Of a DNA stretch of 64,000 nucleotides, positions 1-64,000 are shown one piece after another. The stretch spans positions 160,970-224,969 of the forward strand of contig JABHZY010000024.1 in assembly GCA_018656065.1 (NCBI GenBank), read 5' to 3'. The notes beneath the pieces were generated by a model. The model did not search any database and had not been told where the DNA came from. It saw only the letters and a list, made by a program, of their open reading frames with translations. The stretch's first letter is position 1. The number at the start of each line of letters is the position of its first letter. This DNA comes from Candidatus Komeilibacteria bacterium. GTDB lineage: Bacteria; Patescibacteriota; Patescibacteriia; UBA1558; GWA2-36-10. The position numbers were made by a program, and so were the translations under genes.

Positions 1-941
1 CCATAAGGAGATCCTTCATTCAAACCACTACGATGAACTACAGTATAAACATCATAAGAACCAGCTCCTGTAGACAAATTAATATCCTCATAATCATAAG
101 CTGGTAAATTTTGTGAACCACAGTTTAAGCCCATTACTTCTAAATCTACTACAAATTCAGCATCAGCATCTTCGCAGCTTGGTTCTGGCTCTTCACAAGC
201 AAAATTAAGAGTTATTGCATTGCCTGGTTCATAATGACCACCGCTATCATATCTAGCTGTCATGGAAAAATGATAATCTGTATCACATAGATAATTATAA
301 GCATAATTATAAGATGTAACACCTGGATCAGGAATCCACTGTATTAATACATCGCCTGGATTTAGCGGATACTCAGGATTAGGATTTGTTTCAGAGAAAA
401 CTACTTTATAACCCTGTAGTCTTTCGTCTGTAATCTCATCCCAACTAATTAAAACATTTCCATAATCACCATTCCATTCTGCATCAACTACTGGTACTGG
501 ATATGGCAATTCTTGGTCATTATAACAAAAACTCACATGGCTAAGTCCATAAGGTAAACCATTTGAGTCATTTATCGGTGTTGATAAATCAAAACCGCTT
601 GTTGCAGATGGGTTGTAGCTGTAGACATTGGCATTTGGACCACCTTTAGCAATGACTGCGTCTATGCCAAAAGTTGAGCTCCAATCAAACATACCCTGAG
701 TACCATTTACAATGGTTACAGAACCATCGCTATTAGGATAAGTACCATCAACAGGAGGTTCAATTTTAAACTCATTATCATAGCCTAAGTCTGAACAACT
801 TGGATTTCCCTCTACAAATTCTGGATTTTCTACAGTAGCTTGTGCTATTGGTATAGAAAAATCAACACTCAAGGCTGAATTTCCTATTACCATAGTGAAT
901 GCTATGAAGTAAAAAAGTCCAGTTTTTAAGACATTTTTCAT
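1..941 (-). CDS. secreted hypothetical protein, N-terminal part only (ORF runs off the left edge)
   Basis: My own minus-strand translation from the ATG at 941 gives MKNVLKTGLFYFIAFTMVIGNSALS..., a signal-peptide-like start. The frame is open to position 1. It is absent from the ORF track because it has no stop in the window. Confidence 0.5.
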   Translation of the reverse strand, partial: MKNVLKTGLFYFIAFTMVIGNSALSVDFSIPIAQATVENPEFVEGNPSCSDLGYDNEFKIEPPVDGTYPNSDGSVTIVNGTQGMFDWSSTFGIDAVIAKGGPNANVYSYNPSATSGFDLSTPINDSNGLPYGLSHVSFCYNDQELPYPVPVVDAEWNGDYGNVLISWDEITDERLQGYKVVFSETNPNPEYPLNPGDVLIQWIPDPGVTSYNYAYNYLCDTDYHFSMTARYDSGGHYEPGNAITLNFACEEPEPSCEDADAEFVVDLEVMGLNCGSQNLPAYDYEDINLSTGAGSYDVYTVVHRSGLNEGSPY

Positions 942-1098
942 ATTTTATACTAATCAATTAGTTAAAGGTAATTGTAATATAATTACAATTTATATATTTA
1001 AATTATTATTTAATTTTAACAGATTATTATACCAATATATTCTAATTGTTGTCAACAACTAATAATCAACATCCTTCTACCCTCTAACTTACTCTCTT

Positions 1099-2928
1099 TT
1101 AAAAAATAGTCAAGAAGGTTAATAAAGCTATTAAACCTAAGGTTGAAGTTATAGTACCAAGATGCTGTTTCCTAACCTGTATAAAGACATTCATAACTAA
1201 AGCAATAAAGGCTAATATTAGCATAATTTGATAATAAACATTACCTATATTAAACAGAGGTTCTATAAATTCTGATTTACTTTGTTTTAAAAATGAATAT
1301 TGATTTATGGTAGAACCAGCCACTGGTTTAATATCTTCCCAATTGATGTCTTGAACCAAGACATTACCTGCTTTATCCACAGCTGTCAAAGAAGCTAAAA
1401 CTATTGGATTAAATAAAGAATCATAATCCACACCTGATATAATATGATGTCCAGTCCACTTACCTTCTTCACTATAATCTTTAATTAAATCTATTTTATT
1501 ATCAGCAAAATTTACAAAAGCTTCCATTGTATCATCACTCAAATAAGCAGTAGCTTTCAATACTATATCATCTCCTCCACTAGGTTTATTTACCAAAATA
1601 AAGGTCTGACTCTGATCTAGACTAGGAATTGTATTATCTATACTAAGTGTATAATAAATTGAATCAGCTGATTTTTGTCCTTGGTAGGCCATTAATTGCA
1701 GATTATGCTTACCTTCATTAAATTTAATAGCTATATCAAACTCTTCTTTATCCACAACCTTATTAGCAATTAACTCCCCATCTGAATAAACAGCTATTCT
1801 ATCAGCTCCCTGAGCTAAAACATTCAATATATTTATATTATCTTTAGAAATATATCCATCTACTGGACTAAGTAAAATTGGCTTCTTTAAAACTACTATT
1901 TCTTTTTCAGCTAAAACTAAATCATTTTGCGGTTCTGAAATAGGCAAATCTTCTTCTGCTGCTTCTTCAATAATCTCCTCTTCTTCATCTAAATCAATAA
2001 TTACTTGTTCTATTTTTGTATTATAATCTTGAGCTTTTTCAATATTTTCCTTTATTTCTGGGGCAATAGGTTCTTCTACTGGTTCAGGAATTTCAACAAC
2101 TGGAACAGCAACTGTATATGGATCAGCAAAATATTGAGCAGTTAAAGTAGTCTCATAACTATTATAATCACCACTAACTACACCAACACCTATTTGTGTA
2201 TAATCAGGGTCAATTAAATTACTATAGTGAGTTGAAGACTCTTTCCAAGCTGCCACTACATCATCAGCATCTGAAAAACCAATAGCCAGGTTTTCTCCAG
2301 CTACCCTAAAATTATAATTTAAATCATATAACCAATGTCTAAGAGCTCTATCATCAGGACTAACATGAGCAAAATATTGATCAATTAACATGTCATTAGC
2401 TTTATTTAAAGCTGCTTGATTCAATACTTGATTTTCTACAACCGGAGCTATACCTAATTCAGTTCTAATATTATTAGTTAATTGTATAATCTTTTGAGCT
2501 TGTTGATGTAAAATATCAGGAGATAGCCAGGCTTGAACTGGAAATGATAAAGCAAAAGCTACCATAATTACTTTTATGGTTATAGCTGAAATAGCATGAA
2601 AGGCTAATCTTTTTGGATGTAGAGCGTGAGGTTTAAAACTATTACATTGATTAGGAATAAAAAGATCCCTAAGGTTGCCTTTGCCTCTAGGATTTCGACC
2701 AGACTTTACCTCTTGACCATCTGACATATCATCAGAATCGGTGTCTGGATCAAGCGGGTCTGTCTTATAGACGTGTACCTCTTGATAATCTCCTAATTCA
2801 TCTTTATCAGTATCTGCATTGTGAGGATCTGTGCCCAAAGCTTCTTCCTCATGGTCTAATAAACCATCAGCATCAGAATCTAATATTTTTTTGTCTTTTT
2901 TGTCGTTTGACATAATTTTTACAGACAA
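1099..2928 (-). CDS. CAP/SCP (YkwD-like) domain protein with N-terminal Asp-rich Ca-binding-type repeats and a C-terminal membrane anchor
   Basis: 609-aa ORF. It has DxDxDG-type repeats (DSDADGLLD, DTDKDELGD, DPDTDSDDMSDG). The CAP-like core reads GENLAIGF...AAWKESSTHYSNLIDPDYTQIGVGV. The C-terminus is hydrophobic. Confidence 0.65.
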   Translation of the reverse strand: MSVKIMSNDKKDKKILDSDADGLLDHEEEALGTDPHNADTDKDELGDYQEVHVYKTDPLDPDTDSDDMSDGQEVKSGRNPRGKGNLRDLFIPNQCNSFKPHALHPKRLAFHAISAITIKVIMVAFALSFPVQAWLSPDILHQQAQKIIQLTNNIRTELGIAPVVENQVLNQAALNKANDMLIDQYFAHVSPDDRALRHWLYDLNYNFRVAGENLAIGFSDADDVVAAWKESSTHYSNLIDPDYTQIGVGVVSGDYNSYETTLTAQYFADPYTVAVPVVEIPEPVEEPIAPEIKENIEKAQDYNTKIEQVIIDLDEEEEIIEEAAEEDLPISEPQNDLVLAEKEIVVLKKPILLSPVDGYISKDNINILNVLAQGADRIAVYSDGELIANKVVDKEEFDIAIKFNEGKHNLQLMAYQGQKSADSIYYTLSIDNTIPSLDQSQTFILVNKPSGGDDIVLKATAYLSDDTMEAFVNFADNKIDLIKDYSEEGKWTGHHIISGVDYDSLFNPIVLASLTAVDKAGNVLVQDINWEDIKPVAGSTINQYSFLKQSKSEFIEPLFNIGNVYYQIMLILAFIALVMNVFIQVRKQHLGTITSTLGLIALLTFLTIF

Positions 2929-3248
2929 ATATTAATAGTTAATTAAATCATATATCTACAATTTTGTCAATAGAGACAAAAATCCCCTATTTTCATACCT
3001 TTATTATATCATAAAAACTAACAAAACAAATACCCAAGTCACTATAATTAAGAAGGTTTTTTTATTATAAATTAGCACTAAAATTACATTAAAAAAGAAC
3101 TCAAATATTACATTTATAAGATTAATTATAAACAAAGAAAAATAGAAAAATAACTAGCTATTTCCATAGTTATCCACAAACTAAAAGTTATCCACATTAT
3201 CATATTAAAGTATAGAATAGTCTATACTTTAATCTATATAGAACTATC

Positions 3249-3269
3249 AAAAAAACACCCCTAAGGATG
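3249..3269 (-). terminator. intrinsic terminator directly after the orphaned tRNA-Thr 3' half
   Basis: The minus strand reads CAUCC-UUA-GGGUG-like hairpin followed by a U-run (plus strand aaaaaaacacccctaaggatg). Confidence 0.4.
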
Positions 3270-3273
3270 AAAA

Positions 3274-3318
3274 TGGAGCCGTCACGCAGACTTGAACTGC
3301 GGACCCCTTCCTTACCAT
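3274..3318 (-). pseudogene. 3' half of a disrupted host tRNA-Thr(GGU) (attR side)
   Basis: The reverse complement reads ATGGTAA-GGAAG-GGGTC-CGCAG-TTCAAGT-CTGCG-TGACGGC-T-CCA. Its anticodon 3' stem and acceptor 3' strand are exactly complementary to the 5' half at 11332-11368. Confidence 0.8.
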
Positions 3319-3335
3319 CAATCAGCTCAAGTATG

Positions 3336-3377
3336 TTCTCTTATTATTTATCTAACCTTAGATAAATAATAAGAGAA
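3336..3377. repeat. perfect 19-bp inverted repeat with a 4-nt loop, just inside the attR end
   Basis: The arms are ttctcttattatttatcta and tagataaataataagagaa, separated by acct. No U-run follows on either strand, so it is not a classic terminator. Confidence 0.8.
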
Positions 3378-3445
3378 TTACTGAATATAATGATATTTTA
3401 CAGATGAGCGCTTTATCTCCTAAATACTGCCATTAAAATATATCA

Positions 3446-4402
3446 CTATTCTATCAAATCATCAACTCGAATTAGCTCACAATCCCCCTTCATAACTCCT
3501 GTAGGTAAGGATCTTGTATATTTAGCCGTCATACGTGGGTCTTTATGTCCTAATAACTGCTGTAATTTATAATAATTATATTTACTAACATTCAAATAAT
3601 TAACAGCAAAAGTATGCCTAAATTGATGAAGGTGAAATTTCACACCTGATTTTTTAACAATTTGGTCTTTTGTATGCTTCAAGCCATAATTTGTAAATTT
3701 ACTTCCTCTACCAGAAACCCATAGATATTCTGATTTATCTTCTATTATTTTTCTTTCCTTCAAATAATCCCGTAAAGCTACTTTTAATTTATTATTTATG
3801 GGCACCACTCTTAATCGTCTAGACTTAGAAGTCTCTGGGTTTATAGTCAATTCATTATTATTAAAATCTAGACTATCTAATTTTAGACCTAATAATTCTC
3901 CTGATCTTATACCAGTATATAGAAAAGTATTAATTATGGCGAAGTTTCTTTTTCTAATAAAACTATTACGCCAATCTATATGAAAATTAATAGATGACAT
4001 AATACGCTCCACTTCTTTTTTTCTTAAATACTTCCTATCTTCATATTGAACTACTGGATATTCTAGCTCTTCGCTATCGAATGGATTAGAATCAATATGA
4101 TTATGAGCTTTTAACCATTTGAAGAAACGACTTAATCCACTCCAATGTGTTGCAACTGTACTTTTCTTAATACTTTTTACTACCTTATCCCGCCCTATAG
4201 TTCTTTCTCTTTTATCTAACCAACGAAAAAAATGATTAATCATCTTAGAATCTATCATTACTAATGTAATATCGGGGAAACACTGTATTAGTAGCTTAAA
4301 AGTAGTCTCATAGCCTTTTATAGTTGTTGGCGCTAACTTTTCCATATAAGTTAATTGATCTATAAATTCTTTATGTAAATTTACTAGTTTATTATTATCC
4401 AT
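3446..4402 (-). CDS. tyrosine recombinase / phage-type integrase
   Basis: 318 aa. It has a SAM-like N-terminal domain. The catalytic signature is TGIRSGELLGL ... HQFRHTFAVNYL ... LLGHKDPRMTAKYT (R..HxxR..Y). Confidence 0.85.
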   Translation of the reverse strand: MDNNKLVNLHKEFIDQLTYMEKLAPTTIKGYETTFKLLIQCFPDITLVMIDSKMINHFFRWLDKRERTIGRDKVVKSIKKSTVATHWSGLSRFFKWLKAHNHIDSNPFDSEELEYPVVQYEDRKYLRKKEVERIMSSINFHIDWRNSFIRKRNFAIINTFLYTGIRSGELLGLKLDSLDFNNNELTINPETSKSRRLRVVPINNKLKVALRDYLKERKIIEDKSEYLWVSGRGSKFTNYGLKHTKDQIVKKSGVKFHLHQFRHTFAVNYLNVSKYNYYKLQQLLGHKDPRMTAKYTRSLPTGVMKGDCELIRVDDLIE

Positions 4403-5175
4403 AATTATTTATTATATTATTAAAACCATGCTTATATGCATAGTTTCTAAATAAAAATACCGATACAGGTAAATAGTATAAAACTACGCATATAGCGTAT
4501 TCTATACTCCCTGTTCGGTTTCATTCTAACTAATAATCTTTTCCCCTTTTGGGTACTCCCAATTTAATTAGTTCTAACAAATGGGGGCCTTTAATTCCAT
4601 ATATTATGGATGCAAGTGGCCAAAAATATCACGAACACCAAGAGTGTTTATTCAATTGTATTAATTATACCATACATAAACATCTTTATGCAATTATGTA
4701 AGCATTTCATATAATTAAATTAGTAATCAATATAGTGTGTTAAATGTAATTCTATAAGTGTTATTTTGAATGCCATCTATAATATATATACCCCTCTGTA
4801 CACAAAACACTATGTATTTCCGTACAGTGTGTGAAACACTGAGTGCATGGGAGAGACTAACCCTCTGCCTCACAGACATGAATACAATAATAACGAGAAA
4901 GCGAGAAAAGGTAGTGGGGGTATCTGAGAATCGTGAACGTTTTATTATGACTTCACCCTCTATCATAAAAGTTAATATAATTTGAAAATACGGGCATTAT
5001 TTGCTACAATTGAGATACAATTTAATGGGCCTAAACTCTATATTTATAGAGCATGGCTTAAAATCATAACGCATATTGACCCCGTCATTCAGGGCATGCG
5101 TTATGTTATGCAGGGAAACTTGTATATAGGCTTAGGCCTTCCTGGTGGCGGGTTTTGTGTTATTAATAAAAAAAT

Positions 5176-5805
5176 ATGCCAGTATTTGATGCATCAGTTT
5201 TGAATCCAAAAATTAGAGAAATGCAAACCTATTATGATCCAGAAAGTGGTTGTCAGGTATATAATGATAGGCAGGCTTTTGAATCTTGTAAACAGACTTA
5301 TTATCTAAAAATACAAACTGAACAAAATAAAGAATATAATAACCCAATTGATAATTATGAAGTTGAAACACCCCATCAAAACCTTGAAGATATTAATTAT
5401 GAATTATTATCTATTAAAAAAGAAATAAATGATATTAAAACCGATACCTATAATAAAGGATCCGATTACTTAAATTTAACTTACTTCTTTGCCGGTATTT
5501 TATTAGTATTAATAGTATTTATTTTTATAAAACTATTTAGAAAATATAAAGTTAGAAAAAAAGATCATTTAATTGATAAAATTATAAAGAAACAAGAAAA
5601 AAAATGGTGGCAACTCAAATATATGAGTAAAAATGATTATGGTAAAATAGCTATAATTGGATTAGTCCTAGCTTTTATAAAAACTGGCATCCCTGTACCT
5701 CTAAACCCATTATTAAATTTCTTAGTGAATGTAATAATAACCTTTGGATTATTTGCTGGAATTATGTGGATTATAGAAAAAAGTAAAAGAAACAAAAAAG
5801 AATAA
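5176..5805 (+). CDS. hypothetical membrane protein (island cargo)
   Basis: 209-aa ORF with about 3 hydrophobic helices (FFAGILLVLIVFIFI, IAIIGLVLAFI, VIITFGLFAGIMWII). I recognise no family. Confidence 0.5.
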   Translation: MPVFDASVLNPKIREMQTYYDPESGCQVYNDRQAFESCKQTYYLKIQTEQNKEYNNPIDNYEVETPHQNLEDINYELLSIKKEINDIKTDTYNKGSDYLNLTYFFAGILLVLIVFIFIKLFRKYKVRKKDHLIDKIIKKQEKKWWQLKYMSKNDYGKIAIIGLVLAFIKTGIPVPLNPLLNFLVNVIITFGLFAGIMWIIEKSKRNKKE

Positions 5806-5816
5806 ATTATGTCTAT

Positions 5817-6338
5817 ATGATTATAGAAAATCAATTTATCATTCCTTTTGTTAAAGAAGTTAAGCTTCTAATGAAAGATAAGGAAAATGAATATTACAAA
5901 GATATACCAAAAATAATTATACTAATGACACTTTGGGGTAAAATGGGCTTACATAAAACAGTTAGACGTGTTCATATCGATGATTTTAATAATGATTTCT
6001 ATAATATATGTTATGAACTTACAAGATATGGTTTAACTATCGGCATATGTTTAATGAAAAAAGTTGATAAAAAAAATATAAAAATTATACCAACATGCTA
6101 TGGTATATCATCTCATATTGGCGTAAAAGAATTACCTCACTTCCCATCTATGATTGATAAAATAATTAATCTTGAAGTAGATAAGGTCACTAAAAAATAC
6201 TTTGATGAAAGTCCCCACCGCTATAAAGATTTTACACAAAACCTTATAAAAGAAAATATATTTAGATATTATACTAATAGAGCTTTCCAAATAGCTATAA
6301 ATTCTAATCTTTATGTCACTCTCCCAAAAACTAATTAA
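5817..6338 (+). CDS. hypothetical protein (island cargo)
   Basis: 173-aa ORF, co-directional with and 11 nt after the previous gene. I recognise no family. Confidence 0.45.
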   Translation: MIIENQFIIPFVKEVKLLMKDKENEYYKDIPKIIILMTLWGKMGLHKTVRRVHIDDFNNDFYNICYELTRYGLTIGICLMKKVDKKNIKIIPTCYGISSHIGVKELPHFPSMIDKIINLEVDKVTKKYFDESPHRYKDFTQNLIKENIFRYYTNRAFQIAINSNLYVTLPKTN

Positions 6339-6471
6339 AAAATATCAAAAACTTCATAAAAGAAAATTTGGTGAAAATATAAGTGAAGAAGAATCTGAAG
6401 AAGCATTGAATAATTTAGCTGATTTTTTTCAACTTTTGCTTGATGTAGATAAAAAGAATAATACGAAATAA
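6313..6471 (+). CDS. possible small acidic protein (52 aa), below the ORF-track cutoff
   Basis: My own translation gives MSLSQKLIKKYQKLHKRKFGENISEEESEEALNNLADFFQLLLDVDKKNNTK with a stop at 6469-6471. It overlaps the end of the previous ORF. Confidence 0.3.
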   Translation: MSLSQKLIKKYQKLHKRKFGENISEEESEEALNNLADFFQLLLDVDKKNNTK

Positions 6472-6498
6472 TAATTTAGAAAAAACGACTACTTATGC

Positions 6499-6527
6499 TT
6501 GATTTTATTAGCTTTTTATAGTATACT
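6499..6527 (+). promoter_or_regulatory. sigma70-type promoter of the RT leader
   Basis: TTGATT (6499-6504), a 17-nt spacer, then TATACT (6522-6527). Confidence 0.55.
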
Positions 6528-6533
6528 AGACGT

Positions 6534-6827
6534 ACTTATGGAGAATTGTTCATAAGGAATTATGTTGATAAGGTTCGTCAACTTTATGGCTATCGCCAAT
6601 ACCTGTATATATTCAGGTATGAGAATTAGCAATAAAGTGACTAGATGAACTATTAGATGCCTCAAGAGCTCAAGGAGCTTGGCTGATAATAAGGACTTTA
6701 TACCTCTAAACATAATATAACATAAGTTATATTCCTCCTGGCCGCGTCTAAGCGGTAAGTTACGTTTGGACCTTAATACCACACGAGAAGCCAGGATTCT
6801 CGGTATTAAGGCGTGTATCACAATAAA
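6534..6827 (+). ncRNA. structured ~290-nt leader / candidate RT-associated ncRNA
   Basis: No plausible sense ORF. Hairpins lie at 6535-6556 (cttatg/cataag) and 6599-6620 (atacctg/caggtat). A compound hairpin at 6771-6811 pairs ccttaatacc with ggtattaagg around an inner gagaa/ttctc stem. The leader looks more GC-rich than its flanks by eye. Confidence 0.5.
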
Positions 6828-8228
6828 ATGAATCTACAAAAACTCAAAAGAGAATGGTTGAAATTAGAAAATGATAAAGTACAAGAAAAAAGAAAATACA
6901 AACAATTCAACTATAGAGTAAAAAATATAAGTGAAAAATTGGCTCAAAAAATATGGGAACCAGCATTTGTTGCTGGTTATTCTTTTTATCCATTTATTAA
7001 ATACTATGACATACAACGAAAGTGTAAAAGAGACCCAAAAACTTCAAAAATATATATATCTAAAAAAGAAAGACCTATTTGTCTAACTGGTCATAAGGAA
7101 TCAATTATAGTTTCTTGGTACGCCCACTTACTGAGTCATATATATGAAATATGGATGAAAAAATATAACTTAGAAAATGAGGTGATAGCTTATAGAAGTA
7201 TAGAGGGTAAATCAAGTTATAATTTTGCATCTGATGTTTTTAATTTCTGTAAAAAACAAAAAGAATCTGTAATATTAACTTATGATATAAAAGGCTTTTT
7301 TGATAATCTAGATCATAAAATAATAAAAAAACTCTGGGTAAAATTATTAAAAGAGGTGGATATTGAAAATTCACACAATGGATTACCAAAAGATCATTAT
7401 GCTGTTTATAAATATATGACCTCATACTCTTTTGTAAATATAAATGATGTTTACAGTGCCTTGGGTTTGAAAAAGAAAGATCTAAGAGCTATGTTAAGAT
7501 TATGTTCTGAAGATGACTTCCATCAAAAGATCCAAAGAAAAGGAAAAGATAAAAGTTTAATACAATCAAATAAACCATCTTTAGGAAAAAGGGGTTTTGG
7601 TATTCCACAAGGAGCTGCAATTAGTGCTGTATTGTCCAATATGTATATGATAGACTTTGATCGTTTAGTATCTACTAATGTCAAGAAAATAGGAGGTTTA
7701 TATCGCAGATATAGCGATGATATTGTTGTAGTCGTACCTACAGAACACTACAAAAAAACTAACCAGTCTATAAATAATATTATCTCAAAAATTCTTTTAG
7801 AGCTTGAGCCTACTAAAACTACTATCACTAAAGTAAAGCTGAATAAAGATAATAATTGTAGTTGTTATGACCTAAATGGTAAAAATGTATCTGTGCCTTA
7901 CCTTGGTGTAGAATGGGATGGTAAAAAAATACTACTGCGTGGTAAAACTCTAGCAAGGTACCACAGGAGAATGTCTAAAGCTGTATATACTGTAGCTAAG
8001 AATGCACAGCTTAGAGGACAAAAATATATTCCTAAACGTCGTCTGTATGAAGCATTTACTGGCTATGGAAAGAGTAACTTTCAATCCTATGTATTGAGAG
8101 CGGGAAAAGGGATAAAGTCAAAAGAACTAATAAGACAAATCTCTAAACATAAAGCTATGCAACACCTAAAGAAGAAAATTAAAAAAACTATATCTAAATT
8201 AAAAAACGAACCAAAAAAATCATCTTGA
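6828..8228 (+). CDS. standalone reverse transcriptase (retron / Abi / DRT-UG-like, clade not assignable by eye)
   Basis: RT motifs occur in order: DIKGFFDNLDH, GIPQGAAISAVLSNMYM, YRRYSDDIVVVV (YxDD), LELEPTKTTITKV, VPYLGVEWDG. The track start at 6813 is a GTG; the ATG at 6828 (MNLQKLK) is more likely. Confidence 0.85.
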   Translation: MNLQKLKREWLKLENDKVQEKRKYKQFNYRVKNISEKLAQKIWEPAFVAGYSFYPFIKYYDIQRKCKRDPKTSKIYISKKERPICLTGHKESIIVSWYAHLLSHIYEIWMKKYNLENEVIAYRSIEGKSSYNFASDVFNFCKKQKESVILTYDIKGFFDNLDHKIIKKLWVKLLKEVDIENSHNGLPKDHYAVYKYMTSYSFVNINDVYSALGLKKKDLRAMLRLCSEDDFHQKIQRKGKDKSLIQSNKPSLGKRGFGIPQGAAISAVLSNMYMIDFDRLVSTNVKKIGGLYRRYSDDIVVVVPTEHYKKTNQSINNIISKILLELEPTKTTITKVKLNKDNNCSCYDLNGKNVSVPYLGVEWDGKKILLRGKTLARYHRRMSKAVYTVAKNAQLRGQKYIPKRRLYEAFTGYGKSNFQSYVLRAGKGIKSKELIRQISKHKAMQHLKKKIKKTISKLKNEPKKSS

Positions 8229-8246
8229 ACTAGATGATTTTTTTAT

Positions 8247-9452
8247 TTATTCTCTATTATAATTACCATCGTCATCAAAATTCAAAGATCTACTAATTCC
8301 ACTAGCATTCCATATAATATCAAATACTGATTGAAATTTTTCTGCCGGATTGAAATCTTCTCTATCTATAATAACTGCTGGCAATCTTAAATCATTAGTA
8401 ATTATAGGTAAAGCATCTCTAAAAGGAAAAGGACCCGGTATAGAGACCTTAAAACCCTTAATACCAAATAATGTTAAATAAACATAAAATGGTGGCTTAA
8501 AAGATAACTCCACTAAAAGTTCTACCATACTAGCAACATACTTCATAACACTTGACTCTAACCAAACCATTGGTATTATTGGAGTTGGTTCTCCTTCTGT
8601 TTCTCTAGCCATTAAACCAGAGGCCTCTACGGCCTCTATTTTCCCATCTCTGTATAACTGAGTATATGTTCGTATTGTATCATTATCGTCATTAGAAGCT
8701 GAGTAAGCCGCTACTCCTTCCATATTAATTCTATGACTCCAGCCAGAATTATAGAATGGCCTGAATTTATCGTTACCACCCTCACTTAAAGATAAAATAG
8801 TTGCATTACTTAATTTATGCTCTGTAGTAAAAGCAGATAATGGTAATATATGTATACTGAGAAAATTAGAATTATTTGAAATTATCAATGGTGTGTCGCT
8901 AGCTTGTATATCAAAAACTCTTTTATTTACAAACCCTTTAACATTATCAATCAAATTGCTAGTTTTTATAAACGAAGTTCTCAATTCACCGACGTCCATG
9001 GGATATTTACCATTTGAATTTCTTCTATAGAATTTATCATGGCTCTCAAGAGTAACTCTATGAGGCGCGTCTAAACTTGGATCTATCCTTATGACTAAAA
9101 TAAATTTATTATTATTGGCTATCACTCCTATATCATAATTCATTCTTGGTGCTATAGCTTGTCTCAATAAATTTTCTAATCTTGATTTTTCTGAATCAAT
9201 ATCACCAACCTCAAAACCAATATCTTCTGAAACTATTTCCTGTCCAATACTGCTTTCATCAACTCCAAAAATAATATAACCACCCTCTGTATTAGCAAAT
9301 GATGATACATCAGCTAAAAATTCTCTCTTATTACTATGAGATGTGCCAGGTAGTATAGCCTTAAATTCTAAGGTCTTTTTTTCTGTAACATTAGATTCGA
9401 CAATGGCTTTTATATCAGCCACTTCTATTTGATCAATGTTTTTATCTATCAT
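8247..9452 (-). CDS. Schlafen/AlbA_2-like (divergent AAA) domain protein with an unknown C-terminal domain
   Basis: 401 aa. The N-terminus KTLEFKAILPG...FLADVSSFANTEGGYIIFGVDE matches the AlbA_2 signature as I remember it. Confidence 0.6.
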   Translation of the reverse strand: MIDKNIDQIEVADIKAIVESNVTEKKTLEFKAILPGTSHSNKREFLADVSSFANTEGGYIIFGVDESSIGQEIVSEDIGFEVGDIDSEKSRLENLLRQAIAPRMNYDIGVIANNNKFILVIRIDPSLDAPHRVTLESHDKFYRRNSNGKYPMDVGELRTSFIKTSNLIDNVKGFVNKRVFDIQASDTPLIISNNSNFLSIHILPLSAFTTEHKLSNATILSLSEGGNDKFRPFYNSGWSHRINMEGVAAYSASNDDNDTIRTYTQLYRDGKIEAVEASGLMARETEGEPTPIIPMVWLESSVMKYVASMVELLVELSFKPPFYVYLTLFGIKGFKVSIPGPFPFRDALPIITNDLRLPAVIIDREDFNPAEKFQSVFDIIWNASGISRSLNFDDDGNYNRE

Positions 9453-9461
9453 AAGATTTAA

Positions 9462-10181
9462 TTAGCTTATTGAATCTATAATTCTAAGAAGTTGATTTGA
9501 TGTATGAATTATGTCAGCAGCTTCTTTCGGGTCAAGAAGTTCAACATCTCTATGACTTGATGGATTCTTAAATGTACCTATTGCACCAGTAAACAATTCC
9601 ATTCTAGCTACTTTTTCACCGGGAGCAGCCTCTTGATCTGTTAATATACCATCAGTTGGACTAAATGCTTTCCTCATTAAAGATACTCCAATGTCACTAT
9701 TACTTAAATTAGTTTTATTACGTACTCTTATCTCTACCTCCTTGAATGCTTGAAATATAGCCGTATCATAATCACCTCTAATAAAAGCTTGTTTAACTTT
9801 TCTTACCAAAATTGGGTCTAAACCATCCGAAGGTAAAAGCTCGCCTTTTCTATAGGTTTCAAAATCCTGAGAATCTAATATCTCCTGCCCTCTTGGTGTA
9901 ATGAAAGTCCAATCTATATTTCCAGGTTGTGGAGCTATAAATAATTCTCTTTCAAGCCATCGCCACGCTACTATAAATCTTTTTAAGATTTTTTCCCTAA
10001 GAAGATTATCCTGCCCTGCCCAACTAACAAAATTCTGATCTGTGCCAATAGTAAAATTATGCATATTAAAATTTTGCATACCTGAAACACTTAGATGCTT
10101 CAAAATAACAGGAGCTAACTCCTCTGGTTCCATATCTAATATAGTTTCTATAGGAGGATATATTTCTTCATAAATTGACAT
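9462..10181 (-). CDS. TIGR02391 (Hypoth_Ymh)-like protein
   Basis: 239 aa. The C-terminal half reads GDYDTAIFQAFKEVEIRVRN...LMRKAFSP...GEKVARMELFTGAIGTFKNPSSHRDVELLDPKEAADIIHTSNQLLRIID. This fits the family pattern as I remember it. Confidence 0.6.
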   Translation of the reverse strand: MSIYEEIYPPIETILDMEPEELAPVILKHLSVSGMQNFNMHNFTIGTDQNFVSWAGQDNLLREKILKRFIVAWRWLERELFIAPQPGNIDWTFITPRGQEILDSQDFETYRKGELLPSDGLDPILVRKVKQAFIRGDYDTAIFQAFKEVEIRVRNKTNLSNSDIGVSLMRKAFSPTDGILTDQEAAPGEKVARMELFTGAIGTFKNPSSHRDVELLDPKEAADIIHTSNQLLRIIDSIS

Positions 10182-10236
10182 ACTTGCATTATACAGAAAT
10201 GCAAAACAAACGGCAAATATCCTATCAAAAGCAGTG

Positions 10237-11121
10237 TTATAGAGGATTTTTAATAATCTGCTGTCTTAAATGTTCGCTACTAGCTGCTAAATATATAGTA
10301 GTTGTCTTGATGTCGTTATGCCCCAAAATTCTAGATAAACTATAAATATCACATCCTCCTTCAAGCATAAGCGTAGCAAAAGTATGCCTAAGTCTATGAA
10401 CATTGAAACTAAGGCCCGAGACATCTTTTATCTTAGCAACCAAACGTCTCAGGCCTATTTCTTTGAAACCCATATTACGGTTAAGAGAAGTAAAAAATTC
10501 TGGACAAGTTTTATCTAATCTAGATCTTTCCTGGGAGTATTTTTGTAGTATTGAAACTAATTTATGATTAATTGGAATTATCCTATCTTTATTACCCTTG
10601 CCCTGTCTAACAAAAAGCGTTAAATTCTCTAAATCAATATCAGTATATTTAAGATTTAACAATTCTTTACGCCTAAGGCCCGTAAAAAGAAACGTGGCAA
10701 ATATAGCATGATTTCTATACCTAAGAAATTTGTACTTATATGGATAATTATAAACTACCTCTAATAACCTCTGAGATTCTTGTTTGGTTAATTTTGGTGG
10801 AAGTCTCTTCTCTATCTTAGGAGTCTCAATATCCTGAGCTAAATTAGCCTCCATATGCCCCTGCTCTACGCACCAACGGAAAAATACTACCAATGTCTTG
10901 TGATAGCATACAAACGTGTTAGACGACCAATTTTTAAGCGTACGACCATTAAAAAAGAAGCCCTTGGTATTCTCATCATTTATTTGATCTATATCCTCTA
11001 TCTCAGCATATTTAGTAAATAAAGATACTACGCGTCTATAGCGTTTAATAGTATCATCTGCATATCCTCTGATATATTGAGAATAATCACAAAACTCTTG
11101 AACAAGTAAGTTAATTTTCAT
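10237..11121 (-). CDS. tyrosine recombinase / integrase (XerC/D-like)
   Basis: 294 aa. The catalytic signature is TGLRRKELLNL ... HRLRHTFATLML ... LGHNDIKTTTIYL. It lies next to the island-borne tRNA and attL. Confidence 0.85.
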   Translation of the reverse strand: MKINLLVQEFCDYSQYIRGYADDTIKRYRRVVSLFTKYAEIEDIDQINDENTKGFFFNGRTLKNWSSNTFVCYHKTLVVFFRWCVEQGHMEANLAQDIETPKIEKRLPPKLTKQESQRLLEVVYNYPYKYKFLRYRNHAIFATFLFTGLRRKELLNLKYTDIDLENLTLFVRQGKGNKDRIIPINHKLVSILQKYSQERSRLDKTCPEFFTSLNRNMGFKEIGLRRLVAKIKDVSGLSFNVHRLRHTFATLMLEGGCDIYSLSRILGHNDIKTTTIYLAASSEHLRQQIIKNPL

Positions 11122-11155
11122 AAATAAAAAACACTGCTTAATTAATGCAGTATTC

Positions 11156-11231
11156 TGGAGCCGTCATGCGGACTCGAACCGCAGACCCCCACCTTACCAT
11201 GGTGGTGCTCTACCAACTGAGCTATAACGGC
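11156..11231 (-). tRNA. tRNA-Thr(GGU), island-borne intact copy
   Basis: The reverse complement folds by hand. Acceptor is GCCGUUA/UGACGGC. D arm is GCUC-AGUUGGUA-GAGC. Anticodon arm is CCACC-AUGGUAA-GGUGG. T arm is UGCGG-UUCGAGU-CCGCA. It ends UCCA. Confidence 0.85.
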
Positions 11232-11331
11232 GTGATTTACTCCGTGATCTGTTTAGGGAGAAAACAGACCGCTATTTTAACAAAGCTCCCAATTTTATTA
11301 ACTCAATTTAACTTTTACACAGACCTGTTTA

Positions 11332-11368
11332 TTACCATGGAAGTGCTCTACCGCTGAGCTATGACGGC
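11332..11368 (-). pseudogene. 5' half of the disrupted host tRNA-Thr(GGU) (attL side)
   Basis: The reverse complement reads GCCGTCA-TA-GCTC-AGCGGTA-GAGC-A-CTTCC-ATGGTAA and then diverges into TAAACAGG. It has no 3' half nearby. Confidence 0.8.
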
Positions 11369-11378
11369 TTATTTTGGA

Positions 11379-11642
11379 TTAATTTTTCTTTGCCAGTTCT
11401 TCTTTCTTCTCTTTCTTCCAACCCTTAATTTGGGCTTCACGTTTCATAGCTTTTGATATAGAATCGAATTCTTCTGAATACACAATCTTAACTGGTCGTC
11501 TTTGCCTAGTATACTTAGCTCCATCGCCAGAATTATGTTTGTTTTCACGTTGTTTTAAATCTGCACAATATCCAGCATACAAAGAATTATCTGAACACCT
11601 TGCAAGATAAAAATGATATTTTTTTACTTTGTCTTCTTTCAT
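11379..11642 (-). CDS. GIY-YIG nuclease superfamily protein (UPF0213-like)
   Basis: 87 aa. YHFYLARCSDNSLYAGYCADLKQRENKHN carries the GIY..YxG motif, followed by a conserved KREAQIKGW tail. Confidence 0.7.
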   Translation of the reverse strand: MKEDKVKKYHFYLARCSDNSLYAGYCADLKQRENKHNSGDGAKYTRQRRPVKIVYSEEFDSISKAMKREAQIKGWKKEKKEELAKKN

Positions 11643-11812
11643 AATAAATACCCTATACTAGAGCATAAGTGCCCTTCGATTGAATGCCTTTCGACTCACT
11701 TCGTTCGCTCAAGACACTCTCCTCGTCTTATTATATAAGAATGGTTGGCGTTCCGAACAAAGTGAGGAACAGAAACCACGAGCGAGGAGGAGTAAAACGA
11801 CGACGAGTCGAG

Positions 11813-11898
11813 TGGTGGGCCCGGAGGGATTCGAACCCCCGAAGGCGAAAGCCAGCAGGTTTACAGCCTGCCCCGTTTGACCGCTTCGGTACAGACCC
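11813..11898 (-). tRNA. tRNA-Tyr(GUA), long variable arm
   Basis: Hand fold. Acceptor is GGGUCUG/CGGGCCC with two G-U pairs. Anticodon arm is GCAGG-CUGUAAA-CCUGC. The variable arm is long. T arm is GGGGG-UUCGAAU-CCCUC. It ends ACCA. Confidence 0.8.
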
Positions 11899-11963
11899 AC
11901 GCTACAAAAACTATTTGGTCTGACCCTGAGCAACGCCGAAGGGTACAGACCCACAAAAAAATA

Positions 11964-12848
11964 TTATAAATTATCAATACGCTCTATAAAACTAACTATC
12001 TTTTGATTCTCTGGATTAACTTCTTTTAACTTGTCTAAATAGTCAGAAGCTAATTCTTTATCAGACATAATTATACTAATATTTATCAAAAAGTCAAGAA
12101 TCTTAGGATTGTTTGATGCTGAAAGTAAGGCCTTTTGAGCAGTCTCCAGAGCTTTTTCCTCTTCTTCCAAGTCCATATATACTTCAGCTAGCGATAATAA
12201 ATATAAATGGTTATCATCTGACAATGATATTGATTTTATATAATCCTCTTCTGCCTGCTTAAGATTCCCTCGCTCTTTAGCAATATCAGCTAAAGAATAA
12301 TAAACATCCGGATCTTCAGTATGAGTTAATTTCAATAAATACTCTAATGTTTCTTTAGCTTGAGTATATTCTTTTTTAAGTCGATATACTTCAGCTAATA
12401 ATTTATAAGCTTCTATATTATGCTGATCAATACCAATAGCATCTAATATCACTTCCTCGGCCTGGCTATATTCTTCTTGATTTGCATGCTGTTTAGCAGT
12501 GGTTAATATTTCATCTACAGCCTGGGATCTGTCCACTGAGGAATTAAGTTTCTCGAAACCACGTAGACGAATATCTTTTTCTATATCTGTTAATTTTTTA
12601 TAATACTGTTTCAAAGTGCCTTTTAATTTACCCTTAGCTGGGTTTAGTAATACTTTAAATTTATCAAAAACTCCTAACCAAAATCTCTCTAAACGACTTT
12701 TTAGTATGTACTCTTTCTGTCTCTGTATTTTTACTTCTGGTAAGTTATCCACATTAATATTTATCAAACGTGAAAATTTCCCTACTATCTTCCAGATAAT
12801 AAAGACTAAAGATAAAACTATTAAAATTGCTAAAGCTATATCAAACAT
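11964..12848 (-). CDS. membrane-anchored TPR-repeat protein
   Basis: 294 aa with an N-terminal TM helix. TPR-like repeats are visible (YSQAEEVILDAIGID, AYKLLAEVYRLKKEYTQA, YYSLADIAKERGNLKQAEEDY). Confidence 0.6.
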   Translation of the reverse strand: MFDIALAILIVLSLVFIIWKIVGKFSRLININVDNLPEVKIQRQKEYILKSRLERFWLGVFDKFKVLLNPAKGKLKGTLKQYYKKLTDIEKDIRLRGFEKLNSSVDRSQAVDEILTTAKQHANQEEYSQAEEVILDAIGIDQHNIEAYKLLAEVYRLKKEYTQAKETLEYLLKLTHTEDPDVYYSLADIAKERGNLKQAEEDYIKSISLSDDNHLYLLSLAEVYMDLEEEEKALETAQKALLSASNNPKILDFLINISIIMSDKELASDYLDKLKEVNPENQKIVSFIERIDNL

Positions 12849-12851
12849 ATA

Positions 12852-13721
12852 CTAAGCTTTATTGTTACTACCAAAAATTTTTATCGTCTTTTCTACTTCT
12901 ACCTGCATAGCCTCTGTAGAAGGATTAAGAATTTTTCTAGGGTCTATAATATTAGATTCTTTAGAAATAGTACTTTTAAGCGCTTTTCTAAAGGCTAAAC
13001 GTAAATTCGTATCAATATTTATTACACTAACTCCGTTCTTTATAGCTTTTCTAAAAGTCTGAGGACTAAGCCCAGAACCACCATGGAGAACAAGAGGTAT
13101 ATTAACTAATTCTCTTATTTTTTTCAAGCGTGGCTGATCAACTCTTTCAACGCCTTTGAAATGTCCATGAATAGTGCCAACTGAAATTGCTAAAGTATCT
13201 ACTTTAGTACGTTCTACAAAATCTCTAGCCTGAATTGGATCGGTCATTAGATCTTTCATATTTATCTCTCCTGTTTCCAGTTTAACCATACCCTCTTTGC
13301 CCAAAATTGAGCCTAATTCGGCTTGAATCCATATTTTCTTATTATGGGCTAACTTAGCCATTTGTTTTGATAGACGGACGTTAGTGGCGTAATCTTTTTC
13401 TGAGGCATCCATATGTACTGAATTATAACCAACATTAATACAATCCTTAACTATTTTAGTATGTTTGCCATGATCAAGATGAATAGCAATTGGCACAGAT
13501 TTGCCTATAGTATTACCTACATTAGTCATTATAGAAAATAAAGTCTGCAAATTAGAATAGCCGATGGCAGATTCTGAAGTCTGTATAATTACTGGCGATT
13601 TTTGTTTGACTGCCGCTCTAATAATAGCCATTGTAATCTCCAAATTTGAAGTATTGAAAGCTCCCACAGCATATTTACCTGCCTTAGCTTTTGTGATTAT
13701 TTGTTTAATTGGAACTATCAT
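12852..13721 (-). CDS. fba: class II fructose/ketose-bisphosphate aldolase
   Basis: 289 aa with PVIIQTSESAIGY, IAIHLDHG and LVLHGGSG motifs. It sits next to tpiA. Confidence 0.8.
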   Translation of the reverse strand: MIVPIKQIITKAKAGKYAVGAFNTSNLEITMAIIRAAVKQKSPVIIQTSESAIGYSNLQTLFSIMTNVGNTIGKSVPIAIHLDHGKHTKIVKDCINVGYNSVHMDASEKDYATNVRLSKQMAKLAHNKKIWIQAELGSILGKEGMVKLETGEINMKDLMTDPIQARDFVERTKVDTLAISVGTIHGHFKGVERVDQPRLKKIRELVNIPLVLHGGSGLSPQTFRKAIKNGVSVINIDTNLRLAFRKALKSTISKESNIIDPRKILNPSTEAMQVEVEKTIKIFGSNNKA

Positions 13722-13727
13722 ATATTT

Positions 13728-14468
13728 TTATGAATTTTTAATTAAATCAAAAAATGTTTGAGCTTTTAAACTAGCTCCACCAACCAAAGCACCTTTAAAA
13801 TCTTTACTGAAATCACCAACTGTATCTGGCTTAACACTACCTCCATAGACAATATCAAAATCTTTTAAACTAGCTGGAATGCTATCTTTTAATATCTTAA
13901 TCTGTTCTATGGCTTCAGCAGCTGTAATGGTCTTACCACTACCACTAGTACTAATTGCCCAGACTGGTTCATAGGCTAATATAAAATACTTATTATCTAA
14001 ATTCTCTAAAGTCTTTGATACTTGTCTAGCTAAAACTTCTTTAGCATTACCAGCTTCATATTCTTCTAAAGTTTCACCAACGCAGATAATAGGAATCATA
14101 TTATTAGCTAATACAGCTTGCGCTTTCTTGCCAACTAATTCATCTACTTCGCCCATAGCTCTTCTTTCTGAATGTCCAACAATAATATAATCACAGCCTA
14201 ATTCTTTAAGACTGGCTGGTGATACTTCGCCAGTAAAGGCACCTTCTTCTTCATAAAAAGCATCCTGAGCTCCCAAGCTAATCTCTGAATTTTTTAAAAT
14301 ATTTGCTACGTCATGCATAGCTAAAAAACTAGGACAAAGAACTACCTTTTTATCTGCCAGCGGCTCTTTAGCTAACATATCTTTAAGTTCAGCAGACAAA
14401 GCTGTTGCCTCATCAACATTGAGCTTCATTTTCCAATTAGCTACTATAATTTGTTTATATTTTTTCAT
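13728..14468 (-). CDS. tpiA: triosephosphate isomerase
   Basis: 246 aa with IVANWKM, IIVGHSERR and AYEPVWAI. Confidence 0.9.
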   Translation of the reverse strand: MKKYKQIIVANWKMKLNVDEATALSAELKDMLAKEPLADKKVVLCPSFLAMHDVANILKNSEISLGAQDAFYEEEGAFTGEVSPASLKELGCDYIIVGHSERRAMGEVDELVGKKAQAVLANNMIPIICVGETLEEYEAGNAKEVLARQVSKTLENLDNKYFILAYEPVWAISTSGSGKTITAAEAIEQIKILKDSIPASLKDFDIVYGGSVKPDTVGDFSKDFKGALVGGASLKAQTFFDLIKNS

Positions 14469-14944
14469 AATACAAAATCAAAAATTTTAAATACTGTTAC
14501 AACTATCACTCCTGCTAAAATACTTCCTAGAGCTATATATATTAATGATTGTTTCTTATCAAAATTGAACAACCAAGCCGCCAAAGATCCGGTCCATACT
14601 CCTGTACCTGGTAGTGGAGTAGCTACAAAAAACATTAAAGCTAATTTACCCTGAGCAGCATATTTTTTATCAAATTTAGATCTAGTCCTATCAAACAGCC
14701 ATATAAAAAACCTGTCAAAAATTTTCCATTTTCTAAACCATTTTGATACTGGACCAAGCCAATAAACAATAAATATTGCTGGAATAAAACTACCAATTAC
14801 TGAAACTGTAAATATTTGCCACAAAGCAAGATCAAAATTAGCAATAGCCAAAGGAATAGCACCTCTTAGCTCAATAATAGGCAACATGGATAATAAAAAT
14901 GTTGCCAAAACTGGATTAATGTTATAAAACCACGATATATCCAT
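14465..14944 (-). CDS. small membrane protein (COG2426 / small multidrug-export-like family)
   Basis: 159 aa and polytopic. LPIIELRGAIPLAI is typical of that family. Confidence 0.5.
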   Translation of the reverse strand: MDISWFYNINPVLATFLLSMLPIIELRGAIPLAIANFDLALWQIFTVSVIGSFIPAIFIVYWLGPVSKWFRKWKIFDRFFIWLFDRTRSKFDKKYAAQGKLALMFFVATPLPGTGVWTGSLAAWLFNFDKKQSLIYIALGSILAGVIVVTVFKIFDFVL

Positions 14945-14975
14945 AATTAATAATAATTATACAATAAAACACTTT

Positions 14976-15902
14976 TTAAGACCATGAAAAATTATCTAGG
15001 ACCCAAGCAGATAATATTTTTAGATCTTGAAAACGACCATCATGACTATCAGAACCCAAAACCACTGAAATAATATCTGACTCTCCTTCTCCAACAACCT
15101 CAGCTACTAAACAATAACCAGAGGCATTAACAAAACCTGTCTTACCAGCCTTAATATTTAAAAAACTATTAAAAAGTTTATTAGTACTAATTATCTTATG
15201 ATTAGCACCACTAATAGCTTGAAAATTATAAACTGCCTTAGATACAGCATCATTTATATATTGATTGTCAAAAGCTACCTTAGCTAAAGACAAAATATCT
15301 AAAGCAGTAGATTTGTTATTATCTTTTAACCCTGTAGGATCTACAAAATTAGTATTAGCTAAATTCAATTCTTTAGCTTTATTATTCATTTTTTGTATAA
15401 ATTCTTCTTCTAATACTCCCGTGCTACGCACTAAAGCTCTAGTAGCATTGTTATCTGAGGCAATAAGCGATGTATAGAAAATATCATGAACTGTCACCAC
15501 TTCACCTCTTAATATTCTATTAGTACCGCCATTTATTTCATCTTGTTTTTCTAAAGTAATTTCTGTATCCCAACCAGGGTTATTATCTAAAAATACTAAA
15601 GCAGTCATCAGTTTAGTAATACTAGCAATGGATCTGACCTGATCTGCATTTTTTTGCCATAATATTAAGCCAGTATTTTTATCCATAGTAGCTGCTGATT
15701 GAGCGGCAATCTTTACTCCTAAAGATTTATTATCTATTTTATGAGGTATAATTTCAGCAGCATCATCTAATTCTACAGCTTCAAAGCTAGCTGTTGTATT
15801 TTCTTCACTTTCAAAAATACTAATCAAAGGTAATTGATAAGCTGGATTGCTAGTTAGACCAAGGCCTAATATTATAGTAGATATTAATATCCAAAGATTC
15901 AT
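14976..15902 (-). CDS. D-alanyl-D-alanine carboxypeptidase (S11 serine peptidase)
   Basis: 308 aa with a signal/TM N-terminus. The active-site motifs are SITK (SxxK), SDN (SxN) and KTG. Confidence 0.8.
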   Translation of the reverse strand: MNLWILISTIILGLGLTSNPAYQLPLISIFESEENTTASFEAVELDDAAEIIPHKIDNKSLGVKIAAQSAATMDKNTGLILWQKNADQVRSIASITKLMTALVFLDNNPGWDTEITLEKQDEINGGTNRILRGEVVTVHDIFYTSLIASDNNATRALVRSTGVLEEEFIQKMNNKAKELNLANTNFVDPTGLKDNNKSTALDILSLAKVAFDNQYINDAVSKAVYNFQAISGANHKIISTNKLFNSFLNIKAGKTGFVNASGYCLVAEVVGEGESDIISVVLGSDSHDGRFQDLKILSAWVLDNFSWS

Positions 15903-15906
15903 AATT

Positions 15907-16674
15907 TTATTCCTCCAAAAAAGTCTTAGTAACGGTAGTTAATTCTGGATCATCTGCCATGCCTACATAAACAAAATTAATTTTTTGATTATTTTTAGCT
16001 AGCTCATCTTGACTGATCCAGGCTAAATAGCCACTATCTAAAGTCTTTTTTGAATATTCTATTGGTGGTACTTCAACACCAGGTAAATAAATACTAACTG
16101 ATTCAAAACCTTCTGCCATTGATAATGCCCTATCTAATAATTTTTCTTCGACTACCCTTTCCATAGACAAAGCATGCATAGCCCCAATACATTTTACACC
16201 GGTATCATTAATGAAGTTCTTGATATCTTCAAATGGAACATCTTCTACATCCCAATGCGCTTCCATATGTGTACCAGCTGGATATGGTACTGCCCATTCT
16301 TTTATAAAAGAATGTAAAATACATCTATGTAATCCTAAAGTATTAATAATTTCTTTAATCTTAGGTAAAGCTTTTCGGTGCTTGCAATCTAAAACTACAA
16401 TCACATCTTCCGCATCTTTTAACATTTCAATTGCATCATCTATATCCATATTGTTAGGCATTGGAATCTTTTTTTCAATTGTATAAAATTCTTTAGGATG
16501 TCCAACATAAATACTATCATTATCTTCATCATAGGCAATATCAAATTCTATACTAGTGCCTTTTTTAATTGCTTCTTCTACTGTTTCTTTATGTACTTCA
16601 CGCACATGCCAATAGATATAAGGTTTATTTAACTCTCTGGCTTTATCTAGCGGATGTTGTTTCTGAATATTCAT
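15907..16674 (-). CDS. hypothetical protein
   Basis: 255-aa ORF in an operon-like array (4-nt overlap with rluB). I recognise no family with confidence. Confidence 0.5.
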   Translation of the reverse strand: MNIQKQHPLDKARELNKPYIYWHVREVHKETVEEAIKKGTSIEFDIAYDEDNDSIYVGHPKEFYTIEKKIPMPNNMDIDDAIEMLKDAEDVIVVLDCKHRKALPKIKEIINTLGLHRCILHSFIKEWAVPYPAGTHMEAHWDVEDVPFEDIKNFINDTGVKCIGAMHALSMERVVEEKLLDRALSMAEGFESVSIYLPGVEVPPIEYSKKTLDSGYLAWISQDELAKNNQKINFVYVGMADDPELTTVTKTFLEE

Positions 16675-17384
16675 AATTTTATATCTGTTTTATTTAAAAT
16701 TTTATATTCACCACTTGGCAGATCATCTAATTTTAATTTACCTTCAGCTATACGGACTAATTCTGTTACTCGTAAACCTTCTGCACCTAACATACGTCTT
16801 ATCTGTCTATTCCAGCCCTGATGAATTACTATTTCTAGTCTATTTTTGTCTAAAATCTTAACTTTATCAGCTTTAGCTAAACCTTCTTCTAACATCACGC
16901 CTTTTTTTAGATTAGAGATAATACTTTTGTCTAAAGCATTATTAACTGTGGCAATATAGGTTTTACTTACTTCAAACTTAGGATGTGTTAATTGATGAGT
17001 TAATTCACCATCATTAGTCAATAAAAGCAAACCTGAAGAATCCATATCAAGTCGCCCCACAGGAACAACTCTTGGTTTCTCAGGTACTAAATCAACTACC
17101 AGTTTATCATTATGCGGATCACTAAGTGAAGAAATATATCCAACTGGTTTATTTAATAAATAATAGACTTTTGGCTCTATTATTACTTTTTTATTATCTA
17201 CACTAATATTATCCTGATCAGCCAAAACATTAGTTGCAACATTATCTACAACTTCACCAGCTATTTTAACTTGACCAGCTTTAATTAACTCTTCTGACTT
17301 ACGTCGTGAAGCAATGCCTGCTTCAGCTAAAAATTTGGCTAGGCGTATTGAATTTTTATTGTTCTGCTTCATTTTCAGAGCCAT
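16671..17384 (-). CDS. rluB: pseudouridine synthase, RsuA/RluB family
   Basis: 237 aa. It has an S4 domain (RLAKFLAEAGIASRR) and the catalytic GRLDMDSSGLLLLTNDG. Confidence 0.8.
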   Translation of the reverse strand: MALKMKQNNKNSIRLAKFLAEAGIASRRKSEELIKAGQVKIAGEVVDNVATNVLADQDNISVDNKKVIIEPKVYYLLNKPVGYISSLSDPHNDKLVVDLVPEKPRVVPVGRLDMDSSGLLLLTNDGELTHQLTHPKFEVSKTYIATVNNALDKSIISNLKKGVMLEEGLAKADKVKILDKNRLEIVIHQGWNRQIRRMLGAEGLRVTELVRIAEGKLKLDDLPSGEYKILNKTDIKL

Positions 17385-17916
17385 CCAAAAGTTTAATTAA
17401 ATTTTCATCACTGTTCAATTTTTCATAATCTGATAATTCATCTACTGAATTAATGCCCATATATTTTAGAAAATCCATAGTTACTGAATAATTTATACTC
17501 AAGCTCTCTTTATCTGTGCTTTCTTCAATCAAGCCTCTGATAAGTAAATTACGTATAATCATAGAGCAATTAACGCCCCTAATCTGCTCCAGCTCCTCTT
17601 TACTGACTGGCTGACGATAGGCAATAATAGTTAAAGTCTCAAGTGATGGTTTGCTAAGATCCCCACTAAGTTCATCGTTAAAATAATCTTTTAAGACCTT
17701 AATATTGTCTGGATGAGACACAAATTGGACTTTTTTATTGTTATCTAAAACATGAATACCGCTGTCTTCTTGATTATATTTCTCTTTTAGTTTAGACAAT
17801 AATTTTTTAAGATCATCATCTTTACATTCCAAAAGCTTATTAATTTCTTTATAGGCCAATGGCTTACCAATTGCCAAAAGTAATGATTCTAAAATGGATA
17901 AACTATTTTTTTTCAT
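17356..17916 (-). CDS. scpB: segregation and condensation protein B
   Basis: 186 aa with LESLLLAIGKPL and ETLTIIAYRQPVSKEELEQIRGV. It sits next to scpA. Confidence 0.8.
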   Translation of the reverse strand: MKKNSLSILESLLLAIGKPLAYKEINKLLECKDDDLKKLLSKLKEKYNQEDSGIHVLDNNKKVQFVSHPDNIKVLKDYFNDELSGDLSKPSLETLTIIAYRQPVSKEELEQIRGVNCSMIIRNLLIRGLIEESTDKESLSINYSVTMDFLKYMGINSVDELSDYEKLNSDENLIKLLDGSENEAEQ

Positions 17917-17965
17917 TTAACTCTTTATTATATATTTATAATTAAATCCTGAGCTTGCTGAAGGA

Positions 17966-18670
17966 TTATTTTTGATTTCTTAATATATTTAAATCACTAA
18001 ATAAATCTTCTTGTTCTACGAATATTTCTTTTTGTTTCATAAGTTCAAGCATAGCTAAAAAATTAACCACTGTCTCAGTCTTATCTTTCTTTTTAAACAT
18101 TTTATTAAAGCTTATTTTAGTATGTGTTTTTATAACTTCTTGCAAATCTTTTATTTTCTCACTAATAGAAACTGCCTTAGCTATAATTACTTTCGGTAAA
18201 TTAACTATTCTGGCTATTTTAGAAATTACTAAGGCAAAAATACTACTCATTCCATCCTTATCAGCATTAGTAGGAGGTGCAAATCCCTTTTCAGTAGGTA
18301 ATTTATAAGGATTGGCCCGAATATAAGAAAATTTATTGGGGTCAGAAAATTGTTTGTTTATCAACTTACTAGCTTCATAATATTGTCTATATATTTTAAG
18401 TTGATTTTCAAGAGAACCAGCATCTTCTTCATCTTCTATATTAAAGTCTGGTAATAAATACTTTGATTTCAAATATATAAGTTTAGAAGCTATTAACAAA
18501 AAATCAGCTACCTCGGTGGAAGCTATATTTTCTCCTTCTTCTATATATGATAGATATTGATCTGTTATCTTAGCTAGAGAAATCTCAGTGACTTGTAGCT
18601 TGTTTTTTTCTATCAATTTTAGTAAGAGATCCAGTGGACCTTCAAACTGTTCCAATTGAATTTTGTGCAT
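17966..18670 (-). CDS. scpA: segregation and condensation protein A
   Basis: 234 aa with an FEGPLDLLLKLIEKNKL N-terminus. Confidence 0.8.
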   Translation of the reverse strand: MHKIQLEQFEGPLDLLLKLIEKNKLQVTEISLAKITDQYLSYIEEGENIASTEVADFLLIASKLIYLKSKYLLPDFNIEDEEDAGSLENQLKIYRQYYEASKLINKQFSDPNKFSYIRANPYKLPTEKGFAPPTNADKDGMSSIFALVISKIARIVNLPKVIIAKAVSISEKIKDLQEVIKTHTKISFNKMFKKKDKTETVVNFLAMLELMKQKEIFVEQEDLFSDLNILRNQK

Positions 18671-18732
18671 TTATAGAATAAAAATAATAAAAAACGCGTC
18701 TTTATTATAACATTTCGATCTATTTTTTTCAA

Positions 18733-18946
18733 TAAAAAAACCCCGCGCTTTCATTGGCGACGGGGCTGCTACAAGCTACCAGGCATTTCTAGTCTCACCT
18801 CGACCATTGGTCCATATAGGTCCATATAGGAAGTGTACATTCAGAAAAGTCTTCTGAGCAGCTTGCCCGCAAAGGATTAATGGCAACTGGCGTTGCGATA
18901 CGTCTGAGACGTATACTTTTCCCTTGCTAAAAATAATACAAACGAA
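18733..18946 (-). ncRNA. unidentified promoter-to-terminator RNA unit 2 (~200 nt)
   Basis: The minus-strand promoter is TTGACA (18976-18981), 17 nt, TATAGT (18953-18958). The terminator hairpin ccccg...cgggg (18741-18765) is followed by a U-run. There is no SD-led ORF. Confidence 0.45.
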
Positions 18947-18995
18947 TAACACACTATAGCACAGACATGTATACTTGTCAATACCAAAATTAAAG

Positions 18996-19148
18996 TAAAA
19001 AAACAGAGAGGGCCCATGGGTAGCCCTCTCTAACCGCCAGAAACAAGCGCAACGAACCAGGTGGAACGCATTTGCTCTGACGGAAATCTCCATCAATATT
19101 GTCCTGTTGGACTTAGAAATGAGAATCGATATGGATGAACTCTTTTAC
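18996..19148 (-). ncRNA. unidentified promoter-to-terminator RNA unit 1 (~150 nt)
   Basis: The minus-strand promoter is TTGACC (19178-19183), 17 nt, TATACT (19155-19160). The terminator agagagggc/gccctctct (19005-19031) is followed by a U-run. There is no credible ORF. Confidence 0.45.
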
Positions 19149-19222
19149 TTTTTTAGTATACCCCAAATAAAAGCCAAGGTCAAAAAAACACCCCTGAAAA
19201 AAGAGGTGTTTTTATAAAATTA

Positions 19223-20638
19223 TTATTTTTTAATGCTCAAGCCTAATTCATCCAATTGTTCTTTGCCAACATCAGCTGGAGAATCTAGCATTGGATCTCT
19301 ACCATCTGAAGTCAAAGGAAAAGCAGTTACTTCTTTAAGATTTTTTTCTCCTAATATTACCATCAACAATCTATCTAAGCCTGGAGCTATACCGCCGTGA
19401 GGTGGCACACCATACTTAAAAGCTTCGTAATAGTGCTGAAACTGCTTCTTCTGTTCATCAGAAAATCCAATCAAATCCCAAACTTTTTCCTGAATCTTCA
19501 TATCATGAATACGAACAGCTCCACCACCGACTTCAAAACCATTAAGAGCTAGATCATGTTGATATGATCTAACTTTACCCGGATCACTATCTAGTAGTGG
19601 GATATCTTCTTCTTTGGGAGCGGTAAACATATTGTGACTTGGTCCCCAAGTATCTCCAGCACCCACAAACCTATCTTCATCAGTCTGCTCAGCAAATAAT
19701 GGAAAATTGACTATCCAAGCAAAGGCTAATTCATTTAGATCATTTTTGTCTTTTCTAAGATCTGGCTTATCATTACCATATTTTTTCATGGATTCGTCAT
19801 GGTCAATGCGTGGCCATGGTTTTTGAGTAATTTTTTTCTCTGGGAATAAAGTCTCTACCATTTCAGTGAACATACGTTCAGTTAAATCAAGAATCTCTTC
19901 TTGAGTCATAAAACTCATTTCCATATCTAATTGATAGAATTCACCTGGACTTCTATCTGCTCGAGCGTCCTCATCTCTAAAACAAGGCGCCACTTGAAAA
20001 TATCTATCCACACCAGCTACCATTAACAACTGCTTATATTGCTGCGGAGCTTGCGGTAAGGCAAAAAATTGCCCCTTATGAAGTCTAGAAGGCACTAGGT
20101 AATCTCTAGCTCCTTCTGGAGTAGATTTAGACAAAATCGGCGTTTGTATTTCTATGAAATCATTTTTGTGTAACCATTCTCTAAAAAAACTAATTACATT
20201 ATCACGAGCCACGATATTTCTGGTCATACGCTCATGACGAAGATCAAGATATCTATATTTAAGACGTAGTTCTTCATTAGCTTGACGTTCTTCATTATCT
20301 ATTTCAAATGGTGGAGTCTCAGACTCAGATAATACAATAATTTTCTTGGCTAGTATTTCTACAGTACCAGTAGCTAAATCTTTGTTGATTTGTTTAGCGC
20401 CACGATCTTGAACTACACCTTCAATTGCTAAAACAAATTCTGGACGAATATTTCCTAATATTTCTTGACTTGCTTCATCTAGTTCAGCTGGCACTGCTAC
20501 TACTTGTAGTATACCCCAACGGTCACGCAAGTCCAAAAAGGCAATCTTACCCATATTGCGACGGACATTAACCCAGCCTTTGACGAGTACTGTCTCGCTC
20601 GTTTTTCCGACTGTTTCTGTTGTTTTTATTCTATTCAT
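19223..20638 (-). CDS. aspS: aspartyl-tRNA synthetase, short form without the GAD insertion
   Basis: 471 aa with an OB fold (GWVNVRRNMGKIAFLDLRD), motif 2 (FRDEDARADRSPGEFYQLDMEMSF) and motif 3 (GIAPGLDRL). Confidence 0.85.
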   Translation of the reverse strand: MNRIKTTETVGKTSETVLVKGWVNVRRNMGKIAFLDLRDRWGILQVVAVPAELDEASQEILGNIRPEFVLAIEGVVQDRGAKQINKDLATGTVEILAKKIIVLSESETPPFEIDNEERQANEELRLKYRYLDLRHERMTRNIVARDNVISFFREWLHKNDFIEIQTPILSKSTPEGARDYLVPSRLHKGQFFALPQAPQQYKQLLMVAGVDRYFQVAPCFRDEDARADRSPGEFYQLDMEMSFMTQEEILDLTERMFTEMVETLFPEKKITQKPWPRIDHDESMKKYGNDKPDLRKDKNDLNELAFAWIVNFPLFAEQTDEDRFVGAGDTWGPSHNMFTAPKEEDIPLLDSDPGKVRSYQHDLALNGFEVGGGAVRIHDMKIQEKVWDLIGFSDEQKKQFQHYYEAFKYGVPPHGGIAPGLDRLLMVILGEKNLKEVTAFPLTSDGRDPMLDSPADVGKEQLDELGLSIKK

Positions 20639-20649
20639 ATTATAAAAAT

Positions 20650-20967
20650 TTAATCTATTGATTTTAAGATGTTATCAACTTCTTGATCGCTTACAAAAGT
20701 TTTGGTAATTACATTCTTTTCATCTTCTGAAAAATCTTTTACTAAAACAAAAGTTCCTTCTGTTTTATTATTGCCGATAGTATACTCTGTGACTACTACC
20801 CTAGCTAAAAAATTCCAATCATTATCTTTCAAATCCATAGGTACGTTGATCTGATATAATCTATGATTTTCTTTTTTGAAAGAATATTTTTTACCAAATT
20901 CTAAGACTTTTGGAATCTGATCATTATCTAATTTTAAACAAGCTTGTACTAAAAATGGATTACCCAT
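20650..20967 (-). CDS. hypothetical protein
   Basis: 105-aa ORF packed tightly between aspS and asnS. No family recognised. Confidence 0.45.
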   Translation of the reverse strand: MGNPFLVQACLKLDNDQIPKVLEFGKKYSFKKENHRLYQINVPMDLKDNDWNFLARVVVTEYTIGNNKTEGTFVLVKDFSEDEKNVITKTFVSDQEVDNILKSID

Positions 20968-20970
20968 ATT

Positions 20971-22260
20971 TTATGGTTTTAATCTATTTATTGTACGTGG
21001 AAATGGAATTGTCTCTCTGACATGTTGAATTCCACATACCCAAGCTACTATACGCTCCAGGCCAAAGCCAAAACCTCCGTGCGGTACTGATCCATATTTA
21101 CGAAGGTCTAAATACCATTGAAAATCTTCTTGGGAAAGTTTTTCTTCTTTGAGACGCTGGAGCAATGTATCGTGATCATCTTCACGCTGAGATCCACCAA
21201 TAATTTCTCCATATCCCTCTGGAGCAAGCAAATCACTGCATTCTGCTAGTTCATGATTGTTGACATTCCTCTCCATATAAAAAGATTTTATCTTAGCTGG
21301 ATAATGAGTAACAAATATTGGATTGTCAAATTTTTTAGTAAGCATAGTTTCATCGTCTGCTCCTAGATCTTCTCCGTCTTTGATGTCACTGCCCATATCT
21401 TGTAGCATCTTCACAGCCTCAGTATGTGTAATTTTATGAAATGGCTTTACGGTATTTTCTAGTGCTTTGATATCTCTTTCTAAAATTTCAAGTTCGGCTT
21501 TATTATTTTCTAAAACTGCGCTGACCATATGACGGATAAGTTCTTCCTGAACATTCATATTATCATCAAGATTTATAAAAGCCATTTCAGCATCCATCAT
21601 CCAAAATTCTGTCAGATGACGACGTGTTTTTGATTTTTCTGCTCTAAAGACTGGTCCAAAATCAAATACTTTGTTGTGAGCAAAAATCGCTGATTCAATA
21701 TATAGCTGACCACTTTGAGAAAGATAAGCCTTGTCATCAAAATAATCAATTTCAAAAAGCTCTGTAGTGCCTTCGCAAGCATTGGGAGTCAGTATTGGCG
21801 CGTCAATCTTCACAAAATCATTTTTAGCCATATAATCATAGTTGGCTTGAATAAGAGTATTGCGAATTTTCTGTATTGCAATCTGTTTAGCTGACCTAAG
21901 CCACAGGTGCCTATTATCCATTAAAAAATCAACACCATGCTCTTTTTTAGAAATAGGATACTCTTCGGCTATTTGATAATAATTAAAATCTATCACATGA
22001 AGCTCGTATTCATCTTTTTTGGGATGTTTGGCTACCTTGGCCATCACTTTAACCGAAGTCTCTTGCGTCACTTCTTGAGCTTTAGCCCATACACCTTCTG
22101 ACAAATCAGCTGAAGACAGTATAGCTTGGGCTATTCCACTACCATCCCTAAGCTGCCAAAAGGCAATTTTGCCAGATGAACGAAAATTAGCCACCCATCC
22201 ATTGATGACTACTTCTTTGTCTACGAAATCTTTTAAATCTTTAATAAAAATATTTTCCAT
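20971..22260 (-). CDS. asnS: asparaginyl-tRNA synthetase (class IIb)
   Basis: 429 aa with FRAEKSKTRRHLTEFWMMDAEMAF and GGFGFGLERIVAWV. An archaeal-type AspRS cannot be fully excluded by eye. Confidence 0.7.
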   Translation of the reverse strand: MENIFIKDLKDFVDKEVVINGWVANFRSSGKIAFWQLRDGSGIAQAILSSADLSEGVWAKAQEVTQETSVKVMAKVAKHPKKDEYELHVIDFNYYQIAEEYPISKKEHGVDFLMDNRHLWLRSAKQIAIQKIRNTLIQANYDYMAKNDFVKIDAPILTPNACEGTTELFEIDYFDDKAYLSQSGQLYIESAIFAHNKVFDFGPVFRAEKSKTRRHLTEFWMMDAEMAFINLDDNMNVQEELIRHMVSAVLENNKAELEILERDIKALENTVKPFHKITHTEAVKMLQDMGSDIKDGEDLGADDETMLTKKFDNPIFVTHYPAKIKSFYMERNVNNHELAECSDLLAPEGYGEIIGGSQREDDHDTLLQRLKEEKLSQEDFQWYLDLRKYGSVPHGGFGFGLERIVAWVCGIQHVRETIPFPRTINRLKP

Positions 22261-22398
22261 AATTGTATATTAACTAGCTTAAATATTACCTAAAATATCA
22301 ATATCTGACAAGTTTAATAAATTGACAAACAAGTGGTTATATTCTACAAATAATATAGTTCCCTCTCAAATACTCTAACTCCAACTTGGAGGTTTCCA

Positions 22399-22647
22399 AT
22401 GAAAAAGCCCGTTCCCCTACGAAAAACCATCAACTTGAAGTTGATTGGCAAGAAAGCTCAACTGATGAGGAACAAGTTTGATCCTCAAGGAAATCTTGTC
22501 TTTGCAAAAGGCCTCAAAGGTCTGATCACGATGGTATGCTTCTACACTATTGGAGACAAAGATATATTTAGAGTAAAAATGAAGCTTGACGACAAACCGC
22601 TTCATGAAATCACCTTTGATGGTTTCGATCTGGAACTCATCTATTGA
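22399..22647 (+). CDS. orphan 82-aa protein in a compositionally distinct cassette
   Basis: A GGAGG SD lies 8 nt upstream. The terminator is at 22649-22688. A weak promoter is TTGACA (22322-22327), 17 nt, TACAAA. Confidence 0.5.
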   Translation: MKKPVPLRKTINLKLIGKKAQLMRNKFDPQGNLVFAKGLKGLITMVCFYTIGDKDIFRVKMKLDDKPLHEITFDGFDLELIY

Positions 22648-22648
22648 A

Positions 22649-22688
22649 AAACGGCCTTGTCCAAGGAAGAATAGGCCGTTTTAAATTT
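22649..22688 (+). terminator. intrinsic terminator of the 82-aa ORF
   Basis: An aacggcct ... aggccgtt hairpin followed by tt-aaattt. Confidence 0.5.
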
Positions 22689-22698
22689 ATATAATTTT

Positions 22699-23211
22699 CT
22701 AAATTTTTTTTATACCCTTAAGGAATGCGTAAGCTAATAATCCACCTATTAAAGCAGTAGCTAGTTGTGGCCAGCTCATCATAGCTGACACTTTAGTAGC
22801 GAGCTCCTGTTTTAGAAGTAAATTAATTACCACAAAACTTGTAGACCAAAGGAAAATAAATTTTAATAAACTACCAACTACTATGCCTAACCAAAAATTC
22901 TTATCTCTTAAAAGATGAAAGCCTAATATTAAAATCACATTGGAAATAATAATAAAAGGAATCATTGGCGCTAATACAGCTGGTAATAAACCAACTCCTA
23001 AAGCAATAGTACTAGGAAGTAATGCTAATATAATCGCATTTTGACTACCTAATAATACTACAGCTATTAAAAACATGGCATTGACTATCGGACCAGTTAC
23101 CCATTGTTGATGAAATAAAGGTGCGATCGTAGCTATGCTGAGTAAAGACACAAATTGAACAGTAGCCGCTGTCTTTGCTCTATCCCAAGTTAAAGTTTGT
23201 GTTAAAGCCAT
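22699..23211 (-). CDS. polytopic membrane protein (ECF S-component-like?)
   Basis: 170 aa with about 5 TM helices. The QQWVTGPIVNAMFLIAVVLLG motif is reminiscent of ECF substrate-capture subunits. This is a weak call. Confidence 0.35.
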   Translation of the reverse strand: MALTQTLTWDRAKTAATVQFVSLLSIATIAPLFHQQWVTGPIVNAMFLIAVVLLGSQNAIILALLPSTIALGVGLLPAVLAPMIPFIIISNVILILGFHLLRDKNFWLGIVVGSLLKFIFLWSTSFVVINLLLKQELATKVSAMMSWPQLATALIGGLLAYAFLKGIKKI

Positions 23212-23226
23212 ATATTTATATATTAA

Positions 23227-24951
23227 TTACTTAGATGGAAAAACTTCTTTTTTCTTTTTACGATAACTAGTGTGACAAACACTATGTCTATTTTTGTCAT
23301 CGTTAAAGAAGTCTTTGTACATTTTTTTAATGATTGGATTTTCATCTGCGCTACGAGCAACTTTTTTAGTATCTAAATTGTATAGTGCTGCTGAACGTTT
23401 TTTCCTAATCTCATCATTAACTGGTACTGGTTGTCCTCCACCGCCAATACATCCACCAAAACAAGCCATTACTTCTACATAATCATAAGCTTGAGGATCT
23501 TTCTCTAATTCTTCTAAAAGTTTTTTAGCATTAGCAATACCATTTACCACTCCTACCTTAAGAGTTTTATCAGCTATTTTAATCTCCGCTTTTTTAAAGC
23601 CATGAATACCTCGTACTTCTTTTAAATTTAATTTAGGCATTCGCTTATTTGTCATCTTTTTATAAGCTGCTCTCAAAGCTGATTCCATTACCCCGCCCGA
23701 AGACCCATAAATTACACCAGCTCCACTAGGCTTGAGTAATGGTGATTTGGCACTATCTGGCTTGATGGTAGCTAAATCAATTTTCTTTTTGCGTAGTAAA
23801 TGGGCTAATTCTCTAGTAGTTAAAATTTGATCTACTGATTTAAATTTACCTACGTTATTTTGTGATCTTTCTATTTCATATTTTTTGGCTACACAAGGCA
23901 TTATTCCTACTACTATTATATCTTTAGGATTGATATTCATTTTCTGAGCCCAATAGGTCTTGATAAGGCCCCCCATAATAACTTGTGGAGATTTTACAGT
24001 TGTTAAACTTGGTATCAAATCTGGACGATAAAATTCTACATATTTTACCCAAGCTGGGCAACAAGAAGTGAACATTGGTAATGGCCTATCATCTTCAAAT
24101 CTTTCAATTAATTCTGTAGCCTCTTCCATAGTAGTCATATCAGCTCCTACACAAACGTCAAAAACATGTTCAATCCCCAAGGCCTTAATAGCAGCAATAA
24201 GCTTGCCAGTCACTACTGATCCAACTGGCATGCCAAATTCCTCGCCAATTGAACTACGAATAGATGGTGCAAATTGAAATACAACTGTCTTACCTTTGGC
24301 GTCTATATATTTATCTACATCTTCAAATTCTCCCACACCTTCAAAAGCTCCCACCGGACAATGAGTCAGACATTGCCCACAATAAATACAATCTTTATCT
24401 TTTTTAGAAGAAGGGCAAACTTCATAAAATTTACCTTTTTTCTTATATTCTAAAAAATCTACTCCTTCTTTTTTACAAACATCTACACAAAGTCCACAAT
24501 CAATACATTTAGATGTATCAAATTCTAATGCTGGGCCAAATTTATGAACCGGATAAGCTTTTTTACGATCTTCGTATTTTGTAATTTTTACATCATATTT
24601 TTTAGCAAAATCTAGAATAGTACAATCTTGACTATAAATACAATCTCCACATTCTTCACAATGTTCAGAGAATATAAGCTCTAAATTAGTTTGTTTAGCT
24701 CTAGAAATATTTTTAGATTCTGTAGAAATCCTCATGCCATTTTCAGCCTGAGTATTACAAGAGGTAAATAAGCCTTTCCTGCCTTTTATTTCTACTAAAC
24801 ATAATCTACAAGAACCTTGAACTTTTATATCTGGATGATGACATAAAGTAGTAATATAGATATTATTTTTCTTAGCCACATCCAAAACACTCTGTCCTAT
24901 TTCAGCACTATATTTTTTATTATTTATAAAAATTGAAATATTTTTAGGCAT
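23227..24951 (-). CDS. hydA: [FeFe]-hydrogenase catalytic subunit with N-terminal 2Fe-2S/4Fe-4S domains
   Basis: 574 aa. H-cluster motifs are FTSCCPAWV, MPCVAKKYE and EVMACFGGCIGGGGQP. Ferredoxin-type Cys clusters are present. Confidence 0.85.
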   Translation of the reverse strand: MPKNISIFINNKKYSAEIGQSVLDVAKKNNIYITTLCHHPDIKVQGSCRLCLVEIKGRKGLFTSCNTQAENGMRISTESKNISRAKQTNLELIFSEHCEECGDCIYSQDCTILDFAKKYDVKITKYEDRKKAYPVHKFGPALEFDTSKCIDCGLCVDVCKKEGVDFLEYKKKGKFYEVCPSSKKDKDCIYCGQCLTHCPVGAFEGVGEFEDVDKYIDAKGKTVVFQFAPSIRSSIGEEFGMPVGSVVTGKLIAAIKALGIEHVFDVCVGADMTTMEEATELIERFEDDRPLPMFTSCCPAWVKYVEFYRPDLIPSLTTVKSPQVIMGGLIKTYWAQKMNINPKDIIVVGIMPCVAKKYEIERSQNNVGKFKSVDQILTTRELAHLLRKKKIDLATIKPDSAKSPLLKPSGAGVIYGSSGGVMESALRAAYKKMTNKRMPKLNLKEVRGIHGFKKAEIKIADKTLKVGVVNGIANAKKLLEELEKDPQAYDYVEVMACFGGCIGGGGQPVPVNDEIRKKRSAALYNLDTKKVARSADENPIIKKMYKDFFNDDKNRHSVCHTSYRKKKKEVFPSK

Positions 24952-24953
24952 AA

Positions 24954-25949
24954 TTAATTTCTAGTATGTGGTAATATTTTTTTAATGAGAGATCTAAATG
25001 GTAAAGGAATTGATCTTCCTAAGGCACAATAACTGGTATTTTCTAAAACGAAAAATAAATCATCCAAACGCTTTTCGTCAAATTGCCTATCTTTTATCAT
25101 TTCTAATATTCTATAACTACCTTCTCGACAAGGAGTACATTTATCACAATTTTCCTGCATAAAAAAATCGATCCAAGTACGCATCAATACCCAAGCATCG
25201 GTCTGATCCCTATCATAAATAACAATAGCACCTGATCCAGATACTTTTTGCGTAGTTTCAGAAGCTAATAATATATCGCCGCTAGCTCCACCACCTACTT
25301 GCACAAAATATTTAAATTCAGGCTTATTCTTTGTTTTAGTTAAAATCTTTTTAATAGCCCAGTCTACTGGTAATTCAAACACTCCTTTATATGACGCCTT
25401 GCCTGTAATACTATATAGTCTAGTTTTTTTATATTTACCTTGAGCAATTTTGGCTATCTGATAAAAAGTTTCTATATTATTAATCAAAGTTGGCAATCCA
25501 TTTATACCTGCTTGTCCAGGAAAAGGTGGTTTAGTTCTAGGACGAGCTGGTAAGTTTTTTTCAATCTCTTCGCAAAGCACAGTCTCTTCTCCTGATAAAT
25601 AGCCGCCATGCTCTCTAAAAACAGTAATTGGTAAATCACCAATTAATTTTTCTAGTTTCTTTTTATATTTTTTGAAATAATCTCTTCTTAAAAAAATAAA
25701 AGCCTCAGACCCTTTAAAGGTATCTAAAGCGATTTTTAATCCCTCAATCAATACTTCTGGATGGTTTTTTAATATATAACCATCTTTTAATACATTTGGC
25801 TCCCCTTCACTACCATTAGCTACTATATACTTCTTTTTTGAATTAGCGTCGGCAAACATTTGCCATTTTGCGTGTGTCGGAAAATTAGCACCCCCTCTGC
25901 CACGTAAATTAGATATTTTTAATTTAGCTATTATATTTTTATTTTTCAT
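24954..25949 (-). CDS. NuoF/HndC-like NADH-binding flavoprotein subunit
   Basis: Motifs are GRGGANFPTHAKW, GSEGEPNVLKDG, GGYLSGEETVL and CDKCTPCREG. The internal ATG at 25949 is the likely start; the track ORF extends to 26018 through AT-rich upstream sequence. Confidence 0.75.
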   Translation of the reverse strand: MKNKNIIAKLKISNLRGRGGANFPTHAKWQMFADANSKKKYIVANGSEGEPNVLKDGYILKNHPEVLIEGLKIALDTFKGSEAFIFLRRDYFKKYKKKLEKLIGDLPITVFREHGGYLSGEETVLCEEIEKNLPARPRTKPPFPGQAGINGLPTLINNIETFYQIAKIAQGKYKKTRLYSITGKASYKGVFELPVDWAIKKILTKTKNKPEFKYFVQVGGGASGDILLASETTQKVSGSGAIVIYDRDQTDAWVLMRTWIDFFMQENCDKCTPCREGSYRILEMIKDRQFDEKRLDDLFFVLENTSYCALGRSIPLPFRSLIKKILPHTRN

Positions 25950-26088
25950 CGCAACTATATTATACAATATTTTAATAAAAACCGCCACAAAATAAAAAGG
26001 GTAGAAATTTCTTCCCACCCTCCTACTTTTTTATAAAAAACCCCACCTATAACTTAACAATATGAGAGTTTTGTTATTTATTAAACAA

Positions 26089-27228
26089 CTAATATTGAAT
26101 TTGAGTAAACTCAGTTGATCTTTCGCATTCACTTTTCTCACTTGAATCTTTAATATTAGCACAAACAGCTACATCCTTTGTCTTCACTGCTACATTATTA
26201 AAACACTTATCGCGAGTGCCTTTCTTCTCTATATTTTCACAAAATGAAGCATCTCTAGCGGCCAAAGCAGCTCCGTAACTACATTCATATCTATCGTCAT
26301 TATCATCTAAATAAATACATGCTTCTGAATTTTTAGCGTTTTTAGCCATATTTATAAAACAATATTTTTTTTTGGAATCATTTTCAATTTGTTTACAAAG
26401 CTCAATATCAAATTTTTCAACAGCTATATCTGAATAACAGCTATCTTTATCCCTGCCGCCAACTATTTTATCACAAAGATCTGTGTCGGACTTTTCAATC
26501 GCAATCCCTAAAAAACAATTATCCTTAATTGATTGACTAGCTATTTTATCACAAATAGCAAGATCTATTTTTTTTATACCAATATCAGATAAACAATTAT
26601 CGCGATATGAACCCTCTTCTATTTTCTCACAAATTGATTCATCCTCCATTTCTTCAGCTACTGCGGCAATGCACTTACTTAAAACGGAAGCCCTACCCTC
26701 AACTTTATCACAAATTGAAATGTCTTTTTTATTTATTGCAATTTCTGTATAACAATTAGAAGTTTTGAATGATTCTTCTACTCTGACGCAAATACTTTCA
26801 TCATTTTTATCAATTGCTATATCATTAAAACAACTAGCTCGAGTAGATTTACTAGATATTTTATCACAAAGATTTTCGTTTTTAGATTCTTTGGCTATTG
26901 TATTATAACAACTCCCCTTAGTATTATCTTTTGAAATATCAGCACAAATATCAGAGTCTTTCTTTAAAATAGCCACGCTAGAAAAACAAGAATCTTTACT
27001 GGATTCCTTATCTATTAAATCACAAACTGACTTATCTTCTTTAGCTTCGGCTACTGCAATTAAACACCTTTCCTGTCTAGACTGATCTTCTTTCATTTTA
27101 AGACAGATTTTTGGGTCTTTCTTATTAATAGCCTTATTCATATCTGCATCCAAAGAATCAAAAATTCCACAACCACTTAAGAAAAATATCCCGAAAGTCA
27201 AAAGTAAAAGGAATTTAATTTTTTTCAT
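26089..27228 (-). CDS. lipoprotein made of about 12 tandem 26-aa two-cysteine repeats
   Basis: The lipobox-like start is LLLTFGIFFLSGC. The repeat unit runs C-x2-I-x8-C-x3-(I/V)A-x3-D-x3, for example CDKISSKSTRASCFNDIAIDKNDESI. Confidence 0.7.
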   Translation of the reverse strand: MKKIKFLLLLTFGIFFLSGCGIFDSLDADMNKAINKKDPKICLKMKEDQSRQERCLIAVAEAKEDKSVCDLIDKESSKDSCFSSVAILKKDSDICADISKDNTKGSCYNTIAKESKNENLCDKISSKSTRASCFNDIAIDKNDESICVRVEESFKTSNCYTEIAINKKDISICDKVEGRASVLSKCIAAVAEEMEDESICEKIEEGSYRDNCLSDIGIKKIDLAICDKIASQSIKDNCFLGIAIEKSDTDLCDKIVGGRDKDSCYSDIAVEKFDIELCKQIENDSKKKYCFINMAKNAKNSEACIYLDDNDDRYECSYGAALAARDASFCENIEKKGTRDKCFNNVAVKTKDVAVCANIKDSSEKSECERSTEFTQIQY

Positions 27229-27303
27229 AATTTTAGTTAATTTTAATATTAAAATATTAACATAAAAACTTCTAAGCTAGCAAATATTTATATACTAAAA
27301 AAT

Positions 27304-27603
27304 TTATTTAAGTAATCTAACCTTAAATACACCTTGCCCTCCTTGAGTAAATTTCCCTTCTTTAAAGTCCTTAACTAAAGGATGACTTCTAAGTAAATCT
27401 TCAATAAGTGGTTTTATAACTGGCCCATTTTTAGAATGTATCCCTACTCCAGTAATAATAGATATTAAACTATAACCATCATTTAAAGATTCTTTAATAA
27501 ATTCATCAGCTAAATCTAAGATTTGTTGATGAATCATCGGTCCTCTATTATGAAAATCTAGCTCCACTTCAGCCTGATTAAATTGTTTATATTTATTAAC
27601 CAT
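27304..27603 (-). CDS. Smr domain protein
   Basis: The Smr core is ELDFHN...ISIITGVGIHSKNGPVIKPLIEDLL. The ATG at 27603 follows the ABC gene stop (27605-27607) by 1 nt. The track start at 27669 overlaps that gene. Confidence 0.65.
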   Translation of the reverse strand: MVNKYKQFNQAEVELDFHNRGPMIHQQILDLADEFIKESLNDGYSLISIITGVGIHSKNGPVIKPLIEDLLRSHPLVKDFKEGKFTQGGQGVFKVRLLK

Positions 27604-27604
27604 C

Positions 27605-29365
27605 TTAAGCAATGAATCCACCGACTTGTTTTTTCCAAAGTCTATTATAGAGACCCTGTTTTTTAGCAATTAATTCTTTATGAGTGCCTTGTTCAATTAT
27701 TTTTCCTTTATCCAAAACTACAATTCTATCCATCTTCATGATAGTAGATAGTCTATGAGCAATTACTATCACTGTCTTATCTTTCATTAGATTAGCTAAT
27801 GCATCTTGAATAAGCTCCTCTGATTCAGAATCTAGACTAGAAGTAGCTTCGTCCAACACCAAGATTGGTGCGTTCTTTAATATTGCTCGGGCGATAGCTA
27901 CACGTTGTCTCTCGCCACCAGATAATTTCACGCCTCGCTCACCGACATAGGTTTCATATTTTTCAGGAAAATCATTTATAAAATTACTAGCATGAGCTAA
28001 TTTAGCAGCTTTGATAATTTCTTTATCGCTGGCCTGCGGTCGGCCATAACGAATATTTTCTCTCAATGTCCTGTGAAATAAAATTGGATCTTGATTAACT
28101 AAAGATATATTTTTCCACAAAGAATCTTGACTTACACTAATTACTTTTTGATTATCTACCAAAATTTTACCTCTATCTATATCATAGTTTCTTAAAAGTA
28201 GATTTACCAAAGTAGATTTACCAGAGCCAGATGGTCCAATCAAAGCTATTTTTTCTTTAGCTTTAATATTTAAACTAAAATCAGAAATAATTTCTCTAGT
28301 TTGATTATAAGCAAAATCAACTTCCTTAAACTCTATTTGACCACCGTTCATTTTAAGTGTCTTAGCACTTTTAACATCCTTTATTTCATGAGGGGCTTCT
28401 AATATTTCAGTCATTTCTTCAGCCTCAGCCATAGCTTCATAATATTTTCGAATAATACGGCCAAAATTCCACAACCTCATCATAATAGTAATTAAATAGG
28501 TTTGGATTAAAACAAATTCACCAACGCTAATAATATCTTTTTGCCACAAAGAAATAGCATAATACATAATGCCAATTTCTAAAATCATCATCAATAAAGT
28601 CTGACCAGCTTCAAAATAATTATATAAATTCCAAGTAAACTGATGCATTTTTTGATATTGACTATTCACACCTTTAAATCTTTTTCTTTCTCTAATATAA
28701 CCTGTAAATAATTTTAAATTCAAATGATTAGTAATTGTATCTGCTAATACTCCAGTTACTTTTGAATTTAATTCGGCTCGCTGCACATCATATTTTAATT
28801 TATATAAAGAAAAATAATAATTAACTAACATATAAACCACGGTCCATGCAAAAATTCCTAAACCAAGCCATATGTTTCGCCTGCCCAGGGTTATAATAAT
28901 AAAAGTTAGATTTAAAAATATTGGTAAAAAATCCCAAAAAATTAAATCTGTCACAACCTCAAAAGCTCTAGAAAACCTATTTACTTTTTTAACAAGTGAT
29001 CCTACAAAATTATTATTAAAAAAAGAAATAGAATGCTTATGTAAATAAGCAAAAGAAAAATTAGACATCCCTGCCATAGCATTGGTCTGAAAATATGAAG
29101 TAGCAAAAGTAGCTATTCTCCAAAAAATCCAAGATACTAAGTAAACAGCTAATACTTTCATAAGTGTCCACTGCAAATCTCCAATTTTATCTGCACTATC
29201 ACCTGCCTTAGTTAAAATATCAAAAAAATCTTTATAGAAAAGAGGTGCTACAACATGTCCAGCTGAAGCAATGATTATAGAAATTATTATAAGCCAAGGA
29301 GCCCACTTGTATTGTCTCAAATGTTTCCAGAAAATTTTGAATGTCTGTTTGGTTAAATACTGCAT
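27605..29365 (-). CDS. ABC exporter, fused permease-ATPase (MsbA-like)
   Basis: 586 aa with a 6-TM N-terminal half. Walker A is GPSGSGKST, the signature is LSGGERQRVAIARA, and Walker B is ILVLDEATS. Confidence 0.85.
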   Translation of the reverse strand: MQYLTKQTFKIFWKHLRQYKWAPWLIIISIIIASAGHVVAPLFYKDFFDILTKAGDSADKIGDLQWTLMKVLAVYLVSWIFWRIATFATSYFQTNAMAGMSNFSFAYLHKHSISFFNNNFVGSLVKKVNRFSRAFEVVTDLIFWDFLPIFLNLTFIIITLGRRNIWLGLGIFAWTVVYMLVNYYFSLYKLKYDVQRAELNSKVTGVLADTITNHLNLKLFTGYIRERKRFKGVNSQYQKMHQFTWNLYNYFEAGQTLLMMILEIGIMYYAISLWQKDIISVGEFVLIQTYLITIMMRLWNFGRIIRKYYEAMAEAEEMTEILEAPHEIKDVKSAKTLKMNGGQIEFKEVDFAYNQTREIISDFSLNIKAKEKIALIGPSGSGKSTLVNLLLRNYDIDRGKILVDNQKVISVSQDSLWKNISLVNQDPILFHRTLRENIRYGRPQASDKEIIKAAKLAHASNFINDFPEKYETYVGERGVKLSGGERQRVAIARAILKNAPILVLDEATSSLDSESEELIQDALANLMKDKTVIVIAHRLSTIMKMDRIVVLDKGKIIEQGTHKELIAKKQGLYNRLWKKQVGGFIA

Positions 29366-29397
29366 AAGTTTGGTAATTATAGCATACTTATTTTAAT

Positions 29398-29472
29398 TGG
29401 CTCCCCCAGTAGGACTCGAACCTACAACCTCTGCATTAACAGTGCAGCGTTCTACCATTGAACTACAGGGGA
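29398..29472 (-). tRNA. tRNA-Asn(GUU)
   Basis: Hand fold. Acceptor is UCCCCUG/UGGGGGA. Anticodon arm is CUGCA-CUGUUAA-UGCAG. T arm is GUAGG-UUCGAGU-CCUAC. It ends GCCA. It resembles E. coli tRNA-Asn. Confidence 0.85.
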
Positions 29473-29660
29473 TTAAAAAACAAATAAAAAATCGGTCTAT
29501 TTTGACCGATAACTTCCTAAAAAAATTTTATTTATATATAAAAAGTCACCGGCTGGTTAATCCGTTATTGTTATTATCGGCTGAATTTGTAACTTTTCTC
29601 ATCATCATAGAATAAAATTACTTAATTTGTTCTCTAATACTAGCAATATTAGCTTTTTTT

Positions 29661-29698
29661 GTCAAAATTTTACCCCGGGCCGCTTGGCGACCCAGGGT
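29661..29698 (-). terminator. terminator-like 12-bp GC hairpin after the multi-HTH gene
   Basis: On the minus strand ACCCUGGGUCGC-CAA-GCGGCCCGGGGU is followed by AAAAUUUU. Confidence 0.5.
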
Positions 29699-29704
29699 AC
29701 AGTG

Positions 29705-30706
29705 TCAGCTCTGGGAAGTGTCCCGGAACTTGACCTTGCAAACAACGAGCTCTGCGGAGCCCTTCTCAATGGTCTTGACGACCCCTCTCCTCATCAGCTC
29801 GCTGATAGCTCGACGACATGTCGTATTGCTGATACCAGCTTTTTTAGCGGCCTTGAAGACCTTGCGCTTCAGATTAAGAACCCTGACTTTCTTGAGGGAT
29901 TTCGGATAATCCTCATCCTCAACGACTCCCATCAGGAGATCTACAGCCGCCTGCTGCTTGACCGGCAGAAGCGGCTGATGGCTCCAGAAACGATGTCCAC
30001 GCAGCTGCTTGGCAGTACGCTTCCTCCGTTTCTGCTTATCAACCTCTGACTCGGAAACAAGACCGTAACGCTGCTTGACCTCGGACAGCTCACCATCGGG
30101 ATCAAGTACGATCTCCATGACGTCCTGGATATCACGCTGGGTAATTTCCAGATTAATGTCATCACAGAGAACGTGGATCTTGCCCACTGAATGAATCAAC
30201 GCTTCATGATCCTTGATCTCATTGTTCAGGACACCCCAAAGCCACTCCTGAGTCCATCCCAGCCTACGAGCAGCCGCCCGAAAACTGATGTCTTTACTCA
30301 GAATATGCTTCCTGAGGCGAAAGAAGACGTTTGGCATATTGTCGAGCTCCTGGGTATAAAAACCCTTGGCGCGCAACCAGTACTGCCACATCAGCCAGTC
30401 GGCTCGCTGCGGGATAGCCTCGCCATACAACCAGCGACGAATAGCCCGCTCGCTACGACCAGTAAAGTGCATTAGCTCCTTCACCGCCCGCCCGACGAAG
30501 CCACTTCTCTTCAGATCAGCCAGACAGGCATCACGACAGGCATCGGTATCAAAACCGACGTAAATAATCTCTTCCGGCGAATTCCGGAAAGCATACATGA
30601 AGAGCGGCAGCTCTTCAGACATGACTTCTGCAATCTCCCTATCATCGACTTCATGATCTGCCTGATCCAGGACTGCCTGAACTATTGTCTTGTGTTTGTT
30701 ACTCAT
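29705..30706 (-). CDS. orphan GC-rich protein with three helix-turn-helix-like segments
   Basis: The likely start is the ATG at 30706 (MSNKHKT), with GGAGG 8-9 nt upstream. HTH-like stretches are RSERAIRRWLYGEAIP, ISFRAAARRLGWTQEWL and GISNTTCRRAISELMRRGVV. Confidence 0.6.
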   Translation of the reverse strand: MSNKHKTIVQAVLDQADHEVDDREIAEVMSEELPLFMYAFRNSPEEIIYVGFDTDACRDACLADLKRSGFVGRAVKELMHFTGRSERAIRRWLYGEAIPQRADWLMWQYWLRAKGFYTQELDNMPNVFFRLRKHILSKDISFRAAARRLGWTQEWLWGVLNNEIKDHEALIHSVGKIHVLCDDINLEITQRDIQDVMEIVLDPDGELSEVKQRYGLVSESEVDKQKRRKRTAKQLRGHRFWSHQPLLPVKQQAAVDLLMGVVEDEDYPKSLKKVRVLNLKRKVFKAAKKAGISNTTCRRAISELMRRGVVKTIEKGSAELVVCKVKFRDTSQS

Positions 30707-30787
30707 GGGGTAGACCTCCATGTCTTTCTTATTGTGGTGAACAACCTTCCATGGACTAAATACCCATGAATTACGAATGGGACTTCT

Positions 30788-30817
30788 ATTTTTAACATAA
30801 AAAGCCACTTTTGTCAA
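30788..30817 (-). promoter_or_regulatory. promoter of the multi-HTH gene
   Basis: On the minus strand TTGACA (30812-30817), 17 nt, TAAAAAT. It directly follows the terminator of the upstream hydrolase gene (agaccgcg...cgcggtct). Confidence 0.5.
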
Positions 30818-30870
30818 TAATAGCAATTAAAAAAGACCGCGTAGAGCGCGGTCTATATAAATATAATTTT

Positions 30871-31653
30871 TTAATTTTTTAGCTTATTATCTATCCAATC
30901 TTGCAAAATTTGCTTCATCTTAGCCAAATGTTCAGGTTTTTCAAAAGTATGAGGAGCTCCTTTAACTACGTGAATTTCCTTATCTTCTGGCATACCATCA
31001 TAAAGTTTCATCTGATCTTCTAAAGGTGTTCCCATATCCTCTTCTCCTACCATCATCAGTATTGGCATGGTAAATTTATCAGCCTCAGGCACTATATCAT
31101 ATTTTAAGATATCTTCTTTAAATGGCTCCCAATCTAATTTTTTTATAACTTCCTTGCCATTTTCTATTTTTATAGCTGGCAAATCATCTCTACCAAATTT
31201 AGCTATAGTCTGATGACCGCCTATTACAGTTGCGAATGGCACTATACCAGATACTCGGGCTAAATAATCTGCTGCGTAACGTAAAATACAACCACCTCCC
31301 ATACTGTGCCCCGCCAAAACAAATGGTTCTTGATACCAATCTTGAGTCTTAGCCCAATCTATAACATCAGCTAAATCATTATAATAACCCGTGAAGCTTG
31401 CTTGACTATAATCCCCATCGCTCTGACCTACTCCATTTGTTACATCAAATATTACTACTGTAAAATTTTTATCTGCAAAACTATCTACAAAATTTTGCAT
31501 ATGAATAGCACTTTTTGTTTGACCTAAGCCTGGCATTACAAAAACCAGACCTTTTTGTGGTTTAATTTTTGTAAGATTTAAAGCAATCTTGTTTCCCTCT
31601 CTATTTTTGATAAATAGATTCTCCATAAGTACTTTTATAAATATATTTTTCAT
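30871..31653 (-). CDS. alpha/beta hydrolase
   Basis: 260 aa with the GHSMGG nucleophile elbow. Its start lies 2 nt after the ATPase stop. Confidence 0.7.
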   Translation of the reverse strand: MKNIFIKVLMENLFIKNREGNKIALNLTKIKPQKGLVFVMPGLGQTKSAIHMQNFVDSFADKNFTVVIFDVTNGVGQSDGDYSQASFTGYYNDLADVIDWAKTQDWYQEPFVLAGHSMGGGCILRYAADYLARVSGIVPFATVIGGHQTIAKFGRDDLPAIKIENGKEVIKKLDWEPFKEDILKYDIVPEADKFTMPILMMVGEEDMGTPLEDQMKLYDGMPEDKEIHVVKGAPHTFEKPEHLAKMKQILQDWIDNKLKN

Positions 31654-31655
31654 GA

Positions 31656-34325
31656 TTATTTCTTAGTTTTTTGATAATGAATAAATACTGCCTTTATTAT
31701 TTCTATCAAAATTATCACCAAAAGTATAGCCGCTAAAATAACTTGCCACTCTTTCCAAGTCAAAGGCACTGTTCTTAATACTCTGTTAAAAAATGGCATG
31801 TAGACTGCAATAAGTTGCATGGACAAACCAATTAACACAGCCCCATTTAAATATTTATTTTTGAAAGGATTAGCTTTGAAAATATTATGATCAAGACTTT
31901 TAATGCTATAGACATAAAACAAAGTGATAATAGCCAAAGATGTAAAGGTTACTGTTCTGGCTAAATCTTCATTACCAGTCTCTTTCCAAAAATACCAAAA
32001 TAACAATAAGCTACTAAAGCCAGTTAGCATGCTAACTATTAGAATCATAAACTTACTCTCAAAATCTAACAAACTATTAACCTTTTTTGGTTTTTGGTTC
32101 ATTATCTTTTCATCTTCAGGCTCCATGGTCAAAGCTAAGGCTGGAAATCCATCGTCTACTAGATTGACCCACAATATCTGTGCAGCCAAAATAGGCAAAG
32201 GTATTTGGAGTATTAAACTACCGACAATAATAATAATTTCTGAAAAACTATCTGACAATAAATACAATATCACTTTGCGCAGATTAGCAAATATAACTCT
32301 ACCCTGTTTGATTGCCATCACTATAGTATCAAAATTATTGTCGAGTAAAACCAAGTCGGCTGTTTCTTTGGCAACATCAGAGCCACTAGAAACTGCCACT
32401 CCAATATCAGCTGCCTTTAAAGCCGGCGCGTCATTAACGCCATCACCAGTCATAGATACTATTTCTCCTTTATTTTGCCAAGCTTTGATAATTCTAAGTT
32501 TATCAGCTGGAGAAACTCTAGCATAAACCTTAATATTTCTAACTCGCTTACTTAGCTCTTCATCAGTCATTTTGAGCAACTCATCTCCTGTTACTACACT
32601 GTCATCTTTAAAAGCTAATCCTAATTCTTTGGCGATGCTCTTGGCAGTAAATTTGTTATCACCTGTGATAATAACTGTGTTTATACCTGCTGCTAATGTT
32701 TTTTTCAAAGTAGCTTTTGTTTCTTTACGCAGAGGATCGGATAAGCCCCAAATACCTGCAAAAATAAAATCATGTGGATTGTCTTTGAAGTCAGAAAAAT
32801 TTTCATACTTTTTTGGCACAAGCTGATAAGCTCCAGCTAAAACTCTAAGGCCCTGCTTACTTAACTCCTGCCATTTTTTATCAAAATAATCAAAACGCTC
32901 TTTACTCATCTTGGATACTTTAGATGAGTTTTGATATTTATTAGAAAATTTTAATATCTTTTCTGGAGCACCTTTGATAAATACAATATCATACTTATCA
33001 TCATAATGATGCCTAGTGACCATAAATTTTCTCTGATGATCAAAGGGAATCTCCTCCACTCTTTTTAATTTTTTCTGATCTTCTTCTATATGACTATCAT
33101 TAGCCCCAAAAATCATTAAAGCTTTTTCAGTAGGACTACCTAAAACTACCCAATCTTCTGCGGAAGATTCTGGATTTTGTACTACTGCGTCATTACAAAA
33201 AAATGCAGTCTGAGCTATTAAATCTAATTCTTTATTAACTTCTAAATCACGAAATGATTGAGCGGCTAAGTCAATATGAAACTTATAACTTACCACACTA
33301 GTCACTCGCATCTCACCTTCTGTTAATGTACCTGTCTTATCAGTACATATCACAGTGGTAGAACCCAATGTCTCAGCTGAAACTAAACGCCTAACCAAAC
33401 CATTATGTTTTAATATTCGCTGCATACCAACAGTCAGTATCATCGTCATACTAATTACCAAACCTTCTGGGATAGCTGATACAGCGACTGCCACCGCTAA
33501 AGTAAACATCTCCACCATATCATGATCTTTGAAGACACCGAAGGCAAAAACAAATAAAGCTAATATAGCTATAATTTTTGTTATAGATTTAGCAAAATCA
33601 TCCAATTTTTGTTGAAGCGGTGTTTTGGCCTCTTTAGTTTCTTTGAGCATTACTGTAATCCTGCCCATCTCTGTATCAAAGCCAGTATTTACAACCAAGG
33701 CTTGGGCTCGACCTTCGACTACTAAGGTACCCATGAATACCATGTTCTTTCTTTCTGCTAAAACAGTACCTACATCTAGATTTGTCAATTCTTTTTTAAC
33801 CGGCCAAGATTCTCCAGTCAGCGTTGCTTCATTTACTTCAAAATCATTTACCTGGATAAGTCGCGCGTCAGCTGGCACCCTACTACCTGACTCCAAAACC
33901 ACTACGTCTCCTGGCACTAGCTTTTTTGATTCTATTTTCTTTTCAACTCCACCCCTAAAAACAAGTGTTTCTTTTTTAACTATTTTGTTTAACTTTTCCA
34001 AAGACTTATTAGCTTTGAATTCTTGAATAAAACCAACTACCACATTAATCATCACAGCTGCAAATATCACATAAGCATCTACATACTCACCAAAAAATAA
34101 TGATATAAAACCAGCCACAATCAAAACTATAACCAAAACACTACGAAATTGAGCTAAAAATAAATTAAACGCTGAAAACTTATTTGCTTGAGCTAAAACA
34201 TTAAAACCAGACTTATTTAATCTTTTCTTAGCTTCGGAATGACTAAGTCCTTCTTTAGAAGAATCTACTGTTTTGAAAATTTTCGCTATTGGCAAATTGT
34301 GCCAAGCAATATCCTTTTTTGACAT
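31656..34325 (-). CDS. P-type cation-transporting ATPase (type II, Ca2+/Mg2+-like)
   Basis: Motifs are ICTDKTGTLT, TGES and TGDGVNDAPALK, with 10 TM helices. The likely start is the ATG at 34325 (MSKKDIAWH); the track starts at 34352. Confidence 0.85.
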   Translation of the reverse strand: MSKKDIAWHNLPIAKIFKTVDSSKEGLSHSEAKKRLNKSGFNVLAQANKFSAFNLFLAQFRSVLVIVLIVAGFISLFFGEYVDAYVIFAAVMINVVVGFIQEFKANKSLEKLNKIVKKETLVFRGGVEKKIESKKLVPGDVVVLESGSRVPADARLIQVNDFEVNEATLTGESWPVKKELTNLDVGTVLAERKNMVFMGTLVVEGRAQALVVNTGFDTEMGRITVMLKETKEAKTPLQQKLDDFAKSITKIIAILALFVFAFGVFKDHDMVEMFTLAVAVAVSAIPEGLVISMTMILTVGMQRILKHNGLVRRLVSAETLGSTTVICTDKTGTLTEGEMRVTSVVSYKFHIDLAAQSFRDLEVNKELDLIAQTAFFCNDAVVQNPESSAEDWVVLGSPTEKALMIFGANDSHIEEDQKKLKRVEEIPFDHQRKFMVTRHHYDDKYDIVFIKGAPEKILKFSNKYQNSSKVSKMSKERFDYFDKKWQELSKQGLRVLAGAYQLVPKKYENFSDFKDNPHDFIFAGIWGLSDPLRKETKATLKKTLAAGINTVIITGDNKFTAKSIAKELGLAFKDDSVVTGDELLKMTDEELSKRVRNIKVYARVSPADKLRIIKAWQNKGEIVSMTGDGVNDAPALKAADIGVAVSSGSDVAKETADLVLLDNNFDTIVMAIKQGRVIFANLRKVILYLLSDSFSEIIIIVGSLILQIPLPILAAQILWVNLVDDGFPALALTMEPEDEKIMNQKPKKVNSLLDFESKFMILIVSMLTGFSSLLLFWYFWKETGNEDLARTVTFTSLAIITLFYVYSIKSLDHNIFKANPFKNKYLNGAVLIGLSMQLIAVYMPFFNRVLRTVPLTWKEWQVILAAILLVIILIEIIKAVFIHYQKTKK

Positions 34326-34397
34326 ATTTATATTATAACATAAAAGATTCAAATTTCTAAGCTTGAATTTTATTGAAATTAAGGTAAAATTAAGCCT

Positions 34398-36209
34398 ATG
34401 GATACAATAGCTAAAATCAAAGAAGATATTAAATTAAATATCAAATCAGTCTATAAAGAAGAAATAGATGATTTTGATTTAGATTTACCTCCCCAAGAAA
34501 AATTAGGAGACTATGCCTTTCCTTGTTTTGATCTAGCTAAAAAGCTTGGTAAAAATCCTGTTGAATTAGCTAAGGAATTAGCTGATAAATACCAAACTGG
34601 TGATTTGATAAATAATGCTAAAAATATTGGCCCTTATTTAAATATCTTTGTAAATAATGATTTTATTAAAGAATCTATTAATGAAATCGCAAAAAATAAA
34701 AAATTCGGTCAAAGCAAATATGGCCAAAATCAAAAAGTACTTATAGAATTTTCTGGGCCAAATACCAATAAACCTCAACATATTGGACATGTTAGAAATG
34801 ATTGTCTTGGTCAGGCCTTGGTAAATATTTATAAAGCGAGTGGTTATAAAACTACAGCTGTTAATATTATTAATGATCGCGGTATTCATATTGTTAAAAG
34901 TATGCTGGCCTGGCAAAAATTTGCTGATGGTGAAACTCCAGAATCATCCGGCATGAAAGGTGATCACTTAGTTGGCAAATACTATGTAAAATTTGGCCAA
35001 TTATTAAAAGAAGAAGAAAAAAAATATTGTGAAGCTAAAAATATTGATTTAATTAAATTATCTAATCTGGAACGTAGAAAAGTTGAAAATAAATTTTTAG
35101 CACAATCTCCTTTAATGAAAGAAGCTCGGACCATGCTAGTAGCCTGGGAAAACAATCATCCTGAAATCAGAAAACTATGGAAAATGATGAATGATTGGGT
35201 TTATCAAGGCTATGATAAAACCTATAGAGACCTTGGCATTGAATTTGATCATTTGGATTTTGAAAGTGATACTTATTTACTAGGCAAAAATATTATCGAG
35301 CTAGGACTAAAGAGAAAGGTCTTCCTTAAAAAAGAAGATGGTTCAGTTTGGATGGACTTAAGTAAAGATGATTTAGATGATAAAATTGTCTTGCGGGCTG
35401 ACGGCACTTCTGTTTATTTAACTCAGGACTTAGGCACTGCTGTTAGAAGATTTGAAAAATTCAAATTCGATAAATCGATCTATGTTGTGGCTAACGAACA
35501 AGATCATCATTTTAAAATATTATTCTTAGCTCTAGCCAGACTAGGCTTTGACTGGGCTAAAAATTTGCATCATTTATCATATGGCATGATGTCTTTGCCG
35601 GGTGGTAAAATAAAATCCCGCGAAGGCAAAACTGCTGATGCTGATGATCTGATTGCTGGTATGAAAAACAAAGCTAAAGAAGTCATGGCCAAGGCTGAAA
35701 AAAAAGTCGATACTTCTGAAGCTGACACTGAACAAATTGCTGAGCAAGTTGGTCTAGGTGCTTTGAAGTTTTTCATTCTGGGCACTAATCCGCAAAAAAA
35801 TATTGTCTTTAATCCTGAAGAATCAATTTCCTTTGATGGCTATACTGGCACTTTTATCCAATATACTCATGCTAGGATTTCTACTATGCTTAGCAAGGCT
35901 GACAAGGTAGCTAATATTTCTAAAATAAAAGATTTTGATTTTAATAAAGAAGAAAAAAAATTAGTTAAAACATTATTAATGTTTACTGAAACTATTCAAA
36001 AATCAGCTATAAATCAAAACCCTTCTCTACTTACTCAATATTTGTTTGATTTAGCTAAAACTTATAATAATTTTTATCAACAACATAGCGTATTAAAAGC
36101 CGAAAGTGAAAACGTCAAACAAATCAGGTTAAACATTTCTAAACTAACAAAACAAGTACTAAAAGATGGTTTAGCACTACTAGGCATCAAAGCCCCAGAT
36201 ATGATGTGA
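34398..36209 (+). CDS. argS: arginyl-tRNA synthetase
   Basis: 603 aa. The HIGH motif is PQHIGHVRN. Class I core and DALR-like anticodon-binding C-terminus ending in M. Confidence 0.85.
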   Translation: MDTIAKIKEDIKLNIKSVYKEEIDDFDLDLPPQEKLGDYAFPCFDLAKKLGKNPVELAKELADKYQTGDLINNAKNIGPYLNIFVNNDFIKESINEIAKNKKFGQSKYGQNQKVLIEFSGPNTNKPQHIGHVRNDCLGQALVNIYKASGYKTTAVNIINDRGIHIVKSMLAWQKFADGETPESSGMKGDHLVGKYYVKFGQLLKEEEKKYCEAKNIDLIKLSNLERRKVENKFLAQSPLMKEARTMLVAWENNHPEIRKLWKMMNDWVYQGYDKTYRDLGIEFDHLDFESDTYLLGKNIIELGLKRKVFLKKEDGSVWMDLSKDDLDDKIVLRADGTSVYLTQDLGTAVRRFEKFKFDKSIYVVANEQDHHFKILFLALARLGFDWAKNLHHLSYGMMSLPGGKIKSREGKTADADDLIAGMKNKAKEVMAKAEKKVDTSEADTEQIAEQVGLGALKFFILGTNPQKNIVFNPEESISFDGYTGTFIQYTHARISTMLSKADKVANISKIKDFDFNKEEKKLVKTLLMFTETIQKSAINQNPSLLTQYLFDLAKTYNNFYQQHSVLKAESENVKQIRLNISKLTKQVLKDGLALLGIKAPDMM

Positions 36210-36211
36210 TA

Positions 36212-36276
36212 TTGACCCGTTCGACTCGTTACACTCGCTCAGGGTCAATCCTGAGCGAAGTCGAACGGATTGACAA
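36212..36276 (+). repeat. 65-bp GC-rich palindromic intergenic repeat, copy A
   Basis: The sequence is ttgacccgttcgactcgttacactcgctcagggtcaatcctgagcgaagtcgaacggattgacaa. It is 61/65 identical to the reverse complement of 39469-39533. Confidence 0.85.
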
Positions 36277-36298
36277 TATATACGAAATTGTATATACT
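36270..36298 (+). promoter_or_regulatory. promoter of tRNA-Lys
   Basis: TTGACA (the last bases of repeat copy A), 17 nt, TATACT. Confidence 0.55.
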
Positions 36299-36332
36299 AA
36301 TCTCCGTATTTTACATTTTACTTATTCAATAT

Positions 36333-36409
36333 GCGCCTATAGCTCAGCCTGGTAGAGCAGCTGCCTTTTAAGCAGACGGTCGGGGGTTCGAATCCCTCTG
36401 GGCGCACCA
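36333..36409 (+). tRNA. tRNA-Lys(UUU)
   Basis: Hand fold. Acceptor is GCGCCUA/UGGGCGC. The anticodon loop is CUUUUAA. T arm is GGGGG-UUCGAAU-CCCUC. It ends ACCA. Confidence 0.85.
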
Positions 36410-36611
36410 GCTTTCGACAAGCTCAAGCTGGCGAAAGCTGTCCTGAGCGAAATCCTGAATTTATCGAAAGATGAGCCGAAGGGCATTTGTACTAATAACT
36501 ATAATATATCAGCCGTTCGGCTGTTTTTTATTTGGGTATAAACTGTCCATAATAAAGGCTTGAAAAATAAGGCCAAATGAGTTAAGCTAATTCTACGAAT
36601 TAATAACAGGC

Positions 36612-38069
36612 ATGAGTAAAATACCTCCTCAAAATTTAGAAGCAGAAAGCTCACTCTTAGGCGCTCTCCTACTTGATAAGGAAACAATTATCAAGGTTGG
36701 TGATGTTTTGCGTCCTAGTGATTTCTATAAAGAAGGTAATGGTTTGATCTATCAAGCCATTTTAGATTTATTTGAAAAACATGAACCAGCTGATATTTTA
36801 TCTGTTGGTAATAGATTAGCTGAAAAAAAACAATTAGAAAGTGTTGGCGGCAAAGCTTATTTGGCTGAACTAACTGCTTCTGTACCTAATTCTTCTCATG
36901 CAGTATCATACGCTGATATTATTCACAAAAAAGCAACTTTAAGAAAATTAGAACGAGCTGCTAGCGAAATATCCGAATTTTCTTTTTCCGAAGACAAAGA
37001 TGTCTCTAGCTTATTAGATCAAGCTGAACAAAAACTTTTTGCTATTTCTCAAGAATCTCTCAAGAAAAACTTTATTCCTATTAAAAATGTTTTAACAGAA
37101 ACTTTTAATCGTATTGATGAATTACATAAATCAGGTGGCCAAGGTACTCGTGGTATTCCAAGTGGCTTTACTGATTTAGATAATAAACTATCTGGTTTTC
37201 AAAATTCTGATTTAATTATCTTAGCCGCTCGTCCATCTCTAGGTAAAACAACTCTAGCTCTAGATATCGCTAGAAATATTGCTGTTAAAGCTAATACAGC
37301 AGTTGGTATATTTTCTCTGGAAATGAGTAAAGAACAATTAGTAGATAGACTACTAGCTTCTGAAGCTGAAGTTGATCTTTGGAAAATGAGAACTGGTAAA
37401 CTTTCTGATAAAGAAGAAGATGATGATTTTCCTCGTATTGGTCGGGCTATGGGTGTCTTATCAGAAGCTCCAATATTTATTGATGATAGCGCCAATGCCA
37501 ATGTAATGGAAATTCGTACTAAAGCTCGTCGTTTAAAAATGGAACATAATCTTGGCTTTTTAGTAATCGATTATTTACAATTAATGGAAGGTGATTCTGG
37601 CGGCAGCGAAAATAGAGTTCAGGAAATATCCAAAATTTCTCGTGCTCTTAAGCAAATCGCTCGTGAGCTTGATATTCCAGTTTTAGCTCTATCTCAACTT
37701 TCTCGTGCCGTAGAAGCTAGATCGCCGGCTATTCCAAAACTAGCTGACCTTCGTGAATCTGGATCCATTGAGCAAGATGCTGATATTGTAATGTTTATCT
37801 ATAGAAAGGCTAAAGATAAATCACGTGAGTGTCCTGATGAAGAAAGAAATATAGCTGAAATACATATTGATAAACACAGAAATGGTCCAACTGGTATTTG
37901 TAGATTCATTTTCGATGAATCTAAGGTATCATTTAAAAACCTAAGTAAAGATTATCAAAATATACTTCCGCCACCTGAAGCTGAGGCTGATGAAATGCCT
38001 ATTCCAAGTAATGGAAATTTCAAAAATAATAAACCACAAGCAGAAACAGCTTGGCAAAACATACCTTAA
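36612..38069 (+). CDS. dnaB: replicative DNA helicase
   Basis: 485 aa with IPPQNLEAESSLLGALLLD. Walker A is ARPSLGKTT. It has a RecA-like C-terminal domain. Confidence 0.9.
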   Translation: MSKIPPQNLEAESSLLGALLLDKETIIKVGDVLRPSDFYKEGNGLIYQAILDLFEKHEPADILSVGNRLAEKKQLESVGGKAYLAELTASVPNSSHAVSYADIIHKKATLRKLERAASEISEFSFSEDKDVSSLLDQAEQKLFAISQESLKKNFIPIKNVLTETFNRIDELHKSGGQGTRGIPSGFTDLDNKLSGFQNSDLIILAARPSLGKTTLALDIARNIAVKANTAVGIFSLEMSKEQLVDRLLASEAEVDLWKMRTGKLSDKEEDDDFPRIGRAMGVLSEAPIFIDDSANANVMEIRTKARRLKMEHNLGFLVIDYLQLMEGDSGGSENRVQEISKISRALKQIARELDIPVLALSQLSRAVEARSPAIPKLADLRESGSIEQDADIVMFIYRKAKDKSRECPDEERNIAEIHIDKHRNGPTGICRFIFDESKVSFKNLSKDYQNILPPPEAEADEMPIPSNGNFKNNKPQAETAWQNIP

Positions 38070-38091
38070 AATAATTAACTAAAAACAAAAT

Positions 38092-38382
38092 ATGTTTAAC
38101 AAACTAAAACAATACAACGACCTTAGAAAACAAGCCAACACTATTAAGAGCGCCATGTCTGAAGAAAGCGTTGAGGTTAGTAATAAGGCTGTTACAATAA
38201 TCATGGACGGTAACCAAGAAATTACCAGCTTGGATATAAATGAAGACTTTTTGTCAAAAGACAAAAAGAAAGAATTAGAAAAAGAAATTACCAATGGCAT
38301 TGCTAATGCTATCAAAAAGGTACAACGTAAGATGGCTATGAAAATGCAACAAATGGGTGGTCTAGACAACCTAATGAAATAG
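38092..38382 (+). CDS. ybaB: YbaB/EbfC family nucleoid-associated protein
   Basis: 96 aa in the conserved position upstream of recR, with a typical basic/coiled pattern. Confidence 0.75.
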   Translation: MFNKLKQYNDLRKQANTIKSAMSEESVEVSNKAVTIIMDGNQEITSLDINEDFLSKDKKKELEKEITNGIANAIKKVQRKMAMKMQQMGGLDNLMK

Positions 38383-38466
38383 AGACATTACAAACTATAA
38401 CTTATCTGCTCCGCTGTTTCACAGAGTTGCATCTAAGCTATAGTTTTTGCAAATAATCAAAACCAG

Positions 38467-39063
38467 ATGAAACATCTACCAGACTTTATACAAAGACTGA
38501 TAAACGAATTTGATAAACTACCTGGAATTGGGCCAAAGACTGCCTCCAGGTTAGTTTTTAATTTGCTTCATAGAAAAGAAGATATCAAAGAATTGTCTGA
38601 AGCTTTGGCTGATGCCTATAAAAATATTCATCTTTGCCCACAATGCTACAATTTAACAGATGATGGCTTATGTAGCATCTGTCGTAATCCGCAAAGAGAC
38701 AAAAGTACTATTTGTATAGTAGCTAATAATCAAGATGTAGAAGCTGTAGAAAAAACCGCTGAATTCAACGGTGTTTATCATTTACTGAACGGATTACTTA
38801 GTCCACTAGAAGGTATTACTCCTGATAAATTAAAAATAAAAGAATTAGCTGATAGAATAAAAAATAACGGCGTCACTGAAATAATCTTAGCCCTTGACCA
38901 AAGTATGGAAGGTGAGGCTACTACTATCTACTTATCAAAATTTCTCCAAGACTATCCTGTGATAATTAGCCAATTAGCCCGAGGCATACCAATGGGTGCT
39001 AATATAGAATACACTGATGAAATTACATTAACCTCGGCACTCAAGAATAGAAAAAAGATATAA
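38467..39063 (+). CDS. recR: recombination protein RecR
   Basis: 198 aa with HhH (LPGIGPKTASRL), a C4 zinc finger (CPQC...CSIC) and a Toprim domain. Confidence 0.9.
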   Translation: MKHLPDFIQRLINEFDKLPGIGPKTASRLVFNLLHRKEDIKELSEALADAYKNIHLCPQCYNLTDDGLCSICRNPQRDKSTICIVANNQDVEAVEKTAEFNGVYHLLNGLLSPLEGITPDKLKIKELADRIKNNGVTEIILALDQSMEGEATTIYLSKFLQDYPVIISQLARGIPMGANIEYTDEITLTSALKNRKKI

Positions 39064-39064
39064 A

Positions 39065-39094
39065 CAAAAAATCCCGCTAGAGGCGGGATTTTAT
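39065..39094. terminator. bidirectional terminator between recR and rplU
   Basis: An aatcccgc-tagag-gcgggatt hairpin flanked by an A-run and a T-run. Confidence 0.6.
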
Positions 39095-39107
39095 ATTTGA
39101 TATTATT

Positions 39108-39422
39108 TTAGGCTACAATAGAAGTAATCTTTACTTCAGCTAACTGTTGACGATGACCATAATGTTTTCTATATCTGGTCTTATTTTTATATTTTAAGAT
39201 ATCAATTTTCTTATCTTTAAAATTTCTTACCAAAGTACCTTCGACTTTAGCCTTAGCTACAGTTGGATTACCAACAGTTACTTTATCTTTATCCATTAAA
39301 AGTAAAACTGTATCAAAGACTACTTTCTTGCCTTCTTCGGCTTCTGGTAGCTTTTCAATCTTAATAGTATCGCCTTTAGCAACTTGATATTGTTTTCCAC
39401 CTGTTTTAATTACTGCTTTCAT
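39108..39422 (-). CDS. rplU: 50S ribosomal protein L21
   Basis: 104 aa, starting MKAVIKTGGKQYQVAKGDTIKIEKL. Confidence 0.9.
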   Translation of the reverse strand: MKAVIKTGGKQYQVAKGDTIKIEKLPEAEEGKKVVFDTVLLLMDKDKVTVGNPTVAKAKVEGTLVRNFKDKKIDILKYKNKTRYRKHYGHRQQLAEVKITSIVA

Positions 39423-39446
39423 AGTTTTGTTATTATAACGAGGTAA

Positions 39447-39475
39447 ATATTAACAGAAATATTAAATATTGTCAA
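39447..39475 (-). promoter_or_regulatory. promoter of rplU
   Basis: On the minus strand TTGACA (the end of repeat copy B), 17 nt, TAATAT. Confidence 0.5.
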
Positions 39476-39533
39476 TCCGTTCGACTTCGCTCAGGATTGA
39501 CTCTGAGCGAGTATAACAAGTCGAATGGGTCAA
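39469..39533 (-). repeat. 65-bp GC-rich palindromic intergenic repeat, copy B (inverted relative to A)
   Basis: The sequence is ttgtcaatccgttcgacttcgctcaggattgactctgagcgagtataacaagtcgaatgggtcaa. It has 4 mismatches against the reverse complement of copy A. Confidence 0.85.
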
Positions 39534-39568
39534 TAATATAGCTTTTATAATACAAAGCTTTGTTTATA

Positions 39569-39597
39569 TTGACAAAAAGGCTAAAATATGCTATACT
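39569..39597 (+). promoter_or_regulatory. promoter of a GC-rich cassette
   Basis: TTGACA (39569-39574), 17 nt, TATACT (39592-39597). Confidence 0.55.
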
Positions 39598-39701
39598 TTG
39601 ACAATGCTTCGGCATGCCTGTCCTCTGTCAAAAATAGGAAATCATCCTGATTTCCTCAGTAGTTCCAAGGAAGGAACTTGTCTCAAAAAGGGAGTTTCCC
39701 A

Positions 39702-40145
39702 ATGAAGAAGCTGATTACTCTAATCGTTCTGGTTCTGATCATCGCTGGTCTCGTTTCTTTGGCTGTCAGCCAAAACAATAACGACCCGCGGGTCAGTGAA
39801 CTGGTAGCTGTTGCCTATCACTGCGAGGCAGTCGATAAGGATGTACCAGATATGGAGAGGTTTTACAACTCCCCTATCGAATATATTTCTGTCGATCAAC
39901 TCGACGCCTATATCGCATTCTTGGTCCAGCAAGACCAAGAAGAATCTGCCTCGTTTGACGAGATGCCAGATCATTGGCACTACATCGATCGCCGTCTTGT
40001 CCGGATTCGCGTGGCACCAGCCACAATGACACCAGATCTTGAATCTGGAATCCCCACCCTTCAAGGAGAACACCTCGGCTGGGAAGCTATCTGGACATAC
40101 CAGGAAGACGCCCTGCCGCTGGAGACCGACGACTCGGACTCCTGA
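39702..40145 (+). CDS. orphan GC-rich secreted/anchored protein (147 aa) with an acidic C-terminus
   Basis: The ATG at 39702 (MKKLITLIVLVLIIAGLVSLAVSQ) has a GGGAG SD. A 5' UTR of about 100 nt holds hairpins (AUGC-UUCG-GCAU, ggaaatc/gatttcc, agttcc/ggaact). Confidence 0.6.
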   Translation: MKKLITLIVLVLIIAGLVSLAVSQNNNDPRVSELVAVAYHCEAVDKDVPDMERFYNSPIEYISVDQLDAYIAFLVQQDQEESASFDEMPDHWHYIDRRLVRIRVAPATMTPDLESGIPTLQGEHLGWEAIWTYQEDALPLETDDSDS

Positions 40146-40169
40146 CATACAACCCCTTCCTCGGAATAT

Positions 40170-40203
40170 GGACCCGCACCATGTGTGGGTCCTATTCTTT
40201 TTG
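40170..40203 (+). terminator. intrinsic terminator of the cassette
   Basis: GGACCCGCAC-CAU-GUGUGGGUCC, then tattcttttt. Confidence 0.7.
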
Positions 40204-40271
40204 TCAAAAAAACACGTCCTATATAAAACGTGTTTAAATATTTTTTAGTAGAGAATCCTGATCTTAACACC

Positions 40272-40958
40272 CTATAACGTATACTCCACACAATCTTCTA
40301 TATATTGATCTTTGCATGATATAAGCTCATTATTTTCATCTCTACAGCTAGCCATACAATTAGTATTATCAATCGGCGATTTACATATTTCATAACATAA
40401 ATTTACATTACTAGTAGCTTTAGCAAAACGCTGAAAACAGTGTGCTTGTGACATATCATTACTTATCTTGTCTTTTGAATTGCAATATTTTATTAATTCA
40501 GCTGAATCAACTTTTCTATCTAAAAGTACTCTAAAATCTTCACAAATCTCTAAATTTGGATACTCATAAGCTTTACAATTATCATCAAATATATCATGAC
40601 AAAATTCTTTCTCACCGTCACTTATACTCTCACAAACCTCTTCATCATTTAATAATATTGCTACTGAAAGCAAAGTACTATTTGTTGGCTTTGGAACAAA
40701 ATAAGTATCCTTCACAATATCAAATACTAGCGCAGTATTTTCGTTCCTCCACTTAGTTTGCTCTAATACATCTTTGGTATCGTCTAATACTTTGGTTTGT
40801 GCTCTATAGCTACTTATAGCTTCGTCTCTTTCGTTTATAATTAGTGCCTTTTCTTCCTCAAACTTTATTTCCAATTTTTCTATATTTAAATCCTGCCAAT
40901 AATAAATACCACCACCAAAAACTACAGCTGAAATTAAGATAGATAGAATAATTTTCAT
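40272..40958 (-). CDS. secreted/anchored Cys-rich protein
   Basis: 228 aa with an N-terminal TM helix and a coiled region. The C-terminal half has about 14 Cys in C-x-I/F...C spacing, reminiscent of the 26089-27228 repeats. Confidence 0.55.
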   Translation of the reverse strand: MKIILSILISAVVFGGGIYYWQDLNIEKLEIKFEEEKALIINERDEAISSYRAQTKVLDDTKDVLEQTKWRNENTALVFDIVKDTYFVPKPTNSTLLSVAILLNDEEVCESISDGEKEFCHDIFDDNCKAYEYPNLEICEDFRVLLDRKVDSAELIKYCNSKDKISNDMSQAHCFQRFAKATSNVNLCYEICKSPIDNTNCMASCRDENNELISCKDQYIEDCVEYTL

Positions 40959-41040
40959 ACATTTAGTTTAATAATTGTTTTTAGTATATCAAAAAACTCG
41001 CTGCAAAGCGAGATGGTTGTAAATCATGAGCAAAGTCGAA

Positions 41041-41115
41041 TGGTGACCCCACAGGGAATCGAACCCTGATTACCAGGTTGAGAACCTGGCGTCCTAACCG
41101 TTAGACGATGGGGCC
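41041..41115 (-). tRNA. tRNA-Glu(CUC)
   Basis: Hand fold. Acceptor is GGCCCCA/UGGGGUC. Anticodon arm is CCAGG-UUCUCAA-CCUGG. T arm is CAGGG-UUCGAUU-CCCUG. It ends ACCA. Confidence 0.85.
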
Positions 41116-41160
41116 ATAAAAACAAGTATATTTCTAACAAATATTTAACTTATAGTCAAG

Positions 41161-42426
41161 TTATTTATCTATCTGCCCCACTAATAAATCTTTAGCGCGC
41201 CAAGGCTTAGCCATTATTTCATAAACAATTTGTTCCATCTTAGCACCGCGAGAACCTTTAACTAAAATAATGTCATTTTCTTTTAATCTTTCTTGTAAAA
41301 ATACTCCCGCCTCTTTAGTAAAAGGAAAGTGATAAATATTATCTTGATCCATACCAGCTGCTTTAGCTCCTCTAGCAATATCACGAGACTTCTCCCCTAC
41401 TACAAATAAATAATCAATTCCTAACCTAATTAGCTCTCTGCCGACTTCTTGATGAGCTTCTTCGGTCAAAGCACCTAATTCTAACATATCGCCTAATACT
41501 GCAATCTTACGTCCTTCTGATGGCATATTAGATAAAAGATCCAAGGCCGCTTTAGCAGATTGAGGGGAAGCATTATATGAATCATCAATAATCCAAGTAT
41601 TCTTAATGCCTCTGATTAAATTAGTTCTACCTCTAGCTGGTTTATATTCTAATAATTGCTTAGCGATATCCACTAAATTCATGTCCAGATATAAAGCTAC
41701 TAGCGCTGCGCTAGCCGCTGCGTAAGCATGTTGCCAACCTAACACATAAGGTAAAAACATAGGTACTTCGGAACCGCTATGAGTTAATTTAAAACTAGTG
41801 CCATAAGTATTATCTTTGTTAGTTATATTTATTTCTGAAATTCTAACATTAGAGCCTTCTTTTTTACCAAAAGTAAAAATTTTTCTTTTATAATCTTTAA
41901 TTACCTTAACTAAATTAACATCATCGTTATTTAAGATTGCTAAACCATTTTTATTTAATCTATCTAAGATAGTACTTTTTTCTTTAACAATATTATCTAT
42001 AGTTCTAAAAAACTCTATATGACTAGATCCAATAGCTGTGATAATAGATATATCTGGGCTAGCAATAGCGGTAAGATATTTAATATCTCCTGGTTTATCA
42101 GCACCCATTTCTAACACTAAAACTTCTGGATAATTTTTGTCTTTAATTAATACAAGTTTAATAGCTAAAATAAAAATCCAAAGCCAAGCTAATATATTTT
42201 TACCTGGAGAATTTTCTTGTCCTAAAATAGTTAAGGGCGTGCCAATTTCATTATTAAAATTCTTACTAGGAGTCCTAGTATTAAATTTAGCTCGTAAAAC
42301 CACTGCTATCGCCTCTTTAGCAGAAGTTTTACCTACTGAACCAGTAATAGCTATCACCTTAGGTTGGTATTTATTTATTACCGCCTTAGCTAATATTTTT
42401 AAAATAAAATGTAATATTTTCTTCAT
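41161..42426 (-). CDS. murF: UDP-N-acetylmuramoyl-tripeptide--D-alanyl-D-alanine ligase
   Basis: 421 aa. The P-loop is ITGSVGKTS. It has the Mur ligase middle and C-terminal domains and sits in the dcw cluster. Confidence 0.8.
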   Translation of the reverse strand: MKKILHFILKILAKAVINKYQPKVIAITGSVGKTSAKEAIAVVLRAKFNTRTPSKNFNNEIGTPLTILGQENSPGKNILAWLWIFILAIKLVLIKDKNYPEVLVLEMGADKPGDIKYLTAIASPDISIITAIGSSHIEFFRTIDNIVKEKSTILDRLNKNGLAILNNDDVNLVKVIKDYKRKIFTFGKKEGSNVRISEINITNKDNTYGTSFKLTHSGSEVPMFLPYVLGWQHAYAAASAALVALYLDMNLVDIAKQLLEYKPARGRTNLIRGIKNTWIIDDSYNASPQSAKAALDLLSNMPSEGRKIAVLGDMLELGALTEEAHQEVGRELIRLGIDYLFVVGEKSRDIARGAKAAGMDQDNIYHFPFTKEAGVFLQERLKENDIILVKGSRGAKMEQIVYEIMAKPWRAKDLLVGQIDK

Positions 42427-42438
42427 ATTCTATATAAC

Positions 42439-44262
42439 TTATCTATTTGGTGCTATCTGATAGTATTCTAACAAAAATTTGGCAATTTCACCAAATAATG
42501 GAGCGGCTGTATCAGATGAAAATCGAGCTGCAGTTGGATAATCAAGTTTAGTAATCATAGTAAATTTTGGCTCATCATTAGGAGCAAAACCTACAAAATT
42601 ATGGATTGTCTTATCAAGATGATATTTACCAGTCTTTGGATCAGCCACTTGAGCTGTGCCTGTTTTCCCAGCCACATAATATCCATCTACTGCCGCTTTA
42701 CCAGCGTGACCGCTATCCACAACGTGAACCATCATAGCTGAAAGTTGAGAAGCTGTACTAACATCTATCACTTGCCTATCTTTAACTGAACTATAAATCT
42801 CTTGACGTCCATCTGGATAATCAATCCTACTAATAATATAGGGCTTCATCAATTCTCCTTGATTAGCAATAACATTAATAGCTGTTACCATTTGCAAAGG
42901 TGTAACCGTAATACCCTGTCCATAAGATGCTGTAGCTTTAAATATATCTCCTGTCTTGGCCAATGAAGAAATATCTCCAGAATTATCCTGACTAATAGCT
43001 ATACCAGACTTATTTCCAAAACCAAACTTCTTCATGTAATCTTCAAATATTTTATTATTTACTTCTGAAGTAGAAAAAATAATACCTGTGTTTAAAGATG
43101 ATGCCAACACCTCTTTCATATCAACCATACCATGGGCTTTGAGATCAGAATTTCTAATAGTATAACCACCTCCAAATTTTATTTCTCCCTCATCATTATA
43201 AAGGGTATTTGGTGTAACTTTAGATTGATCAATAGCAACTGCCATGGCAATAGATTTCATTACCGAACCAGGCTCATATGAATGATAAACCGCTAAATTA
43301 TTATACACATCACCACTCTCTACTTGACTATATTCATTAGGATCAAAACTAGGATAATTGCACATTGCCTTAATAGCTCCAGTAGATGTTTCTAAAATAA
43401 TGACTGTGCCAGACTCAGCATCATATTGAGCCACGGCTTTTTCTAAAGCTTTGCAAGTGGCATATTGTACTGTTCGATCAATAGTCAAAATAATATCTGC
43501 CCCATTTTCTACTGCCTTGCCGTCATTTCCTGTTAATAATCTACCAGCCACATCAGTCTCTCCAACCACCTGACCTTCTAAACCAGCTAAATCATTCTCA
43601 AAATAAGACTCCAGACCATACTTACCCTCTCTGGCGATTCCTTGATTTCCATAACCTAAAAATCCAAGGATATGAGAACCAATTTCTTTATCGGGATAAT
43701 AACGTAAAACATTTTTTACAAAATTGACCCCCAGAGCTGTGAGATCAAACAACTGTTCTTCTTCTGACTTACCTTTATTGATATCAAAACGAATCTCTTC
43801 AAGTCTCTCTTGTAAAATTTCTACTTTTTCTCTGGGTACATCCTTAGCAATTAATTCATAAAATCTATTTTCTTTTTTGATCTTGGCCAAAATTTTATCT
43901 TTTTCTTCCTGATCTTCAATGCCTAATACTTCAATAAAAATATCAGTCATATTCTGCGGTCTGCTAATTTTGCTAGGGTCTACACTAATTTCATAATAAA
44001 CCTTATTCACTGCTAAAGGATATAATTGATCATCTTGATTATCACCTACTATAGCAAAAATACGTCCTCTTTCAGGCTTGATATCTCGGACAATTGATCT
44101 TTGGTTTAAACCTAACTTAAAATAATATTCATTATTTAAAATTTGAACATAAAATAATCTAACCACAATAATCAACATCAAGAAAAAAATACCCCACCAG
44201 AGGGCATTTATTCTAAAACCAGATATTTGCACATTCTGAGATCTAAAAAAATTCATAGACAA
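42439..44262 (-). CDS. ftsI: penicillin-binding protein (class B transpeptidase, FtsI/PBP2-like)
   Basis: 607 aa with an N-terminal TM helix. The active-site motifs are SVMK (SxxK), SLN (SxN) and KTGT. Confidence 0.8.
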   Translation of the reverse strand: MSMNFFRSQNVQISGFRINALWWGIFFLMLIIVVRLFYVQILNNEYYFKLGLNQRSIVRDIKPERGRIFAIVGDNQDDQLYPLAVNKVYYEISVDPSKISRPQNMTDIFIEVLGIEDQEEKDKILAKIKKENRFYELIAKDVPREKVEILQERLEEIRFDINKGKSEEEQLFDLTALGVNFVKNVLRYYPDKEIGSHILGFLGYGNQGIAREGKYGLESYFENDLAGLEGQVVGETDVAGRLLTGNDGKAVENGADIILTIDRTVQYATCKALEKAVAQYDAESGTVIILETSTGAIKAMCNYPSFDPNEYSQVESGDVYNNLAVYHSYEPGSVMKSIAMAVAIDQSKVTPNTLYNDEGEIKFGGGYTIRNSDLKAHGMVDMKEVLASSLNTGIIFSTSEVNNKIFEDYMKKFGFGNKSGIAISQDNSGDISSLAKTGDIFKATASYGQGITVTPLQMVTAINVIANQGELMKPYIISRIDYPDGRQEIYSSVKDRQVIDVSTASQLSAMMVHVVDSGHAGKAAVDGYYVAGKTGTAQVADPKTGKYHLDKTIHNFVGFAPNDEPKFTMITKLDYPTAARFSSDTAAPLFGEIAKFLLEYYQIAPNR

Positions 44263-44289
44263 TTATTTGCTCTTAGGTTTTACTAAGCT

Positions 44290-44613
44290 TTATTTTAAGG
44301 CGACTAGATCATAATCTCCATCTAAATAATAGATGTTTTCAGCTTGAATCTTTACCAAATCGAGCCTTTGACTCTCTTGCTCAATTCTTTCTGTAGTTTG
44401 TAATTCACTGACATTAGTATTATACAATCTAAGATCATCTTCAATTATCTTAATTTGTTGGCCCAAGTCATTTCTTTCTAGACTTTGACTATTAGCGTAA
44501 TTAGTTGAAACTAGCATTGTCATCAGTAACATAACCAATGTAATTACCATAAAAGTGTTTCCTTTTTTGATAATTTGCCAGGCACTAATTAATTTTGTTT
44601 TTGTTTTTGACAT
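44290..44613 (-). CDS. ftsL: FtsL-like cell division protein
   Basis: 107 aa with a single TM helix plus a coiled coil. It lies between rsmH and ftsI. Confidence 0.55.
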   Translation of the reverse strand: MSKTKTKLISAWQIIKKGNTFMVITLVMLLMTMLVSTNYANSQSLERNDLGQQIKIIEDDLRLYNTNVSELQTTERIEQESQRLDLVKIQAENIYYLDGDYDLVALK

Positions 44614-44621
44614 GTTATATA

Positions 44622-45590
44622 TTATATTTTTTCTATTACTCTTAATATTGCACTACGACTACGATAATTTTTAGCTATTTCATCATCGCTAGGCTTGATA
44701 GCCTTTTTAGTGATTAGCTTAACCTTTGGCTTATTATCGCATCGACAAACAGGAGTCTCTGGCGGGCAAATACATCCTTTGCTTAAATCCTTGAAATAAT
44801 GTTTTACAATACGGTCTTCAAGACTATGAAAGCTGATTACTGCCAGGCGCCCGCCTGGAGATAGTATATTATAAGCTTGTGGCAAAACTTTTTGTAAATT
44901 ACCCAACTCATCGTTAACTGCAATACGAAGTGCTTGAAATACTTGAGTAGCTGGATGAATGCGAAATCGCTTTAAACTCTCTTCTTTTATATTTAATATT
45001 CGGAGTATGATGCCGACAAGCATGGAAGTTTTTATAGATTTTTGTTTTTGTTTACCTAAATCTTTTCGCCAAGAGACAAGTCCCCTAGCCAGGCGTCGTG
45101 CCTGTTTTACTTCACCATACTCCTGAAATATTTTTAAAATTTGCGCTTCAGTCCAATTCATTATTATATCTGAAGCGGTAAGCGTCTGACCACTTGGATC
45201 AAACCTCATGTCCAGTGACCCATGATCCTTGAATGAAAAGCCTCTATCAGCTTTATCCAATTGGTCAGACGATAAACCTAAATCTGCAACAATGCCAGAA
45301 ATATTTTCGATCTTATATTTTTTTACTTGTGATTCTAAATGTACGTAAGAATTATTTGTAACTACTAATCTATCTTTATATTCTTTTAAATTATCTTTAG
45401 CAGCCTTAATAGCACGAGAATCCATCTCAAAAGCTAATACTTTTCCTTGCGGTCCGGTCTTTTCCAGAATAGCACCGCTATGTCCTCCACCTCCCAAAGT
45501 AAGATCAAGATAATTCTGATTCTTTTGGGGAGCTAAAAATTTAATCACCTCATCAACAAGCACGCTGATGTGCTTATAATCTTGATTCAT
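44622..45590 (-). CDS. rsmH: 16S rRNA (cytosine1402-N4)-methyltransferase
   Basis: 322 aa with HISVLVDEV, DLTLGGGGHS and SFHSLEDRIVK. Confidence 0.9.
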   Translation of the reverse strand: MNQDYKHISVLVDEVIKFLAPQKNQNYLDLTLGGGGHSGAILEKTGPQGKVLAFEMDSRAIKAAKDNLKEYKDRLVVTNNSYVHLESQVKKYKIENISGIVADLGLSSDQLDKADRGFSFKDHGSLDMRFDPSGQTLTASDIIMNWTEAQILKIFQEYGEVKQARRLARGLVSWRKDLGKQKQKSIKTSMLVGIILRILNIKEESLKRFRIHPATQVFQALRIAVNDELGNLQKVLPQAYNILSPGGRLAVISFHSLEDRIVKHYFKDLSKGCICPPETPVCRCDNKPKVKLITKKAIKPSDDEIAKNYRSRSAILRVIEKI

Positions 45591-45591
45591 A

Positions 45592-46023
45592 TTAAATTCC
45601 TAAATCTACTAAACCTTCAGCAATTTCATTGGAGTCTTTTTCAGATGTACGTTGATATTTAGACCACATCTTTTCATCCCAGACTTCAAGACGATTATAT
45701 AAACCTGCAATAACTACTTTTTTATTCAAACCACCAAAATCTTTTAGATAATCCGGTAAAATAATTCTGCCTTGCTTGTCTAAATTAACATCCATAGCTC
45801 CGGCTAACATCATACGTGAGAAAGCACGAGATTTTGCTTGTGAAAAAGGTAAATTAGCTAACTTATCAGCCAACTTTTTCCACTCTTTATCTGTATATAT
45901 GAATAAACAATTATCTAATCCTTTAGTAATAACTGCGCCAGACGTAAAAAGCTTCCTAAACTTACTAGGTAGCGCTAAACGGTTCTTATCATCTAAATTA
46001 TACTTGTATTCCCCAATAAACAT
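45592..46023 (-). CDS. mraZ: transcriptional regulator MraZ
   Basis: 143 aa with two DxxxR repeats (LDDKNRLALPSKFR, LDKQGRIILPDYL). Confidence 0.9.
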   Translation of the reverse strand: MFIGEYKYNLDDKNRLALPSKFRKLFTSGAVITKGLDNCLFIYTDKEWKKLADKLANLPFSQAKSRAFSRMMLAGAMDVNLDKQGRIILPDYLKDFGGLNKKVVIAGLYNRLEVWDEKMWSKYQRTSEKDSNEIAEGLVDLGI

Positions 46024-46094
46024 ATATAGAATACTTATCCACAGTTATTTTTATAAATTCCCCACTTTTTTCCACTTAAGTGGTCGTTAGATAC

Positions 46095-46124
46095 ATTATA
46101 CCCCACCACTAGCTAAATAGTCAA
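46095..46124 (-). promoter_or_regulatory. dcw (mraZ) promoter with downstream GTGG repeats
   Basis: On the minus strand TTGACT, 18 nt, TATAAT. This is followed by AGTGGAAAAAAGTGGGG, two GTGG motifs 10 nt apart, a candidate MraZ operator. Confidence 0.5.
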
Positions 46125-46208
46125 CACAATTCAACACCGTATTTATCCACAGATATGTGTATAACTACAACATAAAACACTACTTGATTTCAAGTAGTGT
46201 TACTCTAT

Positions 46209-46279
46209 TGTCATTTCGACTAAGCGTAGCGAATGGAGAAATCTGTTTTACAGATCTCTCGACTACGCTCGAGATGACA
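46209..46279. repeat. GC-rich palindromic intergenic element
   Basis: The arms tgtcatttcgactaagcgtagcgaatggagaaatctg and cagatctctcgactacgctcgagatgaca form an imperfect long hairpin between two minus-strand genes. Confidence 0.7.
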
Positions 46280-46283
46280 TAAA

Positions 46284-46712
46284 TTATTTAGCTATTTTGT
46301 ATTTTGGCTGTTTTTTAGAAATACTAATGTCTGCCTCCCGACTATAGGCTGGACTAATAGCTGTAAACTTTTTTAATTTAGCTAATTTTTTAAGTACTTT
46401 GGCTAGCATTTTTTCACTATCTTCCTGAAAATAATAATCAGCTACTAACGGCCAATCAAATTGCCAAGCCAAGGTATTAATAATAGTAGTAAATATTTTG
46501 ACCTGCGTCATACTAGCATCTTTAACCAGTAACACGCAGCCCTTAAAATTTACTAGCTTTAAATTATTATTATCTAACAGTTTCTGAAGATGTAATAAAC
46601 TTTTATCCTCTCCTCTGACAATATTAAAATTATGTGAAAAAATAATTTGACCATTAGCTAAAACTTGCCAAGCTCCTTTTTCAATACTCAATATATTAAA
46701 AACTAAAGTCAT
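46284..46712 (-). CDS. hypothetical protein
   Basis: 142-aa ORF. It has a faint resemblance to TsaB-like N-terminal domains but no diagnostic motif. Confidence 0.4.
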   Translation of the reverse strand: MTLVFNILSIEKGAWQVLANGQIIFSHNFNIVRGEDKSLLHLQKLLDNNNLKLVNFKGCVLLVKDASMTQVKIFTTIINTLAWQFDWPLVADYYFQEDSEKMLAKVLKKLAKLKKFTAISPAYSREADISISKKQPKYKIAK

Positions 46713-47081
46713 CTATTGTTCTAAATTATTTTGTTTATTTTTAAAACCAGTTAGAAATCCTATAAACTTCACTATCAAGAAAGATAATATAGAATAAAAA
46801 ATAACTAACATCATATTTCCTATAAATCCCCTAGCTGAAGGATAATCGCCTAAAGAAAATAGCTTCTCTATTGTTGGATAAAACAGCTCTAATACTGGAA
46901 AGGTTAATGAAAAAATACCAACTGCAATCATATACTGAGCCGCTAAAACCACAAATAAAGAATGGTAAGGGTACCAATTTAAATTACTAAATATTATTGT
47001 TATTAATAATGGTAATACAAAAATCAATAAAAGTAATGTGAATATTAACTTTTCAACTCCCTTCATTTTAAAATATTTCAT
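46713..47081 (-). CDS. hypothetical membrane protein
   Basis: 122 aa with about 4 TM helices. It abuts the next ORF with no gap. Confidence 0.5.
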   Translation of the reverse strand: MKYFKMKGVEKLIFTLLLLIFVLPLLITIIFSNLNWYPYHSLFVVLAAQYMIAVGIFSLTFPVLELFYPTIEKLFSLGDYPSARGFIGNMMLVIFYSILSFLIVKFIGFLTGFKNKQNNLEQ

Positions 47082-47087
47082 ACTACT

Positions 47088-47708
47088 TTATTTCTTGTCT
47101 TCTTCTTTAAAATGCTTAAACTGATAATCCTCTAATCTCCTCTGGGCTACACTTTCTGATATTTTATCTACTACTATTACATAGGGATTAGCCCAAACAT
47201 CATAGATAAACTTGTCAGTAATATCAAGCCTGTATAAATATTCTTTGAGTGGCAAAAATGTATAACGTAAATCCTCTGGTAAACCTTCTGCAATTTTTTT
47301 AAGATACTTATCAAATTTAGATTTATTAACCTTGCCAACTATAAGTACATCCGTAACAGCTGGGGATTCAGTTAAAACACCTGTAAATAATAAAAGTTTT
47401 AAACCAGGAACTTTTGACATCTTACCAGCGATATCCATTTCTTCTAAAGCTAATGATTTGAAAACCAAATTTTTAATTTCATTAAATAAAGAAAATTCCA
47501 AATTGGTATAATAATATTTTTTACCTGCCTTTTCTTCAGATTTAAGAAAACCAAATTTTTCTAAATTAGCCAATTCACGTCTAATAGAATTGAGCTGCAA
47601 ATTTAAACGCCTAGCCAATTCACGAACAAAAAACTTCTCTTGAGCGTGTACACAAAAAAACTTTAATATTTTGGTTCTAGCAACTGACGAAAGTATTTGT
47701 TCAAGCAT
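47088..47708 (-). CDS. winged-helix (ArsR-like) transcriptional regulator
   Basis: 206 aa. The wHTH reads FFVRELARRLNLQLNSIRRELANLEKFGFL. Confidence 0.6.
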   Translation of the reverse strand: MLEQILSSVARTKILKFFCVHAQEKFFVRELARRLNLQLNSIRRELANLEKFGFLKSEEKAGKKYYYTNLEFSLFNEIKNLVFKSLALEEMDIAGKMSKVPGLKLLLFTGVLTESPAVTDVLIVGKVNKSKFDKYLKKIAEGLPEDLRYTFLPLKEYLYRLDITDKFIYDVWANPYVIVVDKISESVAQRRLEDYQFKHFKEEDKK

Positions 47709-47781
47709 AATATTTTAGGTAAATTTTATTTACTAAAATAGTTAAATATAGTATAATATTAATTGCTATAAAAGTAAAATC

Positions 47782-49890
47782 ATGGGCCTAAAATACCACA
47801 AAATATTTACTCACGACCATATTAATGCTCGAGAGCTCTCTGAAGTATACATGAGTGACTCTTCTGATCATGGTCGTTTGTTTATTATGCTTGAATTACC
47901 TAAACAAAAGATAAATCAACAAGCCTATATTGATCAATTAATCAACGAAATAGCTACTTATTTTGATACTAGCGGTCAAGATGATCCTGAAACTTTACTA
48001 GAAGAAATTCTTCAGCAAATTAATCAACTCCTACCTGAAATGGGAGCTTCTATCAAAATTCGCAATTGGATAAACACTTTAGATTTAGCAGTGGGCATTA
48101 TTTACAATAATAATACCTATATGGCTAGTATCGGTAATATCAATGGTCTCTTAATAAACAATAAGCAGATCACTACTATAATGAATGAAAATACTAAACT
48201 TAATCCTAGCAAGGCTTTTTCAGATATTATTTCTGGTGAATTAGATGATGGAGATGGTTTAATTATTTCTACCAACTCTTTATTCGACTATATTTCTAAA
48301 GAAAAAATAAAACAAATAATTAAACGATATGCCCCTTCTGCAGCAGCTATTAAAATAAATGAACTATTAGAAACGGTGCCTGATTTTGTAACATTCAATT
48401 CATTAATTATCAAAAAACCAGGTATGAGAGACCGAGAAATTAATCCGGACGAACTTAAAAAACCAATTGATTTTGATGAAGAGGAAATAACGGACACTAT
48501 AAAAACCGAAACAGATCACTCACCCACTTCTCCACGCACTAAAACAGTTATAGATATGGGCGGATTAAAAAATGTGGACTTAGTAAAAAAAAGTGGCTCA
48601 TTATTTTCTTTATTTCCTCTATATTTTAAAACTATTGGCTCTATATTTACTTTTGTAGGTCGTAAAATAAAAAATAGTTTGCTATTTTTATTCTCGCCAA
48701 AATTTAGAGAGAAGAAAGAAGACGAAACTATAGATGGTATTAAAGAAATAACCCATAAAAAATATTATTGGTTCCAAAATTTAAATCTGAGTAAAAAAAT
48801 ATCGGTTGTCGTGCTGTTTGTGATTATTTTAATATTTTTACAAAGCCTAGTATTCTTAACTCAGGAAAAAGCTTATGACGCTAAAAATGAATATTATAAT
48901 AATGCTTTGATAACTATTGATGCAAAATATAAAGAAGTGGATGCCAAGTTAATATATGATGATGAAGAAGCTGCCGAAAAATTACTATTAGAAATTCAGA
49001 CTTTAATTTTAGAATTAACACCAAACTCTCCAGATCAACAAGAACGAATTGCTAAAATGTCTGAAACAGTCTTTCATAAAATAAATGACATACGCCATAT
49101 ACGCGTCGTACTTTCGCCCGTAGAGTTATTTGATATGAGCGATTCTTTATCAAATACTCAGGATATTGTACAAAAAGACGGTATATTCTATATTTTTGGT
49201 GATAATAAGCTTTATCAAATAAAAGATAATCTATTTGAAGAAATATTTAATTTTACTGATGGGCAAATAATTCAATCAATGACCGATTGGCCAGATAAAA
49301 ATAAAGTAGTGCTAAGTAGCCTAGACGCCAATAGTGAAATAAATTATATTATCTTTGATTTAGACAAAAAAGAAATAACTGGAGATTTAAAACAAGCTAC
49401 TAACAATACCTCAGTTAAAGATTTAACTGTTTATGGAAATAATTTATATGTTTTAGATAATCAAAACAATCAAATATTCAAATATCCTGAAAGTGGCGGC
49501 AGTTTTGCTAACGGGCAACCATGGATAAAAGAAGAATTAAACACCTCTCAAACTTCCAGTCTTACTATAGACGGTAGTATATATATTGTAACTAATGACG
49601 GTAGTATAAAAAATCTATTAAAAGGTGGTTTAGAAAAATTTGATTATCATGCCCCTCACCCAAATATAGGCACAGGTGCTATTATAAAAACATTCCGAGA
49701 TTCTGATTATCTATATATTATAGATCCAGCTAACAATCGTGTGATAATACTAGATAAAGAAGGTAATATTAAAGATCAATACACTAGCCAAAAATTTGAT
49801 GACTTAAAAGATTTAGCTGTTGATCCAGATGAAAAAACTATTTATCTATTAAACAATCAACATCTATATATATTAGCTATAAACGAATAA
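47782..49890 (+). CDS. large membrane protein with a PP2C-like N-terminal region and a beta-propeller (NHL-like) C-terminal region
   Basis: 702 aa with central TM helices. The C-terminal repeats are NQIFKYPESGG, NRVIILDKEGN and KTIYLLNNQ. The domain calls are tentative. Confidence 0.45.
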   Translation: MGLKYHKIFTHDHINARELSEVYMSDSSDHGRLFIMLELPKQKINQQAYIDQLINEIATYFDTSGQDDPETLLEEILQQINQLLPEMGASIKIRNWINTLDLAVGIIYNNNTYMASIGNINGLLINNKQITTIMNENTKLNPSKAFSDIISGELDDGDGLIISTNSLFDYISKEKIKQIIKRYAPSAAAIKINELLETVPDFVTFNSLIIKKPGMRDREINPDELKKPIDFDEEEITDTIKTETDHSPTSPRTKTVIDMGGLKNVDLVKKSGSLFSLFPLYFKTIGSIFTFVGRKIKNSLLFLFSPKFREKKEDETIDGIKEITHKKYYWFQNLNLSKKISVVVLFVIILIFLQSLVFLTQEKAYDAKNEYYNNALITIDAKYKEVDAKLIYDDEEAAEKLLLEIQTLILELTPNSPDQQERIAKMSETVFHKINDIRHIRVVLSPVELFDMSDSLSNTQDIVQKDGIFYIFGDNKLYQIKDNLFEEIFNFTDGQIIQSMTDWPDKNKVVLSSLDANSEINYIIFDLDKKEITGDLKQATNNTSVKDLTVYGNNLYVLDNQNNQIFKYPESGGSFANGQPWIKEELNTSQTSSLTIDGSIYIVTNDGSIKNLLKGGLEKFDYHAPHPNIGTGAIIKTFRDSDYLYIIDPANNRVIILDKEGNIKDQYTSQKFDDLKDLAVDPDEKTIYLLNNQHLYILAINE

Positions 49891-49944
49891 AAAATTTATA
49901 CAAAAAAAGACCCTCGCTAGAGAGTCTTTTTTAATTTTGAGTTC

Positions 49945-50361
49945 TTATTTCAAAGTTGCAGTACCGCCACCTTCTTCAATCTTTTTCTTCATTTCTTCAG
50001 CCTCTTCTTTAGCTACTCCTTCTTTTACATTTACTGGAGCGCCGTCAACCATATCTTTGGCTTCTTTAAGACCAACTTGAGTAATCTCACGAACTGCTTT
50101 AATAACACCAATTTTGTTATCACCAGCAGCTGTAAGCTCAACATTAAATGAAGATTTTTCTTCAGCAGCTTCTTCACCACCAGCTGGAGCAGCAGCCATT
50201 GCTACTGGAGCAGCAGCGCTAACACCAAATTTATCTTCTAAGATACCTACTAACTCTGAAAGATCTAAAACAGACATTTTCTCAATTTCCTCTACAATGC
50301 TTTTAAACTTTGCAGGAACTACAACGTCTTTTTTTTCTTCAGTCTTTTTTTCTTCTGACAT
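49945..50361 (-). CDS. rplL: 50S ribosomal protein L7/L12
   Basis: 138 aa with an Ala-rich hinge. The C-terminal domain reads [27 protein letters not shown]. Confidence 0.9.
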
Positions 50362-50403
50362 ATTATTTTTCCTTTCTTAATTTTTTTATATAAAATTTAT
50401 TAA

Positions 50404-50925
50404 TTATTCTTTTGTGTCTTTGATTGCGCTCAATACACCAACAAAGTTTCTTGTAGTACCAGATAGTACTCCTACTAAACCACTAAGTGGACTATTAATT
50501 GATCCAACCAATTTAGCAAGTAATTCTTCTCTTGAAGGTATAGTAGCTAATCTCTGAACCATCTCCGGCATAATGAAAGCATTTTCCAAAATACCACCAC
50601 CAAGATTTAAAACTTCACTTTTCTTAGCATACTTGTTTAAAATTTTAGCACCACTAACTTCATCATTATATGAAAGTGTAAGTGCTACAGATCCAGCTAG
50701 TTCATCTAATTGATCTGTTTCGCCCATATCTTTAATAGCTTTTCTAAGAAGGGTTTTCTTAACTACTAAATATTCGGCGTCATTTTGCTTTAATTCATTT
50801 CTTAGCTCTTGAATTGTTTTTACATTTGAGCCAGTATCTGAACTAAAAACGACTGATTTACTATCTTTAAGCTTATCTTGAACTGTTTTCAAAGCTTCTT
50901 TCTTTTGTTCTTTCGTTTTAGCCAT
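50404..50925 (-). CDS. rplJ: 50S ribosomal protein L10
   Basis: 173 aa, upstream of rplL, with a typical L10 N-terminus. Confidence 0.85.
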   Translation of the reverse strand: MAKTKEQKKEALKTVQDKLKDSKSVVFSSDTGSNVKTIQELRNELKQNDAEYLVVKKTLLRKAIKDMGETDQLDELAGSVALTLSYNDEVSGAKILNKYAKKSEVLNLGGGILENAFIMPEMVQRLATIPSREELLAKLVGSINSPLSGLVGVLSGTTRNFVGVLSAIKDTKE

Positions 50926-51129
50926 ATTATTACTGTTTACTTATAGTCCCGAGCGAAGTCGAGGGATTAAAAAAATCTGCGTAAAATAGCGCAGACAGTT
51001 AAAAAACTTAGTTTTTCCACCTCGGTAGGATATTTAATTCTTGGCTAAAATTAGCTAGAAACCCACTGTCTTTGGCTATTTATATTTAATTTATGTGATT
51101 ATTATATAGCAAAAATTCAATATTGTCAA
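50926..51129 (-). promoter_or_regulatory. rplJL promoter plus a ~170-nt leader (possible L10-leader autoregulatory RNA)
   Basis: On the minus strand TTGACA (51124-51129), 17 nt, TATAAT (51101-51106). The long untranslated leader holds hairpins. Assignment to the L10 leader rests on position only. Confidence 0.45.
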
Positions 51130-51161
51130 TTCCGTCCCATCATAGAAGGTGAAAATACTTA

Positions 51162-51722
51162 TTATTTCATAGTAAACACCTTTTTAAATAAATCGTGTCT
51201 AGCCTTAATTTTCTTTTTAGCAAAAGGAAAACAAATCTTCACATTATAATTTCTATCTAATTTTTCTAACACCCATTCTTTATAACCCTTTAGACTCCTT
51301 TGACCTGTTACTGCTATCTGTAGATAAAAATCATTATGATAGTGAGCCATGGCATCAGCCGTAGCTAAAATTTTTCCCTCTACAGTTTTTGGTTTTTGAT
51401 CATTAAAACAAGAGTGAGACAGTATAATCTTCTGAACTTTATCTATAGTCAATTTATTATACCCAAACTGCTTCATTACTTTTTCAGCTTCACGAGCCCC
51501 TATCTTTTGATGATCACCTTTTAATCCTCGTATCCTTTGCAAATCATGAAGCCATACACCAAGCATAACAATTTCTTTATTTGCTTTGGGTAGTTTAGAA
51601 AGTAACCATTTGGCAAATTTTTCTACTCCCAATAAATGAACTGAAAAAAACCAATCAGCTATTAGACCCTTTGAGCACTCTTTTTTAATTAAACTTTTTA
51701 TTTGTTGTATATTTTTACTCAT
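51162..51722 (-). CDS. HD-domain phosphohydrolase
   Basis: 186 aa with H...HD metal motifs (SVHLLGV, VWLHDLQR). Confidence 0.65.
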   Translation of the reverse strand: MSKNIQQIKSLIKKECSKGLIADWFFSVHLLGVEKFAKWLLSKLPKANKEIVMLGVWLHDLQRIRGLKGDHQKIGAREAEKVMKQFGYNKLTIDKVQKIILSHSCFNDQKPKTVEGKILATADAMAHYHNDFYLQIAVTGQRSLKGYKEWVLEKLDRNYNVKICFPFAKKKIKARHDLFKKVFTMK

Positions 51723-51764
51723 AAAACTATTATATCAAAAAACCATCCATTTTGGAATGATTTT

Positions 51765-51804
51765 AGACAAAAAGAAAGACCCGCCACGTACTACGTAGCG
51801 GGTC
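51765..51804 (-). terminator. intrinsic terminator of the GC-rich 232-aa gene
   Basis: On the minus strand gacccgc-tacgtagtacgt-ggcgggtc, then tttcttttt. Confidence 0.65.
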
Positions 51805-51827
51805 TATCAGTCCACTTGGTGGACCAA

Positions 51828-52526
51828 TCAATGTCTCCTCCTTGAGCGAGTGTGCTCGTCCGGCTTCGGTGTGAAGACGAATCTGACAACCGCTTGTGGT
51901 TTCCACTCGCCACCGAGCTCACGATACTGGATCGCGGCCTCAACTCGAAGTTTCGAGTCCTTCTTGCCCCAGCGCTGGTGCGCATGGAGGTTGAAAGCCA
52001 TGTTGAGACCAACGCCATTGCTGATCATATCATCGTCTAGGTCACCCCAGCCCTCTACTTCAGCCCCGCATTCAATGAACGGACTGAGATGAAGCTCGGC
52101 CTGAGCTAAGTAGTAGAAGGATTTGGTTTCGAGTTGGTACTCCAGATTGGAATAAGCATGCCAAGTTTCCCATTTAGGATAGAGTCGTAGGCCAGTGACC
52201 CACTCCTCATCTCGGAAGCTGTAGCCTACTACAGATTCGAGGTCTCCAAACTGAAGACCAAGATACACATAGAAGGGCTTATCTTCCTTTTCCAGAACAT
52301 CGTAACAGACGCCCTGGAGACGAGACTTTACTTGATCGGACAACTGGCCCATCCAATCGAGTCTGAATTCACCACGCGGCGGATGAGTTGACTTGTCCCA
52401 AATGGGAATGTTTCCACCACGGGACAAGCCCTTGGCATCAACTTCCACCACAACAGCCATGAGAACCACGGCCGCCAACAAGATAACAAGCATCCTCTGC
52501 GAGGTAAGGCTTTTGTTAGAGAACAT
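51828..52526 (-). CDS. orphan GC-rich secreted, beta-strand-rich protein
   Basis: 232 aa. The SD is GAAGGAGG. The signal peptide is MLVILLAAVVLMAVVVEVDA. An alternating-hydrophobic pattern is visible (FYVYLGLQF, VGYSFRD, GLNMAFNLH, VVRFVFT). Confidence 0.6.
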   Translation of the reverse strand: MFSNKSLTSQRMLVILLAAVVLMAVVVEVDAKGLSRGGNIPIWDKSTHPPRGEFRLDWMGQLSDQVKSRLQGVCYDVLEKEDKPFYVYLGLQFGDLESVVGYSFRDEEWVTGLRLYPKWETWHAYSNLEYQLETKSFYYLAQAELHLSPFIECGAEVEGWGDLDDDMISNGVGLNMAFNLHAHQRWGKKDSKLRVEAAIQYRELGGEWKPQAVVRFVFTPKPDEHTRSRRRH

Positions 52527-52640
52527 GGTTCTCCTCCTTCTGTATTAAATCTTGGTTAGCTTACTAACCTGTTTTGAATGACCGATACTAAGGTATACGG
52601 TCAAAAGACACGTTTTGCACACCTTAGTAATGAATATAGT

Positions 52641-52669
52641 ATTATATCACAAATTACAAAAATTGTCAA
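52641..52669 (-). promoter_or_regulatory. promoter of the 232-aa gene
   Basis: On the minus strand TTGACA (52664-52669), 17 nt, TATAAT (52641-52646). Confidence 0.6.
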
Positions 52670-52700
52670 TTATAGTTTATTATTATGATTAAAGTTATAA

Positions 52701-52729
52701 TTGACAAAATATATAAAATATGGTATGAT
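52701..52729 (+). promoter_or_regulatory. promoter of the 454-aa gene (divergent)
   Basis: TTGACA (52701-52706), 17 nt, TGgTATGAT (an extended -10, 52721-52729). Confidence 0.6.
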
Positions 52730-52766
52730 TGTATATTCCGTAATGCCCTTTTTACAAACTAATATT

Positions 52767-52880
52767 CGCTTCTCCCCTAAGTATCTATAGGGTATTTTGG
52801 GGAGGAGCGGAAAACATTAACGAAAGGTAGTCCTAATCCTCCCAGTTACAGACTTCTGTAACTGAAATGTTTCTTTTTTC
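52767..52880 (+). promoter_or_regulatory. structured 5' UTR with a terminator-like element (candidate attenuator)
   Basis: An 11-bp hairpin cgcttctcccc/ggggaggagcg lies at 52767-52809. A 9-bp hairpin cagttacag-actt-ctgtaactg at 52843-52864 is followed by aaatgtttcttttttc, just before the SD. Confidence 0.4.
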
Positions 52881-52895
52881 TATGGAGGTAGCGCG

Positions 52896-54260
52896 ATGCT
52901 ACGGACTCTATTCTGCGTCATGTTGTTGGTGGCGACAGTCAGCATCTGCGGTGCTCAGGTTCCGGAAGGTGGGCTTTACCGGCTCGCTGACGGCACTCAC
53001 GAGTACATCGTGGATGATGCTGATGATGTTGGTCTCTGGCAAGTGGCGTTCGGGCAGAAAAGCCTGTGGGCCGAGTTGGTCAAGGTCAATCCGCAACTAG
53101 TGGATCCAAACTTGATTATGCCCGGTGACAAGCTAATCATTCCCGAGGCACTGGTTCGCCTGTTCGAATTCAGGCGAGCTCCTCTGGATACTACATCAGA
53201 GGAAACCCATCTGAACGGCACCGAAGCCGACACTGAGGCCACTGTGGTCTCAATTGAAAGCGAAGATAAGAAGAGCTGGAACCTACCCTGGTGGGCCTGG
53301 ATCTTCATCGCTTGTCTCGTTGGCCTTATAGCCAGATGGTGGGGCTCAACTGGAGAGAATCAGAAACTCTCCGAAGCCCGCAGGCAAGAACATCAAGAAG
53401 AGGCCAAAAGGGAAAAGCAGCGAGAGCACGCCGATCCCTACCATGGACCTCCTGTGGTCCCGGGTGGCCTACCGACCCCTGAGCTAGCGGCTCGTCACTT
53501 CGCTGGTGAATACCAGAATCGGCGTGGTGCAACCACCGTGGACGAGTCTGCCCAACAACCCGAACGCGTAACCATCGACCGTATCGTACCGGTCGAGATC
53601 CGCGGTCAGTGGTGTGTGGCTGACGCCAACTCCAAGGAACCGGTCGAGAAGAACATCCCCGACTGGGAGCCTGCCTGGCAGTGCTTCCTCTCCGACGACA
53701 GTTGGTCTGTCACGCTCATGATGTGCGGGAACGACGTGTGGATGGGTACGCGAACCACTCCCATGGAGAACGGCGAGATCCAACCCCGGCAGGATATGGA
53801 AGCAATCGAGATGAACCAGCAGGTCTGGCCGATCGTCACCAACGAAGAGCCCGATGAGCTGGAACTGCCCGATGAGCTGAACAACCTCCGGGAAGTTCGC
53901 TTCAAGTCCAATCGACAGGTGGTCGTACTGTTCCACGGCGATCGCGAACAGGAAAACTGGGAAATCCCAGCTGCCCTGTCCGAGCTGGTCACGCTTTCGC
54001 TGAGCGAAGGTCAACTGATTGCTACAACGATCGACGGAACTCAACGAGTGCTCGGCGTCATCACGGATCAACCGGAAGCTGATCTGCAGGCAAGTCTCGA
54101 CAACGAGGCAGAAAGCCTGATGGGTCCTACTGATCCGGAAGCTGAGATCCTCGCTGCTGATGAGCAGGATGGAACTACTCGTCGCTACCAAGATCACTCC
54201 AGTCCACCTCAAGGTGGACAAGCCGCCGATCAACCAGGAGAAGATCAGCCGGAGGCCTAG
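52896..54260 (+). CDS. orphan GC-rich membrane protein with an N-terminal YgaU-type LysM-like domain
   Basis: 454 aa. The SD is GGAGG. The signal peptide is MLRTLFCVMLLVATVSICGAQ. The LysM-like stretch is GLWQVAFGQKSLWAELVKVNPQLVDPNLIMPGDKLIIP. The TM helix is WWAWIFIACLVGLIARWW. The tail is charged and acidic. Confidence 0.6.
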   Translation: MLRTLFCVMLLVATVSICGAQVPEGGLYRLADGTHEYIVDDADDVGLWQVAFGQKSLWAELVKVNPQLVDPNLIMPGDKLIIPEALVRLFEFRRAPLDTTSEETHLNGTEADTEATVVSIESEDKKSWNLPWWAWIFIACLVGLIARWWGSTGENQKLSEARRQEHQEEAKREKQREHADPYHGPPVVPGGLPTPELAARHFAGEYQNRRGATTVDESAQQPERVTIDRIVPVEIRGQWCVADANSKEPVEKNIPDWEPAWQCFLSDDSWSVTLMMCGNDVWMGTRTTPMENGEIQPRQDMEAIEMNQQVWPIVTNEEPDELELPDELNNLREVRFKSNRQVVVLFHGDREQENWEIPAALSELVTLSLSEGQLIATTIDGTQRVLGVITDQPEADLQASLDNEAESLMGPTDPEAEILAADEQDGTTRRYQDHSSPPQGGQAADQPGEDQPEA

Positions 54261-54288
54261 CCTCCACACGCGATCACAGATCGCAAAC

Positions 54289-54326
54289 GGCGGGCGCCCC
54301 TCACAGGGTGCCCGCTTTTCCTTTTG
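54289..54326 (+). terminator. intrinsic terminator of the 454-aa gene
   Basis: gcgggcgcccct-cac-agggtgcccgc, then ttttcctttt. Confidence 0.7.
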
Positions 54327-54366
54327 CCTAAAAACAAAAAACCCCTTAAAAAGGGGCTTTTATAGA

Positions 54367-55359
54367 TTAATCTAGATATTTAGCTTTATTCATCAAATGT
54401 TCATCATAATCAATGCTATATATCGCTTCTCCTTCGTGAGTAGTCAGAAAATAATAATAATCATTGCTAGTCGGATAAACTACAGCTTTAATACTATCTA
54501 TGCCTGGATTAGATATTGGCCCAGGTGGCAATCCTCTATACTTGTAAGTATTATATGGTGAATCAATTTCTAAATCAGCATAACTAGGTTGAGCTAAGCC
54601 TTTGCCAGTTACATAATTTACCGTAGCATCTGATTGTAAGCCAATACTAGCTTCAAGTCTTTTCAAAAATACATCCGCTATCATTTTTTTATCCTCATAT
54701 TGAGGCACTTCTCTTTCTATAATAGAAGCTAAATTAACTACTTCAAAGATTGTTTTATCTTGTTTGGCAATTTCGTCTCTAATATCTTGAGTTAATTTTT
54801 TATCAAAATTATTTAAAACTTTTCTAATTAAATCTTCTTCAGTGGTTAATTGATCTACAAAATATGTATCAGGAAAAATATAACCTTCTAGACTAGCGCT
54901 ACCAGGAGCATCAGCTAAGAAATCATAATCCCCTTTCCAACTATTTGCCTTAGAGCTTAGAATCATAAATTTATCACTATCCAACTCTGCCGCTTCTAAA
55001 GTATCAGTCATTAAAGCCCTGGTCCAACCTTCTAACAAAGTAATTGCATATTGAGATTGTCCTGGTCCTAAAACTAAAAGATTGGTCAAATGTCTCACAG
55101 AAATATTTTTTGGTATTTCATAAACACCAGCGATAACTTTACCTTCTGATTTTCTGAGCCATAGCCAAGTTTCAAAAACAAATTTGTTTTTTATTAAATT
55201 GGCGTCATGAAGTTCCTCACTAATGGCATTCACTCCTTGCCCATCTCTAATCACAAAAGTTTTATTATCAGTGCCATTGCCAGACACAATAGATATTAGA
55301 AACCAAATACTAGCTACTATACCAAAAAATACAATTAATTTTATTACAAACTTTGTCAT
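54367..55359 (-). CDS. mltG: endolytic murein transglycosylase (YceG family)
   Basis: 330 aa with an N-terminal TM helix. Motifs are ASIIEREV and SPYNTYKYRGLPPGPISNPG. Confidence 0.85.
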   Translation of the reverse strand: MTKFVIKLIVFFGIVASIWFLISIVSGNGTDNKTFVIRDGQGVNAISEELHDANLIKNKFVFETWLWLRKSEGKVIAGVYEIPKNISVRHLTNLLVLGPGQSQYAITLLEGWTRALMTDTLEAAELDSDKFMILSSKANSWKGDYDFLADAPGSASLEGYIFPDTYFVDQLTTEEDLIRKVLNNFDKKLTQDIRDEIAKQDKTIFEVVNLASIIEREVPQYEDKKMIADVFLKRLEASIGLQSDATVNYVTGKGLAQPSYADLEIDSPYNTYKYRGLPPGPISNPGIDSIKAVVYPTSNDYYYFLTTHEGEAIYSIDYDEHLMNKAKYLD

Positions 55360-56405
55360 AAGTATTTATCTAAATTTTCTTTTTTAATCTCTTTAAGTAA
55401 CTCTTTCACATCTTGAGCTCTGTTGGCTGGACACAAAAGTATAGCATCCTCTGTTTCTACTAATATCATGTCCTCTACTCCAACTGTAGCAATTAATTTT
55501 TTATCGTTGAAACTATATAATAAATTATTTTTACTATCAAGTGTTACTAATTGTTTCGTATTTGAAACATTATTATTACCATCGCTCAAAACATCTTTAA
55601 GGCTTTTCCAGTGCCCAATGTCTGCCCAAGTTAATTCTGCTGGCATAACTAATTTATTTGGCATTTTTTCTAAAAGACCAACATCGATAGAAACTTTATC
55701 TACTTTAGCATATTCTGCCTCTATTAATGACTCATCTTTCTCAATATTTAATAAAGCTTGATAATGCTCGGGCAAATACTCTTTATACCATTTTAATAAT
55801 TCCTTAGCTTTAAATACAAAATACGCTGCATTCCATAAATAATTACCAGATTCTATGAATTGTTTAGCTGTAGATATACCTGGTTTTTCCTTAAAAGATT
55901 GTACTTTGTGTATATTTTTCTTTACTTCTTCTCCTAGCTCAATATAACCAAAACCAGTTTCTGGATATTGAGGTTTTATACCTATAAGCAACATTTGATC
56001 TGATTGGGCTTCAATAATTTGTCCTGCCTCTTTTATTATATCTAAATATTTTTCTTCCTCCTTGATATAATGATCGCTATTAACAGTAGCTATAATTGCC
56101 TCCTCATCTATATTTTTTAATTTCATAGCTGCATAGCCAATAGCCATGGCTGTACCTTTCCCAATTGGTTCTCTAAAAATTTGTCTATCTTCTATATTAA
56201 TTTGCGCCTTAGTGTCATCTGCCATACTAGCGCCAGTTACTACGAAAATATTCTCCTTAGCAAAACCTTTTAAAATACGATCATAAGTATTTTGAATCAA
56301 AGTCTTATCGTTAAGTAATTTTTGAAACTGCTTTGGATTTTTTTTACTAGATAGTGGCCAAAGCCTCTTACCTATTCCACCTGATAATATTAATGGATAA
56401 ATCAT
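55356..56405 (-). CDS. mannose-1-phosphate guanylyltransferase-like nucleotidyltransferase
   Basis: 349 aa with ILSGGIGKRLWPLS at the N-terminus. Confidence 0.7.
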   Translation of the reverse strand: MIYPLILSGGIGKRLWPLSSKKNPKQFQKLLNDKTLIQNTYDRILKGFAKENIFVVTGASMADDTKAQINIEDRQIFREPIGKGTAMAIGYAAMKLKNIDEEAIIATVNSDHYIKEEEKYLDIIKEAGQIIEAQSDQMLLIGIKPQYPETGFGYIELGEEVKKNIHKVQSFKEKPGISTAKQFIESGNYLWNAAYFVFKAKELLKWYKEYLPEHYQALLNIEKDESLIEAEYAKVDKVSIDVGLLEKMPNKLVMPAELTWADIGHWKSLKDVLSDGNNNVSNTKQLVTLDSKNNLLYSFNDKKLIATVGVEDMILVETEDAILLCPANRAQDVKELLKEIKKENLDKYL

Positions 56406-57152
56406 TTAAGTTAATTTTATAATTAAAGATAAAATAAGTGTGTATACAAAAAATAAATAAAAATAATCTCGCTTCATAATAAGCTTGAGTAGAATTAAAG
56501 ATAGATAGCCTATTATAAAAGTAAGTACAAAAGCTAAAATATAAATTGGCTCAAAAACAAATCCACGAGCAGTTAATAAAAATGATCCCAACATAGCTGG
56601 AATAGCCACTATAAATCCATAATCAAAAGCTTGAGTCTTTTTTATTTTCATAGCTAAAGCCAAAACTATAACTACTCCACTTCTAGATAAACCAGGCAGA
56701 ACAGCAAAACCTTGTACTATACCTAAAACCACGGCGTGTTTCCAGGTTAAGGATTGACCTCCTTTAGTAAATTTACTAGCCAAGAGTAAAATAGCAGTAA
56801 TCAAAAGCCAATTAGCAACAGAATCAACCGTACGGAAAGACTCTATATTTTGATATAAATGATAGCCAATAATCGCTGTAAATATATTAGAAATAATTAC
56901 GTACCACCACCAATTTTCTTTTTTGTTTTTTTTGGGATCAAAAGGAGCTTTAATAATTTCAATAATTTGTTTTTTAAAAAACAATAAAATAACAGCCAAG
57001 GAAGCAATGTGTAAAAATATATCAAAAGACAAGCTAGCTTCTTTAATATCAAGCCATTTCTCAAACAAAACTAAATGGCCAGAACTAGAAATAGGTAACC
57101 ATTCAGCTATACCTTGTACAATGCTTAAAATTAACGCTTCTGTGAATTCCAT
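56406..57152 (-). CDS. uppP: undecaprenyl-diphosphate phosphatase
   Basis: 248 aa with EWLPISSSGHL and PGLSRSG. Confidence 0.85.
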   Translation of the reverse strand: MEFTEALILSIVQGIAEWLPISSSGHLVLFEKWLDIKEASLSFDIFLHIASLAVILLFFKKQIIEIIKAPFDPKKNKKENWWWYVIISNIFTAIIGYHLYQNIESFRTVDSVANWLLITAILLLASKFTKGGQSLTWKHAVVLGIVQGFAVLPGLSRSGVVIVLALAMKIKKTQAFDYGFIVAIPAMLGSFLLTARGFVFEPIYILAFVLTFIIGYLSLILLKLIMKRDYFYLFFVYTLILSLIIKLT

Positions 57153-57212
57153 TTTAATTACTTTATTTTTCTGTTATAATGACTTTATAATAATATATAT
57201 AATAAATCAAAT

Positions 57213-57647
57213 ATGAATGAATACAAGTTTTTCCTAATCCCCCTACTCGCCTTAGTGATCAACCAAATTATCAAATTAATCATTTTCCTAATAAAAGGTA
57301 GGTTTTCTTGGTCTCAAATATTTTCTTATGGTGGCATGCCATCTTCTCATACTGCCCTCTCTACTTCATTAGTGATTACCATGGGATATCTTAGGGGCTT
57401 AAATTCACCAGAATTTGCTATATCTTTGATTGTGGCTATTGTAATAGTTAAAGACGCTGCTGGTATTAGACGAAAATTAGGCAAACAAGCTTCAATAATC
57501 AATCACTTGATTAAAAAACTACCAGCTAAAGAAGGTTATAAATTTCCTGTGCTAAATGAACGATTTGGTCATACCAATGCTGAAATATTAGTTGGCTTTC
57601 TACTTGGTATTTTCACTACATATCTATTGATAAAACTAATAGTATAA
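57213..57647 (+). CDS. divergent PAP2 family membrane protein
   Basis: 144 aa with GGMPSSHTA and GHTNAEILVG. Confidence 0.7.
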   Translation: MNEYKFFLIPLLALVINQIIKLIIFLIKGRFSWSQIFSYGGMPSSHTALSTSLVITMGYLRGLNSPEFAISLIVAIVIVKDAAGIRRKLGKQASIINHLIKKLPAKEGYKFPVLNERFGHTNAEILVGFLLGIFTTYLLIKLIV

Positions 57648-57649
57648 AT

Positions 57650-59227
57650 TTAGATTAAAGAGCTGCCGGTCATTTCCGGTGGTTTTTTGATACCCATAAT
57701 TTTTAATACTGTAGGTGGCACGTCAGCTAAAACTCCTACTGGAGTGACATGACTAAGGTCTGTGCCAACATTACCAGCTAAAACACTTTTTCCCGCAAAA
57801 TCATCACCAACGATAAATAATGGTACTGGGTTGTTGGAATGTAATTTGCTGATTTCACCACTTTGAAGATCATAAAGTTTTTCTGCATTACCATGATCAG
57901 CAGTTATTAAAGTTAAACCTCCATAGGACAAAACAGTATCTACCAATTCTCCAATTAATTGATCTATAATTTCTATAGCTTCTATAGTTGCTTGCATATT
58001 TCCCGTATGCCCAACCATATCTGGATTAGCATAATTAACTACAATAAAATCATATTGCCCTTCTTTAATGGCTTGAGTAATTTTTGAAGTAAGTTCTCGA
58101 GCTGACATAGCTGGCTTCTCAGCATAGGAAGTAACTTGAGGGGAAGGAACTAAAACTCTATCCTCTCCTTCGTAAATAGTTTCCTGTCCACCATTAAAAA
58201 AATAAGTAACGTGAGCATATTTTTCAGTTTCAGCAATATGAAGTTGTTTAAGCCCTGCCTCAGATAAAACTTTAGCTAAAGGCACATCTATAACCAAGGG
58301 TGGAAAAGCCACTTGGACAGGTAAATCTTTTTCATATTCTGCCATAGTAACCATAAAAAGATTTTTAAAATATGGTCTTTTGAATTTTTCAAAACCTGGC
58401 AGAGTTAAAGCCTGTGTTAATTGCCTAGCTCTATCTGATCTAAAATTAAAAAATATTACACTATCACCATCTTTGATGGTACCTTTTGGTTTGCCAAGAT
58501 CATCTAATATTACAGTTGGTACAAACTCTTCATCGTAGACTTCTTTATCATATGATGCTTGAATAGCCTCCAAAGCATCTTCATATTTTTCATCTGATTC
58601 GCCATCTACTATAGCTCGCCAACTTTTTTCTATTCTATCCCAACGATTATCTCGATCCATAGCATAAAAACGGCCACTCAAACTAGCCACCACTCCAATA
58701 CCAACCTTTTTTAATTTTTCTTGTAATTTACTAACAAAATTAATACCACTATTACGAGGAGTATCACGACCATCTAAAAAAGCATGCACATAAACTCTAG
58801 ACACTTTTTGTTGATGAGCTAATTCTAATAAAGCATACAAATGTTCATTATAACTATGAATACCTCCTGAACTTACTAAACCTATAAGGTGTAAAGCCTT
58901 TTCATTCTTATTAGCATTTTCACAAGCCTTAATAAAAGTTTCATTATTATAAAACTCTCCATCTGTGATAGCTTTAGTAATCCTAGGTAAATTTTGATAA
59001 GGAATTACTCCTGAACCTAAAGAAAGATGACCTACTTGGGAATTGCCCATTTCACCCCAAGAAAGCCCCACTGCTTCACCGCTAGCTGCCAAAGGCATAA
59101 TAGGATAGTTCTGTGAATATTTATCAAAATTTGGTGTTTTAGCTAATGAAATAGCATTAGATCTAGAAGGCGGAGCAATGCCAAATCCATCTAATATTAC
59201 GAGTACTACTGGTCTAGGTCTTTTCAT
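57650..59227 (-). CDS. gpmI: 2,3-bisphosphoglycerate-independent phosphoglycerate mutase, copy 1
   Basis: 525 aa with ILDGFG, GNSQVGH (catalytic Ser), DMVGHTG and TADHGNAE. Confidence 0.85.
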   Translation of the reverse strand: MKRPRPVVLVILDGFGIAPPSRSNAISLAKTPNFDKYSQNYPIMPLAASGEAVGLSWGEMGNSQVGHLSLGSGVIPYQNLPRITKAITDGEFYNNETFIKACENANKNEKALHLIGLVSSGGIHSYNEHLYALLELAHQQKVSRVYVHAFLDGRDTPRNSGINFVSKLQEKLKKVGIGVVASLSGRFYAMDRDNRWDRIEKSWRAIVDGESDEKYEDALEAIQASYDKEVYDEEFVPTVILDDLGKPKGTIKDGDSVIFFNFRSDRARQLTQALTLPGFEKFKRPYFKNLFMVTMAEYEKDLPVQVAFPPLVIDVPLAKVLSEAGLKQLHIAETEKYAHVTYFFNGGQETIYEGEDRVLVPSPQVTSYAEKPAMSARELTSKITQAIKEGQYDFIVVNYANPDMVGHTGNMQATIEAIEIIDQLIGELVDTVLSYGGLTLITADHGNAEKLYDLQSGEISKLHSNNPVPLFIVGDDFAGKSVLAGNVGTDLSHVTPVGVLADVPPTVLKIMGIKKPPEMTGSSLI

Positions 59228-59228
59228 T

Positions 59229-60794
59229 TTATTTAATAATTAAAGATTTTTCACTTATTAATTTTGGTTTCTTTATATTTAATATATCTAAAACAGTTGG
59301 TGCTATACTAGCTAATTTACCATTAGCTCTTAATTTAAAATCATGATGATTAACAATAATAAAAGGCACTGGATTAATAGAATGCTCAGTATCAATTTCC
59401 CTAGTCTTTAAATTAATCATCTCTTCTACATTACCATGATCAGCAGTAATAATAACTGTGCCTTGTTTTGCTAAAGTTGCTTTAATAATCTGGCCAACAG
59501 ATTTATCTACTAATTCTACTGCCTTGATGCCAGCTTCTAAATTACCAGTATGCCCGACCATATCTGGAGCTGCAAAATTAGCTAAGACAAAATCATATTT
59601 ATCAACTTTAAGATCTTTAATAACTCGCTTAGTTAATTCAACAGTACTCATAGCTGGATCTTCGGCATAAGAATTAACATCTTTAGAAGGAATAACTATC
59701 CAATCTTCTCCAGCCACCGGATGAGCATATCCGCCGTTGAAAAAATAAGTGACGTGGGCATATTTTTCTGTTTCAGCAATGTAACATTGACGAATATCCT
59801 TAAGAGCCATTGGTAAAGTATCTGGAATATCAATACCAGGATAAGCTGTTAGTACACCTTCTAAGTCAGGTCCGAAATCTGTTAAAGCCACGAACAATAA
59901 ATTTTCAATTTTTTTACCGGGTTTAAAAGCTCCTGGATTTTTTTTAGTAAAATTTGGCTGAGCAAAAGTTTTGCTCAGTTGTCGAGCTCTATCTGATCTC
60001 AAATTAAAAAATATAACTGAATCATTACTATTAATAGCGCCAATTGGCTTGCCATTTTTATCAACCACAACAGAGGGCTCGATAAATTCATCGCTTTCTC
60101 CTCTATTATAGCCTTGATTTACTGCTTCTACAGCGCTAGTAACTTGATGCCCCTTACCCCTAACTAAAGCATCAAAAGCCTTTTTAGTTCTTGGCCAAGA
60201 TTTTTTTCTATCCATAGCATAAAAACGACCCATAACACTAGCAATCTTGACTCTATCGCTATTAAATATTGATGTATATTGACTAAGAATTTTAAGTGCT
60301 GCAAATGGTGGAGAATCACGACCATCACTGAAAAGATGAAGATATATATTTTGCTTAGTACGGCTAATAAAAAAACTGATTAAGGACAAAATATGATCAT
60401 CATTAGAATGAGGACTAGAACCATCTGATAAAAGTCCCATTAAATGAACGTCTGAATTATGTTCTGTTACATGATGGGCCGCTTGCAAGAAAGCGGGATT
60501 TTTAAAAAAGGTACCATTATTAATACTCTTAGAAATAATCACCGCATCTTGCTCAACTACTCTGCCTGCCCCGATATTCATATGACCAGCTTCTGAATTA
60601 CCGGGTTGCTTGTTCGACAAACCAACGTCTTTAGCAGAAGCCTGCAATAAAGTATTAGGATATTTTTTGTAAAGCTCGTCTATAACTGGAGTTTTAGCCA
60701 AAGCAATAGCATTACCTTCTTTTTTATCCCAAACACCCCAACCATCTAATATTAAAAGCAATAAAGGCGTATTAATTTTCTCTATATCTGACAT
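59229..60794 (-). CDS. gpmI: 2,3-bisphosphoglycerate-independent phosphoglycerate mutase, copy 2 (divergent tandem paralog)
   Basis: 521 aa with ILDGWG, GNSEAGH, DMVGHTG and TADHGNVE. Confidence 0.8.
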   Translation of the reverse strand: MSDIEKINTPLLLLILDGWGVWDKKEGNAIALAKTPVIDELYKKYPNTLLQASAKDVGLSNKQPGNSEAGHMNIGAGRVVEQDAVIISKSINNGTFFKNPAFLQAAHHVTEHNSDVHLMGLLSDGSSPHSNDDHILSLISFFISRTKQNIYLHLFSDGRDSPPFAALKILSQYTSIFNSDRVKIASVMGRFYAMDRKKSWPRTKKAFDALVRGKGHQVTSAVEAVNQGYNRGESDEFIEPSVVVDKNGKPIGAINSNDSVIFFNLRSDRARQLSKTFAQPNFTKKNPGAFKPGKKIENLLFVALTDFGPDLEGVLTAYPGIDIPDTLPMALKDIRQCYIAETEKYAHVTYFFNGGYAHPVAGEDWIVIPSKDVNSYAEDPAMSTVELTKRVIKDLKVDKYDFVLANFAAPDMVGHTGNLEAGIKAVELVDKSVGQIIKATLAKQGTVIITADHGNVEEMINLKTREIDTEHSINPVPFIIVNHHDFKLRANGKLASIAPTVLDILNIKKPKLISEKSLIIK

Positions 60795-60797
60795 ATA

Positions 60798-62069
60798 TTA
60801 TTTTAATTTTTGTTCAATTTTTAATAATCTATTGTATTTAACAGTTCTTTCTCCTCTAGCAGTAGAGCCGGTTTTTATATAATCAGCATTTACAGCTACT
60901 GCTAAATCAGCAATGGTAGTATCTGAAGTTTCGCCACTTCTATGGGAAACTATTACCTTATAATCATTATCTCTAGCCTCTCTAATAACTTCTAAAGTCT
61001 CTGTTAAAGTGCCAATCTGATTAAATTTAATAAGAATTGTATTGGCCACTCCCATTTTTATACCTTTTTTGAAACGTTCAATATTAGTTACAAAAAGATC
61101 ATCACCAATTATTTTAATATTATTAGTTTTTATGAATTCGTCTTTACTAATGTCGGCCCAAGCTCCCCAATCTTCTTGATCCAGAGGGTCTTCTACTAAA
61201 GTCAGCGGATAAAGTTCCATTAAGTCAAAATAAAAATCTATCAATTCATCATCTGTAAAAACTTTACCCTCTAGATCTAAATTATAAACTTTTTTCTTTT
61301 CATCATAAAATTCTGAAGCCCCAGCATCAATTCCTAAAAATATATCCTTCCCTGGCTTATAACCACTAGATTCTATGGCATGAATTATAAACTCAAAGAC
61401 TTGTTTGTGTGATTTTACATTTGGCGCATAGCCCCCTTCATTGCCTAAATCAGTATCGTGCCCAGCCACTTCTAAAAGATCACCCAGTTTATGAAAAACC
61501 TCACTAGCCTGTCTTAACTTTTCGGAAAAAGTTTTGGCTTTTTCAGGAGCCAACCAAAATTCCTGAATATTAATATTAGTAGAAGCATGTGCTCCGCCAT
61601 TTATAACATTAACTACTGGCGTGGGCAGATTATATTTTTTCAATTTTGGATTATACAAACTACGTAAATGTTCATATAATTCTATATTATTAAATTTAGC
61701 AGCAGTATGAGCTACAGCTAAAGAAACTGACAAAATAGCATTGGCCCCTAATTTGCTTTTATTATTTGTACCATCTAGCTTGATCATCAAACTATCAATT
61801 TTAACTTGCTGAGTGACAGATAAACCACTTAGCTCTTGATTCAAAACATCATTAACATTAGCGATAGCCTTAAGCACTCCCTTACCTTCATATCTGCTTT
61901 TATCACCATCTCTAAGCTCGTGAGCCTCAAACTTACCAGTAGAGGCTCCTGAGGGTACTGCGGCACTGGCAGATATTCCATTAGACAACTCCACTGTGGT
62001 TTCGATAGTCGGATTACCTCGGGAATCAAGAATTTCTATAGCACTAATTTTCTTTATTTTATCTGGCAT
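60798..62069 (-). CDS. eno: enolase
   Basis: 423 aa with SAIEILDSRGNPT and SHRSGETSDTTIADLAV. Confidence 0.9.
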   Translation of the reverse strand: MPDKIKKISAIEILDSRGNPTIETTVELSNGISASAAVPSGASTGKFEAHELRDGDKSRYEGKGVLKAIANVNDVLNQELSGLSVTQQVKIDSLMIKLDGTNNKSKLGANAILSVSLAVAHTAAKFNNIELYEHLRSLYNPKLKKYNLPTPVVNVINGGAHASTNINIQEFWLAPEKAKTFSEKLRQASEVFHKLGDLLEVAGHDTDLGNEGGYAPNVKSHKQVFEFIIHAIESSGYKPGKDIFLGIDAGASEFYDEKKKVYNLDLEGKVFTDDELIDFYFDLMELYPLTLVEDPLDQEDWGAWADISKDEFIKTNNIKIIGDDLFVTNIERFKKGIKMGVANTILIKFNQIGTLTETLEVIREARDNDYKVIVSHRSGETSDTTIADLAVAVNADYIKTGSTARGERTVKYNRLLKIEQKLK

Positions 62070-62072
62070 ATT

Positions 62073-63236
62073 TTATTTTATTAATTTGTCTAAAGATGGC
62101 ATCTTGCCGCCGCCTAAAAAAGTTAACATAGCTCCACCACCTGTAGATATAAAATGAAATTGTTTATCTAATTTTAATTTTTGAGCTAGTTCTACTGTTT
62201 CTCCGCCACCTAATATTACTTTGGCCTTTGTTTTAGTTAAAATCTGCATTATTTGTTTTGATCCTTTAATATAAATTGGATTTTCAAAATATCCAAAAGG
62301 ACCATTCCAAATTACCAATTTAGCCTTAGCTAAAATATCAGTAAATTGATCTAAAGTTTCAGGGCCAATATCTAAAATCATCTCATTTTTAACTACATCA
62401 GCTACTGTAACAATCTTTCTTTTCTTAGCTTTAAATCCACTAGCTACAGCTGCATCTAAAGGCATTTCTACTATACCACCTAATAATTCCTTGGCTAGCT
62501 TCATAGAATCTTTATCAAACAAAGACTTACCAATATTATAACCGCTAGCTTTCAACATGGTATTAGCTAAAGCTCCACCTACTAAAACATTATCCGCTTT
62601 TTTACTAAGTTTTTTGATCAATTTCATTTTAGTGGCTGCTTTAGCTCCACCAAATATAATTACTAAACCTTTTTTAATATTAAGAATTTGTGACAAATGC
62701 TCTATTTCATCTCTGATTAAAAATCCAGCGTAAGCAGGTAAATAATGAGTAATGGCTTCCATAGAAGAATCAGCCCGATGTAAATTACCAAAAGCATCAT
62801 TAACATAAACATCGCCCAATTTAGCAATAGCTTTGGCTAGACGTTTACAATTTAATTTTTCACGAGGCTCAAAACGAATGTTCTCAAGCATGGCCACTGA
62901 TCCATTAGACATCTCCTGACTATCTTCTTCGTAATCTCTAAAATCATCAGCCCAAAATTCTATATCTTGTCCTAACTTTTTACTCAAAGCTTGAGCTACT
63001 GGTAAAAGAGATAATTTTGGATCTACCTTGCCTTTAGGTCTACCCAAATGAGCTATAATAATAACTTTAGCTTTTTGCTTAAGTAAATACTTTATCGTGG
63101 GAACAGCTCTATCTAACCTCCAATCGCCGTGCTGCTCTACTTTGCCCTGGTCATCAAGTGGTACATTAAGATCTAGACGTAGTAGTACTCGTTGACCAGA
63201 TATTTTTTTTATTTGATCTATTATTTTTAATTTCAT
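62073..63236 (-). CDS. pgk: phosphoglycerate kinase
   Basis: 387 aa with VLLRLDLNVP and NGPFGYFE. Confidence 0.9.
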   Translation of the reverse strand: MKLKIIDQIKKISGQRVLLRLDLNVPLDDQGKVEQHGDWRLDRAVPTIKYLLKQKAKVIIIAHLGRPKGKVDPKLSLLPVAQALSKKLGQDIEFWADDFRDYEEDSQEMSNGSVAMLENIRFEPREKLNCKRLAKAIAKLGDVYVNDAFGNLHRADSSMEAITHYLPAYAGFLIRDEIEHLSQILNIKKGLVIIFGGAKAATKMKLIKKLSKKADNVLVGGALANTMLKASGYNIGKSLFDKDSMKLAKELLGGIVEMPLDAAVASGFKAKKRKIVTVADVVKNEMILDIGPETLDQFTDILAKAKLVIWNGPFGYFENPIYIKGSKQIMQILTKTKAKVILGGGETVELAQKLKLDKQFHFISTGGGAMLTFLGGGKMPSLDKLIK

Positions 63237-63245
63237 AATAAACTA

Positions 63246-63611
63246 CTATTCTTTTGGTATAAAAATACTTGTTACAAAATCATGTTCGGCCAACTCACAA
63301 AGTACATCAGTCGGAATCTGAGCTAAACCATGATCAAATATCCAAGAATCTTTTCTCATACTAACGCCTAATTTATTTAATTCTGTAGTCACTTCTTCAC
63401 TAATTGGCACTTCTTTAAAGCTAATAAAAGCTCCAATTAGACTAGTATCACCCCTCAGACTATAAACTGAAGCATCTATTTTATCAGAAGCACAGCCAGC
63501 AGTATATTGTAAAATATTTTCTTCTACTGGTTGCTCATTAGTAGAATAAAAAATAAAGCCTAAAACTACGGCAATTACTAATAAAATAATCATTATATAT
63601 TCTTTTTTCAT
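63246..63611 (-). CDS. hypothetical membrane-anchored protein
   Basis: 121 aa with an N-terminal TM helix. It lies upstream of pgk. Confidence 0.45.
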   Translation of the reverse strand: MKKEYIMIILLVIAVVLGFIFYSTNEQPVEENILQYTAGCASDKIDASVYSLRGDTSLIGAFISFKEVPISEEVTTELNKLGVSMRKDSWIFDHGLAQIPTDVLCELAEHDFVTSIFIPKE

Positions 63612-63698
63612 ACAATAAATAAAGAAATTTAATATTAAACTGTAAGAGTATTATAACATTTTTGAAAGATTTTTGAAACTAAAATTTAACTGTTATTA

Positions 63699-63727
63699 TT
63701 GACAAATACAAAGATCAATGTTATGAT
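63699..63727 (+). promoter_or_regulatory. promoter of the small GC-rich cassette
   Basis: TTGACA (63699-63704), 17 nt, TATGAT (63722-63727). The track ORF start at 63699 is this -35 box read as a TTG codon. Confidence 0.55.
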
Positions 63728-63797
63728 AATTGTTCGTTCATTTTCGCCGCCCTATCATAGGGCACTTACTCGATGTTTCCGTCAGGAAAGGATGTCT

Positions 63798-63917
63798 ATG
63801 ACGCGCGAACAAAAACAAGCATTCGGTTACGGATTCGGCAGGTTCGCCCTGCAGTACAAGCTCTGGAAGTTCATCTTCCTCTTCTCGTTAATCATCGGCC
63901 TAGCCGCCAGGAGCTGA
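63798..63917 (+). CDS. 39-aa small membrane peptide
   Basis: MTREQKQAFGYGFGRFALQYKLWKFIFLFSLIIGLAARS. A GGAAAGG SD lies 6 nt upstream and can be sequestered by the hairpin tttcc-gtca-ggaaa. Confidence 0.45.
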   Translation: MTREQKQAFGYGFGRFALQYKLWKFIFLFSLIIGLAARS

Positions 63918-63949
63918 CATCATGACTGCTGAGCAGTCTTTCACATATG

Positions 63950-63992
63950 ACCATTCTTTTAAGCTTCGGCTTGATTGAATGGTTTTCTTTTT
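63950..63992 (+). terminator. intrinsic terminator of the small cassette
   Basis: An accattc...gaatggt stem with an inner aagc-ttcg-gctt tetraloop hairpin, then tttcttttt. Confidence 0.6.
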
Positions 63993-64000
63993 AGACTCAT

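Follow-up and report, generated by a model that had tools for sequence, protein, structure and literature searches.

In the 64,000-nucleotide stretch of Candidatus Komeilibacteria DNA analysed here (the window), an 8,020-bp integrative island was identified in the anticodon loop of a tRNA-Thr(GGU) gene. The reading we favour, with a probability of roughly 85%, is that the island entered this gene by site-specific recombination and that its own tRNA replaces the broken host gene.

The host gene is present in two pieces. Its 5' half (11332-11368, minus strand; reverse complement GCCGTCATAGCTCAGCGGTAGAGCACTTCCATGGTAA) lies at the attL junction and contains the acceptor 5' strand, the D arm, the 5' strand of the anticodon stem (CTTCC) and the loop, or core, ATGGTAA (11338 to 11332). 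The 3' half at the attR junction (3274-3318, minus strand; reverse complement ATGGTAAGGAAGGGGTCCGCAGTTCAAGTCTGCGTGACGGCTCCA) opens with another core copy (3318 to 3312) and continues with the stem strand GGAAG, the T arm, the acceptor 3' strand and CCA. As the initial annotation had described, a terminator-like hairpin with a T-run follows (3256-3269, minus strand), and it is conserved with the empty sites of two relatives (L201 and L216). ARAGORN called no tRNA on either half separately; joined through a single ATGGTAA, the halves were called as a canonical 75-nt tRNA-Thr(GGU) with its acceptor, anticodon and T stems free of mismatches, in agreement with the earlier claim that two pieces 8 kb apart reconstitute one tRNA. 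Outside ATGGTAA the junctions diverge at once, with C/G to its left and T/G to its right, which limits the repeat to exactly 7 bp; it spans the entire anticodon loop (positions 32-38), and ATGGTAA is indeed all that the junctions share.

Relatives carry the same gene uninterrupted at the syntenic locus. A covariance-model check had been proposed, and these tRNAs, one or two bases off the joined sequence, score 66-67 bits with the Rfam tRNA model, alongside the ARAGORN call on the joined halves. The 5' half shares 95% identity with the corresponding part of the gene in L216, and the 3' half matches the genes of L154 and L127 at 100% over 46 nt. In L216, the uninterrupted tRNA stands between the end of the GIY-YIG gene and a CAP homologue, and in L201 and L154 it directly follows GIY-YIG; L201 is colinear with the window from 15356 to 11332 and then jumps to 3318 to 3245. 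No relative showed the fragments without an intervening element. Comparison with these near-identical syntenic genes confirms that the split tRNA is not a chance resemblance, and since close relatives have the same tRNA unbroken at this place, the 8,020-bp segment was inserted and 7 bp were duplicated.

Another reading takes the intact tRNA-Thr(GGU) as the ancestral host gene and the fragments as a decayed duplicate or unrelated debris; all that speaks for it is that three tRNA-like pieces are present. However, the empty sites hold the uninterrupted split-type sequence (CTTCC/GGAAG stem) with no second tRNA-Thr(GGU) nearby, the copy with the CCACC/GGTGG stem always occurs with the recombinase Int2, and the fragments are exactly complementary and abut the 7-bp repeat. 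This extremely improbable explanation is refuted by the empty sites of L201, L216 and L154. On each of the three refutation tests that it had proposed, the initial annotation was borne out. Contigs encoding an identical GIY-YIG protein (23 read, 10 shown) or an identical CAP protein (16 read, 10 shown) came from many independent assemblies, and the same island genes stand beside the flank in every shown contig long enough to tell. This common arrangement confirms that the island at the split tRNA is not an assembly artefact.

The island-borne tRNA-Thr(GGU) is complete, with an encoded CCA (11156-11231, minus strand; called by ARAGORN, 64.7 bits with the Rfam tRNA model), and starts 100 nt past the junction. 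It differs from the joined host tRNA at 10 positions and by one indel, with compensatory changes in the anticodon stem (CCACC/GGTGG versus CTTCC/GGAAG) and also in the T stem; the claim of a complete and different gene about 100 bp from attL is thus upheld. Between this tRNA and Int2, a hairpin with a T-run (actgc-attaattaa-gcagt-gtttttt; 11122-11155, minus strand) was seen in the sequence; it is conserved in relatives and escaped the terminator scan because its loop is 9 nt. Most family members have a tRNA-Thr(GGU) ahead of their Int2 homologue.

Directly after the core lies the right core arm of attP, TAAACAGGTC (11322-11331, minus strand), and a spacer extends from the junction to the island tRNA (P' arm; 11232-11321, minus strand). 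The spacer contains a second AAACAGATC at 11246-11254, which forms a 9-7-9 palindrome with an inverted GGTCTGTTT at 11262-11270, and a promoter-like TTAATA-16-(TG)TAAAAT at 11301-11274. At the far junction, the P arm (3319-3445, minus strand) comprises the left core arm GAGCTGATTG (3319-3328) and a hairpin with a 17-bp stem (3336-3377). In the deduced attP core, GAGCTGATTG-ATGGTAA-TAAACAGGTC, the arms form an imperfect inverted repeat: the left one matches the reverse complement of the right at 7/10 positions. The motif TAAACAGGTC recurs at +8 from the core in L035, L045, L067 and L099 and follows the 5' half in L020 and L093, and a second AAACAGGTC recurs in relatives at +84 or +95. In the family, attP is organised, with AAACAGGTC direct repeats at -96, +8 and +84/+95 from the core; the window's P arm lacks the canonical AAACAGGTC at -96. 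The un-recombined form, with Int1, attP, tRNA-Thr and Int2 contiguous, was found in Ruegeria (L086) and Myxococcota (L024, L028 and L061).

The perfect preservation of the host halves could also point to a functional split tRNA, its halves transcribed apart and joined or annealed in trans in a Nanoarchaeum-like manner, and by hand count TAAACAGGTC and GAGCTGATTG beside the halves could form 8/10 RNA pairs. Inverted recombinase half-sites would, however, be expected to give rise to such pairing anyway; a gene with the same anticodon lies intact 100 nt away, and the halves are 8 kb apart with intervening genes on both strands. The bulge-helix-bulge splicing endonuclease that joins split tRNAs is not known in bacteria, which further counts against this explanation, and we give it almost no weight.

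Two Xer-like tyrosine recombinases occupy opposite ends of the island, as first annotated: Int1 (3446-4402, minus strand; 318 aa; PF00589, E 1e-31) and Int2 (10237-11121, minus strand; 294 aa; PF00589, E 2.6e-30). They are 29% identical, and both ORFs are intact and keep the catalytic motifs R / HxxR / Y. More than 3000 homologues of Int2 (58-84% identical) were found across phyla, and Int1 homologues (33-47% identity) accompany Int2 in most loci, forming a conserved pair across the family. Int2 had no match in phage and plasmid collections, and no recombination directionality factor was recognised. The two recombinases probably act together, one per half-site. A less likely, though possible, arrangement is that Int2, which sits beside the tRNA, integrates and excises alone, while Int1 has a job of its own, for instance the resolution of multimers or tandem arrays or a role at the 9-7-9 palindrome. 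This would suit the many loci with no Int1 within 10 kb of Int2, the far stronger conservation of Int2 and the separate palindromic site in the spacer. Against it, Int1 adjoins the far junction in islands with a 3' half in range and flanks attP in the un-recombined modules, and the two attP core arms are dissimilar, which suits two different proteins.

The island recurs in a large family. Int2 homologues led to 80 species-level loci, and the layout of host 5' half, ATGGTAA, TAAACAGGTC, spacer, own tRNA-Thr and Int2 was repeated in about 35 of the 83 loci examined. Ten of these, including the window, have a matching 3' half in range after Int1. These ten islands with both ends in range measure 5.6-11.3 kb, and in each the two halves pair mutually, vary between hosts and are unlike the island's own tRNA. 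Their repeat is ATGGTAA or a TTGGTAA variant in 8/10, and extensions to 11 bp (L076) and 17 bp (L089) were observed; the anticodon loop is the repeat in all ten, supporting ATGGTAA as the 7-bp crossover core. Members at tRNA-Lys(UUU) and tRNA-Ala(GGC) are classical: their long direct repeat spans the gene from anticodon loop to 3' end and regenerates it, so the contrast drawn earlier with textbook elements holds even inside the family.

Several observations are evidence for horizontal movement of the islands. Int2 and FBA identities are discordant (84% and only 62% in L025; only 66% and 80% in L021), the site is empty in L201 despite an FBA identity of 81%, and different loci carry unrelated cargo. 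Among the relatives closest in host genes, some have the island and others lack it, and element and host trees disagree. A tandem array in L066 and two stacked 5' halves in L043 indicate that island tRNAs can themselves be hit. In L025, the closest Int2 relative, any 5' half has been lost, and on this basis islands of the family can evidently become permanent.

Among the shown contigs with identical flanking proteins, neither an excised circle nor an empty site of the window's own population was found. All those long enough carry the island, so this copy may be fixed or immobile. It could then be a fossil whose tRNA serves as the host's tRNA-Thr(GGU) and whose recombinases are relics or have another role; the missing -96 AAACAGGTC site and the state of L025 would agree with this. 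We regard it as unlikely, given that both halves are still perfect, with no stem mismatch, that both recombinases are intact with catalytic motifs, and that the closest relatives are polymorphic for the island, with discordant trees. Present-day mobility of the integrative island is kept as a plausible prediction.

The cargo includes putative defence genes. A DRT2-type antiviral reverse transcriptase (6813-8228, plus strand; PADLOC Drt2, E 1.9e-118; NCBIfam Drt2 373.9 bits against a cut-off of 390) starts at about 6828 according to gene callers, giving 466 aa. The structured non-coding stretch upstream (6472-6812, plus strand) has a minimum free energy of -95.5 kcal/mol (z = -4.6 against 100 shuffles) and is a candidate DRT2 ncRNA. 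A Schlafen AlbA_2 domain protein (8247-9452, minus strand; PF04326, E 2.7e-18) and a Hypoth_Ymh/TIGR02391 family protein (9462-10181, minus strand; PF09509, E 6e-25; TIGR02391, 61.8 bits) are also encoded. Three cargo ORFs of 209, 173 and 52 aa (5176-6471, plus strand) had no Pfam, NCBIfam or PADLOC match and no homologue in other family loci except a weak match to the 52-aa ORF (L025, E 4.7e-05). The orphan structured LOOT RNA (Rfam RF03000; 5028-5141, plus strand; 71.7 bits against a gathering score of 46.4) recurs in family islands, with Rfam matches in L097 and L069. With a purpose-built covariance model, matches were obtained in 18/82 sources, all downstream of Int2 and upstream of Int1 wherever its gene was in range.

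The island comprises window positions 3319-11331 plus one ATGGTAA copy (8,020 bp; genes on the minus-strand side of the locus). In the proposed mechanism, it would have entered the host tRNA-Thr(GGU) by tyrosine-recombinase site-specific recombination, with the anticodon loop as 7-bp crossover region and the anticodon stem and neighbours as attB arms (GAGCA-CTTCC / GGAAG-GGGTC). In the circular form, the two recombinases would flank attP, coming to lie at opposite ends after integration; the attP core would stand between the end of Int1 and the island tRNA gene, with more AAACAGRTC sites nearby. As attP has no tRNA 3' segment, integration leaves the host gene as two dead halves, and decoding of ACC and ACU would pass to the complete tRNA-Thr(GGU) 100 nt inside the island, which is presumably expressed and essential. 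Judging from the 64-kb window, the host would depend on the island unless excision is precise, and this dependence should help to keep the island and its defence genes (DRT2, Schlafen and Ymh) in place. With both halves still perfect, a precise excision would restore the host gene.

This principle is not unprecedented, since tRNA-dependent lysogeny was described in 2024 in actinobacteriophages (Fionnbharth K4, LeBron L1, Gaia X and BrutonGaster; Guerrero-Bustamante & Hatfull 2024, PMC10865867), where the same logic was shown experimentally; that paper also cites prophage Lj965 of Lactobacillus johnsonii. In both systems, close relatives with related integrases rebuild the tRNA classically. Those elements are phages, whereas ours is an 8-kb island without virion, lysis or repressor genes. 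According to that paper, the phages use single, lambda-like integrases with an N-terminal arm-binding domain and target tRNA-Lys, -Ile2 or -Leu in Actinobacteria, in contrast to the two Xer-like recombinases of about 300 aa at opposite ends and the tRNA-Thr(GGU) target in Patescibacteria. The island's tRNA lies immediately beside attP, unlike in the phages, and its essentiality is deduced, whereas theirs rests on genetics (PMC10865867).

Classical anticodon-loop islands (Islander/TIGER, PMC4383910) share a crossover in the anticodon loop, whose stem provides natural inverted arms, and likewise have an integrase gene adjoining the tRNA and a displaced 3' tRNA fragment at the far end. Those islands restore the gene with a 3' segment brought in on attP, which creates an extended direct repeat; ours has a repeat of 7 bp, leaves a 5' fragment as well and provides a full gene separately. 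XerC/XerD pairs resemble Int1 and Int2 in size, in the SAM-like N-terminal plus catalytic domains without an arm-binding domain, and in being two different paralogues that could each occupy one half-site beside a central region of 6-8 bp. Unlike them, the Int1 and Int2 genes are carried by the island, lie on either side of attP and move across phyla, and Int2 scores far below the NCBIfam cut-offs (XerC 169.8 versus 335, XerD 164.9 versus 330, XerA 189.4 versus 220).

A separate observation concerns introns. In at least 21 family members (L020, L043, L067 and 18 or more others), the island's tRNA-Thr(GGU) is interrupted by a divergent group I intron located precisely within the crossover core; the window's island tRNA has no intron. 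The inserts measure 181-234 nt at 36/37, with U at -1, a terminal G and R/S-like core motifs, and Rfam RF00028 misses them, as PMC13011429 reports for its introns. Divergent group I introns at 36/37 of Patescibacteria tRNA-Thr(GGU) were described in that study, which considered tRNA introns to be transferred horizontally to a limited extent and makes no mention of integrases; here, intron-bearing tRNA genes ride on an integrative element.

The trick of breaking one tRNA and supplying another, known from a few phages, here defines a widespread family of small non-phage islands in ultra-small Patescibacteria.

The host tRNA-Thr(GGU) gene of the window is interrupted within its anticodon loop by an 8,020-bp island. 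The two tRNA fragments whose sequences were quoted in the initial annotation match the window as given. On the minus strand, 11368->11332 corresponds to a tRNA 5' half terminating in the anticodon loop ATGGTAA, while 3318->3274 starts with ATGGTAA, after which come GGAAG (the complementary strand of the stem), a T arm, the acceptor strand complementary to that of the 5' half, and CCA; a terminator is located 3' of this half. Joined via one ATGGTAA, the halves form a 75-nt tRNA-Thr(GGU) in ARAGORN, and no tRNA was called by this program at either junction alone. Since the bases flanking ATGGTAA differ on both sides, the shared repeat is exactly the 7-nt anticodon loop, in agreement with the 7-bp core proposed earlier, and it is too short to rebuild a tRNA at either junction. 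The intact copy attributed to the island was also recovered as a complete tRNA-Thr(GGU) at 11156-11231, 100 nt past the first junction (ARAGORN; 64.7 bits with the Rfam tRNA model). This is the only complete tRNA-Thr(GGU) gene in the 64-kb window, and it differs from the joined host gene at 10 positions and by one indel; two of its stems carry compensatory changes. Its expression could be driven by two putative elements, a promoter-like site within the spacer and the promoter of the host tRNA, which lies upstream of the 5' half.

Empty sites in related organisms establish that the island was inserted. A metagenome scan for an uninterrupted anticodon arm yielded at least 120 contigs, and among the matches listed, three (L201, L216 and L154) belong to organisms closely related to that of the window and carry an uninterrupted tRNA-Thr in the GIY-YIG/CAP neighbourhood, where the initial annotation had proposed to look for it. 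Over window 15356->11332, contig L201 is colinear (69% DNA identity), and it then continues directly at 3318->3245; its FBA and GIY-YIG proteins share 81% and 86% identity with those of the window. L216 contains, in order, the end of the GIY-YIG gene, the uninterrupted tRNA-Thr(GGU) and the CAP-domain gene, and L154 contains TPR, tRNA-Tyr, GIY-YIG and the uninterrupted tRNA. Between the tRNA genes of these contigs and the joined halves there are 1-2 base differences, and the genes score 66-67 bits with the Rfam tRNA model. More distant relatives exhibit the order FBA – TPR – uninterrupted tRNA-Thr(GGU), with the same stem. Compared with L201, L216 and L154, the occupied site in the window has its junctions exactly at the anticodon loop, and attB overlaps the host tRNA gene. 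As relatives carry an uninterrupted gene of the split type, this gene is ancestral and the 8,020-bp segment represents an insertion with a 7-bp duplication. The opposite reading, in which the intact copy is the ancestral host gene, is ruled out by the same empty sites, which carry the split-type gene. The initial observation is therefore confirmed as real, and its interpretation as a tRNA gene split by an island is supported.

Two further explanations of the fragments were considered. In Nanoarchaeum split tRNAs, the halves are the sole source of the tRNA, carry a complementary leader and trailer, and depend on a splicing endonuclease. The window island is unlike this system, and a functional split tRNA was rejected because an intact gene with the same anticodon lies 100 nt away and the sequences flanking the halves are recombinase half-sites. 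A group I intron, either 8 kb long or trans-spliced, that would join both halves was considered as well and dropped.

Within the window's own population, no empty site was found by exact look-ups of the GIY-YIG and CAP proteins, in which every listed contig long enough to tell carries the island. L004, a contig of the window's species, ends inside an island tRNA (10440-10472) with the T arm type of L021, a locus with an Int2 homologue. It was rejected as a strain variant; at this end the assembly graph probably crossed over from one related tRNA to another, between co-occurring species. The stand-alone GIY-YIG gene (87 aa; window 11379-11642, minus strand) separates tRNA-Tyr from the tRNA-Thr target. 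L021, L201 and L154 contain it, whereas the Int2 loci L020 and L025 lack it, which indicates that the hotspot varies in this small gene as well.

Both ORFs named earlier as tyrosine recombinases were identified as such. Int1 (3446-4402, 318 aa) and Int2 (10237-11121, 294 aa) score 110.4 and 105.9 bits with PF00589 (cut-off 27.1). They are 29% identical to each other and retain the R / HxxR / Y catalytic motifs (TGIRSGE, HQFRHT and TAKY in Int1; TGLRRKE, HRLRHT and TTIY in Int2). Both are of Xer size, yet they fall far under all NCBIfam Xer cut-offs. Whereas chromosomal XerC/XerD are core genes acting at dif, Int1 and Int2 lie inside an insertion absent from close relatives.

The deduced attP core, GAGCTGATTG-ATGGTAA-TAAACAGGTC, is an imperfect inverted repeat (7/10) around a 7-bp central region, and the predicted attP junction is TTGAGCTGATTG-ATGGTAA-TAAACAGGTCTG. 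The attB corresponds to the anticodon arm, GAGCACTTCC-ATGGTAA-GGAAGGGGTC, in which the symmetry comes from the stem, and attP has the outer GAGC and GGTC in common with it; the predicted attB junction is GTAGAGCACTTCC-ATGGTAA-GGAAGGGGTCC. In members with both ends, and in L086, AAACAGGTC-like sites recur at fixed offsets of -96, +8 and +84/+95 relative to the start of the core, all directly oriented (attP of L035, L045, L067, L099, L038, L076 and L086; window 11246-11330). The window attP contains the +8 and +84 AAACAGGTC sites and an inverted copy forming a 9-7-9 palindrome. It lacks the -96 site, and this arm holds a hairpin with a 17-bp stem instead (3336-3377). Such an arrangement makes attP an ordered multi-site for recombinases without an arm-binding domain. 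Based on tyrosine-recombinase biochemistry, strands would be exchanged over a 7-bp overlap that coincides with the anticodon loop, with each of the two paralogues binding one half-site, and the extra AAACAGGTC sites would build a higher-order complex, since neither protein has an arm-binding domain. A search for ATGGTAATAAACAGGTC in viral contigs returned a single match, L105, which lies within a 527-aa ORF on a contig without a tRNA gene and is therefore probably due to chance.

Read on the minus strand from the GIY-YIG side, the island comprises the 5' half, the core, TAAACAGGTC, a 90-nt spacer, the tRNA-Thr(GGU), a hairpin with a T-run, Int2, a Ymh/TIGR02391 protein and a Schlafen AlbA_2 protein. 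These are followed, on the opposite strand, by a DRT2-type reverse transcriptase preceded by a strongly folding 341-nt stretch, three ORFs without assigned function and a LOOT RNA, and finally by Int1, a long hairpin, GAGCTGATTG, the core and the 3' half. The reverse transcriptase, which together with its upstream stretch occupies window 6472-8228 (plus strand), matched Drt2 in PADLOC (E 1.9e-118), with an NCBIfam score of 373.9 bits, just under the cut-off of 390. Folding of the 341-nt stretch is much stronger than that of shuffled sequences (z = -4.6), as a DRT2 ncRNA would be expected to show, and the stretch represents a candidate for such an RNA; no Rfam family matched it. With a DRT2-like reverse transcriptase, Schlafen/AlbA_2 and Ymh, the cargo looks like anti-phage defence in a Patescibacteria genome. 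No phage gene families were detected among the island ORFs, and Int2 had no match in 50,697 phage records at E <= 1e-30 or in plasmid collections. A tblastn comparison of the window island proteins with the other loci revealed no convincing homologue.

The LOOT RNA (RF03000) is located at 5028-5141 in the window (plus strand, 71.7 bits). With three LOOT hits as the basis of a covariance model, LOOT-like RNAs were identified in 18 of 82 sources, including both Thr-type and Lys-type islands (window, L097 2157-2278, L069 3762-3887, L060, L053, L103, L027, L076, L067, L093, L036, L081, L099, L066, L065, L101, L102 and L033). They are always downstream of Int2, and upstream of Int1 wherever an Int1 gene is in range. 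No protein gene consistently adjoins the RNA across the 18 sources. The backbone of these elements may include this orphan Rfam family.

Homologues of Int2 number more than 3000 at 58-84% identity, and 80 species-level Int2 loci were taken from GTDB genomes. Hosts of Int2 loci include Patescibacteria, Bacteroidota, Ignavibacteria, Myxococcota, Ruegeria, Simkania and a contig filed under Ca. Methanoperedens. The split layout was observed in about 35 of 83 loci: a host tRNA-Thr(GGU) 5' half is followed by the core as ATGGTAA or TTGGTAA, in most cases by TAAACAGGTC, then by a 100-180 nt spacer, a complete tRNA-Thr(GGU) and Int2. A matching 3' half is present in 10 of these loci, 5.6-11.3 kb downstream and shortly past an Int1 homologue (window, L035, L038, L045, L067, L073, L076, L089, L099 and L102), a count that would miss decayed halves because detection needed the joined halves to pass ARAGORN. 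In all ten two-ended islands, the halves pair mutually in the acceptor and anticodon stems, vary by host (acceptors GCCAATG, GCTCGGG, GCCCAGA, etc.) and are unlike the tRNA that the island itself carries, whose first bases are most often GCCGTTG.

The syntenic loci L020 and L021 display the same arrangement at the same chromosomal place with entirely different cargo; no 3' half was found within the 10 kb searched in either. Identity to the window is 84% for Int2 and 62% for FBA in L025, 66% and 80% in L021, and 81% for FBA in the empty site L201, which has no Int2. The histories of host and element disagree and the cargo is unrelated, which points to repeated horizontal insertion and not to one old event. 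As to whether the splitting mode arose once, clustering of Int2 by identity gave a star-like tree at 60-67% in which the branching order is not separable. L025, the closest Int2 relative (84%), is syntenic after tRNA-Tyr and has a tRNA-Thr(GGU)-Int2 pair (9640-10010). No 5' half was found upstream of this pair, and no 3' half or Int1 within 10 kb. It is possible that L025 represents an end state in which the island tRNA became a permanent host gene.

In Ruegeria atlantica (L086, 8637-10876), Int1, the site, tRNA-Thr and Int2 are contiguous and accompanied by all three AAACAGGTC sites. Two copies of the same un-recombined module are present in a single Myxococcota chromosome (L024/L028 and L061, at 971 kb and 3.76 Mb), where they sit within ~97% identical repeats of at least 7.5 kb. 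The circular form of the window island would be expected to look like this module. An intron-bearing module was also observed on the contig filed under Ca. Methanoperedens, an archaeon (L037), and may reflect mis-binning. Many Bacteroidota and Ignavibacteria loci contain adjacent Int1 and Int2 with no tRNA between them. At least one family member, L072, contains a split tRNA-Phe(GAA), its 5' half followed by TAAACAGGTC (about 9762).

At least 21 island-borne tRNA-Thr(GGU) genes, some of them outside Patescibacteria, contain an insert of 181-234 nt between positions 36 and 37 (L020 9682-9960, L043 9682-9958, L067 about 5521-5800, and L030, L034, L037, L040, L042, L046, L052, L059, L060, L069, L070, L074, L076, L079, L080, L097, L098 and L100). 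These inserts share a U at -1, a terminal G and conserved, R/S-like CGAACGACTGACAAGGG and AAGATACAGTCTA cores, and an alignment of 21 sequences revealed a compensatory variable P8-like hairpin between the cores. Rfam Intron_gpI (RF00028) did not match the inserts, even at E <= 10 on a 296-nt stretch. 'Divergent group I introns' missed by Rfam have been described at position 36/37 of Patescibacteria tRNA-Thr(GGU) (PMC13011429), in a report that does not mention integrases or link the introns to mobile elements. Together with that report, the motifs, the U at -1, the terminal G and the P8-like hairpin lead us to accept the inserts as probable group I introns. Their position cuts the 7-bp core into ATGGT and AA. 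In L043 (9361-9958), two stacked tRNA-Thr(GGU) 5' halves precede the final intron-bearing gene, and L066 (109-352, 6690-6874) is a tandem array in which Int1 is followed by another attP-like junction and another complete tRNA. Both are serial or tandem insertions into island-borne tRNAs, which means that intron-less island tRNAs are themselves targeted by further elements. We hypothesize that the intron protects the island tRNA against such insertion.

The closest known system is tRNA-dependent lysogeny, in which phages use a core of 8-17 bp without reconstructing the tRNA and require a phage tRNA whose isotype is the same, as demonstrated by genetics, while sister phages have long cores and rebuild the tRNA (PMC10865867). 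The island resembles these phages in having its attB in a tRNA, a 7-bp core and its own replacement tRNA-Thr(GGU), and both families contain splitting and classical rebuilding modes. It differs in being non-phage, with two Xer-like recombinases at opposite ends, as well as in the target tRNA, the host phylum and the tRNA adjoining attP. In addition, the need for the tRNA is genetically proven in the phages (PMC10865867), whereas for the island we infer it. In its logic, the island works like tRNA-dependent lysogeny without being a prophage. In Islander-type islands, a 3' segment in attP produces a hybrid functional tRNA, and a long direct repeat is present at the other junction. In the window, TAAACAGGTCTG... 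follows the 5' half with no tRNA 3' half, and the repeat is 7 bp. The Islander-type arrangement was found in other members of the family, at tRNA-Lys(UUU) (L036, L064, L101) and tRNA-Ala(GGC) (L068), where a classical repeat extends from the anticodon loop to the 3' end.

Patescibacteria are expected to have minimal tRNA sets, and the biology of the group makes a single tRNA-Thr(GGU) per genome probable. If so, the host would need the island tRNA and would not survive an imprecise loss of the island. With both halves perfect, a precise excision event would rebuild the host gene; either the insertion would be recent or excision would be continuing, and the island may still be mobile today. Taken jointly, the data may describe a cross-phylum family of mini-integrative elements, so far undescribed, that become indispensable through tRNA destruction, compete with each other and shield their own tRNA with an intron, a tentative reading to which we assign a probability of roughly 0.4. 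The backbone would consist of two Xer-like recombinases flanking a structured attP, the LOOT RNA and a private tRNA-Thr(GGU). Indispensability would be gained by destroying the host tRNA-Thr(GGU) gene, and the elements would compete by inserting into each other's tRNA copies, as suggested by L043 and L066. The group I intron at 36/37 would be a device carried by the element: by interrupting the 7-bp core in the DNA, it would prevent the tRNA gene of the element itself from serving as attB.

These findings extend the breaking and replacement of a host tRNA beyond a few actinobacteriophages to small non-phage defence islands in Patescibacteria. With minimal tRNA sets, losing a single tRNA gene should be lethal, which would make the island hard to lose. 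Island finders that seek a regenerated tRNA and a long 3' repeat would miss such islands, and tRNA annotation would record the foreign tRNA as the host's. The short, defined anticodon-arm site and the two small recombinases may also provide a tool for organisms currently without genetics. The family links a pair of very conserved Xer-like recombinases with the orphan LOOT RNA and with the divergent tRNA-Thr(GGU) group I introns, all previously without context, and suggests a role for these introns in masking the recombination core.

What the first reader, a model, noticed from the sequence alone, without database searches (positions are those of the whole stretch)
6499..8228. Standalone reverse transcriptase preceded by a promoter-defined, structured, ORF-less ~290-nt leader
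The ORF has the full RT motif series: DIKGFFDNLDH, GIPQGAAISAVLSNMYM, YRRYSDDIVVVV, LELEPTKTT and YLGVEWDG. It also has an N-terminal extension of about 165 aa and a basic C-terminal tail. I saw no maturase/endonuclease domain and no fused effector domain.

A TTGATT-17-TATACT promoter (6499-6527) starts transcription about 290 nt before the ATG. That interval has no credible sense ORF. It contains several hairpins, including a compound 10+5-bp stem-loop (6771-6811) that ends 16 nt before the start codon.

An RT with an upstream structured ncRNA is the established architecture of retrons and of ncRNA-templated defence RTs such as the DRT2 type. The locus also sits in a mobile island next to other defence-flavoured genes. 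I cannot place the RT in a known clade from the sequence alone, so it may represent an undescribed RT-ncRNA system.
Basis: partly seen in the sequence, partly recalled or inferred. Interest (0 to 1): 0.8.

Follow-up and report, generated by a model that had tools for sequence, protein, structure and literature searches.

The report
DRT2 defence reverse transcriptase with template RNA
This is a DRT2-type antiviral reverse transcriptase and its upstream non-coding RNA, a known system that copies part of that RNA into a repeated DNA "gene" for a toxic protein, found here on a small mobile island of a Candidatus Komeilibacteria (candidate phyla radiation) genome, with an RNA version that the public RNA family library does not yet recognise.

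Summary
A 466-aa reverse transcriptase (6828-8228, +) follows a roughly 295-nt structured leader with no sense-strand ORF.

It can: it is a DRT2 (UG2) enzyme. It scores E 1.7e-118 against PADLOC Drt2, and its best solved relatives are the Klebsiella DRT2 structures (E about 4e-60).

The leader is the DRT2 non-coding RNA:
- A covariance model built only from relatives finds 6733-6830 as the one significant hit in 64 kb (E 1.8e-5).
- It has a 5' hairpin, a stem closing the template, an 18-nt hairpin, a 41-nt "tower" hairpin, and a 6-bp pseudoknot. The pseudoknot is 98% paired across 23 loci, with compensatory changes in 4 of 6 pairs.

If 6568-6711 (144 nt) is copied head to tail:
- One endless frame results, encoding a 48-aa leucine-rich unit.
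- The only sigma-70-like promoter spans the repeat junction (TTGACG-17-TATAAA).
- An in-frame ATG sits at the junction.

Relatives keep the same logic.

Verdict: a new member of a known kind. The RNA scaffold is a variant that Rfam RT-12 does not detect. Repeat boundaries, cDNA synthesis and defence are inferred, not shown.

The parts
6499..6527 (+). Probable promoter of the ncRNA-RT transcript (TTGATT-17-TATACT). The inferred transcription start is about 6533-6535.
   Evidence: One search finds it as a 9/12 match, which is not above chance alone. A TTGAC-17-TATAAT-type promoter sits at the same position in most relatives whose sequence I read. Transcription was not measured.
6535..6556 (+). 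SL1, the 5' hairpin (CUUAUGGA / UUCAUAAG). It corresponds to the '5' handle' of the Klebsiella DRT2 ncRNA.
   Evidence: Predicted in the MFE fold. A hairpin with a different sequence sits at the same position in 23 related leaders, by inspection. I did not count covariation formally.
6559..6566 (+). SL2 left arm (AUUAUGUU). It closes the template region.
   Evidence: It is an 8-bp perfect complement of 6709-6716. The same arms occur in L081 and L002; L001 and L029 carry variant left arms (ATTACGTT, ATGACGTT) that pair with one or two mismatches.
6568..6711 (+). Inferred template of the ncRNA: 144 nt, containing two internal hairpins. The boundaries are inferred, not measured.
   Evidence: Four lines point to these boundaries: AUAA microhomology (6568-6571 and 6712-6715), a length divisible by 3, a 17-nt promoter spacer across the junction, and a single stop-free frame.
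6568..6713 (-). Predicted neo-like reading frame, antisense to the ncRNA. The 48-aa unit is MFRGIKSLLSAKLLELLRHLIVHLVTLLLILIPEYIQVLAIAIKLTNL. Its ATG is at 6713-6711.
   Evidence: In three concatenated units this frame has 0 stops, while the other five have 3-27. GRAVY is 1.33. Pfam finds no family. AlphaFold2 predicts an all-helical model at low confidence (pLDDT 68.7).
6576..6581 (-). -35-like element TTGACG on the cDNA-sense strand (CGUCAA in the ncRNA).
   Evidence: GTCAA is conserved at this place in most related leaders. It is read in frame as TTG-ACN in 20 of 22.
6697..6702 (-). -10-like element TATAAA on the cDNA-sense strand. It lies 17 nt from the -35 only after head-to-tail joining of 144-nt units.
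   Evidence: It belongs to the only promoter-like site in the concatemer, and there is none on the unjoined antisense strand. It lacks the conserved T at position 6.
6709..6716 (+). SL2 right arm (AACAUAAU). It contains ACA (6710-6712), and its complement holds the in-frame ATG.
6715..6732 (+). 18-nt hairpin (AUAUAAC-AUAA-GUUAUAU). By position and size it is the counterpart of the 'buttress' hairpin.
   Evidence: The buttress is described in PMC12039810.
6736..6741 (+). Pseudoknot 5' strand (UCCUGG).
   Evidence: It pairs with 6791-6796. RNAalifold found this helix on relatives alone. It is 97.8% paired in 23 loci, with compensatory changes in 4 of 6 pairs.
6742..6755 (+). Small hairpin directly after the pseudoknot strand (CCGC-GUCUAA-GCGG).
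   Evidence: By inspection, most of the 24 relatives have a hairpin of different sequence here.
6771..6811 (+). 41-nt 'tower' hairpin (10 + 5 bp). Its loop GCCAGGA carries the pseudoknot 3' strand (6791-6796).
6733..6830 (+). 3' scaffold domain of the ncRNA, as matched by a covariance model built from 12 relatives without the window.
   Evidence: 23.6 bits, E 1.8e-5. It is the only match below E = 0.05 in 64 kb on both strands.
6828..8228 (+). DRT2 (UG2) reverse transcriptase, 466 aa, catalytic motif YSDD.
8212..8245 (.). AT-rich hairpin (8219-8225 / 8232-8238) between an A-run and a T-run, overlapping the RT stop codon. It is probably a two-way terminator shared with the convergent gene.
   Evidence: Read from the sequence. 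It drew weak terminator-like Rfam matches.

Best explanation
The locus is a two-part DRT2 anti-phage system: one promoter, a roughly 295-nt non-coding RNA (about 6534-6827) and the reverse transcriptase (6828-8228).

By analogy with the Klebsiella system, the mechanism would run as follows. All of these steps are inferred here.
1. The RT binds the 5' hairpin and the 3' scaffold of its own leader (18-nt hairpin, pseudoknot, tower).
2. It copies the template enclosed by stem SL2.
3. [quoted passage not shown] This produces head-to-tail cDNA repeats of about 144 nt.
4. After phage infection the cDNA becomes double-stranded.
5. The repeat junction brings TTGACG and TATAAA 17 nt apart. The resulting transcript carries an endless frame of 48-aa, leucine-rich, helical units (a Neo-type protein) that stops cell growth.

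Shown here: the RT family, conservation and covariation of the RNA, the stop-free antisense frame, and the junction geometry.

Inferred: transcription, cDNA synthesis, the exact repeat boundaries, toxicity and defence.
For: **RT family**
- PADLOC Drt2 scores E 1.7e-118 (394.8 bits), against 84 bits for the next family.
- NCBIfam Drt2 scores 373.2 bits.
- The best PDB relatives are KpnDRT2 (9c0i, 9lje), E about 4e-60 over residues 21-440.
- Pfam finds only RVT_1.
- Many homologs are named Drt2 by NCBI.

**RNA**
- The leader folds with z = -5.24.
- Sequence blocks are conserved with eight relatives.
- A model built without the window hits 6733-6830 at E 1.8e-5, the only significant match in the window.
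- Over 100 sources (99 homolog loci plus the window), the model hits only directly upstream of RT genes: 22 loci plus the window.
- The pseudoknot is 100% paired on a plain MAFFT alignment. It is 97.8% paired on the model alignment, with 25 compensatory cells and 0 of 500 shuffles reaching that.

**neo logic**
- The antisense frame is open for 105 codons; 2 of 5000 shuffles reach this.
- In 22 of 24 related leaders the longest open frame of all six is antisense and covers the template. Combined shuffle p is 5e-6, not corrected for relatedness.
- The distance between the SL2 arms plus 1 is 144, 105, 105, 120 and 129, all divisible by 3.
- The conserved TTGAC is in frame in 20 of 22.
- Length differences between relatives are multiples of 3.
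- The concatemer has one stop-free frame, and its only promoter-like site spans the junction.

**Mechanism in the reference system:** PMC11100668 and PMC12039810.
Against: - **No experimental data.** There is no transcript, cDNA or phenotype data.
- **NCBIfam score.** It falls just under the curated cut-off (373.2 against 390).
- **ACA-1.** The conserved ACA-1 of the Klebsiella type is absent at the 5' template end (UGA/AUA instead). The jump site rests on a 4-nt AUAA match, and 147 nt is also possible.
- **-10 element.** The junction -10 (TATAAA) lacks the conserved final T.
- **Start codon.** The ATG lies inside the -35/-10 spacer rather than 13 nt after the -10, and I see no Shine-Dalgarno sequence before it.
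- **Open frame by chance.** For the 144-nt template alone, a fully open frame arises in 437 of 5000 shuffles.
- **Codon positions.** Substitutions between close relatives show no third-position excess.
- **Rfam.** RT-12, which detects the Klebsiella-type scaffold in L040 and L071, does not match this leader even at E = 10.
- **Relatives.** In some (for example L001 and L081) the junction promoter needs a different repeat length than the arm-distance rule gives.
Confidence: 0.85

Rival explanations
1. The RT is a DRT2-clade enzyme and the leader is its RNA partner, but this divergent lineage makes a different product, for example a non-coding or differently initiated cDNA. No translated neo gene is involved.
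For: - Tang et al. report that Neo annotation was harder in divergent DRT2 clades and suggest alternative mechanisms.
- ACA-1 is missing here.
- The ATG sits in the promoter spacer with no ribosome-binding site.
- The -10 is imperfect.
- There is no third-position bias.
- Rfam RT-12 does not match.
Against: - The antisense frame is open in 22 of 24 relatives despite very different template sequences and lengths.
- Arm distances and indels stay in multiples of 3.
- TTGAC keeps its reading phase in 20 of 22.
- An in-frame ATG sits at the same RNA landmark in the relatives whose frames I read.
Confidence: 0.1
2. The leader is an ordinary regulatory 5' UTR of the RT gene (an attenuator or translation control element). 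Alternatively, the 101-105-codon antisense frame is a conventional small gene on the minus strand.
For: - The tower hairpin ends 16 nt before the start codon.
- The ORF listing gives an antisense ORF at 6516-6821.
- In the window the open frame runs well beyond the template.
Against: - The scaffold elements match those that bind the RT in the solved DRT2 complex.
- There is no promoter-like site on the unjoined antisense strand.
- Pfam finds no family for the antisense product.
- In most relatives the open frame stops near the template ends.
Confidence: 0.03
3. The locus is a retron, a group II intron remnant, or another RT defence type such as DRT9/DRT10, Abi or a DGR.
For: All are RTs with nearby structured RNA. 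Weak profile matches exist: retron RT profiles at about E 1e-11, group II RT at 72.6 bits, Drt9 at E 8.6e-14.
Against: - These scores are about 100 orders of magnitude weaker than the Drt2 score.
- The group II RT model scores 72.6 bits against a cut-off of 300.
- No group II intron, retron or other RT-associated RNA family matches the window.
- There is no maturase or endonuclease domain and no neighbouring effector gene on the same strand.
Confidence: 0.02

Closest known systems
Klebsiella pneumoniae DRT2 (KpnDRT2; Tang et al. 2024, PMC11100668; Wilkinson et al. 2024, PMC12039810; PDB 9c0i)
   Same: - A single RT gene with no effector domain.
- An ncRNA of about 280-295 nt upstream on the same strand, apparently under one promoter.
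- A 5' hairpin, a template closed by a basal stem, an 18-nt hairpin, a tower hairpin and a pseudoknot that uses the tower loop.
- An antisense stop-free frame, a repeat length divisible by 3, and a -35 TTGAC near the 5' template end that meets a -10 only across the repeat junction.
- A predicted helical repeat protein with no known domain.
   Different: - The RT aligns over residues 21-440 but is distant: 207 bits against PDB, and relatives are 30-42% identical.
- The inferred repeat is 144 nt (48 aa), against 120 nt; published relatives are 111-129 nt.
- ACA-1 is not conserved.
- The ATG is the complement of the SL2 right arm and falls in the promoter spacer, not 13 nt after the -10.
- There is an extra small hairpin after the pseudoknot strand.
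- The tower is 41 nt, against 34 nt.
- The host is a candidate phyla radiation bacterium.
Rfam RT-12 RNA (RF03016)
   Same: It lies directly upstream of DRT2 RT genes. It matched L040 at 100 bits and L071 at 86 bits. By eye, the Klebsiella-type loci share a tower-loop core of the type GAUGCC...GUC and a pseudoknot that pairs ...GG with CC....
   Different: The window's leader, L001 and L029 do not reach the family's score, and the window has no RT-12 match even at E = 10. In the other direction, my model of the window-type scaffold hits none of the Klebsiella-type loci.
DRT9 and DRT10 (class 2 defence RTs with ncRNA templates) and telomerase
   Same: An RT bound to its own ncRNA that copies a defined internal template repeatedly.
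   Different: Those systems make homopolymers or short tandem repeats by protein priming, and DRT10 has a SLATT effector. The RT here matches Drt9 only at E 8.6e-14, and its template is about 144 nt and coding.
Retrons
   Same: An RT with an adjacent structured ncRNA template, used in phage defence.
   Different: Retron RT profiles match only at about E 1e-11. There is no effector gene and no retron RNA family match.

Membership tests
DRT2 (UG2) defence system | The RT belongs to the Drt2 clade by profile. | tested here: met
   PADLOC Drt2 models score 394.8 and 328.6 bits (E 1.7e-118 and 1.7e-98). The next family, UG39, scores 84 bits. The best PDB relatives are KpnDRT2 chains.
DRT2 (UG2) defence system | The RT reaches NCBIfam's curated cut-off for the Drt2 equivalog (NF041746). 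| tested here: not met
   It scores 373.2 bits against a cut-off of 390. It falls just short, which probably explains why NCBI calls the protein 'hypothetical'.
DRT2 (UG2) defence system | A single RT protein without an extra domain or a partner effector gene. | tested here: met
   Pfam finds RVT_1 only. The alignment to the Klebsiella RT covers residues 21-440. The downstream genes are convergent, and the upstream same-strand ORFs have no Pfam or PADLOC match.
DRT2 (UG2) defence system | A conserved ncRNA directly upstream on the same strand. | tested here: met
   A model built from 12 relatives hits 6733-6830 at E 1.8e-5. All 23 hits over 100 sources (99 homolog loci plus the window) end at or within about 12 nt of the RT start codon. 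Whether it is transcribed could not be tested.
DRT2 (UG2) defence system | A scaffold with a buttress hairpin, a tower hairpin and a pseudoknot. | tested here: met
   18-nt hairpin at 6715-6732 and tower at 6771-6811. The pseudoknot (6736-6741 with 6791-6796) is 97.8% paired, with compensatory changes in 4 of 6 pairs.
DRT2 (UG2) defence system | A template closed by stem SL2 and flanked by the two ACA trinucleotides used for template jumping. | tested here: inconclusive
   SL2 is present (6559-6566 with 6709-6716) and ACA-2 is present (6710-6712). The ACA-1 position reads UGA/AUA. AUAA at 6568-6571 and 6712-6715 could serve instead.
DRT2 (UG2) defence system | A repeat unit divisible by 3 with one stop-free frame antisense to the ncRNA. 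| tested here: met
   The inferred unit is 144 nt. One frame has 0 stops and the others have 3-27. Relatives give 105, 105, 120 and 129. This depends on inferred boundaries.
DRT2 (UG2) defence system | -35 and -10 elements brought to 17-bp spacing only across the repeat junction. | tested here: met
   TTGACG-17-TATAAA is the only promoter-like site in the concatemer, and there is none on the unjoined strand. Caveat: the -10 lacks the final T.
DRT2 (UG2) defence system | [quoted passage not shown] | tested here: not met
   The only ATG of the unit (6713-6711) lies in the -35/-10 spacer, with no Shine-Dalgarno sequence before it. Translation would have to start in the next repeat.
DRT2 (UG2) defence system | RT-dependent concatemeric cDNA, phage-triggered second strand, Neo protein, growth arrest and defence. 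| not testable with these tools
   These need RNA, DNA and protein measurements and phage assays.
Rfam RT-12 RNA (RF03016) | A match to the family's covariance model at its gathering score. | tested here: not met
   There is no match in the window at the gathering score or at E up to 10 over 6000-8600. The model does match the Klebsiella-type loci L040 and L071.
Retron | A retron-clade RT with msr/msd RNA and an effector. | tested here: not met
   Retron RT profiles match at about E 1e-11, against 1e-118 for Drt2. NCBIfam retron models score far below their cut-offs. No retron RNA family matches.
Group II intron | An intron-encoded RT with a maturase domain inside a group II ribozyme. | tested here: not met
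   TIGR04416 scores 72.6 bits against a cut-off of 300. No group II intron RNA matches the window. There is no maturase domain.

The most novel reading that the evidence does not exclude
This may be a distinct DRT2 lineage, found mostly in candidate phyla radiation bacteria, with its own RNA scaffold family that Rfam RT-12 does not detect. It would build a differently organised neo gene: a longer unit (about 144 nt, 48 aa) that is strongly hydrophobic and leucine-rich. Its only start codon is the complement of the SL2 right arm and lies inside the junction promoter's spacer. A transcript would then become translatable only from the second repeat onward, which would tie toxicity to concatemer length in a new way.
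Probability: 0.3. Interest if true: 0.45.

Novelty: new member of a known kind. Interest (0 to 1): 0.3.

Why it matters

- **Spread.** Finding the full anatomy (RT, scaffold RNA, endless antisense frame, junction promoter) in an ultra-small candidate phyla radiation bacterium, and in about 20 related loci, suggests the logic is kept far from the enterobacterial model.
- **Annotation gap.** It marks a group of loci that current annotation misses. NCBI calls the protein hypothetical, and Rfam has no match for the RNA.
- **Natural comparison.** The variant features (no ACA-1, ATG in the stem complement, 144-nt unit) offer a natural test of which parts of the template-jumping and expression logic are essential.
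- **Practical use.** The covariance model and landmarks given here could be used to annotate this RNA in metagenomes.

Tried and rejected
1. **Long-range helix 6528-6534 / 6761-6767.** The MFE fold predicts it, and L032, L085 and L003 have counterparts. I dropped it for the window because the 5' strand lies between the -10 and the likely transcription start.
2. **One universal rule for SL2 and repeat length across all 24 related leaders.** The stems sit in different registers in different subgroups. The arm-distance test is clean only for the five AACAUAAU-type loci, plus L171 by hand.
3. **Third-codon-position excess between close relatives.** There is no clear bias. The sequence gives no support for selection on the protein beyond keeping the frame open.
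4. **MAFFT alignments of the whole leader, the 5' block and SL1.** Registers were misaligned, so I did not count SL1, tower or small-hairpin covariation formally. On a plain alignment the tower stem was 68% paired, with register noise.
5. **A strict regular expression for the tower loop plus pseudoknot across all DRT2 loci.** It caught only 25 of 150, so it is not a usable family test.
6. **Close variants of the window's own locus.** Four other contigs carry an identical RT and an identical leader, so they add nothing.
7. **Pfam on the antisense product and on a three-unit Neo.** No family matched.
8. **Literature search for DRT2 in Patescibacteria.** No paper in the library joins the two terms.
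Full report
**1. What is in the sequence**

The ORF runs 6828-8228 on the + strand (ATG at 6828, 466 aa). Pfam finds only RVT_1.

The 6499-6527 promoter match is real but weak: 9 of 12 positions, in a region where such matches are as common as in shuffles. The leader has no sense-strand ORF. It folds far better than shuffles (-88.3 kcal/mol, z = -5.24). The 10+5-bp stem-loop at 6771-6811 ends 16 nt before the ATG, as described.

**2. Which RT it is**

The protein is not unplaceable.
- PADLOC's two Drt2 profiles score 394.8 and 328.6 bits (E 1.7e-118 and 1.7e-98). The next family scores 84 bits, and retron, Abi-like and group II profiles are about 100 orders of magnitude weaker.
- NCBIfam's Drt2 equivalog scores 373.2 bits, just under its 390-bit cut-off.
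- The best solved relatives are the Klebsiella pneumoniae DRT2 chains, at E about 4e-60 over residues 21-440. The "N-terminal extension" and "basic tail" are therefore normal DRT2 features.
- The identical protein is on record as a hypothetical protein of a Candidatus Komeilibacteria MAG. The nearest other homologs are only about 40% identical, and several are named Drt2.

**3. What is known about DRT2**

This section comes from PMC11100668 and PMC12039810.

The RT binds a roughly 280-nt ncRNA encoded just upstream. A template of about 120 nt is closed by a short stem and flanked by two ACA trinucleotides. The RT copies it again and again by template jumping.

After infection the concatemeric cDNA becomes double-stranded. 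The repeat junction brings a -35 and a -10 to 17-bp spacing. The transcript, antisense to the ncRNA, carries a stop-free "neo" frame whose product arrests growth.

The scaffold has a 5' hairpin, an 18-nt buttress, a 34-nt tower and a pseudoknot. Repeat lengths are multiples of 3.

**4. Is the leader that RNA?**

I fetched 160 homologous loci from genomes and metagenomes and 10 more by exact protein look-up. Each of the ten looked-up loci has a gap of roughly 130-820 nt (mostly 270-630 nt) without called genes upstream of the RT gene.

An alignment of the window's leader with eight relatives shows conserved blocks:
- the promoter;
- the first hairpin;
- AUUAnGUU, then GUCAAC;
- AACAUAAU;
- a tower hairpin with a GCCAGG loop;
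- GGGUGUG before the start codon.

RNAalifold, run on 12 relatives without the window, picked out a 6-bp helix between a UCCUGG-type strand and the tower loop. This is a pseudoknot.
- On a plain MAFFT alignment it is 100% paired in 14 sequences.
- On the model-based alignment of 23 loci it is 97.8% paired. Four of 6 pairs have compensatory changes, covering 25 cells. No shuffle out of 500 reaches this, and slid controls give 23-63% pairing.
- Six different strand pairs occur: CCUGG/CCAGG, UCUGG/CCAGA, CUCGG/CCGAG, CCCGG/CCGGG, UCCGG/CCGGA and CUUGG/CCAAG.

A covariance model built only from those 12 relatives finds 6733-6830 at E 1.8e-5. That is the single significant match in the 64-kb window. 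Over 100 sources (99 homolog loci plus the window), all 23 hits lie directly upstream of the RT gene and end at or within about 12 nt of its start codon.

In the window the parts are:

| Part | Coordinates |
|---|---|
| SL1 | 6535-6556 |
| SL2 | 6559-6566 with 6709-6716 |
| 18-nt hairpin | 6715-6732 |
| Pseudoknot | 6736-6741 with 6791-6796 |
| Small hairpin | 6742-6755 |
| Tower | 6771-6811 |

**5.

On the minus strand, one frame is stop-free from 6833 to 6519 (105 codons). The other five frames are full of stops. Two of 5000 dinucleotide shuffles reach this length.

In 22 of 24 related leaders the longest open frame of all six is antisense and covers the template. Per-locus shuffle tests are mostly modest. 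Combined they give p = 5e-6, not corrected for relatedness.

In the five loci that share the AACAUAAU right arm of SL2 (left arm AUUAUGUU, AUUACGUU or AUGACGUU), the arm distance plus 1 is 144, 105, 105, 120 and 129, all divisible by 3. The conserved GUCAA, whose complement is TTGAC, is read in frame as TTG-ACN in 20 of 22 loci. The GUU-to-GUCAA spacing is 7 or 10 nt in 20 of 23 loci and one nt longer in three. Length differences between relatives are multiples of 3, for example 132/135 and 108/111/114.

An in-frame ATG is the complement of the CAU in the SL2 right arm in the window and its four AACAUAAU-type relatives. It appears at the matching landmark in the other frames I read.

**6. The predicted repeat in the window**

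The 4-nt match AUAA occurs at 6568-6571 and 6712-6715. Joining 6568-6711 head to tail on that match gives a 144-nt unit.
- In three joined units, one frame has no stop and the others have 3-27.
- The only sigma-70-like site is TTGACG-17-TATAAA across the junction. The unjoined antisense strand has none.
- The unit encodes MFRGIKSLLSAKLLELLRHLIVHLVTLLLILIPEYIQVLAIAIKLTNL. It is 31% leucine with GRAVY 1.33.
- It has no Pfam family.
- AlphaFold2, run without an alignment, gives one long helix per unit at low confidence (pLDDT 68.7, pTM 0.35).

**7. What does not fit**

- ACA-1 is absent.
- The -10 lacks its final T.
- The ATG lies in the promoter spacer, not 13 nt after the -10, and has no Shine-Dalgarno sequence.
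- A 147-nt repeat is also compatible with the microhomology, but it would give a 20-nt spacer.
- In L001 and L081 the junction promoter fits 108 nt better than the 105 nt given by the arm rule. I worked this out by hand from the sequences.
- Substitutions between close relatives show no third-position excess.
- For the template alone, an open frame arises in 9% of shuffles.
- Rfam's RT-12 family matches the scaffold of Klebsiella-type loci (L040 at 100 bits, L071 at 86 bits). It does not match this leader, L001 or L029. My model, in turn, hits no Klebsiella-type locus. This is a divergent scaffold variant.

**8. Context**

The locus lies on an element of about 7.9 kb.
- It is bounded by a 45-nt direct repeat (3274-3318 and 11156-11200, 84% identical). 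The repeat is the 3' half of tRNA-Thr(GGU) at 11156-11231.
- Tyrosine integrases sit at 3446-4402 and 10237-11121.
- The convergent neighbours are a Schlafen AlbA_2 protein and a Hypoth_Ymh protein. PADLOC recognises none of the neighbours with confidence.
- Homologs elsewhere often sit beside restriction-modification or GmrSD genes.

**9. Verdict**

This is a DRT2 system: a new member of a known kind, from a candidate phyla radiation genome, with a variant scaffold RNA and an unusually long predicted repeat.

- The RT family and the conserved, covarying RNA are shown here.
- Rolling-circle reverse transcription, the 144-nt boundaries, Neo translation and defence are inferred from the reference system.
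- My confidence in the overall explanation is 0.85. I put about 0.5 on the exact 144-nt unit.
- Interest is moderate to low, because the mechanism is already described. The variant start-codon and promoter layout is the part worth an experiment.

Noticed in passing
window 5028-5140 (+): A LOOT RNA (Rfam RF03000) matches at 71.7 bits (gathering score 46.4). It lies inside the same mobile island, just upstream of an ORF of unknown function at 5176-5805.
   Followed up: no
window 3274-3318 and 11156-11231: A 45-nt direct repeat (84% identical) is the 3' half of tRNA-Thr(GGU). It bounds an element of about 7.9 kb that carries two tyrosine integrases (3446-4402 and 10237-11121, both on the minus strand) and the DRT2 locus.
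   Followed up: partly
window 8247-10181 (-): Two genes converge on the RT: a Schlafen AlbA_2 protein (401 aa) and a Hypoth_Ymh protein (239 aa). A Schlafen AlbA_2 plus HATPase_c_4 gene also neighbours the DRT2 homolog in L166. PADLOC gives only a weak PDC-S50 match.
   Followed up: partly
window 6519-6833 (-): The antisense open frame runs far beyond the inferred 144-nt template, over the whole leader up to the RT start. The same happens in L001 and L171 but not in most relatives. It may be chance; I have no explanation.
   Followed up: partly
L006 (contig DATGWK010000045.1): A DRT2 locus with the same ncRNA variant (68.3 bits to my model) sits in a MAG labelled Candidatus Nanoarchaeia. L002 is labelled Gammaproteobacteria but has a low-GC leader. 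These may reflect binning errors or transfer between hosts.
   Followed up: no
window 8212-8245: An AT-rich hairpin between an A-run and a T-run overlaps the RT stop codon. It is probably a two-way terminator. The terminator scan missed it because the stem has few G-C pairs.
   Followed up: no
L040 2850-2962 and L071 2770-2897: Rfam's RT-12 RNA matches directly upstream of the DRT2 RT match in these two Klebsiella-type loci. RT-12 therefore appears to be the 3' scaffold of that type of DRT2 ncRNA. I did not check whether Rfam or the DRT2 papers say so.
   Followed up: partly
window 6544-6560 and 7085-7101: A 17-nt near-repeat (AATTGTTCATAAGGAAT and AACTGGTCATAAGGAAT, 88% identical) links the 3' arm of SL1 with a stretch inside the RT coding sequence. 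It is probably chance in AT-rich DNA.
   Followed up: no
window 50959-51093 (-), 29401-29472, 36333-36406, 41044-41115: A ribosomal protein L10 leader and three further tRNA genes lie elsewhere in the window. These are ordinary chromosomal features.
   Followed up: no

Follow-up and report, generated by a model that had tools for sequence, protein, structure and literature searches.

The reverse transcriptase gene and its leader

The window, that is, the whole 64,000-nt stretch of DNA that was analysed and whose positions are used throughout, contains a reverse transcriptase (RT) gene that is preceded on the same strand by a structured leader. The features on the plus strand are the following:

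6499-6527, plus strand: promoter of the ncRNA and the RT, with the -35 box TTGATT (6499-6504), a 17-nt spacer (6505-6521) and the -10 box TATACT (6522-6527)
6534-6815, plus strand: putative DRT2 ncRNA of about 280 nt with predicted ends, in the order 5' handle hairpin, template, 3' scaffold
6535-6556, plus strand: 5' handle hairpin SL1, from the MFE structure and RNAalifold
6729-6815, plus strand: 3' scaffold, composed of the hairpin 6771-6811 and a pseudoknot
6828-8228, plus strand: DRT2 (UG2) reverse transcriptase of 466 aa with a YSDD box, from PADLOC, NCBIfam and Pfam RVT_1

The PADLOC Drt2 model PDLC03757 matches residues 12-457 of the RT with E = 1.7e-118 and 394.8 bits, while the next best PADLOC model, RT_UG39, reaches 84 bits; RT_UG17 gives 65, Drt9 49, and the retron RT models about 40. 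The NCBIfam Drt2 model NF041746 is aligned over its positions 3-410 of 416 (E = 1.9e-111) and gives 373.2 bits, which is 17 below the curated cut-off of 390. Such a score fits with the database entry of the protein, which comes from a Candidatus Komeilibacteria MAG and bears the label 'hypothetical protein'. The catalytic box reads ...YRRYSDDIVVV..., and Y295, D297, and D298 are invariant among the 25 sequences of alignment A1. In a search of 5.8 billion proteins, the closest distinct RT was found to be only 42% identical. The homologs bear the name 'antiviral reverse transcriptase Drt2', and the RT is some 33-36% identical to the proteobacterial DRT2 proteins. Divergent DRT2 systems like the present one are probably under-annotated.

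The sequence TTGATT-17-TATACT is the only good sense-strand match in the promoter scan, and the columns of its -10 box are conserved in the nine-locus alignment A2. Transcription of the ncRNA would start near position 6534. The 310 nt upstream of the RT have a minimum free energy of -93.1 kcal/mol (z = -5.5 relative to shuffles). In the RNAalifold consensus, SL1 shows compensatory changes at columns 70-72/91-93 and 77-79/86-88. In the 3' scaffold, the hairpin loop GCCAGGA (6790-6796) can pair with UCCUGGC (6736-6742) to form the pseudoknot, and segments complementary in this manner are present in 9/9 loci. For the hairpin and the pseudoknot taken together, 90% of the cells are paired and 13 of the 20 pairs have compensatory changes, a value that was reached in 0/500 shuffles and that compares with 34-56% in the slid controls. 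Leaders homologous to the Komeilibacteria one precede the eight closest RT homologs. The predicted architecture of the leader matches the 'pseudoknotted ncRNA' of DRT2.

An Rfam scan of positions 5500-9000 at E<=1 returned no family for the leader. Its sole match, a weak one to FopS inside the RT gene (6944-7016, E = 0.45), overlaps an 8-bp GC-containing hairpin (6958-6978) that lies about 130 nt after the start of the coding region and has T-runs on both sides. The hairpin scores as a bidirectional terminator-like site, of which shuffles give 0.1. It is possibly an attenuator that separates the ncRNA from the RT mRNA, or else the product of chance.

The locus lies between a tRNA-Thr gene (11156-11231, minus strand) and a 45-nt, 84%-identical copy of its 3' half (3274-3318), about 7.9 kb away, and each of the two copies is adjoined by a tyrosine recombinase gene (3446-4402 and 10237-11121). 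In this arrangement, the intervening segment resembles an integrative defence island, which possibly consists of two insertions in tandem at tRNA-Thr. The gene that immediately follows the RT (8247-9452, minus strand) encodes a protein with a Schlafen/AlbA_2 domain and a weak match to PADLOC PDC-S50, and the second gene downstream, also on the minus strand (9462-10181), encodes a Hypoth_Ymh (PF09509) protein. These two may be further defence genes of the island. An AlbA_2 protein also adjoins the DRT2 of the homologous locus L090.

The antisense frame and the predicted neo unit

In the DRT2 system of Klebsiella pneumoniae (KpnDRT2), described by Tang et al. 2024 and Wilkinson et al. [quoted passage not shown] The double-stranded product contains a promoter, split across the repeat junction, and a stop-free neo ORF antisense to the ncRNA; in close Kpn homologs, the unit lengths are 111-129 nt, all divisible by three (PMC11100668; PMC12039810). 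The corresponding features of the Komeilibacteria leader, as predicted here, are the following:

6519-6833, minus strand: full stop-free antisense run of 105 codons, of which only 6564-6725 is given a function
6564-6725, minus strand: predicted neo repeat unit of 162 nt, 54 codons, LCYIMFRGIKSLLSAKLLELLRHLIVHLVTLLLILIPEYIQVLAIAIKLTNLIN, stop-free and in frame across the head-to-tail junction
6519-6563 and 6726-6833, minus strand: flanks of the run, read as a chance extension of it
6564-6566, plus strand: GUU-1, analogue of ACA-1, the first three template bases and predicted end of each cDNA repeat
6726-6728, plus strand: GUU-2, analogue of ACA-2, a conserved GTT and predicted re-annealing site for the cDNA 3' end 5'-AAC-3'
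6576-6581, minus strand: junction -35 TTGACG (neo sense), ending 12 nt before the repeat junction
6714-6719, minus strand: junction -10 TATATT (neo sense), starting 7 nt after the junction
6711-6713, minus strand: codon 5 of the unit and its sole ATG in frame, which follows the -10 immediately and is a candidate start of neo

The original prediction had drawn attention to a minus-strand frame of 101 codons at 6516-6821, and this frame is indeed present. It opens with a GTG (6819-6821), for which no Shine-Dalgarno (SD) sequence is seen by inspection, and ends with a TAA whose plus-strand tta (6516-6518) is located, as had been stated, inside the spacer of the leader promoter (6505-6521). The 101-aa product gave no match in a Pfam search and is as hydrophobic as described, with a GRAVY of 0.75 for the whole ORF and 1.38 for the 54-codon core. 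Over the same span, the two other antisense frames contain 14 and 8 stops and the three sense frames 12, 4, and 9.

That the run is longer than its composition predicts was borne out by 5000 dinucleotide-preserving shuffles of the leader, in which the longest open run over all six frames has a mean of about 50 codons (sd 12), giving a P for a run at least as long as that observed of 0.0008-0.002. When the run is divided into its parts, the 54-codon core has a probability of 0.01 of being open in the neo frame, compared to 0.11 for the 36-codon flank on the scaffold side and 0.28 for the 15-codon 5' flank, which covers the handle and the promoter. Runs of 97-102 codons are also found in two other non-genic stretches of the window. 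These stretches were delimited by a crude gene map that misses small genes, and the two runs are probably such genes; for this reason, the comparison does not discriminate.

The distance from GUU-1 to GUU-2 is 162 nt, that is, 3 x 54, and the circularised reverse complement of the unit has exactly one open frame, which is frame 0 from the junction. ACA does not occur at the positions flanking the unit, where the GUU pair is found instead, and the 5' half of the RNA contains no canonical ACA motif. The junction promoter reads TTGACG-18 nt-TATATT, with the 18-nt spacer existing only in the concatemer. The concatemer is predicted to have a period of 162 nt, with ...CTTATCAAC before the junction and TTATGTTATATT... 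after it; in the neo sense, the predicted junction joins 5'-...AAGTTGACGAACCTTATCAAC to TTATGTTATATTATGTTT...-3'. We looked by eye for a stem like SL2 of Kpn, formed between GUU-2 and the bases 5' of GUU-1, and saw no consistent pairing.

We have also considered other positions of the junction. Placing it at the GTT at 6573 gives a 153-nt unit in which the -35 is only 3 nt from the junction, and the promoter is destroyed. With an ATA/ATA junction (161 nt), the spacer is 17 nt and the frame is lost, and none of the homologs has a similar junction. A 170-nt unit results from the CATAAG repeat at 6551/6721, which is likewise out of frame and lies in SL1. Short direct repeats of the form (C/G)ATAAG(G) occur at 6551-6556/6721-6726 and at 6568-6573/6689-6694, 170 and about 121 nt apart, respectively; we take them as chance, because they are out of frame and show no conservation among the relatives.

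As the ATG at 6711-6713 abuts the -10, it would precede the point at which its own repeat begins to be transcribed, which is predicted about 6-8 nt after TATATT. No SD was found upstream of the in-frame ATGs in the CPR sub-clade, this unit included. In 10 of the 12 closest loci, an ATG in frame is located between -5 and +4 nt from the -10, and the more distant GUU-type loci have an SD and an ATG 12-42 nt after the -10. An AlphaFold2 model from the single sequence shows the Neo unit as one long continuous helix (pLDDT 89.5). This prediction is compatible with the published Neo predictions, which are alpha-helical (PMC11100668; PMC12039810), and says little on function. The predicted Neo units of the GUU class are all hydrophobic, with GRAVY values of 0.1-1.6.

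Counterparts in other DRT2 loci

The eight closest loci (L089-L096), which make nine with the Komeilibacteria locus, have RT identities of only 37-42%, and each of them has a non-coding leader of 400-700 nt. The nine are partly non-independent, L093 and L096 being close relatives and likewise L090 and L095. In addition, eight contigs encode an identical RT; these give no information on drift, because their leaders are identical to that of the Komeilibacteria locus.

With MAFFT and RNAalifold applied to entire leaders, SL1 and the scaffold hairpin were the only structures recovered. Because the alignment of the template region is poor, the analysis was carried out for each locus from anchored motifs. 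The leaders align at both ends: the -10 box and the 5' hairpin with its compensatory changes are followed by a GTT and, 9-12 nt further on, by GTCAA, and further 3' by a CATAAT-like block, a second GTT, and the 3' hairpin pairing just downstream of the latter. The GTCAA, which is the reverse complement of the start of the -35, is the best-conserved motif of the 5' part of the template, and TTGACx stands at the same place in the homologs. The GTT at the GUU-1 position is conserved in 9/9 loci, 12 or 9 nt upstream of the reverse complement of the -35 hexamer.

The GTT...GTT distances are 162 nt in the Komeilibacteria locus and 132, 150, 141, 138, 141, 147, 147, and 141 nt in the other loci, all nine divisible by three, with the GUU positions picked from the alignment and, in loci with several GTTs, the pair that fits chosen. 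Each of the eight homologous units has exactly one antisense open frame, starting at the junction. In the junction promoters of the homologs, the -35 precedes the junction by 12 or 9 nt and the -10 follows it by 6 or 9 nt, and these offsets (12+5 or 9+8) compensate to give a 17-nt spacer in all eight. The expectation that the antisense frame would stay open in homologous loci despite drift is thus upheld for the equivalent core, with near-complete drift of the sequence. The expected in-frame repeat junction is likewise predicted, at the level of sequence, in every homologous locus.

The openness of the frame over the whole leader, which was the starting point of the original prediction, is real at this locus (6519-6833), whereas its extent is not conserved, and the putative functional unit takes up 162 of the 315 nt. 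In the homologs, antisense stops appear 2-20 codons past the unit on the scaffold side, and stops over the 3' part of the leader are present in L089, L090, L091, L092, and L096. In most homologs, the longest antisense open run covers only part of the leader, from about -300 to about -110 when counted from the start of the RT. Across the whole scaffold, the neo frame is open in 3 of the 20 GUU-type loci, compared to 2.24 expected. Since the P values of the flanks are unremarkable and the openness of the scaffold is not above expectation, we explain the whole-leader openness by a 54-codon core under selection, which chance has most likely prolonged over the scaffold and the handle. In the scaffold, the constraint on the DNA acts instead through the RNA. 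No support was seen for the idea that full-leader openness keeps read-through cDNAs translatable.

A blind scan, in which the triplet-repeat pair that best rebuilds a promoter was selected for each locus with the frame ignored, gave in-frame units in 55/72 loci, 53 of them open, and recovered the ACA units of the Kpn-like (proteobacterial) loci. After the addition of 80 metagenomic loci, a total of 168 DRT2 loci was available, for which the promoter-filtered pairs are distributed over the remainders of division by three as follows:

ACA pairs, 168 loci: mod 0/1/2 = 44/8/5, open 44
GTT pairs, 168 loci: mod 0/1/2 = 34/5/7, open 31

The control triplets ATA, TAT, TGT, AGT, AAT, and AAA are approximately uniform over mod 0/1/2. 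These distributions point to GUU as a second flanking motif that recurs across lineages, in units of 99-171 nt. Overall, a GUU...GUU pair is found at equivalent places in about 20 loci.

Proposed mechanism and relation to known systems

The present analysis makes it highly probable that the leader is a DRT2 defence ncRNA and that its central 162 nt (6564-6725) constitute, in antisense, a neo proto-gene. An antisense open frame is to be expected in a DRT2 leader, because the known mechanism predicts such a frame. The original suggestion, according to which the RT copies part of the leader and the open antisense strand is the coding one, was essentially right, since the published neo lies antisense to the ncRNA template. 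It gains support from the RT family, the shuffles, and the homologs, with the restriction that only the core, and not the whole leader, would form the unit.

By analogy to KpnDRT2, the RT would bind to the 5' handle and the pseudoknotted 3' scaffold of the ncRNA and would copy the template from just upstream of GUU-2 to GUU-1. The 5'-AAC-3' end of the cDNA would re-anneal to GUU-2 and allow a new round, leading to a head-to-tail concatemer of 162-nt units. Upon second-strand synthesis, the junction would join TTGACG and TATATT into a sigma-70-type promoter that is absent from the genome. Its transcription would give an endless ORF, because 162 is 3 x 54 and the frame is without a stop, and the encoded hydrophobic helical repeat of 54 residues would arrest the phage-infected cell. 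The cDNA synthesis, the exact jump site, the transcription, the translation start, the toxicity, and the defence are elements that we infer from this analogy.

It is very improbable that the absence of stops from one antisense frame of an AT-rich structured leader is a coincidence without significance for coding. In favor of chance are the flanks, which are unremarkable singly, the open scaffolds in relatives, whose number is close to expectation, and the long runs in the two crude non-genic stretches of the window; however, the run as a whole has a P of about 0.001, the core is open in 8/8 diverged homologs with lengths divisible by three and a junction promoter, and the in-frame enrichment, seen with GTT and ACA, does not extend to the control triplets. 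We regard as extremely improbable the idea of a conventional antisense gene, expressed from the chromosome as a 101-aa hydrophobic protein from the GTG at 6821 to the stop at 6516. The ends of this ORF are not conserved, with stops in the homologs 2-20 codons past the unit on the scaffold side, and the same DNA is under RNA-structure selection, as seen from the covariation. Amino acids are conserved only where the promoter hexamers and the GUU dictate them. The antisense promoter matches in the RT gene (6937 and 7028) are weak and no more than shuffles give. The ORF is intact, has a GTG start, and encodes a helical and hydrophobic product, like a small membrane protein, but it has neither an SD by inspection nor a Pfam match.

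A further alternative, which we judge unlikely, is that the leader is a DRT2 ncRNA with a different RT product, either a non-concatemeric cDNA or one with a period of 161 nt (ATA/ATA) or 153 nt (GTT 6573), such that no endless ORF arises. The 161-nt period would have the ideal 17-nt spacer, and a start codon linked to an SD is missing from the 162-nt unit; however, the former is out of frame and without a counterpart in the homologs, and the 153-nt period destroys the promoter by bringing the -35 to 3 nt from the junction. The combination of in-frame length, open frame, and promoter in about 20 GUU-type loci is, moreover, hard to explain without translation.

Returning to the neo-type reading, the locus shares with KpnDRT2 a single RT gene with a same-strand upstream ncRNA of about 280 nt under its own promoter, the arrangement of a 5' hairpin handle, a central template, and a 3' pseudoknotted scaffold, a unit divisible by 3 with one stop-free antisense frame and with identical trinucleotides predicted to flank it, -35 and -10 elements at opposite ends of the unit that would form a promoter only across the junction, and a Neo repeat predicted to be alpha-helical. 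It differs in the flanking triplet, which is GUU rather than ACA, in the spacer of 18 nt, and in the position of the junction, which is separated by 12 nt from the preceding -35 and by 6 nt from the following -10, compared to 6 and 11 nt in Kpn-like loci. The unit is 162 nt (54 aa) long, compared to 111-129 nt in the Kpn clade, and its ATG abuts the -10 without an SD, whereas Kpn has an RBS and an ATG 13 nt downstream. The host is also different, being a member of the CPR/Patescibacteria. The locus thus appears as a DRT2-type system in Candidatus Komeilibacteria that is a variant in the GUU triplet, the junction register, and the start-codon context, and it reveals no new mechanism.

Other RTs with ncRNA templates were compared as well. 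Retron RTs have, as is predicted for the present one, an adjacent structured ncRNA as template, whereas the retron RT models are weak on the Komeilibacteria protein (about 40 bits). Retron msDNA is a single-copy branched product and is not translated. DRT10 (UG17) and DRT9 (UG28) are described as defence RTs that repeatedly copy a short stretch of a cis-encoded ncRNA, making protein-primed tandem-repeat or homopolymer DNA, and a translated ORF is reported in none of the abstracts on these systems. The Komeilibacteria locus differs from them in having a 54-codon open frame with promoter elements and an RT with 395 bits for Drt2, compared to 49 for Drt9 and 65 for RT_UG17.

On balance, we favor the view that the CPR loci, together with those of several other lineages, form a distinct 'GUU class' of DRT2. 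In this class, GUU rather than ACA would serve in jumping, the junction would be 6 (or 3) nt further from the -35, and the units, longer at 120-171 nt, would encode strongly hydrophobic helical repeats; in the CPR sub-clade, translation would start without an SD at the ATG embedded in the junction -10. If this is true, neo-type gene synthesis extends to clades where the original studies could not annotate Neo. According to Tang et al. 2024, confident annotation of Neo is restricted to the Kpn-like clade and is harder elsewhere (PMC11100668). A search of their supplement for CPR taxon names found none, and our literature search found no paper on DRT2 in CPR bacteria/Patescibacteria or on the GUU class. 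The neo genes escape standard annotation, and the GUU motif with its different junction register provides a concrete rule by which Neo can be annotated in those divergent clades of DRT2 that the founding papers left open. It is of interest in this respect that the rolling-circle gene-building logic of DRT2, with its in-frame unit, split promoter, and flanking triplets, is readable from the sequence of an ultra-small CPR bacterium.

In the promoter-guided scan, in-frame open units were also obtained with other triplets, namely, ATC with units of 147-150 nt in Acinetobacter (L029, L041, L045, L057, L058, L063), TTG or ATT in Dyella loci (L004, L053, L070, L039, L046), and CTT in Verrucomicrobiota-type MAGs (L002, L031), which suggests that further DRT2 clades use other flanking triplets. 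Finally, a DRT2 homolog of 36% identity is present in locus L003 (DATGWK010000045.1), on a contig binned as Candidatus Nanoarchaeia archaeon; this is either an archaeal DPANN genome with a DRT2 or a mis-binned contig.
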